Below the pieces are notes generated by a model that saw nothing but the letters and a program-made list of their open reading frames with translations, had not been told where the DNA came from and made no database searches. A DNA stretch of 63,647 nt, counting the filler, from Reticulomyxa filosa (lineage: Eukaryota > Protista > Foraminifera): NCBI GenBank assembly GCA_000512085.1. It is 26 parts of 26 records of this genome, joined end to end, with 100 filler letters (N's around TTAATTAATTAA, not from the genome) between each part and the next. Parts side by side here need not be neighbours in the genome. Positions count along the whole stretch, not along the records: positions 5,868 to 10,180 come from ASPP01006023.1; 25 more parts are not named here. The stretch is one strand, 5' to 3'. Positions 1 to 63,647 of the stretch are shown here, one piece after another (positions within the stretch are counted from its first letter, which is position 1; every line of letters begins with the position of its first letter). The position numbers were made by a program, and so were the translations under genes.

Positions 1-647
1 AACTTCACTTACTCTTTTGTTTTGTTTTTCTTCTTTTGTTGCGTTATTCATCTTTCTTTCATTTAATTTACTTTTGTTTTATCGAACATTGGTTTCTTGA
101 GCAAAACCATTTTCGTATTACATTTAGTACAACCTCTTCCAGCTGACGCCCACATAATTAAAACAATTTGGCTCAACACAACATTTTGGATTCATCAAAT
201 CATTGTTATAAAAAGAATAATACTATTCCAAAAAACGCTTGATTTTTACTGAATAAAATCAACTCTCTCAAAAAGTCTGTTCCCCATATTTAATTTTGTT
301 TGTGATACTGTCGGTGAAAACAATTAATGAAACAACTGTGAATATCAAGCAAACAAAAAAAGTGCAAGTTCGTTTAAAATTAGGTATCCATTAATAAAAG
401 CATTTTAATGCCATTTGTAATAGTAGTTTTCTTTCAAAATTAAAATATTTGAAAGAATTTAAGTTTAAAAACGACTTGTTTGTACCAGGTTTGTGAACAC
501 CTCTGTTCGTCATTAAGGAGTAAGTGCGTCAAGGACCGAAAAAAGTTCACTTCAAAAAAAAATTCCCGAAAGGAATTCGAAAGAGAATAGAAGAGCAAAG
601 AGGGTACTTAGGCCATTACTTGAACAATAATCTAAAACTATCAGTGA

Positions 648-1340
648 ATGGAAATGATGCGAAGATCGTATGAAAACGTGACTGGGGATTTTTTATTCGG
701 TTCAGTGAGCAAAGAAGCGTCAGGACGATCGAGCGTGAACTACCGAGAAGCGAAAGAAGAAGAGGACGAAAAGGAAGACGAGAAGCAGAAAGCGATAATT
801 CGGGAGCATCGAATCCGTCAAGAGAAAGAAAAAAACATTTCAATAAAGCAAAAGAAGCAGAGCCAGAAAGACGACAAAAATGGAAAGCCAAAAAAGAGAA
901 AAAAAAGGAAAGCGTGATCCCAAGTCTGTGTGTTAGCCTATGTGCTACATGTTGTCCCTTTTTTTTTTTTTTTTTTTTTTTTGTTGTCCCTTTCAAATTT
1001 CTTTACTATACAAATGTATCCATACCATCATTACATACATTATATATGTATACATATACATATATATATATATATATATATATGTATATGTATGTATATA
1101 TAATATAAACAAATACTGTTGGCATAAAGAAAGTCGTTGGATTTTGTGGAAAATGACAAAGACTTGCTTGATTATTTTTCAACAAAGCCGCAAGAAACTT
1201 CTCTGGAAAAGATCAGAACCTCTCGAGAACAAGTCATCAACAAGACGGACTTGAGTCAGCCATCCAAACATGGTGCTGCCCTTTCTTCCGGCACCATCAA
1301 TACTTCGGCCACTCTTGCATCTGCTCAGCCTTCTTTTGGT
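648..1340 (+). CDS. Hypothetical charged protein, 5' part (at least 2 exons), truncated by contig end
   Basis: K/E-rich ORF 648-917, then a poly-T/TA-microsatellite intron-like stretch, then ORF 1137-1340. No recognisable domain. Confidence 0.45.
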
Positions 1341-1358
1341 TACATTTTTTTTTTTTTT

Positions 1359-1458
1359 NNNNNNNNNNNNNNNNNNNNNNNNNNNNNNNNNNNNNNNNNN
1401 NNTTAATTAATTAANNNNNNNNNNNNNNNNNNNNNNNNNNNNNNNNNNNNNNNNNNNN
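1359..1458. other. Artificial contig-joining spacer (44 N + TTAATTAATTAA + 44 N), first of 25 copies
   Basis: The identical 100-bp block recurs starting at 5768, 10181, 11300, 12740, 16619, 20047, 21399, 23852, 25451, 26938, 28186, 29523, 31248, 35736, 38433, 40590, 42580, 45032, 46334, 47903, 50044, 57814, 59439 and 60914. The 12-mer gives stops in all six frames. Confidence 0.98.
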
Positions 1459-1659
1459 TAATAATAATAATAATAATAATAAATATATACATATATATGT
1501 ATATATATGTATATATTTATTATTATTATTATTATTATTGTTATTAACATTAATGTAAATTGTTATCATTAAAAAAACAATGTTTGAAAAACAATTATTT
1601 TTTAACACAAACAAACAAAAAACAAAACAAAAACAGTCAAAAAAATGTTTGCACGATAG

Positions 1660-3866
1660 CATTGTTATCTTGTCGGGCCAATCACCACCATCGGTATTGC
1701 TGTCTGATGGCATGTAATATTTTGAACGGCGCCAGTCGTCCGTGCCAGACAATAAATGTGTTTTTACGAAGGAACGAACGAATCACATCATTGGCCTTAT
1801 CGTGCATTCACGACTCTGCTCACAACGTCCACTGTCGGCACAAAGAGGAATGCTCCAAGTACAAACTGGCGATTGGGACGAGTGAAGGGAGAATATTAAT
1901 CATCGGCCTGGAAAACAATTTGTCGTGGGATCGCTGTAAAAATTCATTCATGACCGATTATGCCCTCGCTTATCGAGAAGAGCCCACATTGGTGATTCAA
2001 GAAGACACGTTGCCCGAAGACACGCATCAACAACAAAGTCAGAGTAATAGTAATACTACTGTCACTACTACTAATAACAATAATGATAATAATGATAATA
2101 ATGATAATAATGATAATAATGATAATAGTCCTTACAAATCCAAAACTCAAAAGAAAAGACATCGCAGCAAAATTTCTATTGCATTAAATGGAGAAATTAT
2201 TGATCCCAAAGTCCTTTTCTCTACTTTTTTTTTTTTTTTTTTATCAAAAATTATTTGAATAAAAAAAATAAATAAAATACAGAAACTAAAGGAAGAACAG
2301 AGGAAGTCCTATCATCGCAAAAAGGGTAGCAAGTACTCGGTGCTGACACCGAGGGAACGCGCATTCCGTCAAATGGTGGACACATCGACGTTAACAATAA
2401 CACTGCCGAGTTTGAAGACTTATGTGTATGGACGATCTAACGCAATCGACGAAAGAGATATCAGTGATTTCTTCGAGTGGATGCAGCCCAATCAAGAACA
2501 AATTACATTCTCACAGTTCGTCAAGTTCATTGACGACGATGGCGATTTTATGAAAATATTTAAACAATTTGTCCAAGTTTGTTTCTCTCTGTGGTTTTTT
2601 TTTTTTTTCTTTCTCTCTCTTCTTGTCATCCTTCTTCTTCTTCTTTCATGACTGTGTGGTGGTTTAGAAAAGACTACACGACGAAGGGTCCAAAGATAGG
2701 GATCGCGAATGGCTGAAAGACAACTTTGAGGTATTTGACGACGAAAGTGGGGATGACGAGGACGCCAAGGAGGAGGACAACGAAGAAGAAGAAGAGGATG
2801 ACGATGACGACTATGAAGATGGAAATGTCGATGAACATCCCGACAAAAATGAAGATGGCAAACAGGATGCGACTGTTTTCAAATACCCTTATCATCGTAT
2901 TTGGAAAAATTTCTATTCGAAGAGCAAGGCCAGCCTTTTAGGCATCGATGGTACATTTCAAACTCAAACGTTGTCCAACTTAATATGCATATATACATAT
3001 ATGTATATATGTATATGCATACATATACGCATATATGAATACTATCTAAAATTATGTGAAATGACGAAACTCAGACGGATTTCACAAGGGCGACAAGTGC
3101 GCTTCCATCACTGCGTTGGCGTGGACAGAGGATAATCAATACATAATAAGTGGTGACAACCGCGGCGGTGTTAGGTTTGGAGCAAACAGTATTACGAGGA
3201 GTCGTTTCTTCAACAAAGAGACGAATTGGTACGCTTTCAGGAACGCAAGCGCTTGTTCAATATCAATGCTTGTGACTTTTACTATTTCTTGCGTGGCACT
3301 GCAGTTGAGCACGACAAGACTTGTGAGGTGACATCGCTTTCGATCAGCGGCACCTATTTGGTCAGTAGCTGCAAAGATGGGTCCATTTTGGTGTGGCACT
3401 TGGATTTCTTATTACCTTCGTACGATCGCATCCTTGGCCACAGTCAGACTTTACAACTATTAACGAAAATTAAATCAGCGCATTTGGGAGATGCCGTGCT
3501 CGACGTTGCGTTGTCTCGAGTTTCTCTTGATCCTAGTTTATGTGTCCCCAATGCTTTGTTTTTGTTAAGCAGCGGTGCCGATTCCTATGTTCGTTGCAGA
3601 GACGTCATGGGTTAGAGAGTTTTTTTTTTTCCTTTTGATCACATACGTACACACGCACGTCCTTGACGCTGTCAAAAAAAAAAAAAAAAAAAAAGAGTCG
3701 GACAAAGGCCTATTAACTTTTCTTGTTTGTTTGCTGGCGTATAGACGTGTTTCGAGATGAATTAACTCAACAAGTTGATGACAGAAAACAAACTACCAAA
3801 CCTTCCACTCCACTGATGGACGAAACCGGATCCGACAACTCCGATGTTGGAGATGTTACCTACTAA
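1660..3866 (+). CDS. WD40-repeat protein with an internal EF-hand-like segment (5' partial, multi-exon)
   Basis: WD40-like strands ITSLALS..KLAIGTSEGRILI, ITALAWTEDNQYIISGDNRGGVR, VTSLSISGTYLVSSCKDGSILVWHL and LLSSGADSYVR. EF-like segment DFFEWMQPNQEQITFSQFVKFI. GT-AG introns at about 2211-2282, 2578-2667, 2951-3075 and 3610-3744. One-base frameshift near 3175; TAA at 3864-3866. Confidence 0.7.
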
Positions 3867-4293
3867 CCAAATGCTATTCGTCACTGACCACATGTTAGAC
3901 AATCTCGTGTCGCGTTCGTCTTTTTGTCTGAACTTTCCCACGACATCTCGAAGTGTAACAATTTTTGAAAATGATAATGTAAAATACGTAAAACTTTACA
4001 CACTCTTGAATTGAGCTTTTGAGAGTCACATGTCACACCTTTTCTCTCGTGTTGTTGTCATAGTTTTGATCAGATACTTTCTAACGACTGAAGTTTTTGT
4101 GCATGGCTGATCATGGACATATATCAATGCTTTTTCGTAACGTGGGCTATTCTGTTGCATACTTTCTTTTTTGTATTTTGTGCAAAGGTTAAACTACTTT
4201 GAATATTTGGAATTGGCATTGAATAACAAGTAAATAAGAATTCATTACACCACGAAAGAAAGAAAAGGGGGGAGGACGAAAAAAAACGAGCCA

Positions 4294-5720
4294 ATGCCAT
4301 CACAGAGTTGGAACTTGATCATAATAATAACCCCAAACCTTGAAAATAATGAACAAGGTAAACCCAGTGATATTGTTTAAACTCTGAATTTTGTTTTTTT
4401 GTTTTTGTTTTTGTTTTTTTCATATGATTTTTGTCGTTTGTTGCGTTGAGAGAACCTTTGACGTTTTGATGATATTAAAAAGTCTGAGGTAGTGAAAGAG
4501 TTTTACCAAATCTTGGAAGATTTTGATGAGACATTGGACTATGAAGATTTTATGGAATTTTTAGATCAAATTCAAATAATCTCATTGATATCTTCACAAG
4601 CAGCGAAACAATACTTTCAATGTTTATCCGAGTTACAAATGACACATATCTAAGACCTCCAATGTATATGTACATGTACGTATATGTATATGAAAGTGCA
4701 GTCAATCAAAAATTATAATATATATATATATATGTATATATGCATATAAATATTCTAATGGAGAGAAAACAGGAACAGTTCAGACGTTGAGAAAGAGGTG
4801 TTGTTAGAGCATTTCGAGACGAGTTACGAAGCGTTTAAAAAGCGCGAAGAGGCCAAGCAAAGCGAGAAAGAGGAAGCAAAGACGAAGGGCAAGATAAAGG
4901 AGAAGATAGATTTTGTAAGATACGCGATGGAGCGAGTAGTAAAAAGCGCATCGTTATCCCCTTCATCGCCGTTGTATGATGAAAAAGAAGAAGAAGAAGA
5001 AGAAGAAGAAGAAGAAAAATCAATGGCAAAGATGACCATGATGATGATGATGATAGAGGAAGAAGAAAAAGCAAAGAATAAAGATAAAGACAAAGACAAA
5101 GACAAAGATCAAAAAAAAGAAAACAATGGAAGAAACAGAAAAGTAAAAAAAACAATAAAAAAGGAAAAGAAATAATCGACGAGCTAATGTTCTATCGCAA
5201 AGAAGATGAAAAGCCATTGCGACAGGAACTGTACGAAAAAATTTGCGAAGAGTTTATGGACTTGGACGAGTCGAATTCAGGACGATTGGACTTTCCAGAA
5301 TTTTGCGAGGGCATAAAAATGTTTTATAGCGAGTGCAGTCAGCAAGAATGCAAGTATGTATTTGACATGTTTGTGGAAATGCAACAAAAAGATGCGTCGA
5401 TGGAAGACAATGAGCTGTTTGCAATGCAACAAATGCTAAAGGAATTGAATTCGAATCATTCACCCACTTCACCATCTTTATCCGATACGCAATCGCAATC
5501 GCAATCGCAATCGCAGTCGCAGTTGCCAGATAACACTTGTGTGTTTGACTCCACTTTGGCTTTCCAGCAAGTGAAAAAAAGAACGTTGTCCTCCATCACA
5601 GAGTTGCGCTTGCATCCTTTTTTGCAGCGTATTCGCAAGTATGCTATTGACATGGATTCCATTGACCGAGTCATCAAATATATCTTTGACAAGATGTTGC
5701 CTGTTGCAAAGCAAACTCGA
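4294..5720 (+). CDS. EF-hand calcium-binding protein (3' partial)
   Basis: Canonical loop FMDLDESNSGRLDFPEF in ORF 5187-5735 and a degenerate EDFDETLDYEDFMEFL near 4515-4563. ORFs 4798-5175 and 5187-5735 join through a frameshift in an A-run. Start codon uncertain. Confidence 0.7.
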
Positions 5721-5727
5721 GTTTATT

Positions 5728-5767
<40 letters not shown>

Positions 5768-5918
5768 NNNNNNNNNNNNNNNNNNNNNNNNNNNNNNNNN
5801 NNNNNNNNNNNTTAATTAATTAANNNNNNNNNNNNNNNNNNNNNNNNNNNNNNNNNNNNNNNNNNNNATATGTATGTATACATATATATATATATATTTT
5901 TTTTTTTTTTTGCATAAC

Positions 5919-6255
5919 TTATTTGTATCCAAAGAAATAGATGTCAAATTGCTTAGATTTCCAATTTCCGGTGGTATTGTGCCAATAAAGTCATTTTGCT
6001 CGAGAAGCAAATACGCCAATCCAACAAGATTTCCAAGTTCTTTAGGTATTGTACCAGAAAACCTACAAACAAAAAAAGATCAAAATATTCAACTGTTCCA
6101 AGAGTTGGAGGGAAATGAAAAAAGCATACCGATTTCGTCCTAAATCAAAATACAGAAGGTTGATCAAATTTCCAATTTCTGGTGGGATTGTGCCACTTAT
6201 ATTACTAATATCAAACCAATAAAAGATATTATACATCAAACAAAAAATACTTTGC

Positions 6256-6286
<31 letters not shown>

Positions 6287-6975
6287 TGTATATATTTCAA
6301 CTTTGAATGCACTTGCAAATATTGTAAATTAGTCAATTTCACAATCTCTGATAGTATTGTCCCTGTCAATCTATTTATTAAAATAAGTAAGTTTTTCGTT
6401 TTTTTTTTTTTTTTTTTTATCTTAATTGGAGAGACAAAAAAACTGATTGCCATTCAATTCCAATGATCTCAATTTTGAAAGCTGGCTATTATTTTACCAA
6501 AAACAAACAAATTTCTTTCTTTTAAAAATATACTTTTTTTTTTCAAAAATACCAAATTTCGGGAGGGATAGAGCCTTTCAAAAAATTGTCTGTCAAAGCC
6601 AATTGTTGCAAATTGGTGAAATTTGCCACACAGGCAGGTATTGTTCCAAATAGGGATTGGCTATTTAGGATAATACCAATGACAGTAGATTGTCCATCTT
6701 TAGAATTACAAACCACTCCTTCAAATGAACATCCATCATTCGAGGAAATGTTCCAATCTAGTCCGTAAATTGCATCATAAAAACATAGTAGGGCATTCAT
6801 CTCAGATTCAGGCAAATCCGATGTTTGACTCACTATTGCGGTTTTATTTCAATTTGCTTACTACCAGTTTCAAACAAACAACAACAAAATAATGTAAGTT
6901 TTGAAGGAAACTGCAAAAATGAGTCCACCAAGTGCAAATGATGGTCAGCCAAAAGAAATTCAAAAGCCAAGACAT
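5919..6975 (-). CDS. Secreted or surface plant-type leucine-rich-repeat protein (3' partial)
   Basis: Signal-peptide-like exon MSWLLNFFWLTIICTWWTHFC; LRR N-cap SEMNALLCFYDA..WNISSNDGCSFEGVVC; 24-aa repeats LxGxIPPEIGNLxNLxxLxLxxN; five GT-AG introns plus a final donor site. Confidence 0.9.
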
Positions 6976-8778
6976 GTTTTATTACCGATTTAATTTAGTT
7001 TTTTTTAGAACATCTGCAGCAGCCTTTTTGTTGTTCGTCACTACGTTCACACACAACTTTGAAGCGTTAACAGGGTAGTAATAAAAAATTGAATTGAATT
7101 TTGTGTAATACCAGTAATATTGAAATTCAACTGTTTCTTTCCATTTTCGTAATTTATCTTTTCTAATTCAAAAGTTCAGGAAGATAAACTACGGGAAAAA
7201 AAGACAGAGTAATAAGTCTTTCCAAATTGTTTATTTGAAAAATATTTCCAAATTTTTCATTTTCTAAAGTTAACAAGATAAATCAAGGACGCTAAATTTG
7301 ATCCCTTTTGAAATACGTCAAAGTAAAAAAAAAAAGGGAACACTTTATTTCTGTTGTGTTTGTTTTCCTGTCATGAATAAGAAGTTACTATTTTTTTTGT
7401 ATAGAGGAAAGCCTCACATTTGCTTGGAATGTAGTAATTACTTGGTGTGAATAAGGAAACACCAAGTAAAAAAAAACACTCCTAGAGAACAAGGTTTAAT
7501 GCCTAAGAAGGATATCCCTTATTTTTCTTCACAATTGAACCTAACATTTTAATTTTTTCAAAATAGTGATTCCAAAAGGAATGATGTATTTTTTTTTAGG
7601 TTTCGCTTTTGCGGAGAAGCGAAAAAGTGGCCAAAAATTGCGTAGACATTGTAGAATACAAAATTGCTGTGTTTACTTAATCACTTTGGGTTTGTGTTGT
7701 TGTAAGCGTGAGATATTTCAAAGAACATGCAAATATTGCATAAAAGTTGTAAAACATATAGTTTTTCTAAATTGAACGGTTTTTCGTTTGAATTGATACG
7801 CTTTCAACTGACTTCAATTGTTGTTTAATTTGTTATTTATTTGCGTAAATCCTGTTCATGCATTGGGAGGGTTATGCATCGAGACTTTTTAAAAGTGGAC
7901 CCTAGAATCAATATGGTCTATCTTTCACGTCCTCTCTTTTGTTATTAGTATTTAATTTTAAAAAAGATTCGAATATAAATGAAAGACAAAAAATGAATAA
8001 CATTACAGGAATATAAATTACAAATAATTCAATTGAATTAGGAGAAAAGATATTTTATTCATTTTCTTAAAAATAATCATAATGTTTGTGCCCAGTTCAA
8101 TGTCGATATTGAACACAGATATACTGATTTAACAGTTTGAACAAGAAATAAGCGATTATTTGAATAAAAAATAATTTATTATTAGTTTGAACTATTTGGA
8201 AACACAGAATGAATCATTTCATTGTCAAGTTTTTTATCATACTTAATCTTTTCATGTACAGTATTGAAATAACAACACATGACAGGTTTGTTTGTGTGAA
8301 TAAGTTTTTTTAGTTCTCAAATTATTAAAACTTTTAACTGGTGCTGTTGTTACTTCTTGGATATATCATGGAAGTGGCACTCTTTGGCGAACCGACGAAA
8401 GTGAAGTAGAGCTATTAAAGATACGGAACAATACTTTTATTTAACAATTTTTTCATTCAGAATTGCAAATTTTATTATAAAAAAGAAAATTAGATAAATT
8501 ATTTTCATTGTATATTATGCGAATGAACAATTCTGTATCGTTATATTTTACTTTTGTCCTTATTTTTTTAATCAAATCTTTTGTTAACGTTTATTTATTA
8601 TGAGAAAATCAGTTATATACACATTCATAAATATTTATCAATAATTTGTTATTTGTTTGATTGTTAACCTTTTTTTATATATTTTGAAAATACTTAACAA
8701 AAATTGATAAATTCGTAATTATGAAATAAAAATCAAACTATAAGCATGATTAACAGATATTTAATTGTTCTTCAAAAT

Positions 8779-9976
8779 TTATTTCATTCTATTGTATTTC
8801 ATAATAATTTGATTAAAATCATCGATCCATCCTAATTTTATCTTAAAAGTTCGAGTCCAATATTGAATAATACATTTTATTTCATTTGTTGACTGTCCAT
8901 TATTTATTATTTATATTTGTGTTTTATCAAATAAATACATAAATCATTACCAACTGTGAAGAGCTCCATACGCGCAATTTAGTTTTTATGTGGGTCGATA
9001 CTACTGTCCTTTTATCTAGCCCTCCAATGATGTGTATATAATTGTCTTCTTCACTCAATATTGCAGTGCAATACTGCAATGGACTGAGTAAAGTGTTTTT
9101 AAATGTCATCCATTTGTTTTCTCGAATTGAATATTTATGCACTGACTTTGAGATAATTCGATCTGACCCAATCTTACAATTCCATCCACCAAAGAACAAA
9201 ATGACACCATTGATGCATACATATGCATAACGAAAGAATTGTTCAATATTATGACAAACAGTTAGTTGACGAAATTGAAAACTATTGCTATCTTCATCAT
9301 ATTCAATTGATAGTCCTGTCTTTTTACAAAACAGCAACATTTTGTAATTTTGTTTAATTTTTCCTTGATTTGTTTTAATCATTTCTTGACCTTGTCCATT
9401 TTCCGAGTTTGATACAAAACAATGATAATTAGTAAAATCAGTTGGTAAAATATCACGTTTAATAAATTGAAATATATTTAAATCAAATACACTAATATTC
9501 TTTGATTGATATGTGATAAATAACAAATGATTATTGCTTCCACTAACCACTGCACGCACTCCAACATAATCACCATAATTTCCTCCAATATCAATTTGAT
9601 TATTATGATTATCTGTGAAAGGAATCCATTGATTATAATTGTTTGAATTTTTTGATTTATCACTCCAAACACTTACATATTTCATCACCAATGTATGTTT
9701 ATATAATCCACCAAAAGACAATACAGTGATTTGATTGCTGTCTTTGTTGTTATTATTGCTGTTATCTACCAATTTCACTACACAGTGTCCTTTTAATTGA
9801 ACATCACTTGGATACTCACAGATAAACTTATATTCATTTTTGATTTTATGATAAGAATAACAAGCTCTTTGTTCATAACCTCCACAAATGAGGAGCTCAT
9901 GCTTGTATAGTACACATTGCACTTGATCAAGTGGAATGGGCAACTCCTTTAAAGTTTGAAAGATTTGGTTGCTCAT
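8779..9976 (-). CDS. Kelch-repeat beta-propeller protein with a separate C-terminal exon
   Basis: ORF 8927-9976 has Kelch GG motifs (LLICGGY, VLSFGG, ILFFGGW, IHIIGG). Intron 8893-8950; terminal exon 8779-8892 encodes STNEIKCIIQYWTRTFKIKLGWIDDFNQIIMKYNRMK*. Confidence 0.9.
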
Positions 9977-10387
9977 GTTGTTAATGTTGATGAACTATGA
10001 AATAGGGACTTACATGAAAAAAGTCATTCTTTTTTAAAAAAAAACATTGATTGTGTCACACAACGGCATGATTATAGTCGACAAGACTATTTTGAAAAGA
10101 GCAGAGCGATGTTTACAAAATAACAATTATGCATCAAGAATGTTATAGCGTATTAAAATATTTGTATTTTATAAAAATTTNNNNNNNNNNNNNNNNNNNN
10201 NNNNNNNNNNNNNNNNNNNNNNNNTTAATTAATTAANNNNNNNNNNNNNNNNNNNNNNNNNNNNNNNNNNNNNNNNNNNNATCAACAACAAAAAGTATGT
10301 GTATATATATATACATATAATTTATAATTTGAAAAGGAATTGTACAGACGTGAATATGTGCAAGGAAAAAAAAAAAAGACATAACAA

Positions 10388-11260
10388 CATCAGTGAAATA
10401 CCCTTTGGGAACAATTCCTCGTGTTTCAATGTCCATTTGCGAAGGCCTTCTACCTTTTCCCAGTTTCTTCGCAAGCGTGTCTTGCAATGACTTGCGCTTG
10501 GCGTCATAGTGCTGTTGGATGTTCGTCGGGTCGATGTCCAGCACGCCTGCCTTCATTATCCCGTTGGCAATGAGCGTGGCCAATTGCGGGCGATGTTGAA
10601 AGAACGCTGCCAGTTCACTTGCCATTGACAAACGTCGTTGGTGTGTTGACTTTCGATTTTGCATTTTATGCAAATATAAATACAAAAAAAAAAAAAAAAA
10701 ATTATATATGTATGTATATGATGTATGTACGTATAAAAATAAAAGTTAAGGTTAATTTGTATGAAAAAAAAAAAAAGTAGAATGTACAACAAACCAAAGC
10801 AGTTCCAAAATCTTTGGGGATCAAACCCCGCTCAGTGATTTCCTCCATCGAAGGTCGTCTTCGATGAAGTGCTTCCAACATGTGCTTTTGTTGCATCCGT
10901 TCTTGGCGCATCCTCTCCAGAAATGTGTTCGTTATGTCGATATCGGTGCTTATTTCCGGTTCAGTTTTCGCCTCCTCCTTCATTTTTATTTTATTTTAAA
11001 AAGAAGTGTATGACGATTGCAGTAACAAAAACTACAAAGTTAAAAAAAAATAAATAATAAAAACAAAACAAAACAATGATAGGTTGATATTTGACTAAGT
11101 CCCGAGTGGGCGTGGCTTCACTCATATGAAGTTGATAAGGACTAGGAGTGAGATCGAGTCTGATATTTGCCAATGAGGGTTGATCCGACCCGGTCTGGGA
11201 GACGGTTCCAAAGGCATTTGTAGCAACAACAGGATTATTGGATTGAGTCGACTTGGTTTC
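10388..11260 (-). CDS. RPEL-repeat (G-actin-binding) protein, partial
   Basis: Three RPxxxEL-type repeats (LHRRRPSMEEITERGLIP, FFQHRPQLATLIANGIM, LGKGRRPSQMDIETRGIVP) on exons separated by AT-rich introns. Confidence 0.75.
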
Positions 11261-11416
11261 CTAAGAGGAAGAAGAAGTAGGAGGAGGAGGAGGAGGAGGN
11301 NNNNNNNNNNNNNNNNNNNNNNNNNNNNNNNNNNNNNNNNNNNTTAATTAATTAANNNNNNNNNNNNNNNNNNNNNNNNNNNNNNNNNNNNNNNNNNNNT
11401 ATTTGTGTTCCGTTTG

Positions 11417-12192
11417 TTACTCAGCATATTGCTTGTCGTTTGCAAGTTCGAGTTCCAAGACAGTGTGACCAGGGCCCAATACAATGTCGTTAACATTATT
11501 TGCAACAGGATTGTTATTGTTATTGTTGTTGTTGTTGTTGGGTCTATCACCTCCTTCTTGCAATTCAACATCTTTCAAGTTTTTCTCCAAGTTATTTTCC
11601 AGTTTAGAAATGGGGTTGTTAGTAGCCACGACATCTTCAACTTTGAGATCATCAACTTCTGGTGTACGATCCAAGTGCCACGCCATGCAAATGCGTTTGC
11701 TTAATTCCTTTTTGGTGATCGACTCTTGGATCAAAGCCACGGCAGTGTTGGCATCGACTTTGGAAGAAAAGATGCTATACTTGACTTTGAAGCCATGTGC
11801 AGTTGCAATGGGGAAGTGCATTTCCACGGCCCTCGGATCAAGCGAAAGCACTTCGGCCAACACATCTCGGAACGCATATGTGCTGATTTGTAATCTCTGT
11901 TGATTCTCTTGGACCTCTTTCGACTTCACACTCATCGACAGTGTGCACGTGTTCACATATTCGCCGTTGCTGTCTTTGATCACCGCAAACAATCGTCTCG
12001 AGCTGTAGATGTCCAAAAATGCCGCAATCATCGACAGTAGTGATGACGCTATTGCCAGTCCAACGATTGGGTCCAATACAAAGCCACGATGCGCCAAGAA
12101 ATAGAATTGGATTGCAAGTTGAGGCAAGTTCTATTAATATATGTACAGATAAATATATACATATGTATATGTACATATATGTTTATATATAC

Positions 12193-12227
<35 letters not shown>

Positions 12228-12607
12228 GTATAATAAACCTCGGGAATAATAGAGGCAAAGAGCCTAGTTTGATTGTATTGCTTCAAATGTCTTTCACTCA
12301 ATCCCATGCAAAAAAAGTCCAAGCCAAAGACAAAGCTATTGGCCAATTCGACAGTGCCAAAGGCGCTGCCGGTGAGTGCAGTGAGAGCGTACAGCAAGCG
12401 CTGCCAAGTGATAAACCACTGGTACACTCGCTCGCGCACAGAGTAGTCTCTCGTCCACTTGTTCTGGTATCTCGACAAAGATATCAAGTTCGATACCCAT
12501 GGCACCACCAAAAATATCAATGACACGTAGAACAGCCAGCGCAAATGCGAGTAATTCAGCAAGTTCAAATCGAAGATTATATCCGCATAAAAGTCCCACG
12601 CATACAA
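11417..12607 (-). CDS. Multi-pass membrane protein, XK-related-like (5' partial)
   Basis: Several hydrophobic helices, WDFYADIIF, and a spliced ENLPQLAIQFYF..LAIASSLLSM resembling the XK-family ExxPQLxLQ motif. Intron about 12132-12239. Confidence 0.55.
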
Positions 12608-12839
12608 GCCTTTTTTTTTTTTTTGTTAGACTAATGGTTCAAACTGCGTTGTCAAACCCCCTTCCCCCTTCCCCCCTCTTCTAAATATGGTTCAGATACA
12701 GTTTTATTTTAATGAACACAATGTCTTTTTTTTTTTTTTNNNNNNNNNNNNNNNNNNNNNNNNNNNNNNNNNNNNNNNNNNNNTTAATTAATTAANNNNN
12801 NNNNNNNNNNNNNNNNNNNNNNNNNNNNNNNNNNNNNNN

Positions 12840-14400
12840 AAATGAGAGTAATACAAGCAAGTGCAGCTGGACGAACACACAAAAACACTTCAATCAATAC
12901 ATCAATATGAACATACTGGCAGTATCACGTGATGTGCTGCTCAACCACTCAATCAACAACGTGTGGAAATTGGAAACGTGGAAGTGTGAACAATATCTAC
13001 AATTACACAACATAGCATGCGCATCCTCATTGCAAATTTCTAACAATGAGTTGATGCAATCAACAAATAAAATTATACGTATTTTTCAAAGTACTCTGTT
13101 TGCCAATCCAAAACAGTCCAAAAAGAACTGGCACTTCAAAACGTCGACAATGGGTGTATTCATATCCAATTCTACAATACAATAAACAGCAGCCAAATGG
13201 ACATTTACAGCAGCGACACTCAGGTACTAATAGTAACATTAAAAAAAACGGTCATTAAAAAAAAGGGAGGTTTACGTATATCAAGAGATATTAAAGGGAG
13301 ATGATAAATTGTGTATGTTATGGATTTTATTTGAAAAATGATTTTTTAAAAAATAACAGTGTATTGAAAAATGGCAAAGTGGATGCAATAATAAATACGC
13401 AACTGTCGAAAAGAAGGTGCAGCCAGGAGCGAATATCGATTGTGGAAGTTGTCAATGATCAACTATTTCGGGTACAACACTATCACAAGCGCGAATTCAA
13501 CCACCAATATTATCTGTAACTGCAGCAGATTTGTTTTTTTCAAGCTCGCTGCACCATCCAAGCAAGTATCAAGTATAAAATTGCACAAAAACCAATACGT
13601 CCAAGTCATGTCGCCCACAACTTCGCCGCAATTTTGAGTATTGTCCAATATTGCAATGTTAATTCCTTTCTTTTTTTTAATTCATTTTTTTGGTTTAAGA
13701 ATAAACAAACAACAAACAAAAATAGATAGTGCTACTGTGCAGTGCCATTGATGAAAGGACAACGTATCATTGAAATGATTGTCCAACCAGCTGCAATTTC
13801 TGGCACAAATTGTGATGGCAAGCCTATCGTTGTCATTTCATGGCACAGACATGCCTTTGATATTATAGAGGCGCTGTTAGCGCGAATGAGGAAAGTAGGC
13901 GACAACGCAGCCGACGAACAAGTTGGTCGTGGTGCCTATACTCTTGTGCAAATAGCGCTCTATTGTCAAGGCATTGATCTCATAAGGCACTTAGCCATCA
14001 ATATAGCATTTGGACAAACTGGCCATCATTGCAATATTCTATTCATCAACACATTGATCCAATTTAAACACGAAATTTGCTATCAACAATGATATGCATG
14101 CCATTGATACTGCCAAGCTATTCTTGTCTTTTTTCTTTGTTGTTCAATAATATACATTAATTTTTTGCTTGTTTATTTGTACATAGAAAATAATTGTCAG
14201 AAATTGTGGAGCAAATGCAGTTGGAATTGGAAAAATTGAAAGATGAATAATATAACCACTTAAGGTGGTTTGCAATGTGAGCGCTTGTGTTCAAATGGCC
14301 AGATAAGGTAAGTCTTTTGTTTTTCATTTATATTCGATTAATAACTATGTCTTGTATGATTATTTATAATAGAACAATCCAATGATGAAAAGAATAAAAG
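12840..14400 (+). pseudogene. Decayed multi-exon coding-like sequence, family unassigned
   Basis: Codon-like blocks alternate with AT-rich intron-like blocks, but all frames are repeatedly interrupted. Confidence 0.3.
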
Positions 14401-14984
14401 AATATGGGGTAGCAACCACCCCCGTCTCCGCAAGGAAAAAAAATGGTTTGTTCTATTTGCTTTTTTTTAAATATATTCAAATATTGGTATGTTTATGATA
14501 TAGGTTCCCCCGTCCTGACAATATTTAATTTATATACCCACACCCCCTCCACAAACACACAAAAATAATGATAATTATGGGGTTGAAGTCTACCCCGTTT
14601 TAATAAAAAACAAAAAAGGTTTGTATATGTTTTTTTTATTTATGTATGTATACCTTTGTTATAAGATGTGTTTGTACTTGTGATGAAATAGGAATTCCCC
14701 CTCAAACGAATTAACTATATTTGTATATGCATTGTATTTATGTTTGTATTTATGTATTGTCCAATCCAAAAAAAAAATAATGTGAAGTGTTTATCATAGG
14801 AAAAGAAACTGGGGTTTGTCGTGGCCAAATAATAGTTATCAATATTTTTTTGTTTGTTTTTAAAAATTATGAAGTATAACTTTGCTTTGTCTGCGCATAG
14901 GTATCTGGTACAATAAAAAGACTTTAGGTACAGTGTCATTTCTTTGATGGTGTGGAAAAAATGGTATAAAATAAGTAATAAGGG

Positions 14985-15272
14985 GAAAAAAAAGGGAATA
15001 ATAAAAATGAAAGAAAATAAAATAAAAAAAAAAGATTAAATAAAAAAAAATTTACAACAAAAAAAAAGGATGGAATAATAAGAAAGAAAAAAAAGAATTA
15101 ATAAAAAGAAAATGAAATAATAAATAAGAAAAAAGATAGGAAAAAAAATGTAATAAAAAAAGGATGTAATAATAAAAAAAGAAATATTTTTATAAGAAGA
15201 AAAAGAATAAGAAAGAAAATAATAAAATGAATGTGAAAAAAAAAGAATAGAAAGAAAAAATTATAATATAAT
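14985..15272. repeat. A-rich low-complexity tract
   Basis: About 290 bp of short A-runs punctuated by G or T. Confidence 0.85.
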
Positions 15273-16726
15273 ATTAAAAAAAATGATTATCCTGTGTGAG
15301 GATAACAACAAGTAAGTTATATATTCCTTTCTTTATGTGTGTTCGTTTTAAAAAATTTGAAGCATACTGAACTTTTTCATTGTACAGATGTGGCTGAAAC
15401 AAACAGAAAGAGGGAAAAGAAGAAGAGCAAACCAACGAAGAGGAAAAAGAACAAGCGATATATGGAAACATTTCCAAGACACAATTGGTGCTGCCTTAAT
15501 AGAATGTAGGAGTTACAAATACTACGTGCAAGATATCAGAAAGTAATAAATAATGTATTGCCTCCCATGATAAACAGAGAATGATGTCAATGCGAAAGAA
15601 ACATGGAGATATTGGATTAAAAAACAATATTTGCTCGTCTACAATACCGGGAGTACAATCTCCAACCATCAATACAGATTAGTGGTATTTTCCAAGGCGA
15701 TATTCGAGTCAAGAAAATAAATTTCATTCTTTTCGCATTGCACAAACTATCAACTCCACATCTTGTCGTTGTAGTAATGCCTGCGTTCTCAAGGATCACC
15801 AGTCTCGTCAATAAATGAACAGTCCTGTAATTGTAAATACGAGCGCGATCAATCAATACCGGTCCATTTGGCCAAATCCGATGTGTCCAAATATTCCCAT
15901 CAAAAACAGAAAAAGATCGATTTGTTGATTCAATTTGGAAAAAGTAGTTTTTTCTTTAATCATCTTCAATTGGTGTGTTATCTCTGTATATGTGTACATA
16001 CATATATGTACATAGATGTCCAAGTGAAAGCGTCAGAAATTATTAATAACATGCCCAGTGCATGGTCAGCATGTAATATGTAGTATTGTTGATACCTGAT
16101 GGTATTGGCGCTATTTATGAGCTACCTGAGCTCCTGCTACTCAAATTACATCCTATTCAAATCGTATGTGCTACGAACAATTAAATATCGAACACGACAA
16201 TCGATTTATTAATGTTGATTCCAATTTATTGTGTCGTCAAGCAAAATTATCAGTTTTCTGGAAAAGAATTAAACGCAATTGCATTTAGTAATTTTCAGAA
16301 AATAAATAATTTGGGATTGACTCCACAAATTCATTAACTGATATCTGGAAAACGATCTACAATTACACCACCGGTCTGAAAATGTAACTGTATCATGAGC
16401 CACCGTCAAAAATTACAGAGATAATGTGAATCTAATCCATTAACAGAATGTATGCAATTGTGAATCTGTCTTCTCTTGGTATGTTACAAAATCACAATTC
16501 AAAAGTGGATTGCTTTGTGGTGAGTTCATAAATTATCCACGCAATAGATACAATACAGGAAAGACAGCTTTATCAGAGTCGTGGTGAATGTGAATACGAG
16601 TGATACTGAATAGAGGGGNNNNNNNNNNNNNNNNNNNNNNNNNNNNNNNNNNNNNNNNNNNNTTAATTAATTAANNNNNNNNNNNNNNNNNNNNNNNNNN
16701 NNNNNNNNNNNNNNNNNNTACCGTCG

Positions 16727-17419
16727 TCAGGCGAGCTTTTGACACCATTGGAAATAGCACTTATTGATTGCAAACAAATTTGAGTGACACAAGTCGATTG
16801 TTTGGATAGAATATCAAAGTATGCTCGCTGTTCACCTCTCGTCTATGTGTGTTTTCCATTTGAGTGCACAGACTTTGAACTGCCTTGTTTTATTTGTATG
16901 TGAATACAAAGGATCAGTCTTCAAACATACTTCAGCGGATACTTCATTTATGCGCTCTTTATCTCTTTCATCCAACTCTTCCGCTCGCGTGTTGTTGTTT
17001 TCATCGATTTCGTTTATCTTTTCAGTGTTCACACGTACATACACATAGCGCGTAGCTCACTACAACACAACAGAAATGCAAACTGTTTGCATAATTGTTT
17101 CGGATGCGCTTTTCAGTTTGGTAATCACTTTTTTGGTACTTTTGTTCGTTAAGTAATATAAGGCGGGCAAACCGAGGATCGATAACAACACACATGTCAC
17201 CACCGCGTATTTATTGGATGTGTCTTTAAATTCAATCGGTGGTTCTGGTTTTGGCGATGGGTCTGGTAGTTGATCTGGTTTTGGTTGTGGGTCTGGTGGT
17301 GGTTCTGGTTTTGGTTGTGGGTCTGGATTCACCGATTTCCCTTTACGAAAAAAAACAGTACCAACCCCACCCGCACCGATTATAGAGGCAATCGCGATTA
17401 TACGGGGAAGATAGGACAT
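16727..17419 (-). CDS. Small membrane protein with a Pro-rich DPQPKP repeat (probably 3 exons)
   Basis: ORF 17060-17419 has two hydrophobic segments flanking three 30-bp (DPQPKPEPPP)-type repeats at about 17238-17327. Plausible downstream exons INEIDEN.. and GEQRAYF..QKLA*. Confidence 0.55.
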
Positions 17420-17943
17420 TTCACAAAATCAATTCCAAAAAATTTGGCATTTCCCTCTACCTTCTCAGCGTTCTTTTTCCTACTTTTTTCTTTACAGTTG
17501 CAAATTTTAACATAAATTTGACAGTTTATAAACCAAAATGCTTTGCAAGGTATTTGAAATCAAATGTTATGGCAAACTTGTAAAAATTTTTAAATTTTAA
17601 TGGACATTTTATCACAAAGAGATGAAACATTTTTTTTTCCTTGCATGCTAATCCCTTGTCGACAAATATCAAATGAATAATTGCACTGATTGTTCTTGTC
17701 CATTGTAATATAAAGGGCTTTTAGACCTTCTGGCTTTTCTATCACTGCAAATTTCGATCAATTATTCTAGAAAGATAAAAAGACTTGTGCAGTACAATCA
17801 TTTATATTCGCGCTAGCATGCCTTGGTAAAAGCTTTCACAACAAACTTTTCCTCACGTTTTTCCTTGTTTGTTTTTTTTTTTTTTGTCTTTTGTTTAAAA
17901 AAAAAATTTATATTTTAATTTAAAAATTAATTTTGTGTTAAAT

Positions 17944-20046
17944 ATGCTTCCATCTCCATCTTCATCATCTCTTTCCGACAAACCACGCATCCGCAAGAGC
18001 AGATGGAATTCAAAATCATCATTCACAACGGAATCAGCAGCAACCGATCAACTTTTAGTTAGTCCTCCTTCCAGGTGTGTTAAAAAAATTAGACAAGCGC
18101 GTTTTCCAATTGCTACAAGGAATTTCTTAACTAAAAAAATGTCTGGCTTCAGTTTTCATACAGTTCATTATCACACCAATTGGGACAATTAATCCTATTT
18201 AATTATTTTTTTTTGTGTTTTACAATGGAACGAAAACACAAACAGTTTAACAAAAAGCGAAATGTCAAATCATAATACATCTGCATATTCCAATAATGGA
18301 TCTTTTTTGTCTCAAAATTCTCACACGACTCAATCAAGCACCAACAGTGAAAAAGAAAAATATTTGTTACAACCAAGGGCCAAAAGTACCCAAGGTATGG
18401 GGATAAAAGGGAATGGGTCAAATCAACAATGACTCACGCGAATTCGCACATATTTGTAAATGCCCGCATTTTTTTTTTTGGAAATAAAGTGACGTTATAA
18501 AACAACAAAAAAATAAAAATAAAAAAAAATGTGGGGATCTTAGAAGCAAAACATTGGCCATCACATTCGGCAGTGGATATTAACAATAGAGTAAAAGAAG
18601 GAGGAGAAAAATATGAAAAGAAGCAAATGGACTACAACACACACGAAAGCAACGGCAAATATGATCGAAAAAGATCATTACCAACTTTCCTTTCGGACAA
18701 TAGCACAAGTGCTTTGAAACATTTGGGGACAGAAAGTAATGGTGTCGAAACACACAATCAAATGACGGGATTCAATGGGACACAAGCCAGCCAAACAACT
18801 CGATATCTATCACAGACTAGTGCTCAGTCATATTCCAATGAAAGCAAAACGGAAGGCACAGGACCACATACGAAGAGAAGAAGACTAAATGGCCTTCCAC
18901 ATGACAACTCTTTTTCAACATCGATATCGTCTCGCAGTGGTGTGTATTAACTTCAATAATAATGAAATACAAATACATATAACATATATGCATACATGTA
19001 TATGTATGTATATACACATATATACAAATAAGCATGTGTAGAATATATAAGAAAAGAGACGTACGTTGATCGACAATTGTGATGACATTGCACAGGCAAC
19101 ATTGCATCGACAGACAACACTGCAATGGACTACTGGCAACAAATGCAAGTGAAACGCCAAAACGACGCAAATGACAATGAGCACAACTCAACACAAAGAT
19201 ACGACGGAAACGCAGTGAAAACAAAGAAACACGGCGCAAATGAAAGAAGCACTTTGTTACATGCCAACTCCGATCAATCGCTGAGAGGCAATGAAACCAC
19301 TGGCAATGTGGAATTGGCTTCCAACAGCAATCTTAATACTATTATGCCAAATGGCACATATAAACGAATTAATGTAACCCACGAATCGTCGGAGAATAAA
19401 AGTGTTGTCGACTCGGATCTAAAAACAAAAGGCAGCACATCCACTCACTCCACTTTTGGTAACGCTTATTCACAGCAACAAACTATTATTACCAAAAACG
19501 AAAATATTTATGACCGATACGATAAGAATATCTCTAAACAAGACAGGTATTTTGTGTAAGGCTGTCCACTTTTCAATTGCATATATACATACACATGTAT
19601 ATATGTATGTATGTATATGTGTGTATATGTATATGTGTGTGTATATGTATATATTGTATATTTATTATTTATTTATTTATTTATTGTTTGATAAACGAAA
19701 TCGCAGTAGATCTCAATCACCTCGAAATCAAGATAAAAGTGAAACGAAAACGCACTATTCGTCGAATCGGCCTTTGCGTTATAAAGATAACGATAGCAGA
19801 CGTTATCATGAGCAGACAAGAGGAGAAAGAGATAAAAGCAAAGAAGGAAAGAGCTATCATTACACAATGAGAAAAAACTCGGAACAAAGAACTTCCAATA
19901 TACAAGGCTTTGGATCGTCCGTTGATTTATTTCAAAATTCTCCTCAATGGTTTCAGGACAATTGCACAATGTGGTTTGAAGTGGTTTGTTATCCGTGCGA
20001 CGGAGGGGGGGGATACAAAAACAAGAATGAAAATAAAAAGTAGTTC
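17944..20046 (+). CDS. Hypothetical low-complexity Ser/Arg/Asn-rich protein, multi-exon, 3' partial
   Basis: Same-strand ORFs 17935-18192, 18531-18950, 19125-19559 and 19456-20043 are separated by microsatellite introns; RKSRW and SRSQSP motifs. Confidence 0.5.
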
Positions 20047-20169
20047 NNNNNNNNNNNNNNNNNNNNNNNNNNNNNNNNNNNNNNNNNNNNTTAATTAATT
20101 AANNNNNNNNNNNNNNNNNNNNNNNNNNNNNNNNNNNNNNNNNNNNAAAAAAAGCAACTTAAAAAAAAA

Positions 20170-21398
20170 AGGGGAATTGGAAGAAAAAGACAGCCTAATC
20201 GATTCAATGCAACAAGAAATGGGCCAAATGAAAGAAAAGTATGAATTACAATTGAGAAGGTAGAAGGCATATTGGTAAATAATGGTACCGAGTATTTTGC
20301 AGTTATTTATTTATTTTTCTTTTATTCAAAAAAAAAAAAAGTGTTTGCCTCCCCCTTTTTTTTTTTTGATGTATAGTAACACAGAATACAATACAAAAAA
20401 TACTATATCGCCCTTAGTCATGGAAACAGTCATTGGAGTCTGCACAAGAACGAAAGGTAAAGGATGGATTGACGGCAGGTTCCGGCAATGACAATAGCAT
20501 GTACCTTACTGACAAAGAAAAAAAGATGTGGCAAAGAAAAAAGTTTCGTTCTTTCAAAAAAAACTTATTATAATCAATTACAATTTGTCGACACTTTAAA
20601 AAAAAAAAAGAACCCAATTTATTGTCAAAAGGGTTTTTTAAAAAAAATTCAAAGTGATTTTTTTTTTTTTATGAAATAAAAAAAAATATATATAATGATG
20701 TGGGTGGAAATCTTTTTTTACTGATCATGCACATATAAATGTATGTATATAACACATATGTGGGTACAAAATCAAAAACAGATGGACTTCCACAATAAAA
20801 CGAAACGACGCAATGACGATGTGAATGAGTTTTTACAAGGCGCAATACCGAACGATGTGGATTCATTGCAAAAGCAATTGACATTGGGCAAAACGCTAGT
20901 CCAACAGATGGTAAACGATATCGGCGACATGAAGTTTCAATTGGAGCAAGCACAAAAGTACGGCGGCAGTGGGTTGGAAAGTGACGAGGAAGCCAATGAC
21001 AATAACGACAAAGAGATGCAAAAGGAACACATGTTGGCAAAGAAGAATTCGAAGCACGATCGGTTCTTTAGCACGTTCAACATACTGAGCAAAGATCAAG
21101 ACAATGCCAACTTGTTAATTTAACAGATTGGGCAGTTTGAGACCATGACGCCATCAACGAGAGCATGGACCAATTCCGATCTGCACGTGAATATATCCAT
21201 CCCACACAGAAATTCTCATCGTCGCCGTTATGCAAAACGTCGAAAAATCCATTGAAAAACGCGGTTACCATTACTTTTCTTTTTTGTTTTGTTTTATATT
21301 TATTGATACGACAAACTCGGACAAGTAAAAAAGCGCACTGCGTACATTCACTCGCTGCTGACTGAGTCGGGATTGTTGGAAGGCTCGAGAAACGTGTT
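20170..21398 (+). CDS. Hypothetical coiled-coil protein fragment
   Basis: Heptad-like exons (ELEEKDSLIDSMQQEMGQMKEKY; SLQKQLTLGKTLVQQMVNDIGDMKFQLEQ) separated by AT-rich introns. Confidence 0.45.
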
Positions 21399-21499
21399 NN
21401 NNNNNNNNNNNNNNNNNNNNNNNNNNNNNNNNNNNNNNNNNNTTAATTAATTAANNNNNNNNNNNNNNNNNNNNNNNNNNNNNNNNNNNNNNNNNNNNC

Positions 21500-22780
21500 A
21501 TGAAAAGATTGGGTGAGCCTTTGAACGAAGAAGAAGTTCATTTCAAAAAAAAAAAGAACTTTTTTGAATTCACAAACACCAATCAATTTCGACTTTGTTT
21601 TGTTTTTGTTGTCACGTGGGGGGGGGGGGGGACGAAATCATTTAAAAAAAAAAAAAAAAAGAATGAAAGAGATAATGAATGAAATCGGTGAAAAACAAGA
21701 ACACGCCGATTTCAACGGCGGATTCGAATTGCGAATCCCTTTCAACTCATTTTTGGTATGGTGGAGCACTGCTCACAAAGGTGGGAAGCGCGGCGGCAGA
21801 TACCGCAAAATGTTCAAGCTCAAACAGGCCAAACTCAATTTGATGAGCGACTTTGACATCGACAACATCATCACTACCAACGTGGGTACCAAAGGCTCCG
21901 CCGAATTCCGTGTCATCTTCAAATACCAACAAAAAAATGGAAAAATTAAACAAATCTCCCCTTGGCATGATATCCCTTTACGTCACGGCCAAACTCATGT
22001 TTGTATTATTTTTATATAAATATATACATATACACATATATATGTATATATAATTTTTTTTTTTTAAAAATACTCTCATTAAGATGTATACATATATAAT
22101 ATTGTAATCAGATTTATAATTTCATTTGTGAAATTCCAAAATGGACTCGGACAAAATTCGAAATTGCCACGGGCGAAACGTTCAATCCGATTCGGCAAGA
22201 TACCAAAAATGGCACTATTCGCTTTTACGAACACGGTGATATGATGTGGAATTACGGCGCGTTCCCACAGACCTGGGAAAATCCCGAGTACATTCCTGAA
22301 GACACCAAATATCCTGGAGATAATGACCCATTGGATGTTATTGAGTTGGGCACGAAGCAGCTGCCGAGTGGTCAGTACCGATTGTTCCTTTAAAAAAAAA
22401 AAAAAAAAATTTATGTATACACATACATTTTTAGAAATATACATAAAAAAGGAAGTGTAACTGCGGTGAAAGTGCTGGGAATATTAGGACTGTTGGATAG
22501 TGGAGAAACTGACTGGAAAGTGTTGGCAATCAATATTAAAGACCCTCTTGCAAATATCATGCAAGATGTTCATGACATTGACAAACACATGCCCGGATGC
22601 ATCGATGCTATTCGCGATTGGCTCAGGATATACAAAGTTTGCACTGGGGCTGTTGAAAATCAATATGCCCTCCGAGGGGAAGCTTTGAATGAAGAGTATA
22701 CCAAAAAGGTCATTGAAGAGGCACATAAACAGTGGCAAACACTCAACGAAGAAGGCCGTCGTGAAGTCAAAAAAGGGTGA
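21500..22780 (+). CDS. Soluble inorganic pyrophosphatase (family I) with N-terminal EF-hand region, VSP1-like (5' partial)
   Basis: ISPWHDIPL, CEIPKWTRTKFEI, NPIRQDTKNG, NYGAFPQTWE, GDNDPLDVIELG, LLDSGETDWKVLAI and DWLRIYK; upstream MKRLGEPLNEEE..IPFNSFLVWW. GT-AG introns about 21999-22111 and 22371-22451. Confidence 0.95.
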
Positions 22781-23012
22781 TGTTGTTGTTGGTGAATTGC
22801 AGTATTTATTGTATAATAAATTTCTTTTTCTTTGAGTTTTCACTTTTTTGGTCCAAATCAAAAGAAAAAAGGTTTAAGCATAAATAATGAGCTACGATTT
22901 TTTTTCAAAGATTAATCCAGATTACAGAAATAAGAAATATCTACATGTTGTTTCCTTTCTTTTATTATTATTTTTTGATATCTCAGTTATTTAAAAAACA
23001 AACAAATCTATA

Positions 23013-23756
23013 ATGGATCGAAACAGTCGGCGTCTTTGCAAAGTCTTTAAACGCTTTTTTTGAAAAAGATTCAATAGGGGGCAATTCAATTTTAAAGAGA
23101 TATAACAATGAATATGGAAGGGCATTCTTCTCCAATATTGTTAGGACAAAAGATTCAAGGCTTTGATGTGCCAGAGCTAGTAGGCTTGACAAAGAGTCCC
23201 TTCATTTACAACCCGACAAAAAACCGATGGGAGTCTTGTAATGACGAAGATATTCTCTGGGCTGAATCTCAGCATCGGAGAGAATCAGGAGTTGTCTATG
23301 ACGAGTTTACCCTGGCTACTGTCGTCTTTGGCGAAGACTTGTCGTTTAATCTGTTAAGAATTGCCAGCATACATAACTGTTTCCGTCAATAGGGTATTGA
23401 ATCCCTTCCTCGCATATTGAAGGAGGAAGAGTGGTCACTTTCCAAGAGAATCTTTGTTTTTTTTTTTCATTATTGTTACCATTATTATTATTGTTATTTA
23501 TTTATTCTCATTCACTTTCCATGGAAGGGTTCGAGGAAAAAAAAGGGGGATGGGAGGGGGGGGGGAAAAAAAAAAGCATCCCACATAACAAAATGAGGGA
23601 CGGAAAACAATGATACGACAATAGTGATTCAAGTAGCTTGACAGGACTAATTGGATCAAAACATGAACAAATCTTGCAATGGTTAAAAAAAATCCAACCC
23701 CATGTGATATTGTTTATCAACATCAACAAGGATTTTTTTTTGTGTTTCATCAAAGG
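23013..23756 (+). pseudogene. Hypothetical gene with in-frame stops (pseudogene or assembly errors)
   Basis: ORF 23108-23392 is bracketed by in-frame TAA and TAG with coding-like sequence on both sides, plus a further exon-like block near 23610-23755. Confidence 0.35.
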
Positions 23757-24697
23757 TTATTTTTATGTTTCTATCATATCCTTTTTTTATGTTTCTTGTT
23801 ATCATTACTTTTTTTTTTTTTTTTTTTGGAAAGAAGTTGTAAATAGTTAAANNNNNNNNNNNNNNNNNNNNNNNNNNNNNNNNNNNNNNNNNNNNTTAAT
23901 TAATTAANNNNNNNNNNNNNNNNNNNNNNNNNNNNNNNNNNNNNNNNNNNNAAATATATAATGAAAAAGAATAATTATATAATAATTTTTAAATTATAAA
24001 TAAGATGATAATTAATTTTAAAAATTTTATGCAGTTGATGATGATGCGAATGAGTAGTCCAATATTAGATACTTTACCACTGCAACCATTAAAAAGGGCT
24101 CATCAGATTGAACTTGTCGTTTTTCGAATTATTGTCCAAAATAATGTTTTTATTATTTTGCATACTCAAGTGATGTAAGGCATATAAATAAGATATCAGG
24201 AATGATATGTTCGCACTACATCATGGAGAGCAATATCTTAAGATAAAATATTCCTGAGATATTAAAGGACCTCTTTATCTGATTGAATTTTTTTTGAATT
24301 ACTAATCATTCATATCTTGCTTCAGGAGAAAATGTTGTTTTGATAATGCACACTGTTATTTTTTTACTTTATCCTATTTTAAGTGTTCGTTACTACAAAA
24401 AAAACAATAGCAAATAGATATAAAAATAACATCTTAAAAAAATTAGTAGTGATTTGCAATGAAAAAACACAATATTTGAAATATCTTGCAATTATTTGAT
24501 ATTTGAATACAATTTTCATTACTATTCTTTTAAAAAATAGTGAACGCAGCTTTGATTTTTTTTAAACAACAAAATAATATAGAACACGTCTTTCAATGCC
24601 TGCATTCAATCAAATCAAGCAAGTTTAATATTAACTTACTTTTCTTTAATTAAACTTTTCAAAAAAAACAGTTTCATTTCTTATTTGGCAAATGGTA

Positions 24698-25450
24698 TTA
24701 TCCCCAAATATGAATGGGACCTTTTTTTGAACTATAACACAAATTCAAATCATGTGCGATATTCTTTGTCTTATCTATCTTTCTCAATTTAATAAATTTA
24801 AGACAAAATATTCCATCATCTTTTTCATATCGCCTTTGATCATGTACAATTGATTTTTATTTGATCGAATATCCCAAAAACGAATTGTATTATCATCTGA
24901 TCCAGAGCATATCAAATGCGAATTACCAATACTATTTTTTATTACAAATGGTGAATATTCAACAGCATAAACAAAATAGGTATGTCCATTGAACACTTGA
25001 GTTTGTTGACCAGATCGAATATCCCACAAACGAATGCTTTTATCATCTGATCCAGATAATACTGTATTTATTAATTCATTTGATCCATATTTTACACTCC
25101 TGATCCAATCTTGATGTCCTTTTAATACATTGAATTGTTTGACTGTTTCAATATCCCATATTCTAATGGTTTTATCACTTGATCCAGAACAAATTGTAAT
25201 CCATTTCCACCAATCACACCAATATTATTTGTTTTATTATCATTACTGTTGTTATTATTGCTTTGTAATGATGAAATATCAACACACCAAATTCCATTTT
25301 CATGTCCATTGAAAACATGTAATGATTTTGATTTTTCAACATCCCATAAACGAATTGTTTTATCACTTGATCCAGAACATAAATATCTACCACCATTAAA
25401 TGATGAAAATTCAATTCCACAAACACCCCATGTGTGCCCATTGAACATTT
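24698..25450 (-). CDS. WD40-repeat protein of the expanded family (5' partial, frameshifted; possible pseudogene)
   Basis: Repeated FNGH..V..I.FS..ICSGSxDKTIRLWD units, ending LCYSSKKGPIHIWG*; at least three frameshifts. Confidence 0.85.
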
Positions 25451-26263
25451 NNNNNNNNNNNNNNNNNNNNNNNNNNNNNNNNNNNNNNNNNNNNTTAATT
25501 AATTAANNNNNNNNNNNNNNNNNNNNNNNNNNNNNNNNNNNNNNNNNNNNATCTTGTTCATGAGAGGAAAACACTGTTAACAAACAAACACAAAGCAATC
25601 CATTGAAGATTTTCAAACAAAGGAGAATCAGATTTTGTACTATAAATATTACACTTTAATGCATCAAATGCAGAAACAATATGCATCATAATATCCTATG
25701 CTCACTGAAGCAAAAACTAATAGATTCAAACAAAACATTTTCCAATTCAATAAGATTCTGAAACAATTACTGACAATAATATTTTCATTTGAATTAAATG
25801 CAAAATAGATTTAAATTCAAAGACGACAATACGACTGTCCATAGACTTCGAAGTGCAATTGAAAACATTATCAAAAATTGTTTATACATTATGTTTCTTT
25901 TGCAATAACAAAAACAAAAAGCTTTTAATTTACATTTACCAAGATTACACTAAGTCAACAAAAGAAATTGTGAAAGATATAAATGTAGGGACATCTGACA
26001 AACGTATATCATATTTAGTTATTACAATTATTATAAAAAGAAAGAAGTATTGTTGAATGGTAAATGATTAGGACCTTAAAATGTTTTAGAAAATAGACTT
26101 AACCTGTAGTCGAATATGAAGTGATATTAGTTTGCTCGAAAGAAGAGAAGAAAAAAATTTCTAGTTTCAATTTGATTGAAAACTAGGTCGGAGTACGTGT
26201 TGGTCGACATATAAATAAAGGAGTTTGTTGCATGTGAGGAAAGAAAAAAAAAAAAAAAAAATT

Positions 26264-26890
26264 TCAAAAAATATAAGCAGTTTCGATGAAAGTGACATTG
26301 AAAAAGTGTCGTACGGTTTGAAAGAAAGGCTGTTTGATAGCCGTGAGAAGAGTGATATTTTCATCATAAGACAAAAGATTGGAGTCGAAGAGGTCATTAA
26401 AAAAAGCGACCCCTTTCCAATGGTGCTTGTGTCGATCTGCATGTTTGGCGATGAGTTGTTTCAAAAACTCGGGAAACCTTACCATTCGATACATAGGATA
26501 GCCACTCGTGATATGCTGTATATAAGCATCATACTTGATGAAACGATCCAAGTTGATTTGATCAAATGCCGGGATCAAATGGAACCACTTACTATATTTC
26601 GCGGAAATGAGACAATTGACAGCGCCTTGTTCCCGTGGGAACTCATGGATCATGAACTGAGGGATCACACGAATGCTTTTGCTCCACTCGTCGATCATTT
26701 CCAATGCAATCGAGCTATTGCGCACCAGCACCACGCCTGCGTTAATGTAGGTGGCACACTGCGCATCCGTCACCCCTCGCATCATCGACACCAGTCGAGG
26801 GTGCTCTCGTTTTATAAACAACGGAGTGTCATTCACTGCCAAAAAATGGACATCCTCCAAAGATGGTATATAGTGACTATTCACAAACAT
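26264..26890 (-). CDS. Glycosyltransferase, GT34 (GMA12/MNN10)-like, C-terminal part
   Basis: INAGVVLVRNSSIALEMIDEW..FPREQGAVNCLI..YIQHITS matches the NxGVxxxRNS..W..EQ pattern. The DxD region would lie off the contig. Confidence 0.7.
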   Translation of the reverse strand: MFVNSHYIPSLEDVHFLAVNDTPLFIKREHPRLVSMMRGVTDAQCATYINAGVVLVRNSSIALEMIDEWSKSIRVIPQFMIHEFPREQGAVNCLISAKYSKWFHLIPAFDQINLDRFIKYDAYIQHITSGYPMYRMVRFPEFLKQLIAKHADRHKHHWKGVAFFNDLFDSNLLSYDENITLLTAIKQPFFQTVRHFFNVTFIETAYIF

Positions 26891-26892
26891 GC

Positions 26893-26928
<36 letters not shown>

Positions 26929-28285
26929 GGCCCTTTTNNNNNNNNNNNNNNNNNNNNNNNNNNNNNNNNNNNNNNNNNNNNTTAATTAATTAANNNNNNN
27001 NNNNNNNNNNNNNNNNNNNNNNNNNNNNNNNNNNNNNTATTCCTGGACATATTTCAGGAGATGTTTGCTTTGGGCTTATTCTCACCGAAGCTCTCTGTGT
27101 TGTTGTCTTTACTTTTAGAACAAGGGATCAAGGGCGAGATACACTCTCCCAATAAACTTTTGAAAAATGCTTCTTCTTCTTCTGGGAAACTTAAAAAAGT
27201 GTATGGAAGACTGGATCTTATTTGTGACATTTTTCCTTTGAAAAAGAAAAGGGGGATTTTTGATGTTGGTGTTGTACATTTGTAGAGTTGTGACATAACA
27301 AGCCATACAATATCAAAACATTAATTTTTTTTTATTAGATTGAAAGTCAAATTTTTTGATTTTTTTATAATAATCATTTCAATTCCTCCTTTAGTTTATT
27401 TAGAAATTTTTTACGATAAATATAATTTAATAAAAGATATCAAATGTTAATATTTTAATCTATAGAAAGTATGCAGATAGACTCGATTTAGTTTTCGGTT
27501 TTGTCTTTGAAAAAACTAATAACTGGAGTTAATTGCGGGTGATAATATGCAACCGACTGATTTTGCTATCTTCTATTGTCTAGAGTTAGTGTCAAGAAAA
27601 AAAACAATACGTACTCAAAAGAGCCGCCCATAAGACTGCGCAAAATTAGGAATTGATTCTTGCCACTATTCCTGGCAAAAAAAGATCTCGAGTAGGAGTA
27701 GACGACAAGAAGAATAACGTATAACAGAAAAAATATATTTTAAACACGACGCCAGAATAGTGCATTAAGGAAAAAAAGAATCAAAAACACGACGAAAATA
27801 GTAATAGTATTAATCTGTATCGTGATATCAAAACTATATTTCAATTAAAGTAGTTTGCAGGAGAAAAAAATAGCACAATAACAATAACTTTTTCTAATAA
27901 ATATTTCATAGTTAATACTATCCGCAATTTTCATGAAAATCATTTGCGTTCCAACCATATTTATATACGTTTACATCAGAATCAAACAATAATTTTTCAA
28001 ATTGTAATCCCAACATTTAGAAACTTTTTTTTGACAAAAAACGTTTGCAATCAAGTAGTTGGGATTAAGACTTTATTGTGTCACAATCAATGGAGCAGCT
28101 CATCGATTTTTTTTTACTTCCTTCAAAGACTTTAACGCATGCACTACAATGATGATTGACATATTTCGCCAATCGATTTCAAAATNNNNNNNNNNNNNNN
28201 NNNNNNNNNNNNNNNNNNNNNNNNNNNNNTTAATTAATTAANNNNNNNNNNNNNNNNNNNNNNNNNNNNNNNNNNNNNNNNNNNN

Positions 28286-29480
28286 CTTCCGAACATTTGC
28301 TTACTATCTTTTAATCCATTTGTGAAACATTGAAAAGCATCATCGAAATGTTTTCCATTTAGATTCACTGCAATTATCCCAAGTAATTTTGCACATCCTC
28401 CACGCACGTATGCATTATCATTTTTATCAATGAATATATCCATTGAAGAGTTAAAAGCTTCATTCAATTGTTGTTCATTACATTTATTTGAAATTATTTC
28501 AAGTAATTGAATGTATTTGATACAAATATTTTGATGTTTATTCTTATCATTTAACTTATCCATACAACAATTCAATGCAATGTTTATTTGTTTTTCATCC
28601 AATCTCTGTGCAATTTCTTTAAGTAGATCAGCGTATTCATCAACTGTATCTATCTTTTCATAACCGAATTTACTAATGAAATAATTAAAAGCATTATCCA
28701 ATTGTTTCCCAGACAATTTCACTGTAATTGCCTCAAGTGCTTCTCTATACGTCTCATAATAATCTGCATTGAGTACGTCTTTGGATAATTGATGAATGAA
28801 ACATTGAAAGATATCACCTAATTGTCCTTCTTTCAATTTCATTAGAAATTGAGTATGAGTTGTATTACTAAAATAAAAATATGAAGGAAACCTATGAATG
28901 AAATATTGGAATGCATTATCCAACTGTTTTCCTCCCAATTGTGACGAAATCGTTGCAAGTGCGTATGGTAACCAACATTACTTCGAAGCAAAATAATGGA
29001 TCGTGTTTGTATTTACGATGGCAGTTGTTCATGTATTTTGTGAGATGGAGTGACTCTTGGAAATACAACTATCATCTATTAGCTATTACTGCAAGGATGA
29101 AGCGTATATTGAGAGCTTGCACACATTGTGAAAATGATGGTCACTATTTTCTTGGCTTACATGCCGTTTTGGAAAAGATTTGCCAATTTATTTGATTGAT
29201 CGGGGATTGTACTTCCAATATTGTAGACCAATCGACGTTGTTCACCGACCCAACCTTTTCATGTGTCTTTCACATTGACAATATTCGCTGCTGTTGATGT
29301 GATTCATCATGGAAGAGTCACCACATTAATTCTCTGAATATCATTTACACATCGACTTTTTTTTGCAGTTTTTTGTACGGTTCTCTCCAAGACAGCAGTA
29401 TTTGCTTTACATTTTTGTACGTGCCTTCTTCTTCATTTACAGTCCCACCACATTCACTGCCCGTTAATTTAACATATCCT
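28286..29480 (-). pseudogene. HEAT/ARM-like repeat protein of an expanded family, upstream part degenerate
   Basis: ORF 28234-28938 has ~40-aa repeats (KQLDNAFQ.., QQLNEAFN.., YVRGGCAKLLGIIAVNLNGKHFDDAFQC). Sequence beyond 28940 contains many stops. Confidence 0.7.
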
Positions 29481-29789
29481 AGTTGTTGCAAAAACAAAAA
29501 CAATAAACAGCAAATTAATTCANNNNNNNNNNNNNNNNNNNNNNNNNNNNNNNNNNNNNNNNNNNNTTAATTAATTAANNNNNNNNNNNNNNNNNNNNNN
29601 NNNNNNNNNNNNNNNNNNNNNNCAATGACGAAAAGTATTAATTTAATAAATTGCCCAAAATACGAGCAATTGCAGCAATAATAGTTTTTGTTGTGCGCAA
29701 ATTACGCGAACATCCACAATTGGCAGAAATGGAATGCAAAAACAATCGGATGAAAAAAATATAATTGAAACATGGTCACTCAAGTGTAT

Positions 29790-30470
29790 CCATCTCAATA
29801 GTTTTGAACTTATCCAAACTGATAAAAAAGTTTATTGAACGTGGATATTGCATTTTTTTCAAATCGAATTTAGTTCCACACACATTGGATATTATTTATG
29901 AAAAATTAAAATTTGAACTCACAGGAAAGCGCTCAAAGTTTGAGTATTGCTTTGGCATTACTAAAACATCAATTAAATCAATTGGTGTATGTGAAGAAAA
30001 AAAAAACATGATGTAAATCAATTTGCTAAATTGCCTTAATAGCAATGTTGCCCATGTAGTTTTTTTTTGTTATTTTATTTTTTCTATTTCTTTTGGTCTA
30101 GCTGAGTCATTGATCAATTCAATGACAATTTTAACCCTTCAAAATCTGATACAGTACTTGTTGCTGTTTTTGAACTTAATCACAGAACTGTTACAAAAGC
30201 ATGTACTCGTTTAGCTTTTCTACATGTCTTATAGGACAACTTGAAAAGCCAATTGAATATCTCGAAATATCAATAAATATTTTTTAAAAAAGTGATTGAA
30301 AATATAGACAAACTTGGTGGTGAAACAGCTCTTATTTTGGCATTTTTGTTTCAAACAACAATGATTCGAAAGTGGCAATCACATGTTTGGAATAATCCTG
30401 GAGAATAGAGAGCAAGTGTCAAGAAAGTGGAATAAATAAACAAAGTAAAAATTAAAGAATTTAGGCAAGT
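29790..30470 (+). pseudogene. Degenerate helical-repeat (TPR-like) relic
   Basis: Fragments such as GQLEKPIEYLEISINIF and ETALILAFLF, broken by stops and frameshifts. Confidence 0.3.
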
Positions 30471-31403
30471 ATTCAACGAATAAGAAAAGCATTCTTTTTT
30501 TTTTTGTATCGCAAAAACTTATGAAAGTGATGTCACTGAATAAAACGCTTCAGTCAAAGCCCTCTTTAAAAAAAACAATTACGACTCAAATTTAAATTTG
30601 GTTCGTTAATTTTGACAAAAGTTAATTTCCAAAAGTTCAAGGTATATGATATTTGGTTCAACTAACATTTGGACTGCTTAATAACATCAGTCGTTTCGTT
30701 ATTTATTTTTGATTTGTTATTAAATTAATGAAAAGACTACAAAAATTTGTTTTTTTTTCTACAATAACAATACTTCCAAGGGAATTTTTAAAAAAAACTA
30801 GTTAATTAAAATAACTCACTGTTGAAAAAAAAAACAGAAGAAAACAATCAAAAACAACCAATAAATATTACTGAAAGCAAAATATTTTATTTCTACAAAT
30901 TTTTTTTGTGATTGAATAAATGAACATTTTTTGATAAGATGATAGCGAAAATCGAAGTTTTCGTTCAGTTATTTTGTTTTATATTGGGATGGCCCCCTTT
31001 GGGTAATGCCAAAAATGACGTGTTGCGGAAATTTTGAGACCTTGGCACAGAAAACAAAGGATATAAACTTATTGGAGGTTCGTGATTTTGGTTACGAAAG
31101 AAGATTTGAAAGTTCGTTCTTTAACACATTTCCAACTCTTAACAACGTCGTCAAGTGGAGTAGACCAATGAAGAAAAAAAGAAATTGCTTAAGATATGAG
31201 CAATCGAAGAATGAAAAAGTATCAGAGTTTTTGTGGTGATAGTTGAANNNNNNNNNNNNNNNNNNNNNNNNNNNNNNNNNNNNNNNNNNNNTTAATTAAT
31301 TAANNNNNNNNNNNNNNNNNNNNNNNNNNNNNNNNNNNNNNNNNNNNAAAAAAAAAAAAAAAAAAAAAAAAGGTGAAATTTGACATTTTTAAAATAAACA
31401 ATA

Positions 31404-34276
31404 GACGCTGGACCCAGTAACAGATACAGAGAACATGTTCCGTTTGTCGGAAATGACGCGTAAAACAGTAAGCCATCTGGTGGATGACGCATTTGCGCAA
31501 TGTGACAAAGAAGACACCCAAAAACTAAGTCGTGCTCAGTTTCGTGATTGGGTGACTCGCAACCCAGCGGCAATGGAAGTATTGAATACGGAATTTGCGA
31601 AACATGTATGGGGAGGACTGTGCGAGATATTACCTGAAGAGCAAAAAAAAACGAAGCAGTCGGAAGCTCTTTCCTCTGATAATGGAAACACGTTGGAGGC
31701 ATTTGGCGACGAAAACATTGTCACTGCAGGAAGTATAGGTGGGATCACCAGCGGCGGTGTCTTTCACGCAACGACACTCAGTGCCGAGATCCCCAATAAT
31801 ACACTCGCATCAGCCAGTGCCAGTCCGCCACCGACTGTTACTGATAACATTTCTTCTGTGTCACCACGGCCCGTCCACACCGCTCGTCGAAGCGAATCTC
31901 CGCGGCGTACGAAATCCTTGCCTGGCACAAATGGTTCTTTTTCTTTTTTTTTTTTTTTTGGTTCACATTACACATTTTCAATTTGTTAGAAGATGTATAA
32001 AAGTATATGTATATACTTTTTTTTTTTTTTGGCACAAATTTTTTTTAAAAAAAAAATCCCCAAAATAATGTGCCATTGTAATGTTAACGTATATATGCTA
32101 TTTAAATAACTACATAGTATCACCGGGGATTGGGCAACCTCAAGTACCTACGGCACTAATTCCGCTACACCAAAAACTCGTGGAGAAATATCAAAGTGAG
32201 ATGCACGAAGAGTATTTTTGCGTGTATATATGCAAGACGTGCGGATTCAAATTCACGACGTCCACGCAAAAGAGTGACACGAATGGGCATCATGGGGCGA
32301 CATCACCAAGCACGACGATGACAACGGCGACGGAAGACAACACAACGGAAGTACTGGTGTTTGACAAGAGCAATGGTCACAACTTGCATGGTCACAACCA
32401 CAATAAAGAGAAGGAGCTCGTCATAAGGTACTGCATTCAATGCGGTGGAAAACTCGAACCCAAAGACACCCGATCCGAGACACGTGTGGATTTAAACAGC
32501 GCCGTTAGTCGCACTTATACCAAGTCTTCAATCCGCAAAAAAGGCACCTTGTTCAAGATCGGTCGAACCACCGGGAGCTGGGTCGAGCGTGTTTATGTTT
32601 TGAAAGACAAATTTTTGTACGCTTTCAAGTTAAAAACTTTTTTTGTATATTATTTTAACCAAAGTTTTTTTTTTTTGAAATGATAACGATAAAAATAAAA
32701 ATAACAATAACAATAAATATAATCATATGATGAACCAAATGTTGGTATTTGAATGTATGTTTGGAAATGTGTAATGCGAACAATCCGTGCATAGGCCTTC
32801 GGATGAAGAAATGCCAACGGATGTGTTGTTTGTTCAAGGGTGGTTCATTGAGCCGTTCGAAGATCAATATACTCGTGGGAGAGACAGGGCGAAGCAATAC
32901 TTTGGCATTGAATTCCAACCGCCGCAGACAGTGGAATCGCAATCGTTGAAACGCTATGCCAAAACGAAAGAGGAAAGAGACAGCTGGATCAAGATTCTTC
33001 GAAGAGCGGCGTCAACTCTTTATTTTGGAGTTTTGTCTGTTCAAAAGTAAATGTCATTGGTGGACTTGTTTCAATCCAACACGATACGGGAACAAAAATA
33101 TCCATGACACTACTAAAATAAATAATACAGGATTATTATACCATTGGTGAAGTTTTAGGAAAGGGCCACTTTAGCGTTGTTCATTCGGGTACTCATAAGA
33201 CAACGAATAAAAAATATGCTATTAAGGTGATTGAAAAAAAAAGTATTGATGCACGTGAGCGATTGGCACTACGAAATGAAATTGCCATAATGAAACTTGT
33301 CAAACACCCTTATATTATTAATATGATTGATGTCTTTGAGGATCAAAAGATGATCTACATGGTCATGGCCTTGGTCGAGCATGGCGACCTATTTAAGAGG
33401 TGGCACTCCAAAACGGGAAATCCCAAAGTGTTCCCAGAACAAGTCACCAAGATTATCATTTGGAAATTGTTAGATGCCTTGCAATATTTGCACGGATTAG
33501 GAATTGTCCATAGAGATTTGAAACCTGAAAATGTTTTGTACAAACAACTATCCGGGCATACTAACAACAATTGTACATAATATATTACAAAAATACTTTG
33601 ATAACAGATTCTTTGTACACATGCGACTGACGATACCCAAATCGTGATATCCGATTTTGGTCTGAGCAAGTTTGCAGCTCCACACGCAGAAATGACCATG
33701 CCGTGCGGCACTCTCGCGTATGTTGCGCCAGAGGTGTTGGGAATGCAAAGATACGATCGCAAAGTCGACTTGTGGAGTTTGGGTTGTATTATGCACTTGC
33801 TGCTGCGTGGACTTTTGCCTTTTGATGGCAAAAAAAAAACGGAAGTGGTTGAAAAGACATTGACTAAGGAATTATGTCTCACAAACCATCCTCAATGGGA
33901 AAAATTTCAGATTTGGTATGTGTGTGTGTGTATATATGTATATATGTATATATATGTTTAATGAGTTGTGATACAATTTTTTTACAGATTGAATTCTTAT
34001 AAATAACATTAAATAAATATAAATAAATAAAAAATACAGGCAAAAGATTTGTTAACGAAATTACTAATAAAAGACCCCAAACATCGAATTGACGTAGAAG
34101 AAGCAATGGCTCATTCTTGGTTTGCTGATATTGAAACACAGGCCTTTCAAATTCACACCAATTTGAATGTTAGTTCTTTTTTGCACATTAAACCTACTCA
34201 TCAGGATTCAGAACGTTCAACCACACTTGAATCTTATCCAACTACGCGTACCTTGCCTGACGAAAACAACACATAA
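31404..34276 (+). CDS. EF-hand + CxxC/CxxC + PH + CAMK-group Ser/Thr kinase (CDPK7-like architecture), 5' partial
   Basis: EF-like DAFAQCDKEDTQKLSRAQFRDWV; CKTCG..CIQCG; PH domain KKGTLFKIGRTTGSWVERVYVL..EERDSWIKILR; kinase motifs GKGHFS, AIK, NE, HRDLKPEN, DFG, CGTLAYVAPE and DLWSLG. One-base slip in an A-run near 33900. Confidence 0.92.
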
Positions 34277-34963
34277 TTATCAGTGGGGTTATTAGGGCGT
34301 GTCGTTTGTTTTGTTTGCTTCGGAGTGATATATGTACTGCTTTTGTATGTGTGTCTATCTATGCTTTTTTCCCCTTTCTACCTATCCTCACCGGGATTTT
34401 GTGTACGGAGGTTTTTTTCCCCTTATTCTTTTTGTTTCTTTTTTTTATTTTTTTCTCCTTTTCTTCTATCTTGGTTTGAGAAGGTTGCAATCCTCGTCTT
34501 TTTTTTTGGTGAGAACAATTTATTTTCAATGTGTTTGATTGCATTGAACTTCCTTTAAAAAAAAGATTTCAATGCAATTTAAAAGTTTTTGTTTTTTTTG
34601 TTTGTTCTTATGAAATTATTTAGTTGTTTCTGTTGAAAATTCCTTTCATTTTCTTCCGCAAAAAAAAAAAAAAAGGCAACATGTAGTATGAGTAGGCCTA
34701 AAAAACAAATGAGTGTAGTATTGCACAATTAAGTTGCAGATTTTCACAATGCCAAATTGAAATTGGGTAGTTACATTCCGAATTGTGAGAATTACAAATT
34801 TGATTGAAATTGATTTGATAATTTATTGTTAAAATATAGTCAACATTGACTAACTGCACAAAACAAATGTATAGTTTTGAAATGTCCCAAAACTACTGTC
34901 TGCATAACAGTTTCTGTTTTTTGAGAATCAATAGGGATAAATTTATAATAATAATAATAATCA

Positions 34964-35667
34964 ATGCTCACTCTAGATGAATGCTTAGTGCTTTGGAAAA
35001 TCCATGTATGGCGTTCTCACAAAGAGGAATCTGGCTTTCGTCAATTATTGCAGTCAATCCAAGCAAAATTGCGTACTTCCAAGCAAGAACTGCTACAAAC
35101 AAAGAAATTATTGGAAGTTGTGGATCACAAAAAAAAAATTGATTTATCTTCCTGTCCATGAAAAATGTGTCCTCAAAAGAGACATATAACAAATGAAAAA
35201 TATGTATGTGCGTTTGCAAAAGCAACAAAAAGTAGGTCTCGTTTCAAACATCCAAAAAATTGAGATAACAATAAGCAATCTACGAGAACAATTGAACGCA
35301 ATATGCAAAGTTTGGCATTGCAACATATTATAAAAAGAGACACTACATATGTCCAATGAATCGAAAAGTAATTGATTGTATAGTAGAAAGATTGAAGAAA
35401 ACAAGAGAGAGAGAGAGAGAAAGAGAATGAAACCAAATAGCGACAAACATTAAACACAAATGCAAACAAAATAGGAAAGAGAAAAAGAGAAAAAAAGGAC
35501 ACGAAAGCGTTTGAATGAAAAGAGTTATGAAAAGATTAACGAAGCTTTGATAATGTTAGTGGAAGAACGTGAGCAGCATAATTGCCGCTTGGCATCAATT
35601 GAATCGGAGCTTCAAACCATACAATCATTGCTGCAAGAGGATTTCTGTGCAAGCCAATTCAAACAAG
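34964..35667 (+). pseudogene. Coiled-coil protein with several in-frame stops and frameshifts
   Basis: ORF 34964-35161 followed by heptad-like sequence interrupted by stops. Confidence 0.4.
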
Positions 35668-36620
35668 TTTTTTTTTTTTTTTACAATTGATGATTGCAGT
35701 TAGCAATACACCATATATTAAACTTCAAACACACANNNNNNNNNNNNNNNNNNNNNNNNNNNNNNNNNNNNNNNNNNNNTTAATTAATTAANNNNNNNNN
35801 NNNNNNNNNNNNNNNNNNNNNNNNNNNNNNNNNNNAGAATAAAATTTTGGAAAAAATTAGAAAGACTTAATAAAAAACCGAAATGATATTTAAAAACTAC
35901 AAGATTCGTAGCATCATTTTTCAACAAAAAATTTTAGTGATTTTATTTTTTAGTGAATTGAGTGGGATAATTTTCCATCTAATTCATGTTTCAATTTATT
36001 CTCTCATTAGACATTCTGTTTGATATTTTATAATATCATTACATTATCTTTGCAATAATTAGTAATACTTTCAGTAGGATGAAAGGAAAAGTGGCACCTT
36101 AATGTATTATTTAAATTTAAAAAACAAGAAAATTTAAAATGAGAATTGTATTCGTTAATTTTTCTTTGTAGAAGATGTAATGATTATTGCCAGTATTCTT
36201 TTTTGAAAAGAAGTTTACAACAATGCACTTTTTCATTTGAAGTGCTAACTTATTTTGGTAAAATTAAGCTTTTGCACATTTTTTCAATAAAACTTTTCTC
36301 TTAAATTATAGGGACTGATCTTTTTTTCGCTGTCGATTGCAATCAGACGTATTTAACAAAAAAGTGACGGTTTGATTCTAATGTCTAACAAAAATAAACG
36401 AATAAAACAAAGAACAGCACATTCAAAATATATTTTGCGGTGAGAGTCTGAAAAAAGTAATATATTGAATTTAACTCAACTTTAAAAAAATAAGTCATGA
36501 TCCATTGTTGTCATAAATTGCCCTATCTATGCGTTCCTTTCATTGTTGAGCGAGAAAGATCGAACATTTTTTCGTCTTGCATCATCTAAACCCAGCTCAT
36601 AGAAAGCAAAAAGTTGTAAA

Positions 36621-37110
36621 ATGACTATTATCCCTGGTGATGAAAAAAATTTCATACAAGTAGTACAGGTAAGAATCTTACCTTTCATAATTCTAAGTTA
36701 CTTTATTGTTTTTATTATATTTTACAATTGAACTAGTCAAAAGAAGAAGATCCAAATAATTATTCAACATTGGATTCAAAAGATCAATATTAAATTAGTA
36801 TGGATCCAAGAGTTTGATAAACTGTTGCTAAATATGTTATGTCTTCGTTTTTATTCAATGACAAATATTTATTTGTTATTACCCATATTCAATATTTTAC
36901 ATAGGCAATTGCCATCTTTATGTTTGACGCATTTTGCTCATCTTAATTCAAATATTTCGTAGGCATCAGATTGGGTGAATAGATCAAAGGATCAAAACGT
37001 TCGTTTGTGGGATATTCGGTCTTGTGAACAAATTCAAGAATTCAATGGACATCATAATTATGTGACTTGTGCTGAATATTCGCCAATTATTGCGAATCCA
37101 CGTGGAAAGG
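36621..37110 (+). pseudogene. Internally deleted WD40-family pseudogene
   Basis: Exon 1 MTIIPGDEKNFIQVVQ; exon 2 (about 36737-36834) SKEE-IQIIIQHWIQKINIKLVWIQEFDKL with frameshifts; remnant SKDQNVRLWDIRSCEQIQEFNGHHNYVTCAEYSP. Confidence 0.8.
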
Positions 37111-37918
37111 ATAATTTGTTTTGCAAGTTTTTTACTTATTTTAAGTATGTTGAATGATTATCCCTATATGAAATTCACTTATATCACTATTATTTGAATC
37201 ACTACGCGTACTTATAAGCGATTTTCATTTTGAAGAAAGAAAGTGGTAGATTAAGCATAAGAAATTGAAGGCAGAGTTTATGTATTCAATATCACACTTT
37301 TTGAATCTTTGTTTTTTAATATGCTTATTTACGGACACGTTGACTTTATGCATTTTATCATATTGATGATAATTCTAGAAATAATCGATCAGTCCTAATT
37401 TTATTTTAAAATTCGAATCCAATGTTAGATAACAGTTTGCTAATATTTAAAAAAGTAAAATAAAAATGGTAACATTCTGTGGTACAATTGTCATGCAACA
37501 ACAAATTGAAGAGAAACAAAATACTTTTGAAACTTTTTCATTGATATTAAAAGTGGTTTGGATATATCAACATTATTTTGTTTCCCTTTTTAAAATTCGT
37601 CAACGAGTGTTTTCATACAAAATGTAGAGCTGTAGTATGTTGAAAAAGAAAAGTTACGCATTTTATGACTATTATTTCTGTTTACAGCGATCTATACACG
37701 AAATCCGAACATCAAGTAAATTGCAACAGTTTTTTACCATAATACGCGCGTGCTCCTATGAAACTTTTAAGTAAAAGACAAACTAAGAAAATAAAAGAAA
37801 CATTTCAATTTCACTAAAATTTAATTTTTGTTGTTATGATCTGTTCGAAATTGTGTTGTGAGAAAGTACGGGTGACAAAAAAGGAGTGTGCACTGAAGAA
37901 AGACTACATCAATAAAAC

Positions 37919-38432
37919 ATGGCCTGGATCTTGAATTTTTTTGGATTGGCCACCATTTGCGTTTGGTGGACTCGTTTTTGCAGTTTCTTTCAAATACATT
38001 ATTTCTTTGCATTTTTGTTGTGAATAAATTGAAACAAAACCACAAAAGTGGGCCAAACATCGAATTTGCCCGAATCTGAGATGGACGCATTGCTGTGCTT
38101 CTATAATGCGACATATGGATTGACCTGGAACATTTCTTCAAATGATGGCTGTTCGTTTGAAGGAATAACTTGTGATTCCGAAAATGGGCAATCCACTGTC
38201 ACTAAAATTATCCTAGGTGACCAATACTTGTTTGGAACAATACCTGCCTGTGTGGCAAATCTCACCAATTTGAGACAATTGATTTTGATAGACAATTTTT
38301 TGGAAGGATCTATTCCCCCCGAAATTTGGTACACCTTTTGGAAAAAACATATCCAAAAAAAACTACTTTCTTTTTTTTTTTTTTGCAAAATAATAGCCAA
38401 CTTTCAAAACTGAGATCATTGGAATTGGATTA
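37919..38432 (+). CDS. Plant-type LRR protein, paralog of 5919-6975 (3' partial)
   Basis: MAWILNFFGLATICVWWTRFC signal exon, intron about 37983-38048, then SEMDALLCFYNATYGLTWNISSNDGCSFEGITC and LRRs. The first two intron positions match the paralog. Confidence 0.9.
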
Positions 38433-38532
38433 NNNNNNNNNNNNNNNNNNNNNNNNNNNNNNNNNNNNNNNNNNNNTTAATTAATTAANNNNNNNNNNNN
38501 NNNNNNNNNNNNNNNNNNNNNNNNNNNNNNNN

Positions 38533-38571
<39 letters not shown>

Positions 38572-38617
38572 AGGAATTCAACAATATATATATAAATATA
38601 TATACATATATATATTA

Positions 38618-39358
38618 CCATAAAAGATGATTTTATCCACCAATTGTTCTCCGTAAATTTTCATGACTTGCCACAAATTGAGGATTAAATCTGCCGACAA
38701 ATCATATTGTTGTACTGTGTTGTCTTTGTTTTGGTAATACCTTTCGTATTGTAGACTCATTTTTCTGGTTCTTTCTCGCTTGTGTCCAATTGACTTGGGG
38801 CGGTTGGTCCAGTTCTCTTGTTTGCGTTCTTTTTCTTTTCCATTGTTGTTCTTTTTGTCCTTCTCTTCTTTCTCGTCGTCGTCGTCGTTGTTGTCGTCGT
38901 TGTCGTCGTCGTTGTCGTCGTCATCATCACCATCATCGTCGTTGGCATTATCTCTCTTCTCCTCGTCGTCATTGTCGTTGAGTCTGCTTTCATGTGTGGC
39001 TCCATCTCTTTTCTTATTCTTCTCCTCACTGTCATGTTGCTGTCTTTTGTCTTTGCTTTTGCTCGTTCTGCTTGATTTGGCAGCAGCCGAGGAGGAAGAG
39101 GAGGAGGAGGAGGAGGAGGAGAAGGAAGAGGAAAACAGCCCGTAGCGCAGTACCTCATCTCTGAGGATGGACACAAGTACAAGCGACGAAGCCCGCTGCC
39201 ATTCGCAGGCGTAGGAGACACAGTACCCGTACATCCACGGCTTTCTTATCCTTGGAAATATCAGCCATTCTAACACAATCACCAATATCAATTTTGCCAT
39301 TTCCTCTTTGGTTTTTTTTTCTTGTTGGTATTGTATTTTTTTATCATTTTTATTGTTA

Positions 39359-39396
<38 letters not shown>

Positions 39397-40535
39397 GTTA
39401 TTGTCTGCACTTGATGCATTTACATTGGCTGTCGAATTGGCACGCAAAAAAGTGCCGTAGTGTGACGTTTGGACGGACAGAATGTTATGATAGATGAAAT
39501 ACAAAATATCCAAATTGGACGAGAAATCACAAGAAAAGATATCGTGGATGCATTCCAATACAAACTCGTACAACTCCAATGGCTTCTTTGTGATAAACAA
39601 CATGTCCCCTTGGCTCAGTTTATTTACAATTTTGAACAACTGAGACATGTCTTGGGACACCATTCGGTGATGCATCATTTCGTACAACAGCACCAACGAC
39701 AGCTTTGGAAACGTTAATTCCCTGCATCGCACATACATACATGTATATGTGTTCAGTAATATTAAGCAGAAAGGGGGGGGGGGGGGGGAAGGAAAAGGGG
39801 GAGGTTCCTCTCAAAACTGAACGAATGAACTAAGACAAAACTGTGAAGTGTAAAGACATGGATTTTTAAGAAACAAGTGTAGCATCTTGGGCAATGCAAC
39901 CGAGAAAAATGAAGAGACAGAAGAAGAAGAAGAAGATGATGATGATGATGATGATGATGGCAATGGCGAAGATGATGATGAATGCTGGACAGAAGAGGTG
40001 ACAGTGTTAGCAAGACCTTGCTCTTGCCACAGTTCTCGTAACATTGGCTTGACCACGTAGTGGAGCAGCTCATCCATGCATGGAAACAAAGAGTGATAAA
40101 AGGCCTTGATGAGAATAGGCTGAATCGTAGTGGTTATATATTTGAGCTCTCTTTGTCCTTGCATCTGTCCTCTTTTTTTTTCATCGCTATCCTCGCGGCT
40201 ATCTTTCAGATAAATATAGTTTCTCAATATGGTTAGTAGGATTTCCGGTGCCTTCAAGTAATACACAAACTGAAACATTACATCATTCTTTGCATCATTC
40301 AAATGCTTAATGTGCAATGATATATTGCTTGGGGTGTAACAGTCCACCACCGAAAAAAATTCCGACTGTCCTTCCTCTTGCTCCACGAGCGCCTCTGTTG
40401 ATAAACTACTTCCGACAGATGGTGATATTGGAATGTTCACTGTCTCAAGCCAACAACTATAATACTGTAAATTCTTTTTCAAATGCGCTATGTTTTGATA
40501 TTTTTCAAATATACTTTGCTCCAATCGATTCTGTT
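38618..40535 (-). CDS. Large helical protein fragment, possibly a divergent RasGAP-fold domain
   Basis: ORFs 39811-40524 and 38578-39738. IVLEWLIFPRIRKPWMYG..QRASSLVLVSILR has the spacing of RasGAP FLRFxCPAIxxPxxFG..RxLxLxxKxLQ. Coding status is clear; the domain call is weak. Confidence 0.45.
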
Positions 40536-40718
40536 CACATTTTTTTTTTTTTTTTTTTTTTTTTGTTTTGTTTTGTTTTACTTTGTTTGNNNNNNNNNNN
40601 NNNNNNNNNNNNNNNNNNNNNNNNNNNNNNNNNTTAATTAATTAANNNNNNNNNNNNNNNNNNNNNNNNNNNNNNNNNNNNNNNNNNNNACACACACACA
40701 CACACACACACGACAAAA

Positions 40719-42563
40719 TCAAAACAGAATTCGAGCATCGATTGTCTTGAAAAAATCGCCAATGGTGCTAACGGTCAGACCGGAAATGGTGATATTCCAA
40801 AACGACACGTCCACGCAGTTTTCAAACAGATCGAGCATGGTGCAAATAACATGCGGATTCGCTCCTGGAAACAACGTATCCTTTGGCAAATTGCACTCCT
40901 TTGCGTCCACAAGCATGCTGTCGGTGTTGTACAATGTCACATTCAGAATTTTCAATTGCGTCGGAGGACCTATCACAACACACATATGTTGTTGTTCATC
41001 ATTGTATAATGATTTATCTATCTTTTTCTTCTTCTTCAAACAAAGTATGTACAATTTCAATTTGATTTATTAAAAAAAATAAAATAAAATTATATATATA
41101 TATATACATACATATATACATATATACATATATACATATATACATATATGTATATAAACCTGATCGAATGACCAACGGCGTGATGTCACCATTTTGAATA
41201 CTATTCCATGAAATGTTAACATAGGAAGTGTTGAACAAGGTAGTGTTCGTCATTGAAGTATCATACGAACAGGCCACACTAATCCACGCAATGTAGTAAT
41301 CACTGCCGCTCACTTTATCGGGATACCCGTCGCACTTTTCGTCAGTGCACATTAGTTTGCCTTCACAATTCTCTGGATATGACAATACATTGCTTTTTTT
41401 TGAATATATTTGCATAACACGTCTCGTCTCATTTGTGCACACATATAAATTTCAATAATCAAAATGCAACACATATATACATATATACATATATATATAT
41501 ATATATGTATATATGTATATAAAAGATTGAAAATGCAAATAATACATACGTTTGCGAGGCAACGTCTTTGTTTGACCAATCAATCATAATGTCTCCCATA
41601 AAAACATAGGACGTGTAGTTGGCTTCAGTGAGATAGTCCAACTTGAGGATTTGCATAAGCGCGGACCCATAGCCTGCCATTTCCTTGGGATTGGAATGCA
41701 AGTTGCGCAACACATTGTCTTGGAACATCCAGTACCTCAGACTGGTGGAAGCGAGCTTGATGCCCAACAAGCTGTTCCATCCGCGATTGAACACGACCAT
41801 GTTCACCACGCTGTAATCCTCAAACTTGGTTGTGTATTGATTCGTGTCAATGTACACTTTCCAAACGCGATTGCAATTGATATTGTCCGCATTCAGTAAG
41901 TTCCACTGTTCCGACTTCACCGACGTGCCAACGGGACGCAAGTCTTGCAACGAGTTGTTCGAAATCCAACTTCCATACATGCAGAAATCAAACTTGGCTT
42001 GGAGCATGGCGTGCAACACGCGATTGTGGCTCCCGAAACTCGACAAGTAGTTCTTCGAAATTATGTACGTATTGTATTCTACGCGACAGTTGATCATGGC
42101 CACACTGTCAAATGCAATGTTCGATGCGTCCTCGCTGTCTGTTGCTTTCAGTGTGTTGTTGAATATCGACGAGTTCATCATTTTCACACTTGCGCCGAGG
42201 ATTTTCAAATCCAAATCTTGATTGCCAATTATCTCCAACGTCTCTGTCAATTTATATATGTACATATATATATATATAAATTGACAAAGTAGTGTAATAA
42301 GGTTATCTACCTAAAGTCACGTTGGTAGCTCCAATGGTGGAATACATGTAGTCTTCATGGGATTCAAAAAAAGTGAGTTGTTGATTATTGATGAACTGGA
42401 CATTCGAATAGCTATAATCGACACCGGAGAAGGAAGTGGTCGCTGTCACTTGGATTGTCTTCGAGTTTTCCACGACCAAGTACGATATGTGCAGGTTGGG
42501 TACTTCCCTAAACCACAGGTTGCATGCAGTACACTTTTCCAGAGTCCACTGTTTGAGCATCAC
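40719..42563 (-). CDS. Large extracellular-type protein fragment (Asn/Ser/Thr/Cys-rich, beta-helix-like)
   Basis: Four same-strand ORFs separated by TA-microsatellite introns, with many N-x-S/T sequons and FxNN-type motifs. Confidence 0.55.
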
Positions 42564-42679
42564 CCACCCACCCCCCCCCNNNNNNNNNNNNNNNNNNNNN
42601 NNNNNNNNNNNNNNNNNNNNNNNTTAATTAATTAANNNNNNNNNNNNNNNNNNNNNNNNNNNNNNNNNNNNNNNNNNNN

Positions 42680-43185
42680 TCAGATTGATCTTGTTGTTTT
42701 TCAAACCATTGTTGAAAATAATATTTTTGTAAATCAAATTTATCCCACATTCCCAAATGATTTAAAATTGTGTTATAAAATATGATATTTGGATGAATAT
42801 GTTTACTTTGCACAATTTCAATAATTCGAATGATCGAATTGGGACATTTTAATTCTGAACATCGTTTAACTGCTGCAGCATAGAGAGTGATGTCTTGTGA
42901 AGAACTCATTTTGAGATATTGAATAATTTCCTTATCAGATTCCATTTTTTGAAGTAGCGATCGTTCATATTGTGGTTCAGGGGATGGTATTGCTTTTGAT
43001 AATGCACCCTGCTGTCCCTGTAGCTTTTTCATGTATTGATTCCTTTGATGCTGTTCGTCCAATCTAACGCGATGTGTGTTGGGTTGACGAAGTCGTCTAA
43101 TGAGAATGCAAGGAATGAGGTTCCAGATTGTTTTCTTGTTTAGCTCTTTTTGTCTACGGTTAGCCCTTCTGAAAGTTGTGATCAT
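42680..43185 (-). CDS. Pentatricopeptide-repeat protein, copy A (3' partial)
   Basis: IHPNIIFYNTILNHLGMWDKFDLQKYYFQQW PPR-like unit; close paralog of 44389-45031; basic N-terminus. Confidence 0.85.
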
Positions 43186-43634
43186 CATTATTGTCACTTA
43201 TTTCTTTAATTATCAATTCAAAACTTGAACTTTGAGTTTAGTTTTGCTGAACTTTTTAATTAAAAAGTTAGAGAGATTTCAAATTTAATGGTATGCATAA
43301 TCCTTAAAATATTATTTTATGACAACTTAGTGAATATTTAACTGTAATTTGATGTTGTTTTTTTTACAAGGACCTGAAATGATTCTGTTCAAACCTATCG
43401 AGTTTCTCCTTTTTTTACTATTGTGTTATCACTTCATGTTACAATTTCTGCCAACTTATTTTTGTGCTCTCATATTTATCGGAGAAGATTTATTTTATAG
43501 AATTGTATTTCAATAGGTAAAGAAAAAGTTACGCATTACCACAAAGACAATATCTTCAACGAATAAAATAGCATTTGAATCTTGTTTGGCATGCAATTCG
43601 AAAAAACAGAAAAAAGGAATACAAAAAACTAACA

Positions 43635-43920
43635 TTACACAAATTATATAATCACTGTTATTATTGCTTTATAATGGTGAAATATCAATACACCAAACGT
43701 ATTCTGGATGTCCATTAAAAATATATAATGATTTTAATGTTTCAATATCCCATAATGGTTTTGTCTTGTGATGAAGAACAAATGACATTTTGACGATGAT
43801 TATGATATGGTGAAAATTTCAATACACAGAACCTGAATGTCCATTGAATGATTGAATTTATTTGTTGTTATCAACATCACGTACACGAACTGTTTTATAA
43901 TCTGATCTAGAACAGTTACG
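43635..43920 (-). pseudogene. WD40-family relic
   Basis: Minus-strand remnants SDYKTVRVRDVDNNK*IQSFNGH and WDIETLKSLYIFNGHPEYVWCIDISPL*. Confidence 0.75.
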
Positions 43921-44388
43921 TGAAAGAGAGAACTGCAATGAAAGTTATTTGTGACTAAAAGTGATTTGTCCTAGACAATTTATGAAACATCCCAACCAAA
44001 AAGAAGAAAATCAAATCTCAAAATAAATTTTGACGTTGAGTCTTTTTGCTTCCTTTTTCTTGAACTTATTATCTTCAAGCAGGTGTTCTATTACAAAGCA
44101 ATCAATTAACATCATATCAGCCATTAAAATTAAAAACCTCTTGTCATACTATTTCCAAACACTATATTTTTGGGCAAAGATGTTAATTGCTTAAAATAAT
44201 GCAAATTATTACAAAAAATATTAAGCTGCCCACTTATTTATTACAAAAGAGCACCAAAAATAATACTTACAAATAGCATATTTAACAAATTCCAATTAAA
44301 TCACTCAAATTTGAAATCCATCATTAACTTTTTTTAATTAAAGGGTTCCCAAAGTTCAAGTAGCAAAATTGATAATAAAAAAACAAAC

Positions 44389-45031
44389 ATGATCACAACT
44401 CTCAAAAGAGCTGGTATTACACAAGGAAAGCTAAGCAAGAGGCCAATCTGGAACCTCATTCCTTGTGTTCTCATAAGACAACTTCGTCAACCCAACACAC
44501 ATCGCGTCAGATTGGACGAACAACACCAAATGACTCAATACATGAAAAAGCTAAAGGGACAACAGGGCGCGTTATCAAAGGTAATATCTTCCCCTGAAAC
44601 AAAATATGAACGATCATTACTTCGAAACATGGAATCTGATAAAGAAATTATTCAATATCTCAAGGAGAGCTCATCTCAAAATACGTCTCTCTATGCTGCG
44701 GCTATTAAAAGATGTTCAGAATTAAAATGTTCCAATTCAATCATTCGAATTATTGAAATTGTGCAAAGTAAGCATATTCATCCAGATATTATATTTTACA
44801 ACATGATTTTAAATCATTTGGGAATGTGGAATAAATTTGATTTACAAAAACATTACTTTCAACAATGGTTCGAAGAACAACAAAATCAAACTAATCGTCA
44901 ATTGTTGGTTCCTAATATCATCACATTCAGTACAATGATCAAAGGATGTGCAAAGAGAGGAGATTTTAAACAGGCATTATATTATTTTTATTTGATGATT
45001 GACAAATATAACATCCAACCAGATTTGATTA
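44389..45031 (+). CDS. Pentatricopeptide-repeat protein, copy B (3' partial)
   Basis: Canonical PPR LVPNIITFSTMIKGCAKRGDFKQALYYFYLMIDKYNIQPD, preceded by IHPDIIFYNMILNHLG. The first ~40 aa are Arg/Lys-rich with no acidic residues, like a mitochondrial presequence. Confidence 0.9.
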
Positions 45032-45131
45032 NNNNNNNNNNNNNNNNNNNNNNNNNNNNNNNNNNNNNNNNNNNNTTAATTAATTAANNNNNNNNNNNNN
45101 NNNNNNNNNNNNNNNNNNNNNNNNNNNNNNN

Positions 45132-46122
45132 ATAGATATGCTTTATCAGCATCTGACCAATTACTTGGAAGAATAGACGATGAATATAACATGATATCAA
45201 TACTTGATGCGCATTGTCTTTCATGAACGTGCAGTCAAATGGCAATATATTGATCTCGATATTTAGTTTTATCTTTTTAATATACTGAAGTATCTTAAAG
45301 CTTTACACTTGTTCCAACGTGTCAGATCGTCACGATGATCTGATATATGATTTTTTTTAATGTATTGACAATATGTAATCCATTTGATACGATGAAATCA
45401 TAATTTTTTGCTTATTTTTGCATTTTTCTGCCTCGTGATTTGCCAATCCACAATACTTACATATTTTGCGCTTCTTTGGGTATTCACTGGCAATATGATT
45501 CAGTCTGTAGCATTTCCTGCATTGCTTGAAATGCGATTTTGGTCTTGATTTGCTTTTGTCGAATGGCTCCACTGAATATTCAATCTGAATATCATTGTCT
45601 TTCAATATCTTAACGACATCTTCAGTCTTGGATAGCAATTGGCATCTTATGGAATAGTTTAACTTCTTGTATTTGATATCCATAATCTTCCAATGTCTCT
45701 CCTTGATTTCACTATCGCTTTCGCGAGTTCGTATACATGAATTGTCGTCGGACTTACATGTTTTTCTTCTACATATTTTCAAATGTGAGTTTCAGTTTTG
45801 CTCGAATTTCAGTATTTTTTTTTTTTAGCAAGAATGAGATCTTATCCAAGTTAAAATGAGCACCTGTCCCAAAAGGGACAGTACTCTAATAAAAACAAAC
45901 AAAAAAAATGGAAAAGATCAACAAAACATATCAAAAACTCACACAAAATCAACAAGTGAAAAAATAATAATTTTAATCTTTAAAATAAAAAAAAAACAAA
46001 TAAAATCTCAAAGGTTGTACGGCGAGATCAATCAACGGTTGTGAAAACAAAATGGCTCTTCCCTGTAATGGTCAGGGGGAATTACAGGAGCAATGCCAAT
46101 GCTCAACCGAATCCTCTGAGCC
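45132..46122 (-). mobile_element. Decayed non-LTR retrotransposon (LINE): 5' region, gag-like ORF1 zinc knuckles and endonuclease remnants
   Basis: QCRKCYRLNHIASEY and CKYCGLANHEAEKC (CCHC knuckles) in ORF 45357-45782, followed by DFIVSNGLHIVN and SSIDIMLYSSSI fragments typical of an AP-endonuclease C-terminus. Confidence 0.7.
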
Positions 46123-46434
46123 TTATTTTCGAAGTGTTGAATTATCAGTGAAATATTGAGATTCAATTCACCTCTTTTAACAAATTAAAGCAAACTAAAA
46201 CAAAAAATAAAATTTAAACATTTATTATTCAAGAAAATCATGTGAATACTATTGATATTGCCATTTCGGCTTATTTAATAAAAAAGTCGCTCAATTTTGT
46301 TTGACATTCTTTCTTGTTGATATTATTTTGTTTNNNNNNNNNNNNNNNNNNNNNNNNNNNNNNNNNNNNNNNNNNNNTTAATTAATTAANNNNNNNNNNN
46401 NNNNNNNNNNNNNNNNNNNNNNNNNNNNNNNNNT

Positions 46435-47700
46435 ATGAATAACGGGACAGCAACAGCAGCAGTGGCAGCGGCAGCAGCAGCAGCAGCAGCGGCGGCAGCA
46501 GCAGCGGGTTTTCCATTGACAGCAAACACAGCAGCAGGCTACGTGGTTTCGACAGGAGGAGCAGGCATGGGAGGCATAGGCAGCGGAGGAGGAGGAGGGG
46601 GAGGAGGTGGAGGAGGTGGTGGAAGTAGTGGTGGTGGAATGGGAGGAGTGGGAGGAGTGGGAGGAGGAGAAGACGACGATCTGATGGAAGGAGATATCAA
46701 CGCCGAGGACAACACGAAGGCCAAAGGAAAGAACAAGTTGCCAGTGGAGCACGATACGCATTACAACATGCAACAGCTATTGGCGGAGAACATACTGAGC
46801 AGCGACTATTTCAAAAGTTTGTATCGCTACAAAACGTATCACGAAGTGATCGAGGAAGTGAAGAACCATTGCAAGAATTTGGAACCGAGAATGAGTGGAT
46901 TCAGTCGCAAGCCGTCGACGGCGTTTTGTATTTTGTACAAGTTCTTCACGATGAATCTGACAGTGCGCCAAGTCAAAGGATTGCTCGACGATTACGAAAA
47001 CCCTTTTGTTCGAGGCATCGGCTTTCTTTATCTGCGCTACTTGCTCAACGCCAAGGACTTGTGGAAGTGGTTCGAACCTTACTTTGATGACAACCAGCTG
47101 TTCCAACCTTTTGACAATGGCGATTCCATTGTACCACACACGAGTGGCAGCGGCGGCGGTGGCGGCGGCGGTGGTAGCAGTGGCAATGGCAGCAGCAACA
47201 GCAACAACAACAACAGCAGTGGTGGCGGCAAACACAGCAAAGACAGCTCCAACAGTGGTGCCAATAGTAACAATGGCGGTGGCAACAACAGCAATAGCAA
47301 TAATATCTCCTCTAGCAGTGGCGATGGACTCGGCTCCAACGGAGGAGGAGGAGGAGGAGGAAGCAGTGGCGTTGGCGATGTCCGGATGGGTGACTTTGTC
47401 AAACTCTTGTTGACGGAACAAAAATACCAAAATACCATATTGCCCAGGATCCCTGTCAAAATCCAACGCCTATACAAAAAACAGTTACTTCGACGAGACT
47501 TGGAAAAAGAACGCGATTTGAAGAACGAAAGTATACGTTCCTATTTAAAACCTGGGATGCGCGTCATGGCGGAATGGGCCGCTGATCAAAAGTGGTACGA
47601 GGCACAAGTCATGCAGGCCGTTCATAAAAATGGCAAGTTTTTGGTCAGTTATTTGGAATATCCGGATGAACTGCCCGTTGAAATCACTATAGGTTCGTAA
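46435..47700 (+). CDS. PRPF38B: Pre-mRNA splicing factor PRP38B-like protein with a C-terminal Tudor domain (partial)
   Basis: NILSSDYFK, KTYHEVIEE, PSTAFCILYKFF, FVRGIGFLYLRY, LWKWFEPYFDD and TILPRIPVKIQR, followed by Tudor-like LKPGMRVMAEWAADQKWYEAQV..FLVSYLEY. Probable splice donor near 47693. Confidence 0.92.
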   Translation: MNNGTATAAVAAAAAAAAAAAAAAGFPLTANTAAGYVVSTGGAGMGGIGSGGGGGGGGGGGGGSSGGGMGGVGGVGGGEDDDLMEGDINAEDNTKAKGKNKLPVEHDTHYNMQQLLAENILSSDYFKSLYRYKTYHEVIEEVKNHCKNLEPRMSGFSRKPSTAFCILYKFFTMNLTVRQVKGLLDDYENPFVRGIGFLYLRYLLNAKDLWKWFEPYFDDNQLFQPFDNGDSIVPHTSGSGGGGGGGGSSGNGSSNSNNNNSSGGGKHSKDSSNSGANSNNGGGNNSNSNNISSSSGDGLGSNGGGGGGGSSGVGDVRMGDFVKLLLTEQKYQNTILPRIPVKIQRLYKKQLLRRDLEKERDLKNESIRSYLKPGMRVMAEWAADQKWYEAQVMQAVHKNGKFLVSYLEYPDELPVEITIGS

Positions 47701-48002
47701 TAATCGGTCTTTTTTGTTTAGGTATTTTCATTTTGCTATTTGTTTGCATTTGTGTGATCCCATTGAATTAATACCTTGCCAAAGCAAAAAAAAAAAGAGA
47801 GAAAAAAAAAAATTGTCCGTTGCGTTTTTGCGAAGTGTTTTTATTTATTATTATTTCGGATTACACATTGTGAGGAATTATTATAAATAATAACAACAAT
47901 AANNNNNNNNNNNNNNNNNNNNNNNNNNNNNNNNNNNNNNNNNNNNTTAATTAATTAANNNNNNNNNNNNNNNNNNNNNNNNNNNNNNNNNNNNNNNNNN
48001 NN

Positions 48003-48818
48003 TGATAATAATAATAATAATAATAATAACAATGACGATGCTAAACACACGGACGATAGCAAACCTCGTCGCAGACCACTCAGCGTTGACAGCAGCGAGG
48101 CTTCGCGCAATCGCAATCGTCGCAGCTCCAGTCGAGACTTCTTTTCCAATTACGATGAATTCGAAGACAGAGAGGTCTCCTTTGACGCTTTGAGTGATAT
48201 TGAAGCCAATGACAATAACAAAAGAAGAATAAAATAAAATAATAACAATAATAATAACAATAACAATCAACGTAAAACAAAATAACAATGTACAACATAA
48301 TAATAATAATAATAACAATAATAATAATAGTAATAATAATAATAATAATAATATAAATGAAGAAGTTGAAGCTCAAAAAAGACTCTGGGAACAAATATCG
48401 CAAAAAATCGAGGGTCGATTGCTGTTCTTGTATCTCACATGTTTGCTGCCACTGATCGTCTTATCTGTACTGTCGTGGCAATATCATTGGCATATTTTAC
48501 CCATGTTCACCACTCACTGCAACAAGCAGTACATCGACAAGTCCTTGTGGACATGGACGGCCCTGTCCTTCTTCCAATTCGTCGGTCTGGTCGTCATGAT
48601 CTACTACATCCGTCACGTGTGGAGAGCCTTTAGCGTCAAGCAAGAGCTCATTTGGGCCGCCTTCTTCGAAGCCTTCTTTTGCATTTTCATGATCACCTTT
48701 GTGCTCACTACACATTATCGCTTCGACCATAGTCTATGTGTTTTATATCTATACTTGATGCGAACCATTGGTTTATTTACCATTTCCAGTTTCGAAAAAA
48801 AAAAAAAAAGTAAAATAA

Positions 48819-48862
<44 letters not shown>

Positions 48863-50009
48863 TTATTTATTTATTTTATGTGTTTATATAAAAGTGACTT
48901 GGCCAGTGTATCGAACATTCTTTGCCTCAAGTGTTCCTGAATTACCCAGTCAAGATGTGATAACGTCATTGCAGGCGATAGTGGAGGACGGCGAAGCGCT
49001 AACATACTTCCACAACTTTATGAAAGAGAGTGGGACGAATGCATTTATGCTGTTGAACTTTTGGATGGAGATTGGACTGTTTCAGGAGGCGTGCAATAGC
49101 TACAAGGAGTTGGTGCATTCGATGTGCATCAGCAATGGTCCCGAGCCTCTGTCCGTGATGACAGACAACAAGAAGCAGCCAATGAACGGACTGACGATCA
49201 ATCGCACGCCGAGGTCGTTTCTAGGCAGTCGTCGAGGCAGCTTCAGCGCGTTGCCTTTTGTGGACTCGTTTCAAAAGGACAAGCAAAAGCTTGAGCAACT
49301 GCGCAAAGAGATTTGCAAGCAAATGTACGATTTGTACAAAAAGTATTTCGACTCTACTTTTTCGTCACTCCATCCTCCTCCTCCTCCTCCTCCTCCCCCT
49401 TTTTCTTCTTCTTCTTCTCCTCCTCATCACTCCAATTCTTCGTCGTTATTGTCATCGCCCTTCGTCGTCCAACAGATTGTCGGGATCGAAGCATGCGAAC
49501 TCATCACGAGTCGTCTGCAGGATTGTCGACACCATTATGCCGAATGCTTCGATTCGAGTGCAGACGAGTCTGCTCCAGTTTCCGTAGTCCAACCCCCTCA
49601 TCATGAACATAGCTTCAATGCCATCACTCATCTCAATGCCCATGCTACTGTTCACAAATACAAACCCAAACAACAACAACAACAACAACAACAAGCTTCT
49701 TATTTCGATCACGACGAATCCTCATTCTCCAATGATGATGACATTGAACATGACAAAGAAGATATCCCGGTTGATATCTTTGATGTCGCTCAAAAATTAG
49801 TCTTTCAGCATATGGAAAATTTCCATTATCAGTTCTTTTGCTTTTCATTTTCTAGTTTTCATTTGCCCACGCTTTCTTTCAATTCGCTTGTTTGCTTGCT
49901 TTTTTTCAATAGGCTGTTCTTAAGAAGTGAACATTGCAAACGTCTTTTATTGACACTCCAAAACAAAGAAGCAGTCTTTCGCAAGCTAGTTGAAGACGAC
50001 TTCTTGTAA
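48003..50009 (+). CDS. Transmembrane RGS-domain protein (7TM-RGS type), 5' partial
   Basis: Four TM helices with VWRAFSVKQEL and xTWPVY, then an RGS box SLQAIVEDGEALTYFHNFM..LLNFWMEI..LYKKYF..DIFDVAQKLVFQHMEN..FLRS. Introns about 48789-48893 and 49832-49911. Confidence 0.85.
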
Positions 50010-50011
50010 TT

Positions 50012-50042
<31 letters not shown>

Positions 50043-50169
50043 TNNNNNNNNNNNNNNNNNNNNNNNNNNNNNNNNNNNNNNNNNNNNTTAATTAATTAAN
50101 NNNNNNNNNNNNNNNNNNNNNNNNNNNNNNNNNNNNNNNNNNNAAAAAAAAAAAAAAAAAAAAAAAAGG

Positions 50170-50537
50170 GGGAAATGGAGTTCAACAAGTTTGTTTGCAA
50201 GATGAAACAAATTGGCAAAATGCATCAAAAATTCAATCTGAAGGAAAATCTATTCCATGCTATAATTGTCAGCTTTTTGAAAGTACTAAGCACATGCTAC
50301 AGAGAAGATTTCCAAGAGCGCGAAAAGACTGCCATGTTTGTTGCTTTGAAACTAGCTGTCAAGTGCATGTCGAATGACAATCCCGCAACTACACTTGTAT
50401 TTGCTAGCGATATAAACGCATATAGAAACAAAACTGGAGCCCCTCCTACGTACTCTCGACTTGCGTCGTCGCCTTTGCAAAAGACTTCACAGCCTCAAAC
50501 AAATTTTAATGCCACTACTCCCAACTCAAAAAATTGA
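50170..50537 (+). CDS. Globin-domain protein, last exon (helices F-H plus tail)
   Basis: KMKQIGKMHQKFNLKENLFHAIIVSFLKVLSTCYREDFQEREKTAM..VKCM fits LxxLGxxH (proximal His F8) and the G and H helix patterns. Confidence 0.7.
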
Positions 50538-51026
50538 CTTGTCAACACTGATATTTTCAAAGTGATGGACAGCACCATTCAACACAATTTCTTTTTTTTT
50601 CTTCAACCCCCCCCCTTTTCGCGTACTTAGATCACAACTCATTTTTATCTACTTCTTTTTGTGCTGTTTAATGGCAAATGATGAAACGAAGAGGGAAGAC
50701 TAAAAATATATATATACATATATATTTACATCAAAGAAAAACGTAGCTTTGTATTAACCCTCTACGTTGTATCATTCCTCTTCGTTTTGAAGTTTGAAAA
50801 AAATGTTATACTCTCGGCCACAAAGTAGCCGATCTGAAGTGTACGTTGTACTTGTTCAGTTAATTTTTAAACATTTCAAAATTTAGGTTTGAGCCAAAAT
50901 AAAGATTAATTTTGAAAACACTTTTCTTTCATTCCCTCCCAGATTGGTGCATTATTCACAAAATGTGAACGCGTTTCCCGAGGAAAGATTTTTTAAGAAT
51001 ATTTATTTCAATAAGAAATCACGTCA

Positions 51027-52242
51027 ATGTCCGGAAATAGAGTTTATCCAACAACTTTGTTTGGAAATTTAGAGCTTTCCTCACTGTTCTTGGCGGTAAG
51101 ATGAAAATATGTCGATATACCAAAAAAGGGGGGAGGAAGGAGGGGAACCATAAAAAAAAAAAAAAAAAAAAGAACACAAGCGGGATTGTTTGAACTTGTA
51201 TAGTTTTTTTACATTATGTTGTGTGTATTAGTAATCCGAAACCTGCGAAAATTACGCCGTAGAAATCGATCATGGAACACATTGCGAATATTTTGTTGGT
51301 GTTTATTGTTATTTGTAATAATCCGTGCATTGAGTTTTTCGTTGCACTTTGTGTTTTATGCGGCAAGTATCGACATGAATAGCAATATTTTAAATATAAT
51401 GATGAACTTATTGTTTTTATTACCGTCATTTTTATTCCTATCAGTATACATGGTGCTGTGTTGCCTATGGGTTGAAATTACGTTATTCAGTCGTGACCAG
51501 GATTTATTGACCCGAGAGAGGTACAGTAGAATCTGGCGATTATTATACGTAATGGTGTTTTTATTTATGTCAGTTGCTTTGATCATCACGTACGTAATCT
51601 CGATAAAAAAAAACTCAAACTCGAGTCAATTAGCAGCAGCCTTGTTTCGAAGCGTGTGGATAATGCAATTGTTCATCCCAACATGCGCAGCAGCGTTATA
51701 CGTATTCTTGGTGGTACGATTGGCCGGCTTTCCATTCCTCAGTCAAGTGTGGCAACAGCAAGCCGTATGCATGAACAAGGTGATGGTCATTTGGACATTG
51801 GGAGACATTTTGGAAGGCATAATGCTGTCGGTTTGGATAAGCAATCGAATCTACAATTGGGATCAGCACACATTGGAATTTCAAATTTCGGTGATCATTA
51901 CATTGTTCTTATCCGAAATGCTTCCAGTCATTTATATTACAGACTGGAATGTATTGAGCCTGTTTATCATGGCATTTGGCCACTGGCGCAGCCTGTTTCT
52001 CCCAGTGGCGATTTCACAAGAGTCCCCGCACTTCCAGCCTTTGTTATCCGAAAACGATCTGGTCAAAAAGTATTCCCCACGCAACGTCATCAAGTGCGAA
52101 AGCGTCACCCCAAAGGCACTTGCACAACAGCACCAACTGCAGCAACAGCAAAAAGTTGTGCAAGCTCAAGGAAATAATCGCGATGATAATGACAATAATA
52201 ATAATAATAATAATAGTAACAGTGATAATGATGACGATGATG

Positions 52243-52316
<74 letters not shown>

Positions 52317-53376
52317 GGAAAAAAAGATAGGATGGCTTGGAGACAAAAAAGAAGAAAACACCCATCACTGTAATAACGACGACGACGACGACGACGACGA
52401 ATGGCATTGCTAGTGACTCCCACACAACTGTAGAACAAACCACGCCGAAAAAAGATGCTCGCAAATTCTCCGTGGATTGGAACACGCTGCACATTGACGA
52501 AGCCATTGCTGAAATGGCTGAGCACTCGACTCACAAAGGTGTGTGCAATGACGTGGAGGTGTGCATCAAACTGTTTCATTCTCAAAACAATATTCCAGAA
52601 AGTATGCTGCAACAGCTCATGAATGAAATTGTCTCTCGCCATCAGATTTATCATGAGTTCCTCGCTTGCTTGTACGCAGTACGGCTGGTGTATCTTTCCA
52701 ATAATTACACGATTGAGGTTTTAAGCAAATGGTATAGCAATGGAAGCTTACACGACATTATCCTTGCTTCTTCTGCTTCTGCTTCTTCGTCCTCGCAAAA
52801 AACAGCCTTTTCTCAAAAAGTCATCATTCGAATGGCGCTTCAACTGGCCCAAGTACTACAGCACATACACGAAGAATTGAATACCTGTCACGGCTTCATC
52901 AAGGCCAAAAATATCTTGTTTGACGATTCCATGAATGTAAAACTTTCCGATTTTGGGCTGCTCTCTTTAAAACATACCATGCAACTTATGATGACGGATG
53001 TAGATTTTGATGGATACTGGTGCGATCCGAGCTACTTTTCCGAAGGTTTGCCATTAAGCGCTGAAAGTGACATCTGGGCTTATGGCTTCATTTTATTTCA
53101 GCTAGTTACCAAAGACATTCCTTATTCCCATTTGAGCGCGCACGATGTCAAAAAACATGTCGTTGCTTTGAAAATGCCCACAATACCTTCTTCTTGTCCA
53201 GAGTTTTTACACAACGTAAGTCACCGCTTATACAACTTGCTTTTACAAACCTCTATACCTTCATTATATTTGCTTGTCTTTTGATCTTACAGATCATTAC
53301 AAAGTGCTGGACACCAAAGCGTACTGGAAGGATCACTGTTCGGCAAATTATTGCACAACTAAAGGAACACATCTAA
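51027..53376 (+). CDS. 7TM (TOM1/THH1/GPR137-like) domain fused to a TKL-like pseudokinase
   Basis: Exon 1 from ATG 51027, intron 51096-51203 in frame with ORF 51216. About seven TM helices including LLPSFLFLSVYMVLCCLWVEI; poly-Asn linker with a frameshift near 52320-52360; kinase fold VCIK, NGSLHDII, HGFIKAKNIL, DFG and SDIWAYG; last intron 53216-53292. Confidence 0.8.
52193..52313. repeat. (AAT)n microsatellite encoding poly-Asn
   Basis: Long AAT run with a short GAT/GAC interruption. Confidence 0.95.
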
Positions 53377-54314
53377 TTTTTGTCATATAAAAGCACTTTA
53401 AAATAATTTTTCTGGATTGAACGTTAAAACTAATTACAAATACTTACGTCGAAGTTTTTTAATTTTCTTTACTTTTATTATATTTGAAGTATGTTTCTCT
53501 TTTTTCTCAATTGTTATGTATTTTGCACCTGATATCTGCTTCTTATTGAAACACTCGTTGTCTAGGATCGTGTGATTGTTTGTCCCAGATATAGTTCAGA
53601 ACTATGTTTAATATTAACACTTTTTCTTTGGAGTTTTTAGTTGAGATATGGCTATCACCAGATTAAGTAAATACAACGCACGTTATGACGACATTTATCC
53701 TTACCAACATTTTCAATTTCACGATTTTTGAAAAAACGAAAATGAAAGTGATAGTGTGTCAAACGTTACTCTTACTTCTGAAGATGAAATTGTTGGAAAA
53801 GACAAGCAAATAATGATAAGCATGAATCAATATTGCTTCGCACACGTTTTTTTAATATATTAATTCAATAAAAAAGGTTAAAGATGCCTTTTTTGCCTTA
53901 ATGAATAATCTACATTAAAAAATTTTCAAGGCAATGTTTCTGATAACACAAATCTCATTTATTAAAAATGTTTACAAGAAAATCGATCATGAGAATTCAA
54001 AAAATGTGAACAATTTGAAAGAAAAAGATGTCCAAACAGAATGTTTTTGTTTTTTTGAGCTTAGTACAAAAAACCCTTGCCCTGCTTACCAAACAAAAAA
54101 GAAAAAGGAATTGTATTGCCATTTTACAAACCCATAATCTCAAACAACAAAGAACTGACACCCAAAAAAAAAATGAAGACAACAAAACGTTGACAAGACA
54201 ATGTCCGTGAGTTCTTTCGGGCTTGTAGTTGATGAGGAGAGCTATTTGCTTCTGTTCTCCGCGTTAATAACATCAATTTTCGTAATTTTTTTCCATTTGG
54301 AGCGCGCTTTTAAA

Positions 54315-55852
54315 TTATTTCTGAGTGTTTATTAAGTTCAGTATTATCGCCTTATCTTCTTCCTGTTTGGAGTGGTTTGAAGATGAAACAACTATAGAAA
54401 ACGCACTTTTTTCAGTAGACGCTTCGGAGGTCGTTTGAAAATAACGAAGAGAATTGTCACGAGTAATATTAACGCTTCTCTCATCACTACGGGAGATCAT
54501 TTCACTACTTTCTGGCAAGGCAAAAACTCCAGAGACTAGTTCACCTTGTGCACTACTCTCGCTGTTGCCGTTTTGAGGCAACGAAGGGTTTGGCTTTAAT
54601 GGTTCCATTAGACTTTGTGTGTTTTTGTCCAAATTAGTTGTCGGATTGTCAGAGAAATTGCCGACAGGTGTTTCCTCCCTGTCCTCATCCTCCGACTCTG
54701 TTTCTTGATCAAATATTTTTGGCAAGTTGTCAACATAGCGAAGAGAACGGTGTTTCTCAAGATTATCGCTCATGTACCCCTCGTCATCGTACAAATCGGC
54801 ATTAAATCGTCTTGGAATGGTGCCATCCACAGATAAATCTGTACAATTACCCGTGAAGCTTCTTCGTCTCGTCATTTCGTTGCGGCGCATTTCCTCTGAA
54901 CAATGATTGCTTGGTGAACCTGATTTGATTACTCGGCAATTTCCAGCCATCGTTCCCACCCATGGCTGGAATGGAATGGAAGTACCACTTGGCGTGTAGC
55001 CTTGAGTAACTCCGGAACCGTTCTGCTTCACCACACAAGACATTGACGACCACACCAAAAAAAACAAGACCAGATTAAGAACATACAACCCGAATGTGCG
55101 AGAAAAGCAAACAAGAGAGATCGACGCAACTTGATCGCGGTGTAACGCGGATTGGAGGGTATTTATCCATTCTTGCCGCATTGTTTCAGAGTCAAGCGCT
55201 ACTTCTATTTGTAACTTGGTACCCACACGAATCACGAACCTAGCATAATCCAACCATATATACATATACATATATACATATTTTATGCAAAAAAAAAAAT
55301 TTGTAACCAATTATTAATAATAATAGTAAATGTCACAAAGTTATTTCCGAAAAAAAACATACCCAAAACAATATTTCGTGTCGCCGCGCTTGCCCCAACT
55401 TTCCCAAATGTGAGTGTTCTCCAACGACAAAGAAAAGCTTTTGTAGGCCTTTGAAGCAGCACAACGACTCTCTGAGTAAGTTTCAAAAAAAAAAAAAAAG
55501 AACAATTATACTTACAAACTATACACATATGACATTTATAACAATTCAACTTATTCCTTTTTTTTTTTTTTCTTCTTCTTTCCCCCCCCCCCCCTCCCCC
55601 CATCAGAAAATAATCTCAACTCTCAAACACCACTCCTTCATCTGTCATCGCAATTCTCCAATATCTGAGCTTCCAGGACGATTTCAGGTTCAAGCCAAAC
55701 ACTTTGGTTTGTCGCTGCAAATCTACGTATCGAGTTTTTAAAAGTCCGCCCAAAAGGGTGCCGCCTCCCATGCTTTCAACTTTTTCGTCTTTCCCCGTTG
55801 TTTCGGTGTTGCTTCTTGGACTTGCATTTGTCTTGCCGCACACGAAATTCAT
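54315..55852 (-). CDS. PH-domain protein with a long disordered C-terminus
   Basis: Spliced reading KTRYVDLQRQTKVFGLNLKSSWKLRYWRI..KAYKSFSL..KYCFGFVIRV..VALDSETMRQEWINTLQ, with GT-AG introns. Confidence 0.75.
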
Positions 55853-56651
55853 TGTCTTCTTTGATCCGTAGCTTCACCACGAAAATTTAAACAATTGGTG
55901 CGCTCGACAAAAAAATTGGGAAAAAAAATAAATGTAACTTGCAAAGAGTGAAAAGAAAATGACACAGCGAATTTTGAAAAATTTCACAAAAAAAAAAACT
56001 AGCAAATAATCAAATTCAAATAAAATAAAAAATAAAAAAAGGCACAATGTTCAAGCAAATTGAAACAATTCTCAAATTATTTAGTTCAAGGTTTAAATAC
56101 GAGGGTTGTTGTTCGTCCTATACAATTTTTTTTTTTTTTCTGATTTTGCGCCTTTAACGTTCACTTCAAACGTGTAGGAAAAGATTATACGTAACTGTAG
56201 GTCAACAACCTCATGGAAAACTCATTAGAAAACCACAAAGAATTTATTTTCTGGCTAAGCACACAGCACGTTAAAAACGTACTCGCTTGATTCAACGAAG
56301 CTCTCCTACGTAGAATCAATATGTAACGTTCAATTTTCACACCCGCGATAAAAATCGCTCTTTTCCCCTTTTTCACACTTGCTCGACGTTTTTTTTTTGC
56401 AAAGTTCACGTGCATCAATTGACTATTTCAAGTTATTCATCACAAAGCATTGGGTCATAAAGTATCATCTCGAGACTAATAGAAAATTAAAAAACAGGCT
56501 GAGCAAGCTAAAGAATTTTTGAATTTGCTGTCGGCATCTGCGTGTTTTATCAAAAAAAGAGTCTTGCTATCTTTGCATACAATCTGTCCGTAAAGTTTTA
56601 TTTTTTTACATACTTCTCACTTTCAAATTTTTTGTGACAAATACTGAATAT

Positions 56652-57153
56652 ATGACAGAAAACTTCAAGGGCGTAGTGCTACTTTGCCTCGCTCAAAAAA
56701 ACCTACTAGATCAAAACTTTGAAAAACTCTTCACCTCTAATAATGATTCGCCGAAAAGATGGTGGAAAACCTTTTGTCTCTCCTGAAAATGGAGAAATTG
56801 TTGACGAACTGTTCGGAGAAGTGGGAAAAGGAACAAAACAACATAGTTTGGCGTTGATAACAATACCTCACAACAAATCTTCTAAATTACATTATCATCC
56901 AGTTGCAGAAGAATCTTATTATATTATGTCAGGAGAGGGAGAAATTCATTATTGGCATGTAAATGATCTCTCACAAACACATAAAGTTGTGGACATATTG
57001 AAACCTGGAGATGCAGTTGCAATTCCAGTAATGTATTGGCATCAAATTTTCAATAAAAAGAAAACAGATTTGCAATTTTTAGCTGTTTGTGTACCATCGT
57101 GGCATCCTCAATGCAGCATCTTCCATGAAGATTTGTCAAAGTCTAAGTTATGA
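56652..57153 (+). CDS. Cupin-domain protein (mannose-6-phosphate isomerase-like superfamily) with C-terminal SKL
   Basis: Cupin motif 1 LHYHPVAEESYYIMSGEG and motif 2 LKPGDAVAIPVMYWHQIFN; ends SKL*. A start at 56652 needs a 37-nt intron (56673-56709) and is tentative. Confidence 0.9.
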
Positions 57154-58211
57154 AATTAAAAAAAATTAAGGAATTAATAAATACAAGATATTTGTTGTTT
57201 TTGAACAATTTTATTAATAAGACTGAAAAAAGTTTTTTTAATAAATTTAATATGGAAATTTCACAAAACAAATCATTTCTTTAATTTTTGAGGAACATAT
57301 TAAAGTTAAAAAAAAGACAAATTCTCTCTACTAATCATTTTAATAATTGAAAAAAACTAAACAGAACTGATCATTCTCAGATTATGCGTTTTGCAAAAAG
57401 ATATGTTTTTTTGCAACGTTTAAAAACCTTTTTTAAGGAATATTATTTATCACATTTGCAGTTAAAAAATACAATCGACCACAAAAAAAAGACCACACAA
57501 AATACATCAAATTAACGTTTTTTCAAAATTTTTCATCAAAAAAATTGCAAATATTTATAATGATGTAGTACTCGTGATGTCGTAATAAGTACAGTAGGCT
57601 GCAAAAAAAACTGAACACATAAAATGCCACCTTATGAAGATGATAGATTTTCTTAATGAAAAACAAACATTTAAAGCTAATTTTTTTTAAAAAAATATCT
57701 ACAAGCCTTGTAGTTTTTAAATATGATATTGATTTTTGAATAACTTTTTTTTGGGTTGGAGAAAAATATCATTCGTTCAAATGATTTTTGAAAATTTTTT
57801 GAAGCTTTAAGTANNNNNNNNNNNNNNNNNNNNNNNNNNNNNNNNNNNNNNNNNNNNTTAATTAATTAANNNNNNNNNNNNNNNNNNNNNNNNNNNNNNN
57901 NNNNNNNNNNNNNATACGGACTTTAATGTCCAATTATTTAAAAAAAAAAAATAATTATTGAGTATGCATATTTGGAGGCTGTTTTCGCAATTATTTTTTT
58001 AACAATATCTTTGATACTAAATCGTGTCAGGCTTTCAAAAAAGTCACAGCGAGTTTACAAGGTCGCCAAATAAAATTAAATTTTTTAAAAAACGTTCTAC
58101 GTTCCCCGTCACTGCTCCATACGCAAGAAATAAAAACAATAGTTTCGCAATAAAAATGTACGAATTTTTCAACCAAACGAGAAAAAAATGTTGAGATATT
58201 TCTACATCACA

Positions 58212-58306
58212 AATTTGGCTGATGCATAAAATATTTAATGCACAAAAATTTTGCTGATGCACAAAATATCTAATGCACAAAAGTTTCACTAATGCACAAA
58301 AGTTTC
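58212..58306. repeat. Short higher-order tandem repeat (35-bp unit, about 2.5 copies)
   Basis: ATGCA(C/T)AAAA cores at 58222, 58238, 58257, 58273 and 58292 (spacing 16/19/16/19). Confidence 0.8.
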
Positions 58307-59622
58307 TTCTACGTCATCAAACAAATATTTCGCTCCCGTTTTTTAAAAGTAAAAAAATAATCAAATTTTTTTAAGATTTATTTATCAATTCGGTCCATTG
58401 CATAAAAAAAAAAGATTTTTTGGGTAAATTTTCTCAAAATTGCTTATGACCAGATTTACGCATAAATCTTTTCCTTTTGACCAAGTCCTCAAAAAAAAAA
58501 AGTGTTATCACGACGCATACTTTTTTTAACAAAAGCACTTTTCGGTCTTCAAAAAAAAAAAGCTGTACATTTTGGACTAGTGTACAATAAAAATGGTCAA
58601 AAATTTTATGCGTTTGCATTATAAAAAAATGTTTTTTGTTGATGATAGAAAACGATCCAAAATAATTTTGCAAATAGGTCTAAAAAAAAAATTGTTTTTT
58701 GTCTGACTAAGTACTTTAATTGTCCATCAAACTAAAAAAAATAATGTGACAGAAACATGAAAACGGTTAAAAAAAAATGTTCTAAATCTTGTATGAATTC
58801 TACAATCTGAAACTATTTCTATTTTCATTTGATAGTAATTTTTTTATTATTATATGTTTACTGCGATTATATTATTTGAATTTTTGTTGTTTCATTTGAG
58901 CTGGATATTGCACAGCGGAAAATGAATAATTTGTATGTCAGAATTGATCAATTATTTACAAGATGTTTATTTACTTGTAATGTACATCCAACAAAATATA
59001 TTTATTTGTTATTTCATTCAATCATCAACTCTATTTGAATGAAATTTTTTATTACTTTTTCAAATTTGCTTTGCAGACACGATGATTCGGTTTTGTAAAC
59101 TGTTCTTCGTTTTGAAGAAAGACAATGGGGAAGATTGATATACATTTAGGTGACAACTTTGTCATTCAATATCAATGCCTTCTTCCACAGTCTGAAAGAG
59201 CAATAATTTATAATATGTCAAATGATTTTTTTCTTTAGTTATGTTGTTTATATTTTATTAAGATAAATACATGACATTATTTTTTGCTATAAGTATTATA
59301 AGACTATTTAATTTCTTGATTTTAACTGTAACATGTTTACTTTTGTATGGCAAACACTTATCACACATGGCTGAACTCTTATGGAACTGAGGAACTCCAT
59401 TTGGGTTAAACTTCATCAACCAACTACTTCTTACTTCCNNNNNNNNNNNNNNNNNNNNNNNNNNNNNNNNNNNNNNNNNNNNTTAATTAATTAANNNNNN
59501 NNNNNNNNNNNNNNNNNNNNNNNNNNNNNNNNNNNNNNTATTATGTATTATGTATATATATTTATTATTATTGTTATTGTTAAAAAAAAAAAAAAAAAAG
59601 TACACAAAGACATTACAACATT

Positions 59623-60205
59623 GAACTTTGGCAATTTCAAAGCATAATTCATTGACCAATTCCCGTTGCGGCAGGACCACGCCTTGCTCCTCTGCACGCT
59701 GTTTTACTAAGACGGCCAAGTGCAACAAGCGCTGTGTGGATTCTCCCAGTTTGTCTTCGAGCAAATGTACATTTTCCGGGGTCAGTTTCAAGTTGTAAGC
59801 TTTTTCGGGAATGGCGGCAACTTTGCTTATGTTGATATTGTTGACGTCGGCGTACGTCTGCAGCTCTGTGGATATCTCTTTCAATCGACAAAACAACGAG
59901 TCATATTTGCGACTCAGTTCTTCGATTGCCTTATCATCACCGCCTTTCTGTTTCTTGTGTTGGCCCTTGTCAGGTTTTTCCGCACCTTTCTTTTCTTTGT
60001 CATTTTGCTTTTTGTCTTTCTTTCCTTTTTCTTTGCTCTCTTTTTCCTCGCCACTTTGTTGCTTTTGTTGTTTTTGTTGCTGTTTACTTGAAGGTGCTGT
60101 CTTACCACCGGATTTCTTTTCATATGTTTTTTTTGTCCAAATCAATCAACCAATTAAAAAACAAGTATTGTAATGAAATATCAACTATTAAATGCCTTGG
60201 GTAAA

Positions 60206-60239
<34 letters not shown>

Positions 60240-60722
60240 TCATTTTGGATGAATTGTAATGCAAACCAGCAGTTCCCATGAGTTCTTTTCACTTTGATCG
60301 GCAATATCAATCAAAAGACGAATGGCTTGTTTTTGGTCGGGGAACAGACGTTTGTCAAAAAAGATTTGCTCCAATTGCTGAATCGAGTGAACTTGATGCT
60401 GTTTCAATTGGAACAGTTCGGGACTCATTGTCTTGCGATCAATGGCATCTTGCATACTCAATATTTCTTTCAATTGGTCTTGTTGCGTTTTGGCCAAAGC
60501 CGCCGCATCGATCGTCGTTTGCTTCTTCTTCTCTGTCACGACTGCAGGACCCTCTGCTTTCTTCTTCGTCGCCGTCGTCGTCTCTTGCACCACGACCTTA
60601 GACCGTGACAACTCGCTCACTTGCTTCGACAAGCTTTCCAATCGTCGAATTATATCTTTTTGCTGTTGTTCCAATGCAACGATGTTTTTCTTTGATACCT
60701 TATAATTATGTTCTTCAACTGT
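59623..60722 (-). CDS. Hypothetical coiled-coil, Lys-rich protein fragment
   Basis: ORFs 60240-60902 and 59483-60145 on the same strand, separated by a TA-microsatellite intron. Confidence 0.6.
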
Positions 60723-61014
60723 TTCCTTTTTTTTTTTTTCCCCCCCCCCCACACACACACACACGCACATATGCAAGCATAATACGTGATGCACATTCAT
60801 ATGCAAAAGGTTCAACATAAATTTTTTTGGAACAATGAACAAGTTCATTGAGATGATAGAGGCATTATAGTTTGGAAGGGCACTGAATGCAAATATAAAC
60901 ATATATACATATANNNNNNNNNNNNNNNNNNNNNNNNNNNNNNNNNNNNNNNNNNNNTTAATTAATTAANNNNNNNNNNNNNNNNNNNNNNNNNNNNNNN
61001 NNNNNNNNNNNNNT

Positions 61015-61600
61015 ATGTTTTATCAATGCGTACATGCAGTGCATTTGTCTTGTATTGAGAAATTGCAAGATCCTCTTCAATTCAACAAGTCGCACGCGCC
61101 TACCCAGTTTTATCGCAATGTGACAATGGCAAGCTCTCTATTGACCAATATGGCGCCGAGCCACGGAGACAAACCCCACTGCACGTTTCGAATCAATATA
61201 TAACCCCGTAGTCAATTTCCAAATGCCCAATTTGGCCTTGGCATCTCCACACGGCTGGGCGTGTGATTTGCAGTCGCCTTTGTCTGGCGTGGGCTGCCAA
61301 TCAATTTAACAATCTTCAGATCACTTCGCCAATGGCACACATGCAGGCCAATGTTGCTCCCATTCCAAGTGCAACAACAAATACTATTGCTACTTCTACT
61401 AGTCCTATTGCCACTTCTATTAATCCTACTGCCAATGCGACTGCATCCTATCCATTGCCGACAAAACAACCAATGCTTTGGAACAATCGAACGCAACTGC
61501 AAAACCGACTTTCGATGTTGTCACTCCAGGAGACAATCCCAAAGCAAACGTACCACAACCAATATCAAATGCTTCGTTTATTGGGCAAGAATAACATATA
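61015..61600 (+). CDS. Hypothetical Thr/Pro/Gln-rich protein fragment (frameshifted)
   Basis: ORFs 61015-61203 and 61263-61619 have coding-like composition; no domain recognised. Confidence 0.35.
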
Positions 61601-61949
61601 TTTTTTTTGCACATCATAACCGATTTTTCTTTCAGTGTGTCTATTTCATCTTTTTTAAAAAAATAGAAACTCAAACGTAGCTGACGTCCCCAAAATATCC
61701 ACTTTGCCACCTGGTTTCCAAAAAGAAAAAGCATTAGAAACGAAACAAAACTCGAATTGACACAACGAGTTTGTATATATTTATATGTATATGTGTAATT
61801 TGTAAACGTGACTTAGAACTCTGGTGGGGGCCAAAGTGGAATTCCAACAAAAGCGTTAGAACCCCCGCTCAATCGAAATACGCATGCAACTGTGGCTGAA
61901 CGTAGAAGCCACAGTCCGACCAAGGCAGACAATAACAGAAAATGATTAA

Positions 61950-62500
61950 ATAATTGAAGATTATATCGATTTAAAGTGCTATATCTAAATAATTGGAATT
62001 GATTATTTTATTGATTTGAGTTATATCAATCATACGGATCATAGTCAGTGCAAAAACTATAGGCCGATTGAATTGTTATCGAGCGTTGGTAAATTTATGA
62101 AAAATGATATAATGTGATTGTTGAATGAAAAGAAGTCATTAAATCAAACACTAATAATCCTAATCTTGGCATAACACAGATTAGCTTCTACTTAGCTTGA
62201 CTGAGACTATTCACAAGTCATCATATTACAATTCAGTGACTCATTGCATAGTATGATATTGTTTGGAAAAATGTATTGATATATAGATAGTGATTGATAG
62301 CTTCTTATCAGATCGACTTGGAAGGTTATATTGAATGTAACAAATTCATATTGTATGGAATTTAATACTTATTAATGATTTACCAACAGTCTTCAATCAA
62401 CATATTCAATGTTGAATATTTGCTGATAAAGTGACAATTTGGACATCGATATTTACAAGTGATGACTAATTACAATCATTGCAACAAAGTCTAAATAAAG
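61950..62500 (+). mobile_element. Decayed non-LTR retrotransposon reverse-transcriptase relic
   Basis: CKNYRPIELLSSVGKF (about 62049-62096), YDIVWK, and INDLPTVFNQHIQC*IFADKVTIW (degenerate YADD box, about 62370-62445); many stops. Confidence 0.8.
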
Positions 62501-62899
62501 TACTGATAAGACTCAGTGAATCAATTACAGAATTCAGACATATAGTAATGCGGTCATGTGAAATATATTGGACTGTTTCTTGATTTCCACTTTTTTATAA
62601 ATTTACATTTTATTAAAAACACATAGTAAATAAAATTATCTTTAATTCTAACATAACATCAATATAACTTGTGCAGTATTTAATTTTTCATACCATATTG
62701 GACATCATTTTTCAAATGCCGTATTTTTGTATAGTCATAACATTATTAATAAATCTAATACTTTTACATCCAACAAATAAATTTTTGTTAATAATATTTA
62801 TTCCACAATAATCATGTTAATAAAATTTGTAATTGCGTTTTTTCCTTATTCAGCGCTTTTTTTTTTAAATTACATACAATAAGGGGGGCATAAGAGAAT

Positions 62900-63600
62900 A
62901 AACTGCAGCGGAAAACGCAAGGATCAGAAGAATTATAGTGGTAGTGCTAAAGCATTTGAAAGATTGGAATTGCCAGTTGACTGCGTCTATGACCTGATCT
63001 ATGTGACGTTGCAGTAATTCAGGCAGAGTTGTGCTGATTGTTGAGTCACCGCTTGAGAAACATTTTGTGTGAGTCTTTCTTCGTCTGCTGCAGCTTCCAG
63101 TGATAGTGCTTCTTGATTCAAATACTTTAGATATATGACATTTTTCCTTCTAGTCTTTGCACCTATCTTCCAAGGACGTCCCAGAAATGGCGCAACTCCC
63201 TTTGAAAGCAAAGTTCAATGTTTATTTCCAGTTGGGAAATATCAATTACAAGTTGTTGCCTTGGCTAAGATAGTTTTTTGTCATAATAGTGACATATCGT
63301 ATATTTGTTTATGTACACATATTATGTATTATATATAGTATACGTATAATGTGTTATTTAATTTTTTTTTTTAAAATAAAAACAAACTGTTTCAGCCACG
63401 ACATTTGACTTAAATTCAGTGGAAGATGCACTTTGTGCTCTCTTCAAGAAAGTCAGCATCAATTCGTTTAGTTTGTTTTGCAACTCGTCCATTTTGCTTG
63501 TCATTTCATCGTTGGTAGATTTGACCTGTTGGCCAATGATTGTAAATTTGTTTTGCAGTGATTGCCTCAAAAACACGTTTAGTTATTCTTTCATCGTTTG
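62900..63600 (-). pseudogene. Coiled-coil protein pseudogene fragment
   Basis: ORFs 63358-63576 and 62999-63211 with in-frame stops around an intron-like gap. Confidence 0.4.
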
Positions 63601-63647
63601 CTGTGTTTTTTCCTATGTACGTCATCATGTACAGTTGTTTTTTTTTT

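What the first reader, a model, noticed from the sequence alone, without database searches (positions are those of the whole stretch)
8779..8892. A single-exon ~35-aa module shared by Kelch (C-terminus) and WD40 (N-terminus) propeller genes: candidate new adaptor system
Seen: the Kelch gene's last exon encodes STNEIKCIIQYWTRTFKIKLGWIDDFNQIIMKY. On an unrelated contig, exon 2 of a WD40 pseudogene (36737-36834) encodes SKEE-IQIIIQHWIQKINIKLVWIQEFDKL. Both are discrete exons beginning at a phase-0 acceptor followed by TCA (Ser), yet they sit at opposite ends of two different beta-propeller folds. Known: short helical tags fused to expanded Kelch or WD40 families are the hallmark of cullin-RING substrate receptors (F-box, SOCS/BC-box, LisH, DCAF H-box). 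Inference: an exon-shuffled docking module couples many fast-evolving propellers to one shared machine, possibly a ubiquitin-based defence or proteostasis system. I do not recognise it as a named domain.
Basis: partly seen in the sequence, partly recalled or inferred. Interest (0 to 1): 0.85.

Follow-up and report, generated by a model that had tools for sequence, protein, structure and literature searches.

The report
Shared helical tag on foraminiferan propellers
In the amoeba Reticulomyxa filosa, hundreds of duplicated Kelch and WD40 propeller genes carry the same unnamed 35-residue two-helix tag, probably a handle for one shared partner; it looks inherited as the middle piece of Kelch-tag-WD40 genes rather than shuffled on its own.

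Summary
Window 8892-8779 (minus strand) is the last exon of a Reticulomyxa filosa Kelch gene (RFI_07623). It encodes a conserved, unnamed module (M). A profile finds 235 clusters at 50% identity; 29 of 30 looked up are R. filosa. Of 220 copies, 98 precede WD40, 67 follow Kelch, and 17 sit between the two in Kelch-M-WD40 genes. The window's Kelch exon, intron and M exon are collinear with those tandem genes (77.5% over 1197 nt). So the 'opposite ends' are best explained by gain or loss of propellers around a fixed middle exon, not by shuffling of M alone. AlphaFold places M outside both propellers as helix-loop-helix with low confidence. Its core residues stay conserved even where WD40 is absent. 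It fails the BC-box, Cul2-box, F-box and LisH consensus tests and has no Pfam or PDB match. No partner was shown. Best guess (0.4): a non-canonical docking box for one shared partner, most likely a cullin-ligase adaptor. Main rival (0.27): a LisH-like dimerisation hairpin. Real, unnamed, nearly lineage-restricted, function untested.

The parts
8951..9976 (-). Exon 1 of Kelch gene RFI_07623: start codon and a complete Kelch beta-propeller, including the closing strand just before the donor (342 codons)
   Evidence: ORF; Pfam Kelch hits; 376 homologs, the best 120 all R. filosa; AlphaFold model of the paralog P0122
8893..8950 (-). 58-nt phase-0 GT-AG intron, homologous to the intron in Kelch-M-WD40 genes
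   Evidence: donor GT and acceptor ACAG invariant in 7 aligned paralogs; inferred from conservation, no RNA reads available
8779..8892 (-). Exon 2: module M (33 conserved residues, 4 tail residues, stop)
8845..8889 (-). M helix 1 (exon residues 2-16; hydrophobic face at 5, 8, 9, 12, 13; Trp12 and Arg14 conserved)
   Evidence: DSSP of the AlphaFold model of P0122, residues 345-359, low pLDDT; conservation; mapped to the window by alignment
8824..8844 (-). M extended loop (residues 17-23) with near-invariant Ile18, Gly21, Trp22, Ile23
8794..8823 (-). M helix 2 (residues 24-33; Phe26, 29, 30 and Tyr33 conserved)
   Evidence: model residues 367-379
8665..8793 (-). 3' end shared by Kelch-M genes: no phase-0 donor after Tyr33, read-through to a stop within a few codons, similar 3' flank; no WD40 remnant further on
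   Evidence: tblastn of all fetched proteins against 6834-8780 empty

Best explanation
M is a short helix-loop-helix docking box that forms the fixed middle exon of an expanded R. filosa gene family built as [exon 1: short leader, Kelch or other] - intron - M - intron - [WD40 or nothing]. Shown: the three layouts, the shared introns, the position outside the propellers, and constraint on the core. Inferred: Kelch-M genes such as this one are Kelch-M-WD40 genes that lost the WD40 half. Also inferred: M's exposed hydrophobic face binds one conserved partner common to all carriers while the propellers diversify to pick substrates. The most likely partner is a cullin-RING ligase adaptor (Elongin C or Skp1 type), making these proteins non-canonical substrate receptors.
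For: Eight positions are kept in 90-99% of 220 copies at about 50-65% mean identity. Pooled dN/dS is about 0.43. Both Trp are kept in 55/56 and 56/56 Kelch-terminal copies against a rough neutral expectation of 0.67, so M matters without WD40. It occurs with either propeller, so it cannot simply pack on one of them. About 14 mostly hydrophobic columns in 33 residues and pLDDT 50-65 against 90+ for the propellers suggest a missing partner. Among Kelch folds, the top-listed structural match is KLHDC10 bound to Elongin B/C (Z 27.8, rmsd 6.2, 283 aligned; LZTR1 and YjhT tie within 1 Z), and its aligned range runs on into M helix 1. KLHDC1/2/3/10 are six-bladed Kelch BC-box receptors (PMC11568203). 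Large expansions of a short box plus a variable binding domain are typical of cullin receptors (established knowledge: plant and nematode F-box families).
Against: BC-box consensus (PMC4878042) 0/220, Cul2-box 4/220, F-box start 0/220, Pro in the loop region only 5/220. No Pfam F-box, SOCS, LisH or PRANC hit for 149 members and no meaningful PDB hit. The sequence profile's match to KLHDC proteins stops in the propeller. The structural overlap is at rmsd 6.2 in a low-confidence region. In Kelch-M pairs M is no more conserved than the Kelch domain (64.5% vs 65.5%). No interaction or expression data.
Confidence: 0.4

Rival explanations
1. M is a LisH-like (or RIIa/Dpy-30-like) helical hairpin that pairs with a second M into a four-helix bundle, so that Kelch and WD40 paralogs homo- and heterodimerise combinatorially.
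For: Length of about 34 residues and the position before WD40 match LisH in Lis1 and TBL1X (PMC12648486). Muskelin combines an internal LisH with Kelch (PMC2518711). The LisH-like helix-1 hydrophobic pattern is met in 148/220 copies (pattern from memory). Low monomer pLDDT.
Against: The LisH Gly four residues after helix 1 is present in 1/220 and the G-aromatic-x-x-small-Ala start of helix 2 in 0/220. The loop is about four residues longer. No Pfam LisH, RIIa or Dpy-30 hit. Near-invariance over hundreds of paralogs fits one outside partner better than a self-interface that can drift (inference).
Confidence: 0.27
2. M is a structural cap or linker of the WD40 unit, or the hinge between Kelch and WD40. 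In Kelch-M genes it is a leftover of truncation carried along in a burst of gene duplication.
For: Helix 2 runs straight into the first WD40 strand. Most copies precede WD40. Kelch-M genes share a derived 3' end. pN/pS among four Kelch-M copies is only about 0.74. Many family models are partial or broken.
Against: The Trp, Gly, Ile and Phe core is kept in Kelch-M copies that have no WD40. AlphaFold does not pack M confidently on either propeller.
Confidence: 0.18
3. One reading: M is a mobile symmetric exon inserted independently at the C-terminus of Kelch genes and the N-terminus of WD40 genes.
For: M is a phase 0-0 exon wherever a downstream exon exists. Kelch-M-WD40 WD40 domains are not one clade (AU p=0.023), so joins were remade more than once.
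Against: Kelch exon, intron and M are one homologous block between this gene and Kelch-M-WD40 genes. In the M-WD40 genes examined the upstream exon often ends in similar residues (Gln-Leu or Ala-Leu) at a similar donor. Partners are almost only Kelch and WD40. The one fusion to a NACHT domain joins in mid-exon, not at an intron.
Confidence: 0.1

Closest known systems
KLHDC2/3/10 CRL2 substrate receptors (Kelch propeller plus BC-box/Cul2-box)
   Same: Kelch propeller followed directly by a short helical region; top-listed Kelch structural match, range reaching M helix 1; Pfam Kelch_KLHDC2_KLHL20_DRC7 below cut-off
   Different: No BC-box or Cul2-box consensus in M; sequence match confined to the propeller; hundreds of paralogs, and the same box also sits before WD40
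LisH-WD40 proteins (Lis1, TBL1X) and muskelin (LisH plus Kelch)
   Same: About 34-residue two-helix motif next to a propeller; similar hydrophobic spacing in helix 1 (148/220)
   Different: Longer loop, Gly displaced by four residues, no small-Ala start of helix 2, two near-invariant Trp; no Pfam LisH hit
F-box-WD40 and F-box-Kelch proteins; SOCS-box WD40 (WSB) proteins
   Same: Short helical module plus propeller; lineage-specific expansion (own knowledge)
   Different: Two helices, not three; no Leu-Pro start (0/220); no Pfam F-box or SOCS hit; occurs at either end and in the middle

Membership tests
VHL-box / SOCS-box receptors | BC-box (S,T,P)LxxxC/S/Axxx-hydrophobic (PMC4878042) | tested here: not met
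   0/220 by pattern; the small residue is present in 0/220 and 1/220 in the two plausible registers
VHL-box / SOCS-box receptors | Cullin box with hydrophobic-Pro (Cul2: phi-P-x-x-phi-x-x-x-phi) | tested here: not met
   4/220; hydrophobic spacing is compatible but Gly and Ile stand where Pro is expected
VHL-box / SOCS-box receptors | Short helical box directly after a Kelch propeller | tested here: met
   (position only; rmsd 6.2)
VHL-box / SOCS-box receptors | Binds Elongin B/C and Cul2 or Cul5 | not testable with these tools
   no multimer prediction or assay available
F-box proteins | Leu-Pro-x-Glu start and three helices over about 45 residues (own knowledge); Pfam F-box match | tested here: not met
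   0/220; two helices; no Pfam F-box hit (one chance-level FBA_2 hit, E 0.07)
F-box proteins | Binds Skp1 | not testable with these tools
   -
LisH motif | Pfam LisH match or match to solved LisH chains | tested here: not met
   149 members against Pfam; profiles against PDB sequences at E<=10
LisH motif | Helix-1 hydrophobic pattern ending aromatic-hydrophobic (pattern from memory) | tested here: met
   148/220; a generic amphipathic-helix pattern
LisH motif | Gly-aromatic turn four residues after helix 1, then x-x-small-Ala (pattern from memory) | tested here: not met
   1/220 and 0/220
LisH motif | Dimerises into a four-helix bundle | not testable with these tools
   single-chain predictions only
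DCAF (DDB1-binding WD40) | H-box helix and WDxR motif | not tested
   no family model scanned specifically
Part of the Kelch or WD40 propeller | Forms a blade strand | tested here: not met
   Kelch closes at model residues 330-334 and WD40 starts at 382; M is helical between them
Exon-shuffled mobile module | Symmetric intron phase | tested here: met
   phase 0 upstream in 16/16; phase-0 GT 0 or 6 nt after Tyr33 in the 12 genomic copies that are not Kelch-terminal
Exon-shuffled mobile module | Present alone in unrelated genes with unrelated flanks | tested here: not met
   flanks collinear with Kelch-M-WD40 genes; partners essentially Kelch and WD40 only among the 150 listed hits; 85 weaker hits not shown

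The most novel reading that the evidence does not exclude
M is a new class of cullin-adaptor (or other shared-machine) docking box with its own Trp-rich consensus. Through it, several hundred Kelch, WD40 and double-propeller receptors plug into one foraminiferan degradation or defence complex, possibly via a lineage-specific adaptor.
Probability: 0.25. Interest if true: 0.75.

Novelty: new variant of a known kind. Interest (0 to 1): 0.45.

Why it matters
If M binds a ligase adaptor, it would be a substrate-receptor box that matches no known consensus and would give a function to hundreds of 'hypothetical' genes in a poorly studied eukaryotic lineage. It would be a rhizarian parallel to the F-box expansions of plants and nematodes, and one peptide pull-down could test it. 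Even if not, it is an unnamed domain worth a family model, and it corrects gene models that drop or mis-splice this exon. Its weight is limited by near restriction to one draft genome and by the lack of any functional data.

Tried and rejected
No family hit: Pfam and NCBIfam scans of M alone and of 59, 48 and 149 aligned members gave only chance-level hits. PDB sequence searches gave nothing meaningful. ESM Atlas features gave no usable hit; by structure it listed a foraminiferan WD40 cluster of 117 members at TM 0.47. AlphaFold of M alone gave one long helix and Foldseek found nothing with it, so it is uninformative. Fold searches with the tandem model were dominated by propellers. No relatives in viral, metagenome or prokaryote contigs; these scans find close relatives only. 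No sequencing run was listed, so read laying was not run and splicing and expression are unverified. No paper mentions Reticulomyxa with Kelch, and a look-up of the genome paper by a DOI recalled from memory found nothing. Trees: the Kelch tree is poorly resolved with the layouts intermixed, and the WD40 tree has no root, so the direction of gain and loss is not proven. Rejected: M as a propeller blade; M as a chance match; tandem genes as prediction artefacts (short introns on both sides of M and a WD40 exon without its own start in L001, L002, L007, L009, L012). Profile-profile comparison with LisH, SOCS, F-box or RIIa alignments was left out because no tool supplied such sequences and I did not type any from memory.

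Full report
Source and gene. The piece 5868-10180 is a 4313-base contig of the foraminiferan Reticulomyxa filosa: the minus-strand ORF 9976-8927 matches RFI_07623, and the best 120 of 376 homologs are all R. filosa proteins, named as Kelch-motif, hypothetical or, in two cases, WD-repeat or zinc-finger proteins. Pfam gives sub-threshold Kelch hits. All database searches were run exon by exon by reference, or with database proteins. only translated candidate splice joins locally to find the frame.

Observation. The exon at 8892-8779 follows an AG at 8894-8893, starts with TCA and is in phase 0. Four in-frame donors are possible. The one at 8950 is invariant in seven aligned paralogs and keeps the strand that closes the propeller in the model. 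The likely product is therefore 379 aa, not the 362 aa of the NCBI model. This rests on conservation; no reads were available.

Family. M is present in 57 of the 120 closest Kelch models. The true share is higher, because at locus L006 all three Kelch genes have the exon in DNA while at least one model (P0007) lacks it. A profile from Kelch and WD40 copies finds 235 clusters at 50% identity among 1.84 billion representatives. Of 30 proteins looked up, 29 are R. filosa. The exception, P0159, is an intronless contig from run SRR32617133 of unknown organism, with M before a WD40 domain. It suggests that at least one member is transcribed and that the family may reach beyond this genome. Among 220 ungapped copies the layouts are M-WD40 98, Kelch-M 67, Kelch-M-WD40 17, and fragments or M alone 38. 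The Kelch-M count is inflated by the way I searched. Controls separate members (29-68 bits) from non-members (at most 5.7).

Why M sits at opposite ends. In Kelch-M-WD40 genes M is the linker between the two propellers. It is an exon with short introns on both sides, and the WD40 exon has no start of its own. The window's Kelch exon, intron and M align as one block with such genes: 77.5% over 1197 nt with L001 and 73.4% over 1266 nt with L002. The intron is visibly homologous. After Tyr33, the five Kelch-terminal copies lack the phase-0 donor found in the other twelve genomic copies and share a 3' end that reads to a nearby stop. No WD40 remnant lies downstream in the window. M-WD40 genes examined have a short first exon that often ends in similar residues at a similar donor. 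The simplest reading is a three-slot gene whose middle exon stays while propellers are gained, lost or swapped. Tandem genes include divergent ones with a charged spacer before M and are spread through the Kelch tree. Their WD40 domains are not one clade (AU p=0.023, quick tree), so joins were remade more than once. Neither tree is rooted, so 'Kelch-M arose by loss of WD40' is an inference.

Anatomy and constraint. AlphaFold of a tandem protein (mean pLDDT 87) closes the Kelch propeller before M and starts WD40 after it. M is helix (345-359), extended loop, helix (367-379), with pLDDT of about 50-65. M alone folds as one helix, which is uninformative. In exon numbering, Trp12, Arg14, Ile18, Gly21, Trp22, Ile23, Phe26 and Tyr33 are kept in 215, 201, 197, 212, 218, 209, 204 and 203 of 220 copies. 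Pooled dN/dS over 16 DNA copies is about 0.43, from pairs that are not independent. Among Kelch-terminal copies chosen by their Kelch domain, the two Trp are kept in 55/56 and 56/56 against a rough neutral expectation of 0.67 on a star tree. M is therefore constrained where no WD40 follows. M is slightly more conserved than WD40 (49% vs 44%) but not more than Kelch (64.5% vs 65.5%), so 'conserved tag, fast propeller' is only mildly supported.

Mechanism. A short amphipathic hairpin with many near-invariant hydrophobic residues, poorly ordered as a monomer and attached to either propeller, most likely binds a partner (inference). I commit to one shared outside partner, most likely a cullin-ligase adaptor (0.4). 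The reasons are the expansion pattern and that the top-listed Kelch structural match is KLHDC10 bound to Elongin B/C, with an aligned range reaching M helix 1 (Z 27.8, rmsd 6.2; other Kelch folds tie within 1 Z). KLHDC proteins are known BC-box receptors (PMC11568203). This is a resemblance of position only. The rivals are LisH-like self-pairing (0.27), a structural linker left over in Kelch-M genes (0.18) and independent exon shuffling (0.1). None of the binding steps was tested.

Membership. M is not a BC-box, VHL-box or SOCS-box by the consensus in PMC4878042 (0/220 and 4/220), not an F-box (0/220), and not a LisH by Pfam or by the turn motif. It should not be filed under any of them. It may still work like one.

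Verdict. Real, unnamed, large and nearly lineage-restricted module. Novelty: new variant of a known kind. Interest 0.45; 0.75 if a new ligase box is demonstrated (probability about 0.25).

Noticed in passing
window 5870-6833, minus strand: Multi-exon leucine-rich-repeat gene with an LRRNT_2 cap and plant-type LRR units (Pfam), cut by the piece's edge; unrelated to the Kelch gene.
   Followed up: partly
window 8951-9001: NCBI model RFI_07623 uses the donor at 9001 and so drops 17 codons that include the propeller-closing strand; several paralog models skip or mis-splice the same junction or omit M.
   Followed up: yes
L011:110-1295 (P0376): A NACHT-like ORF (Pfam E 0.005) runs in frame into the middle of an M exon with no intron, near the contig end: a recombinant gene or a misassembly.
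   Followed up: partly
L009:1722-5715 (P0246): Model with M-WD40-Kelch-spacer-M-WD40; possibly two adjacent genes merged by the annotation. A further M-WD40 gene follows directly.
   Followed up: no
Kelch paralogs P0001-P0126: 36 of 100 have Met-Gly-(Asn/Ser/Gln) in the leader, a possible myristoylation signal; the window gene starts Met-Ser. Some M-WD40 genes (P0271, P0264) share the Met-Gly-Asn start.
   Followed up: partly
L003 (P0159, SRR32617133): Only non-NCBI member seen; intronless, with an N-terminal region that looks SAM-like by eye but has no Pfam hit. Organism unidentified.
   Followed up: partly
window 8430-8521: 93-nt stretch 81% identical to L001:1180-1272, far from the Kelch gene there; probably a dispersed repeat.
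   Followed up: no
window 10047-10105: About 57 nt upstream of the Kelch start are 81-86% identical in L006 and L008; a candidate promoter or 5' UTR element of the family.
   Followed up: no
WD40 domains of the family: Highly regular WD40 repeats whose best non-Reticulomyxa matches are bacterial-looking and fungal repetitive WD40 proteins; origin not examined.
   Followed up: no
not in the window (recollection only): From memory, other foraminiferan proteins carry a two-helix motif with Gly-Tyr-Ile-Arg and Ile-Pro; M's spacing resembles it. No such sequence was fetched, so this is an untested lead.
   Followed up: no
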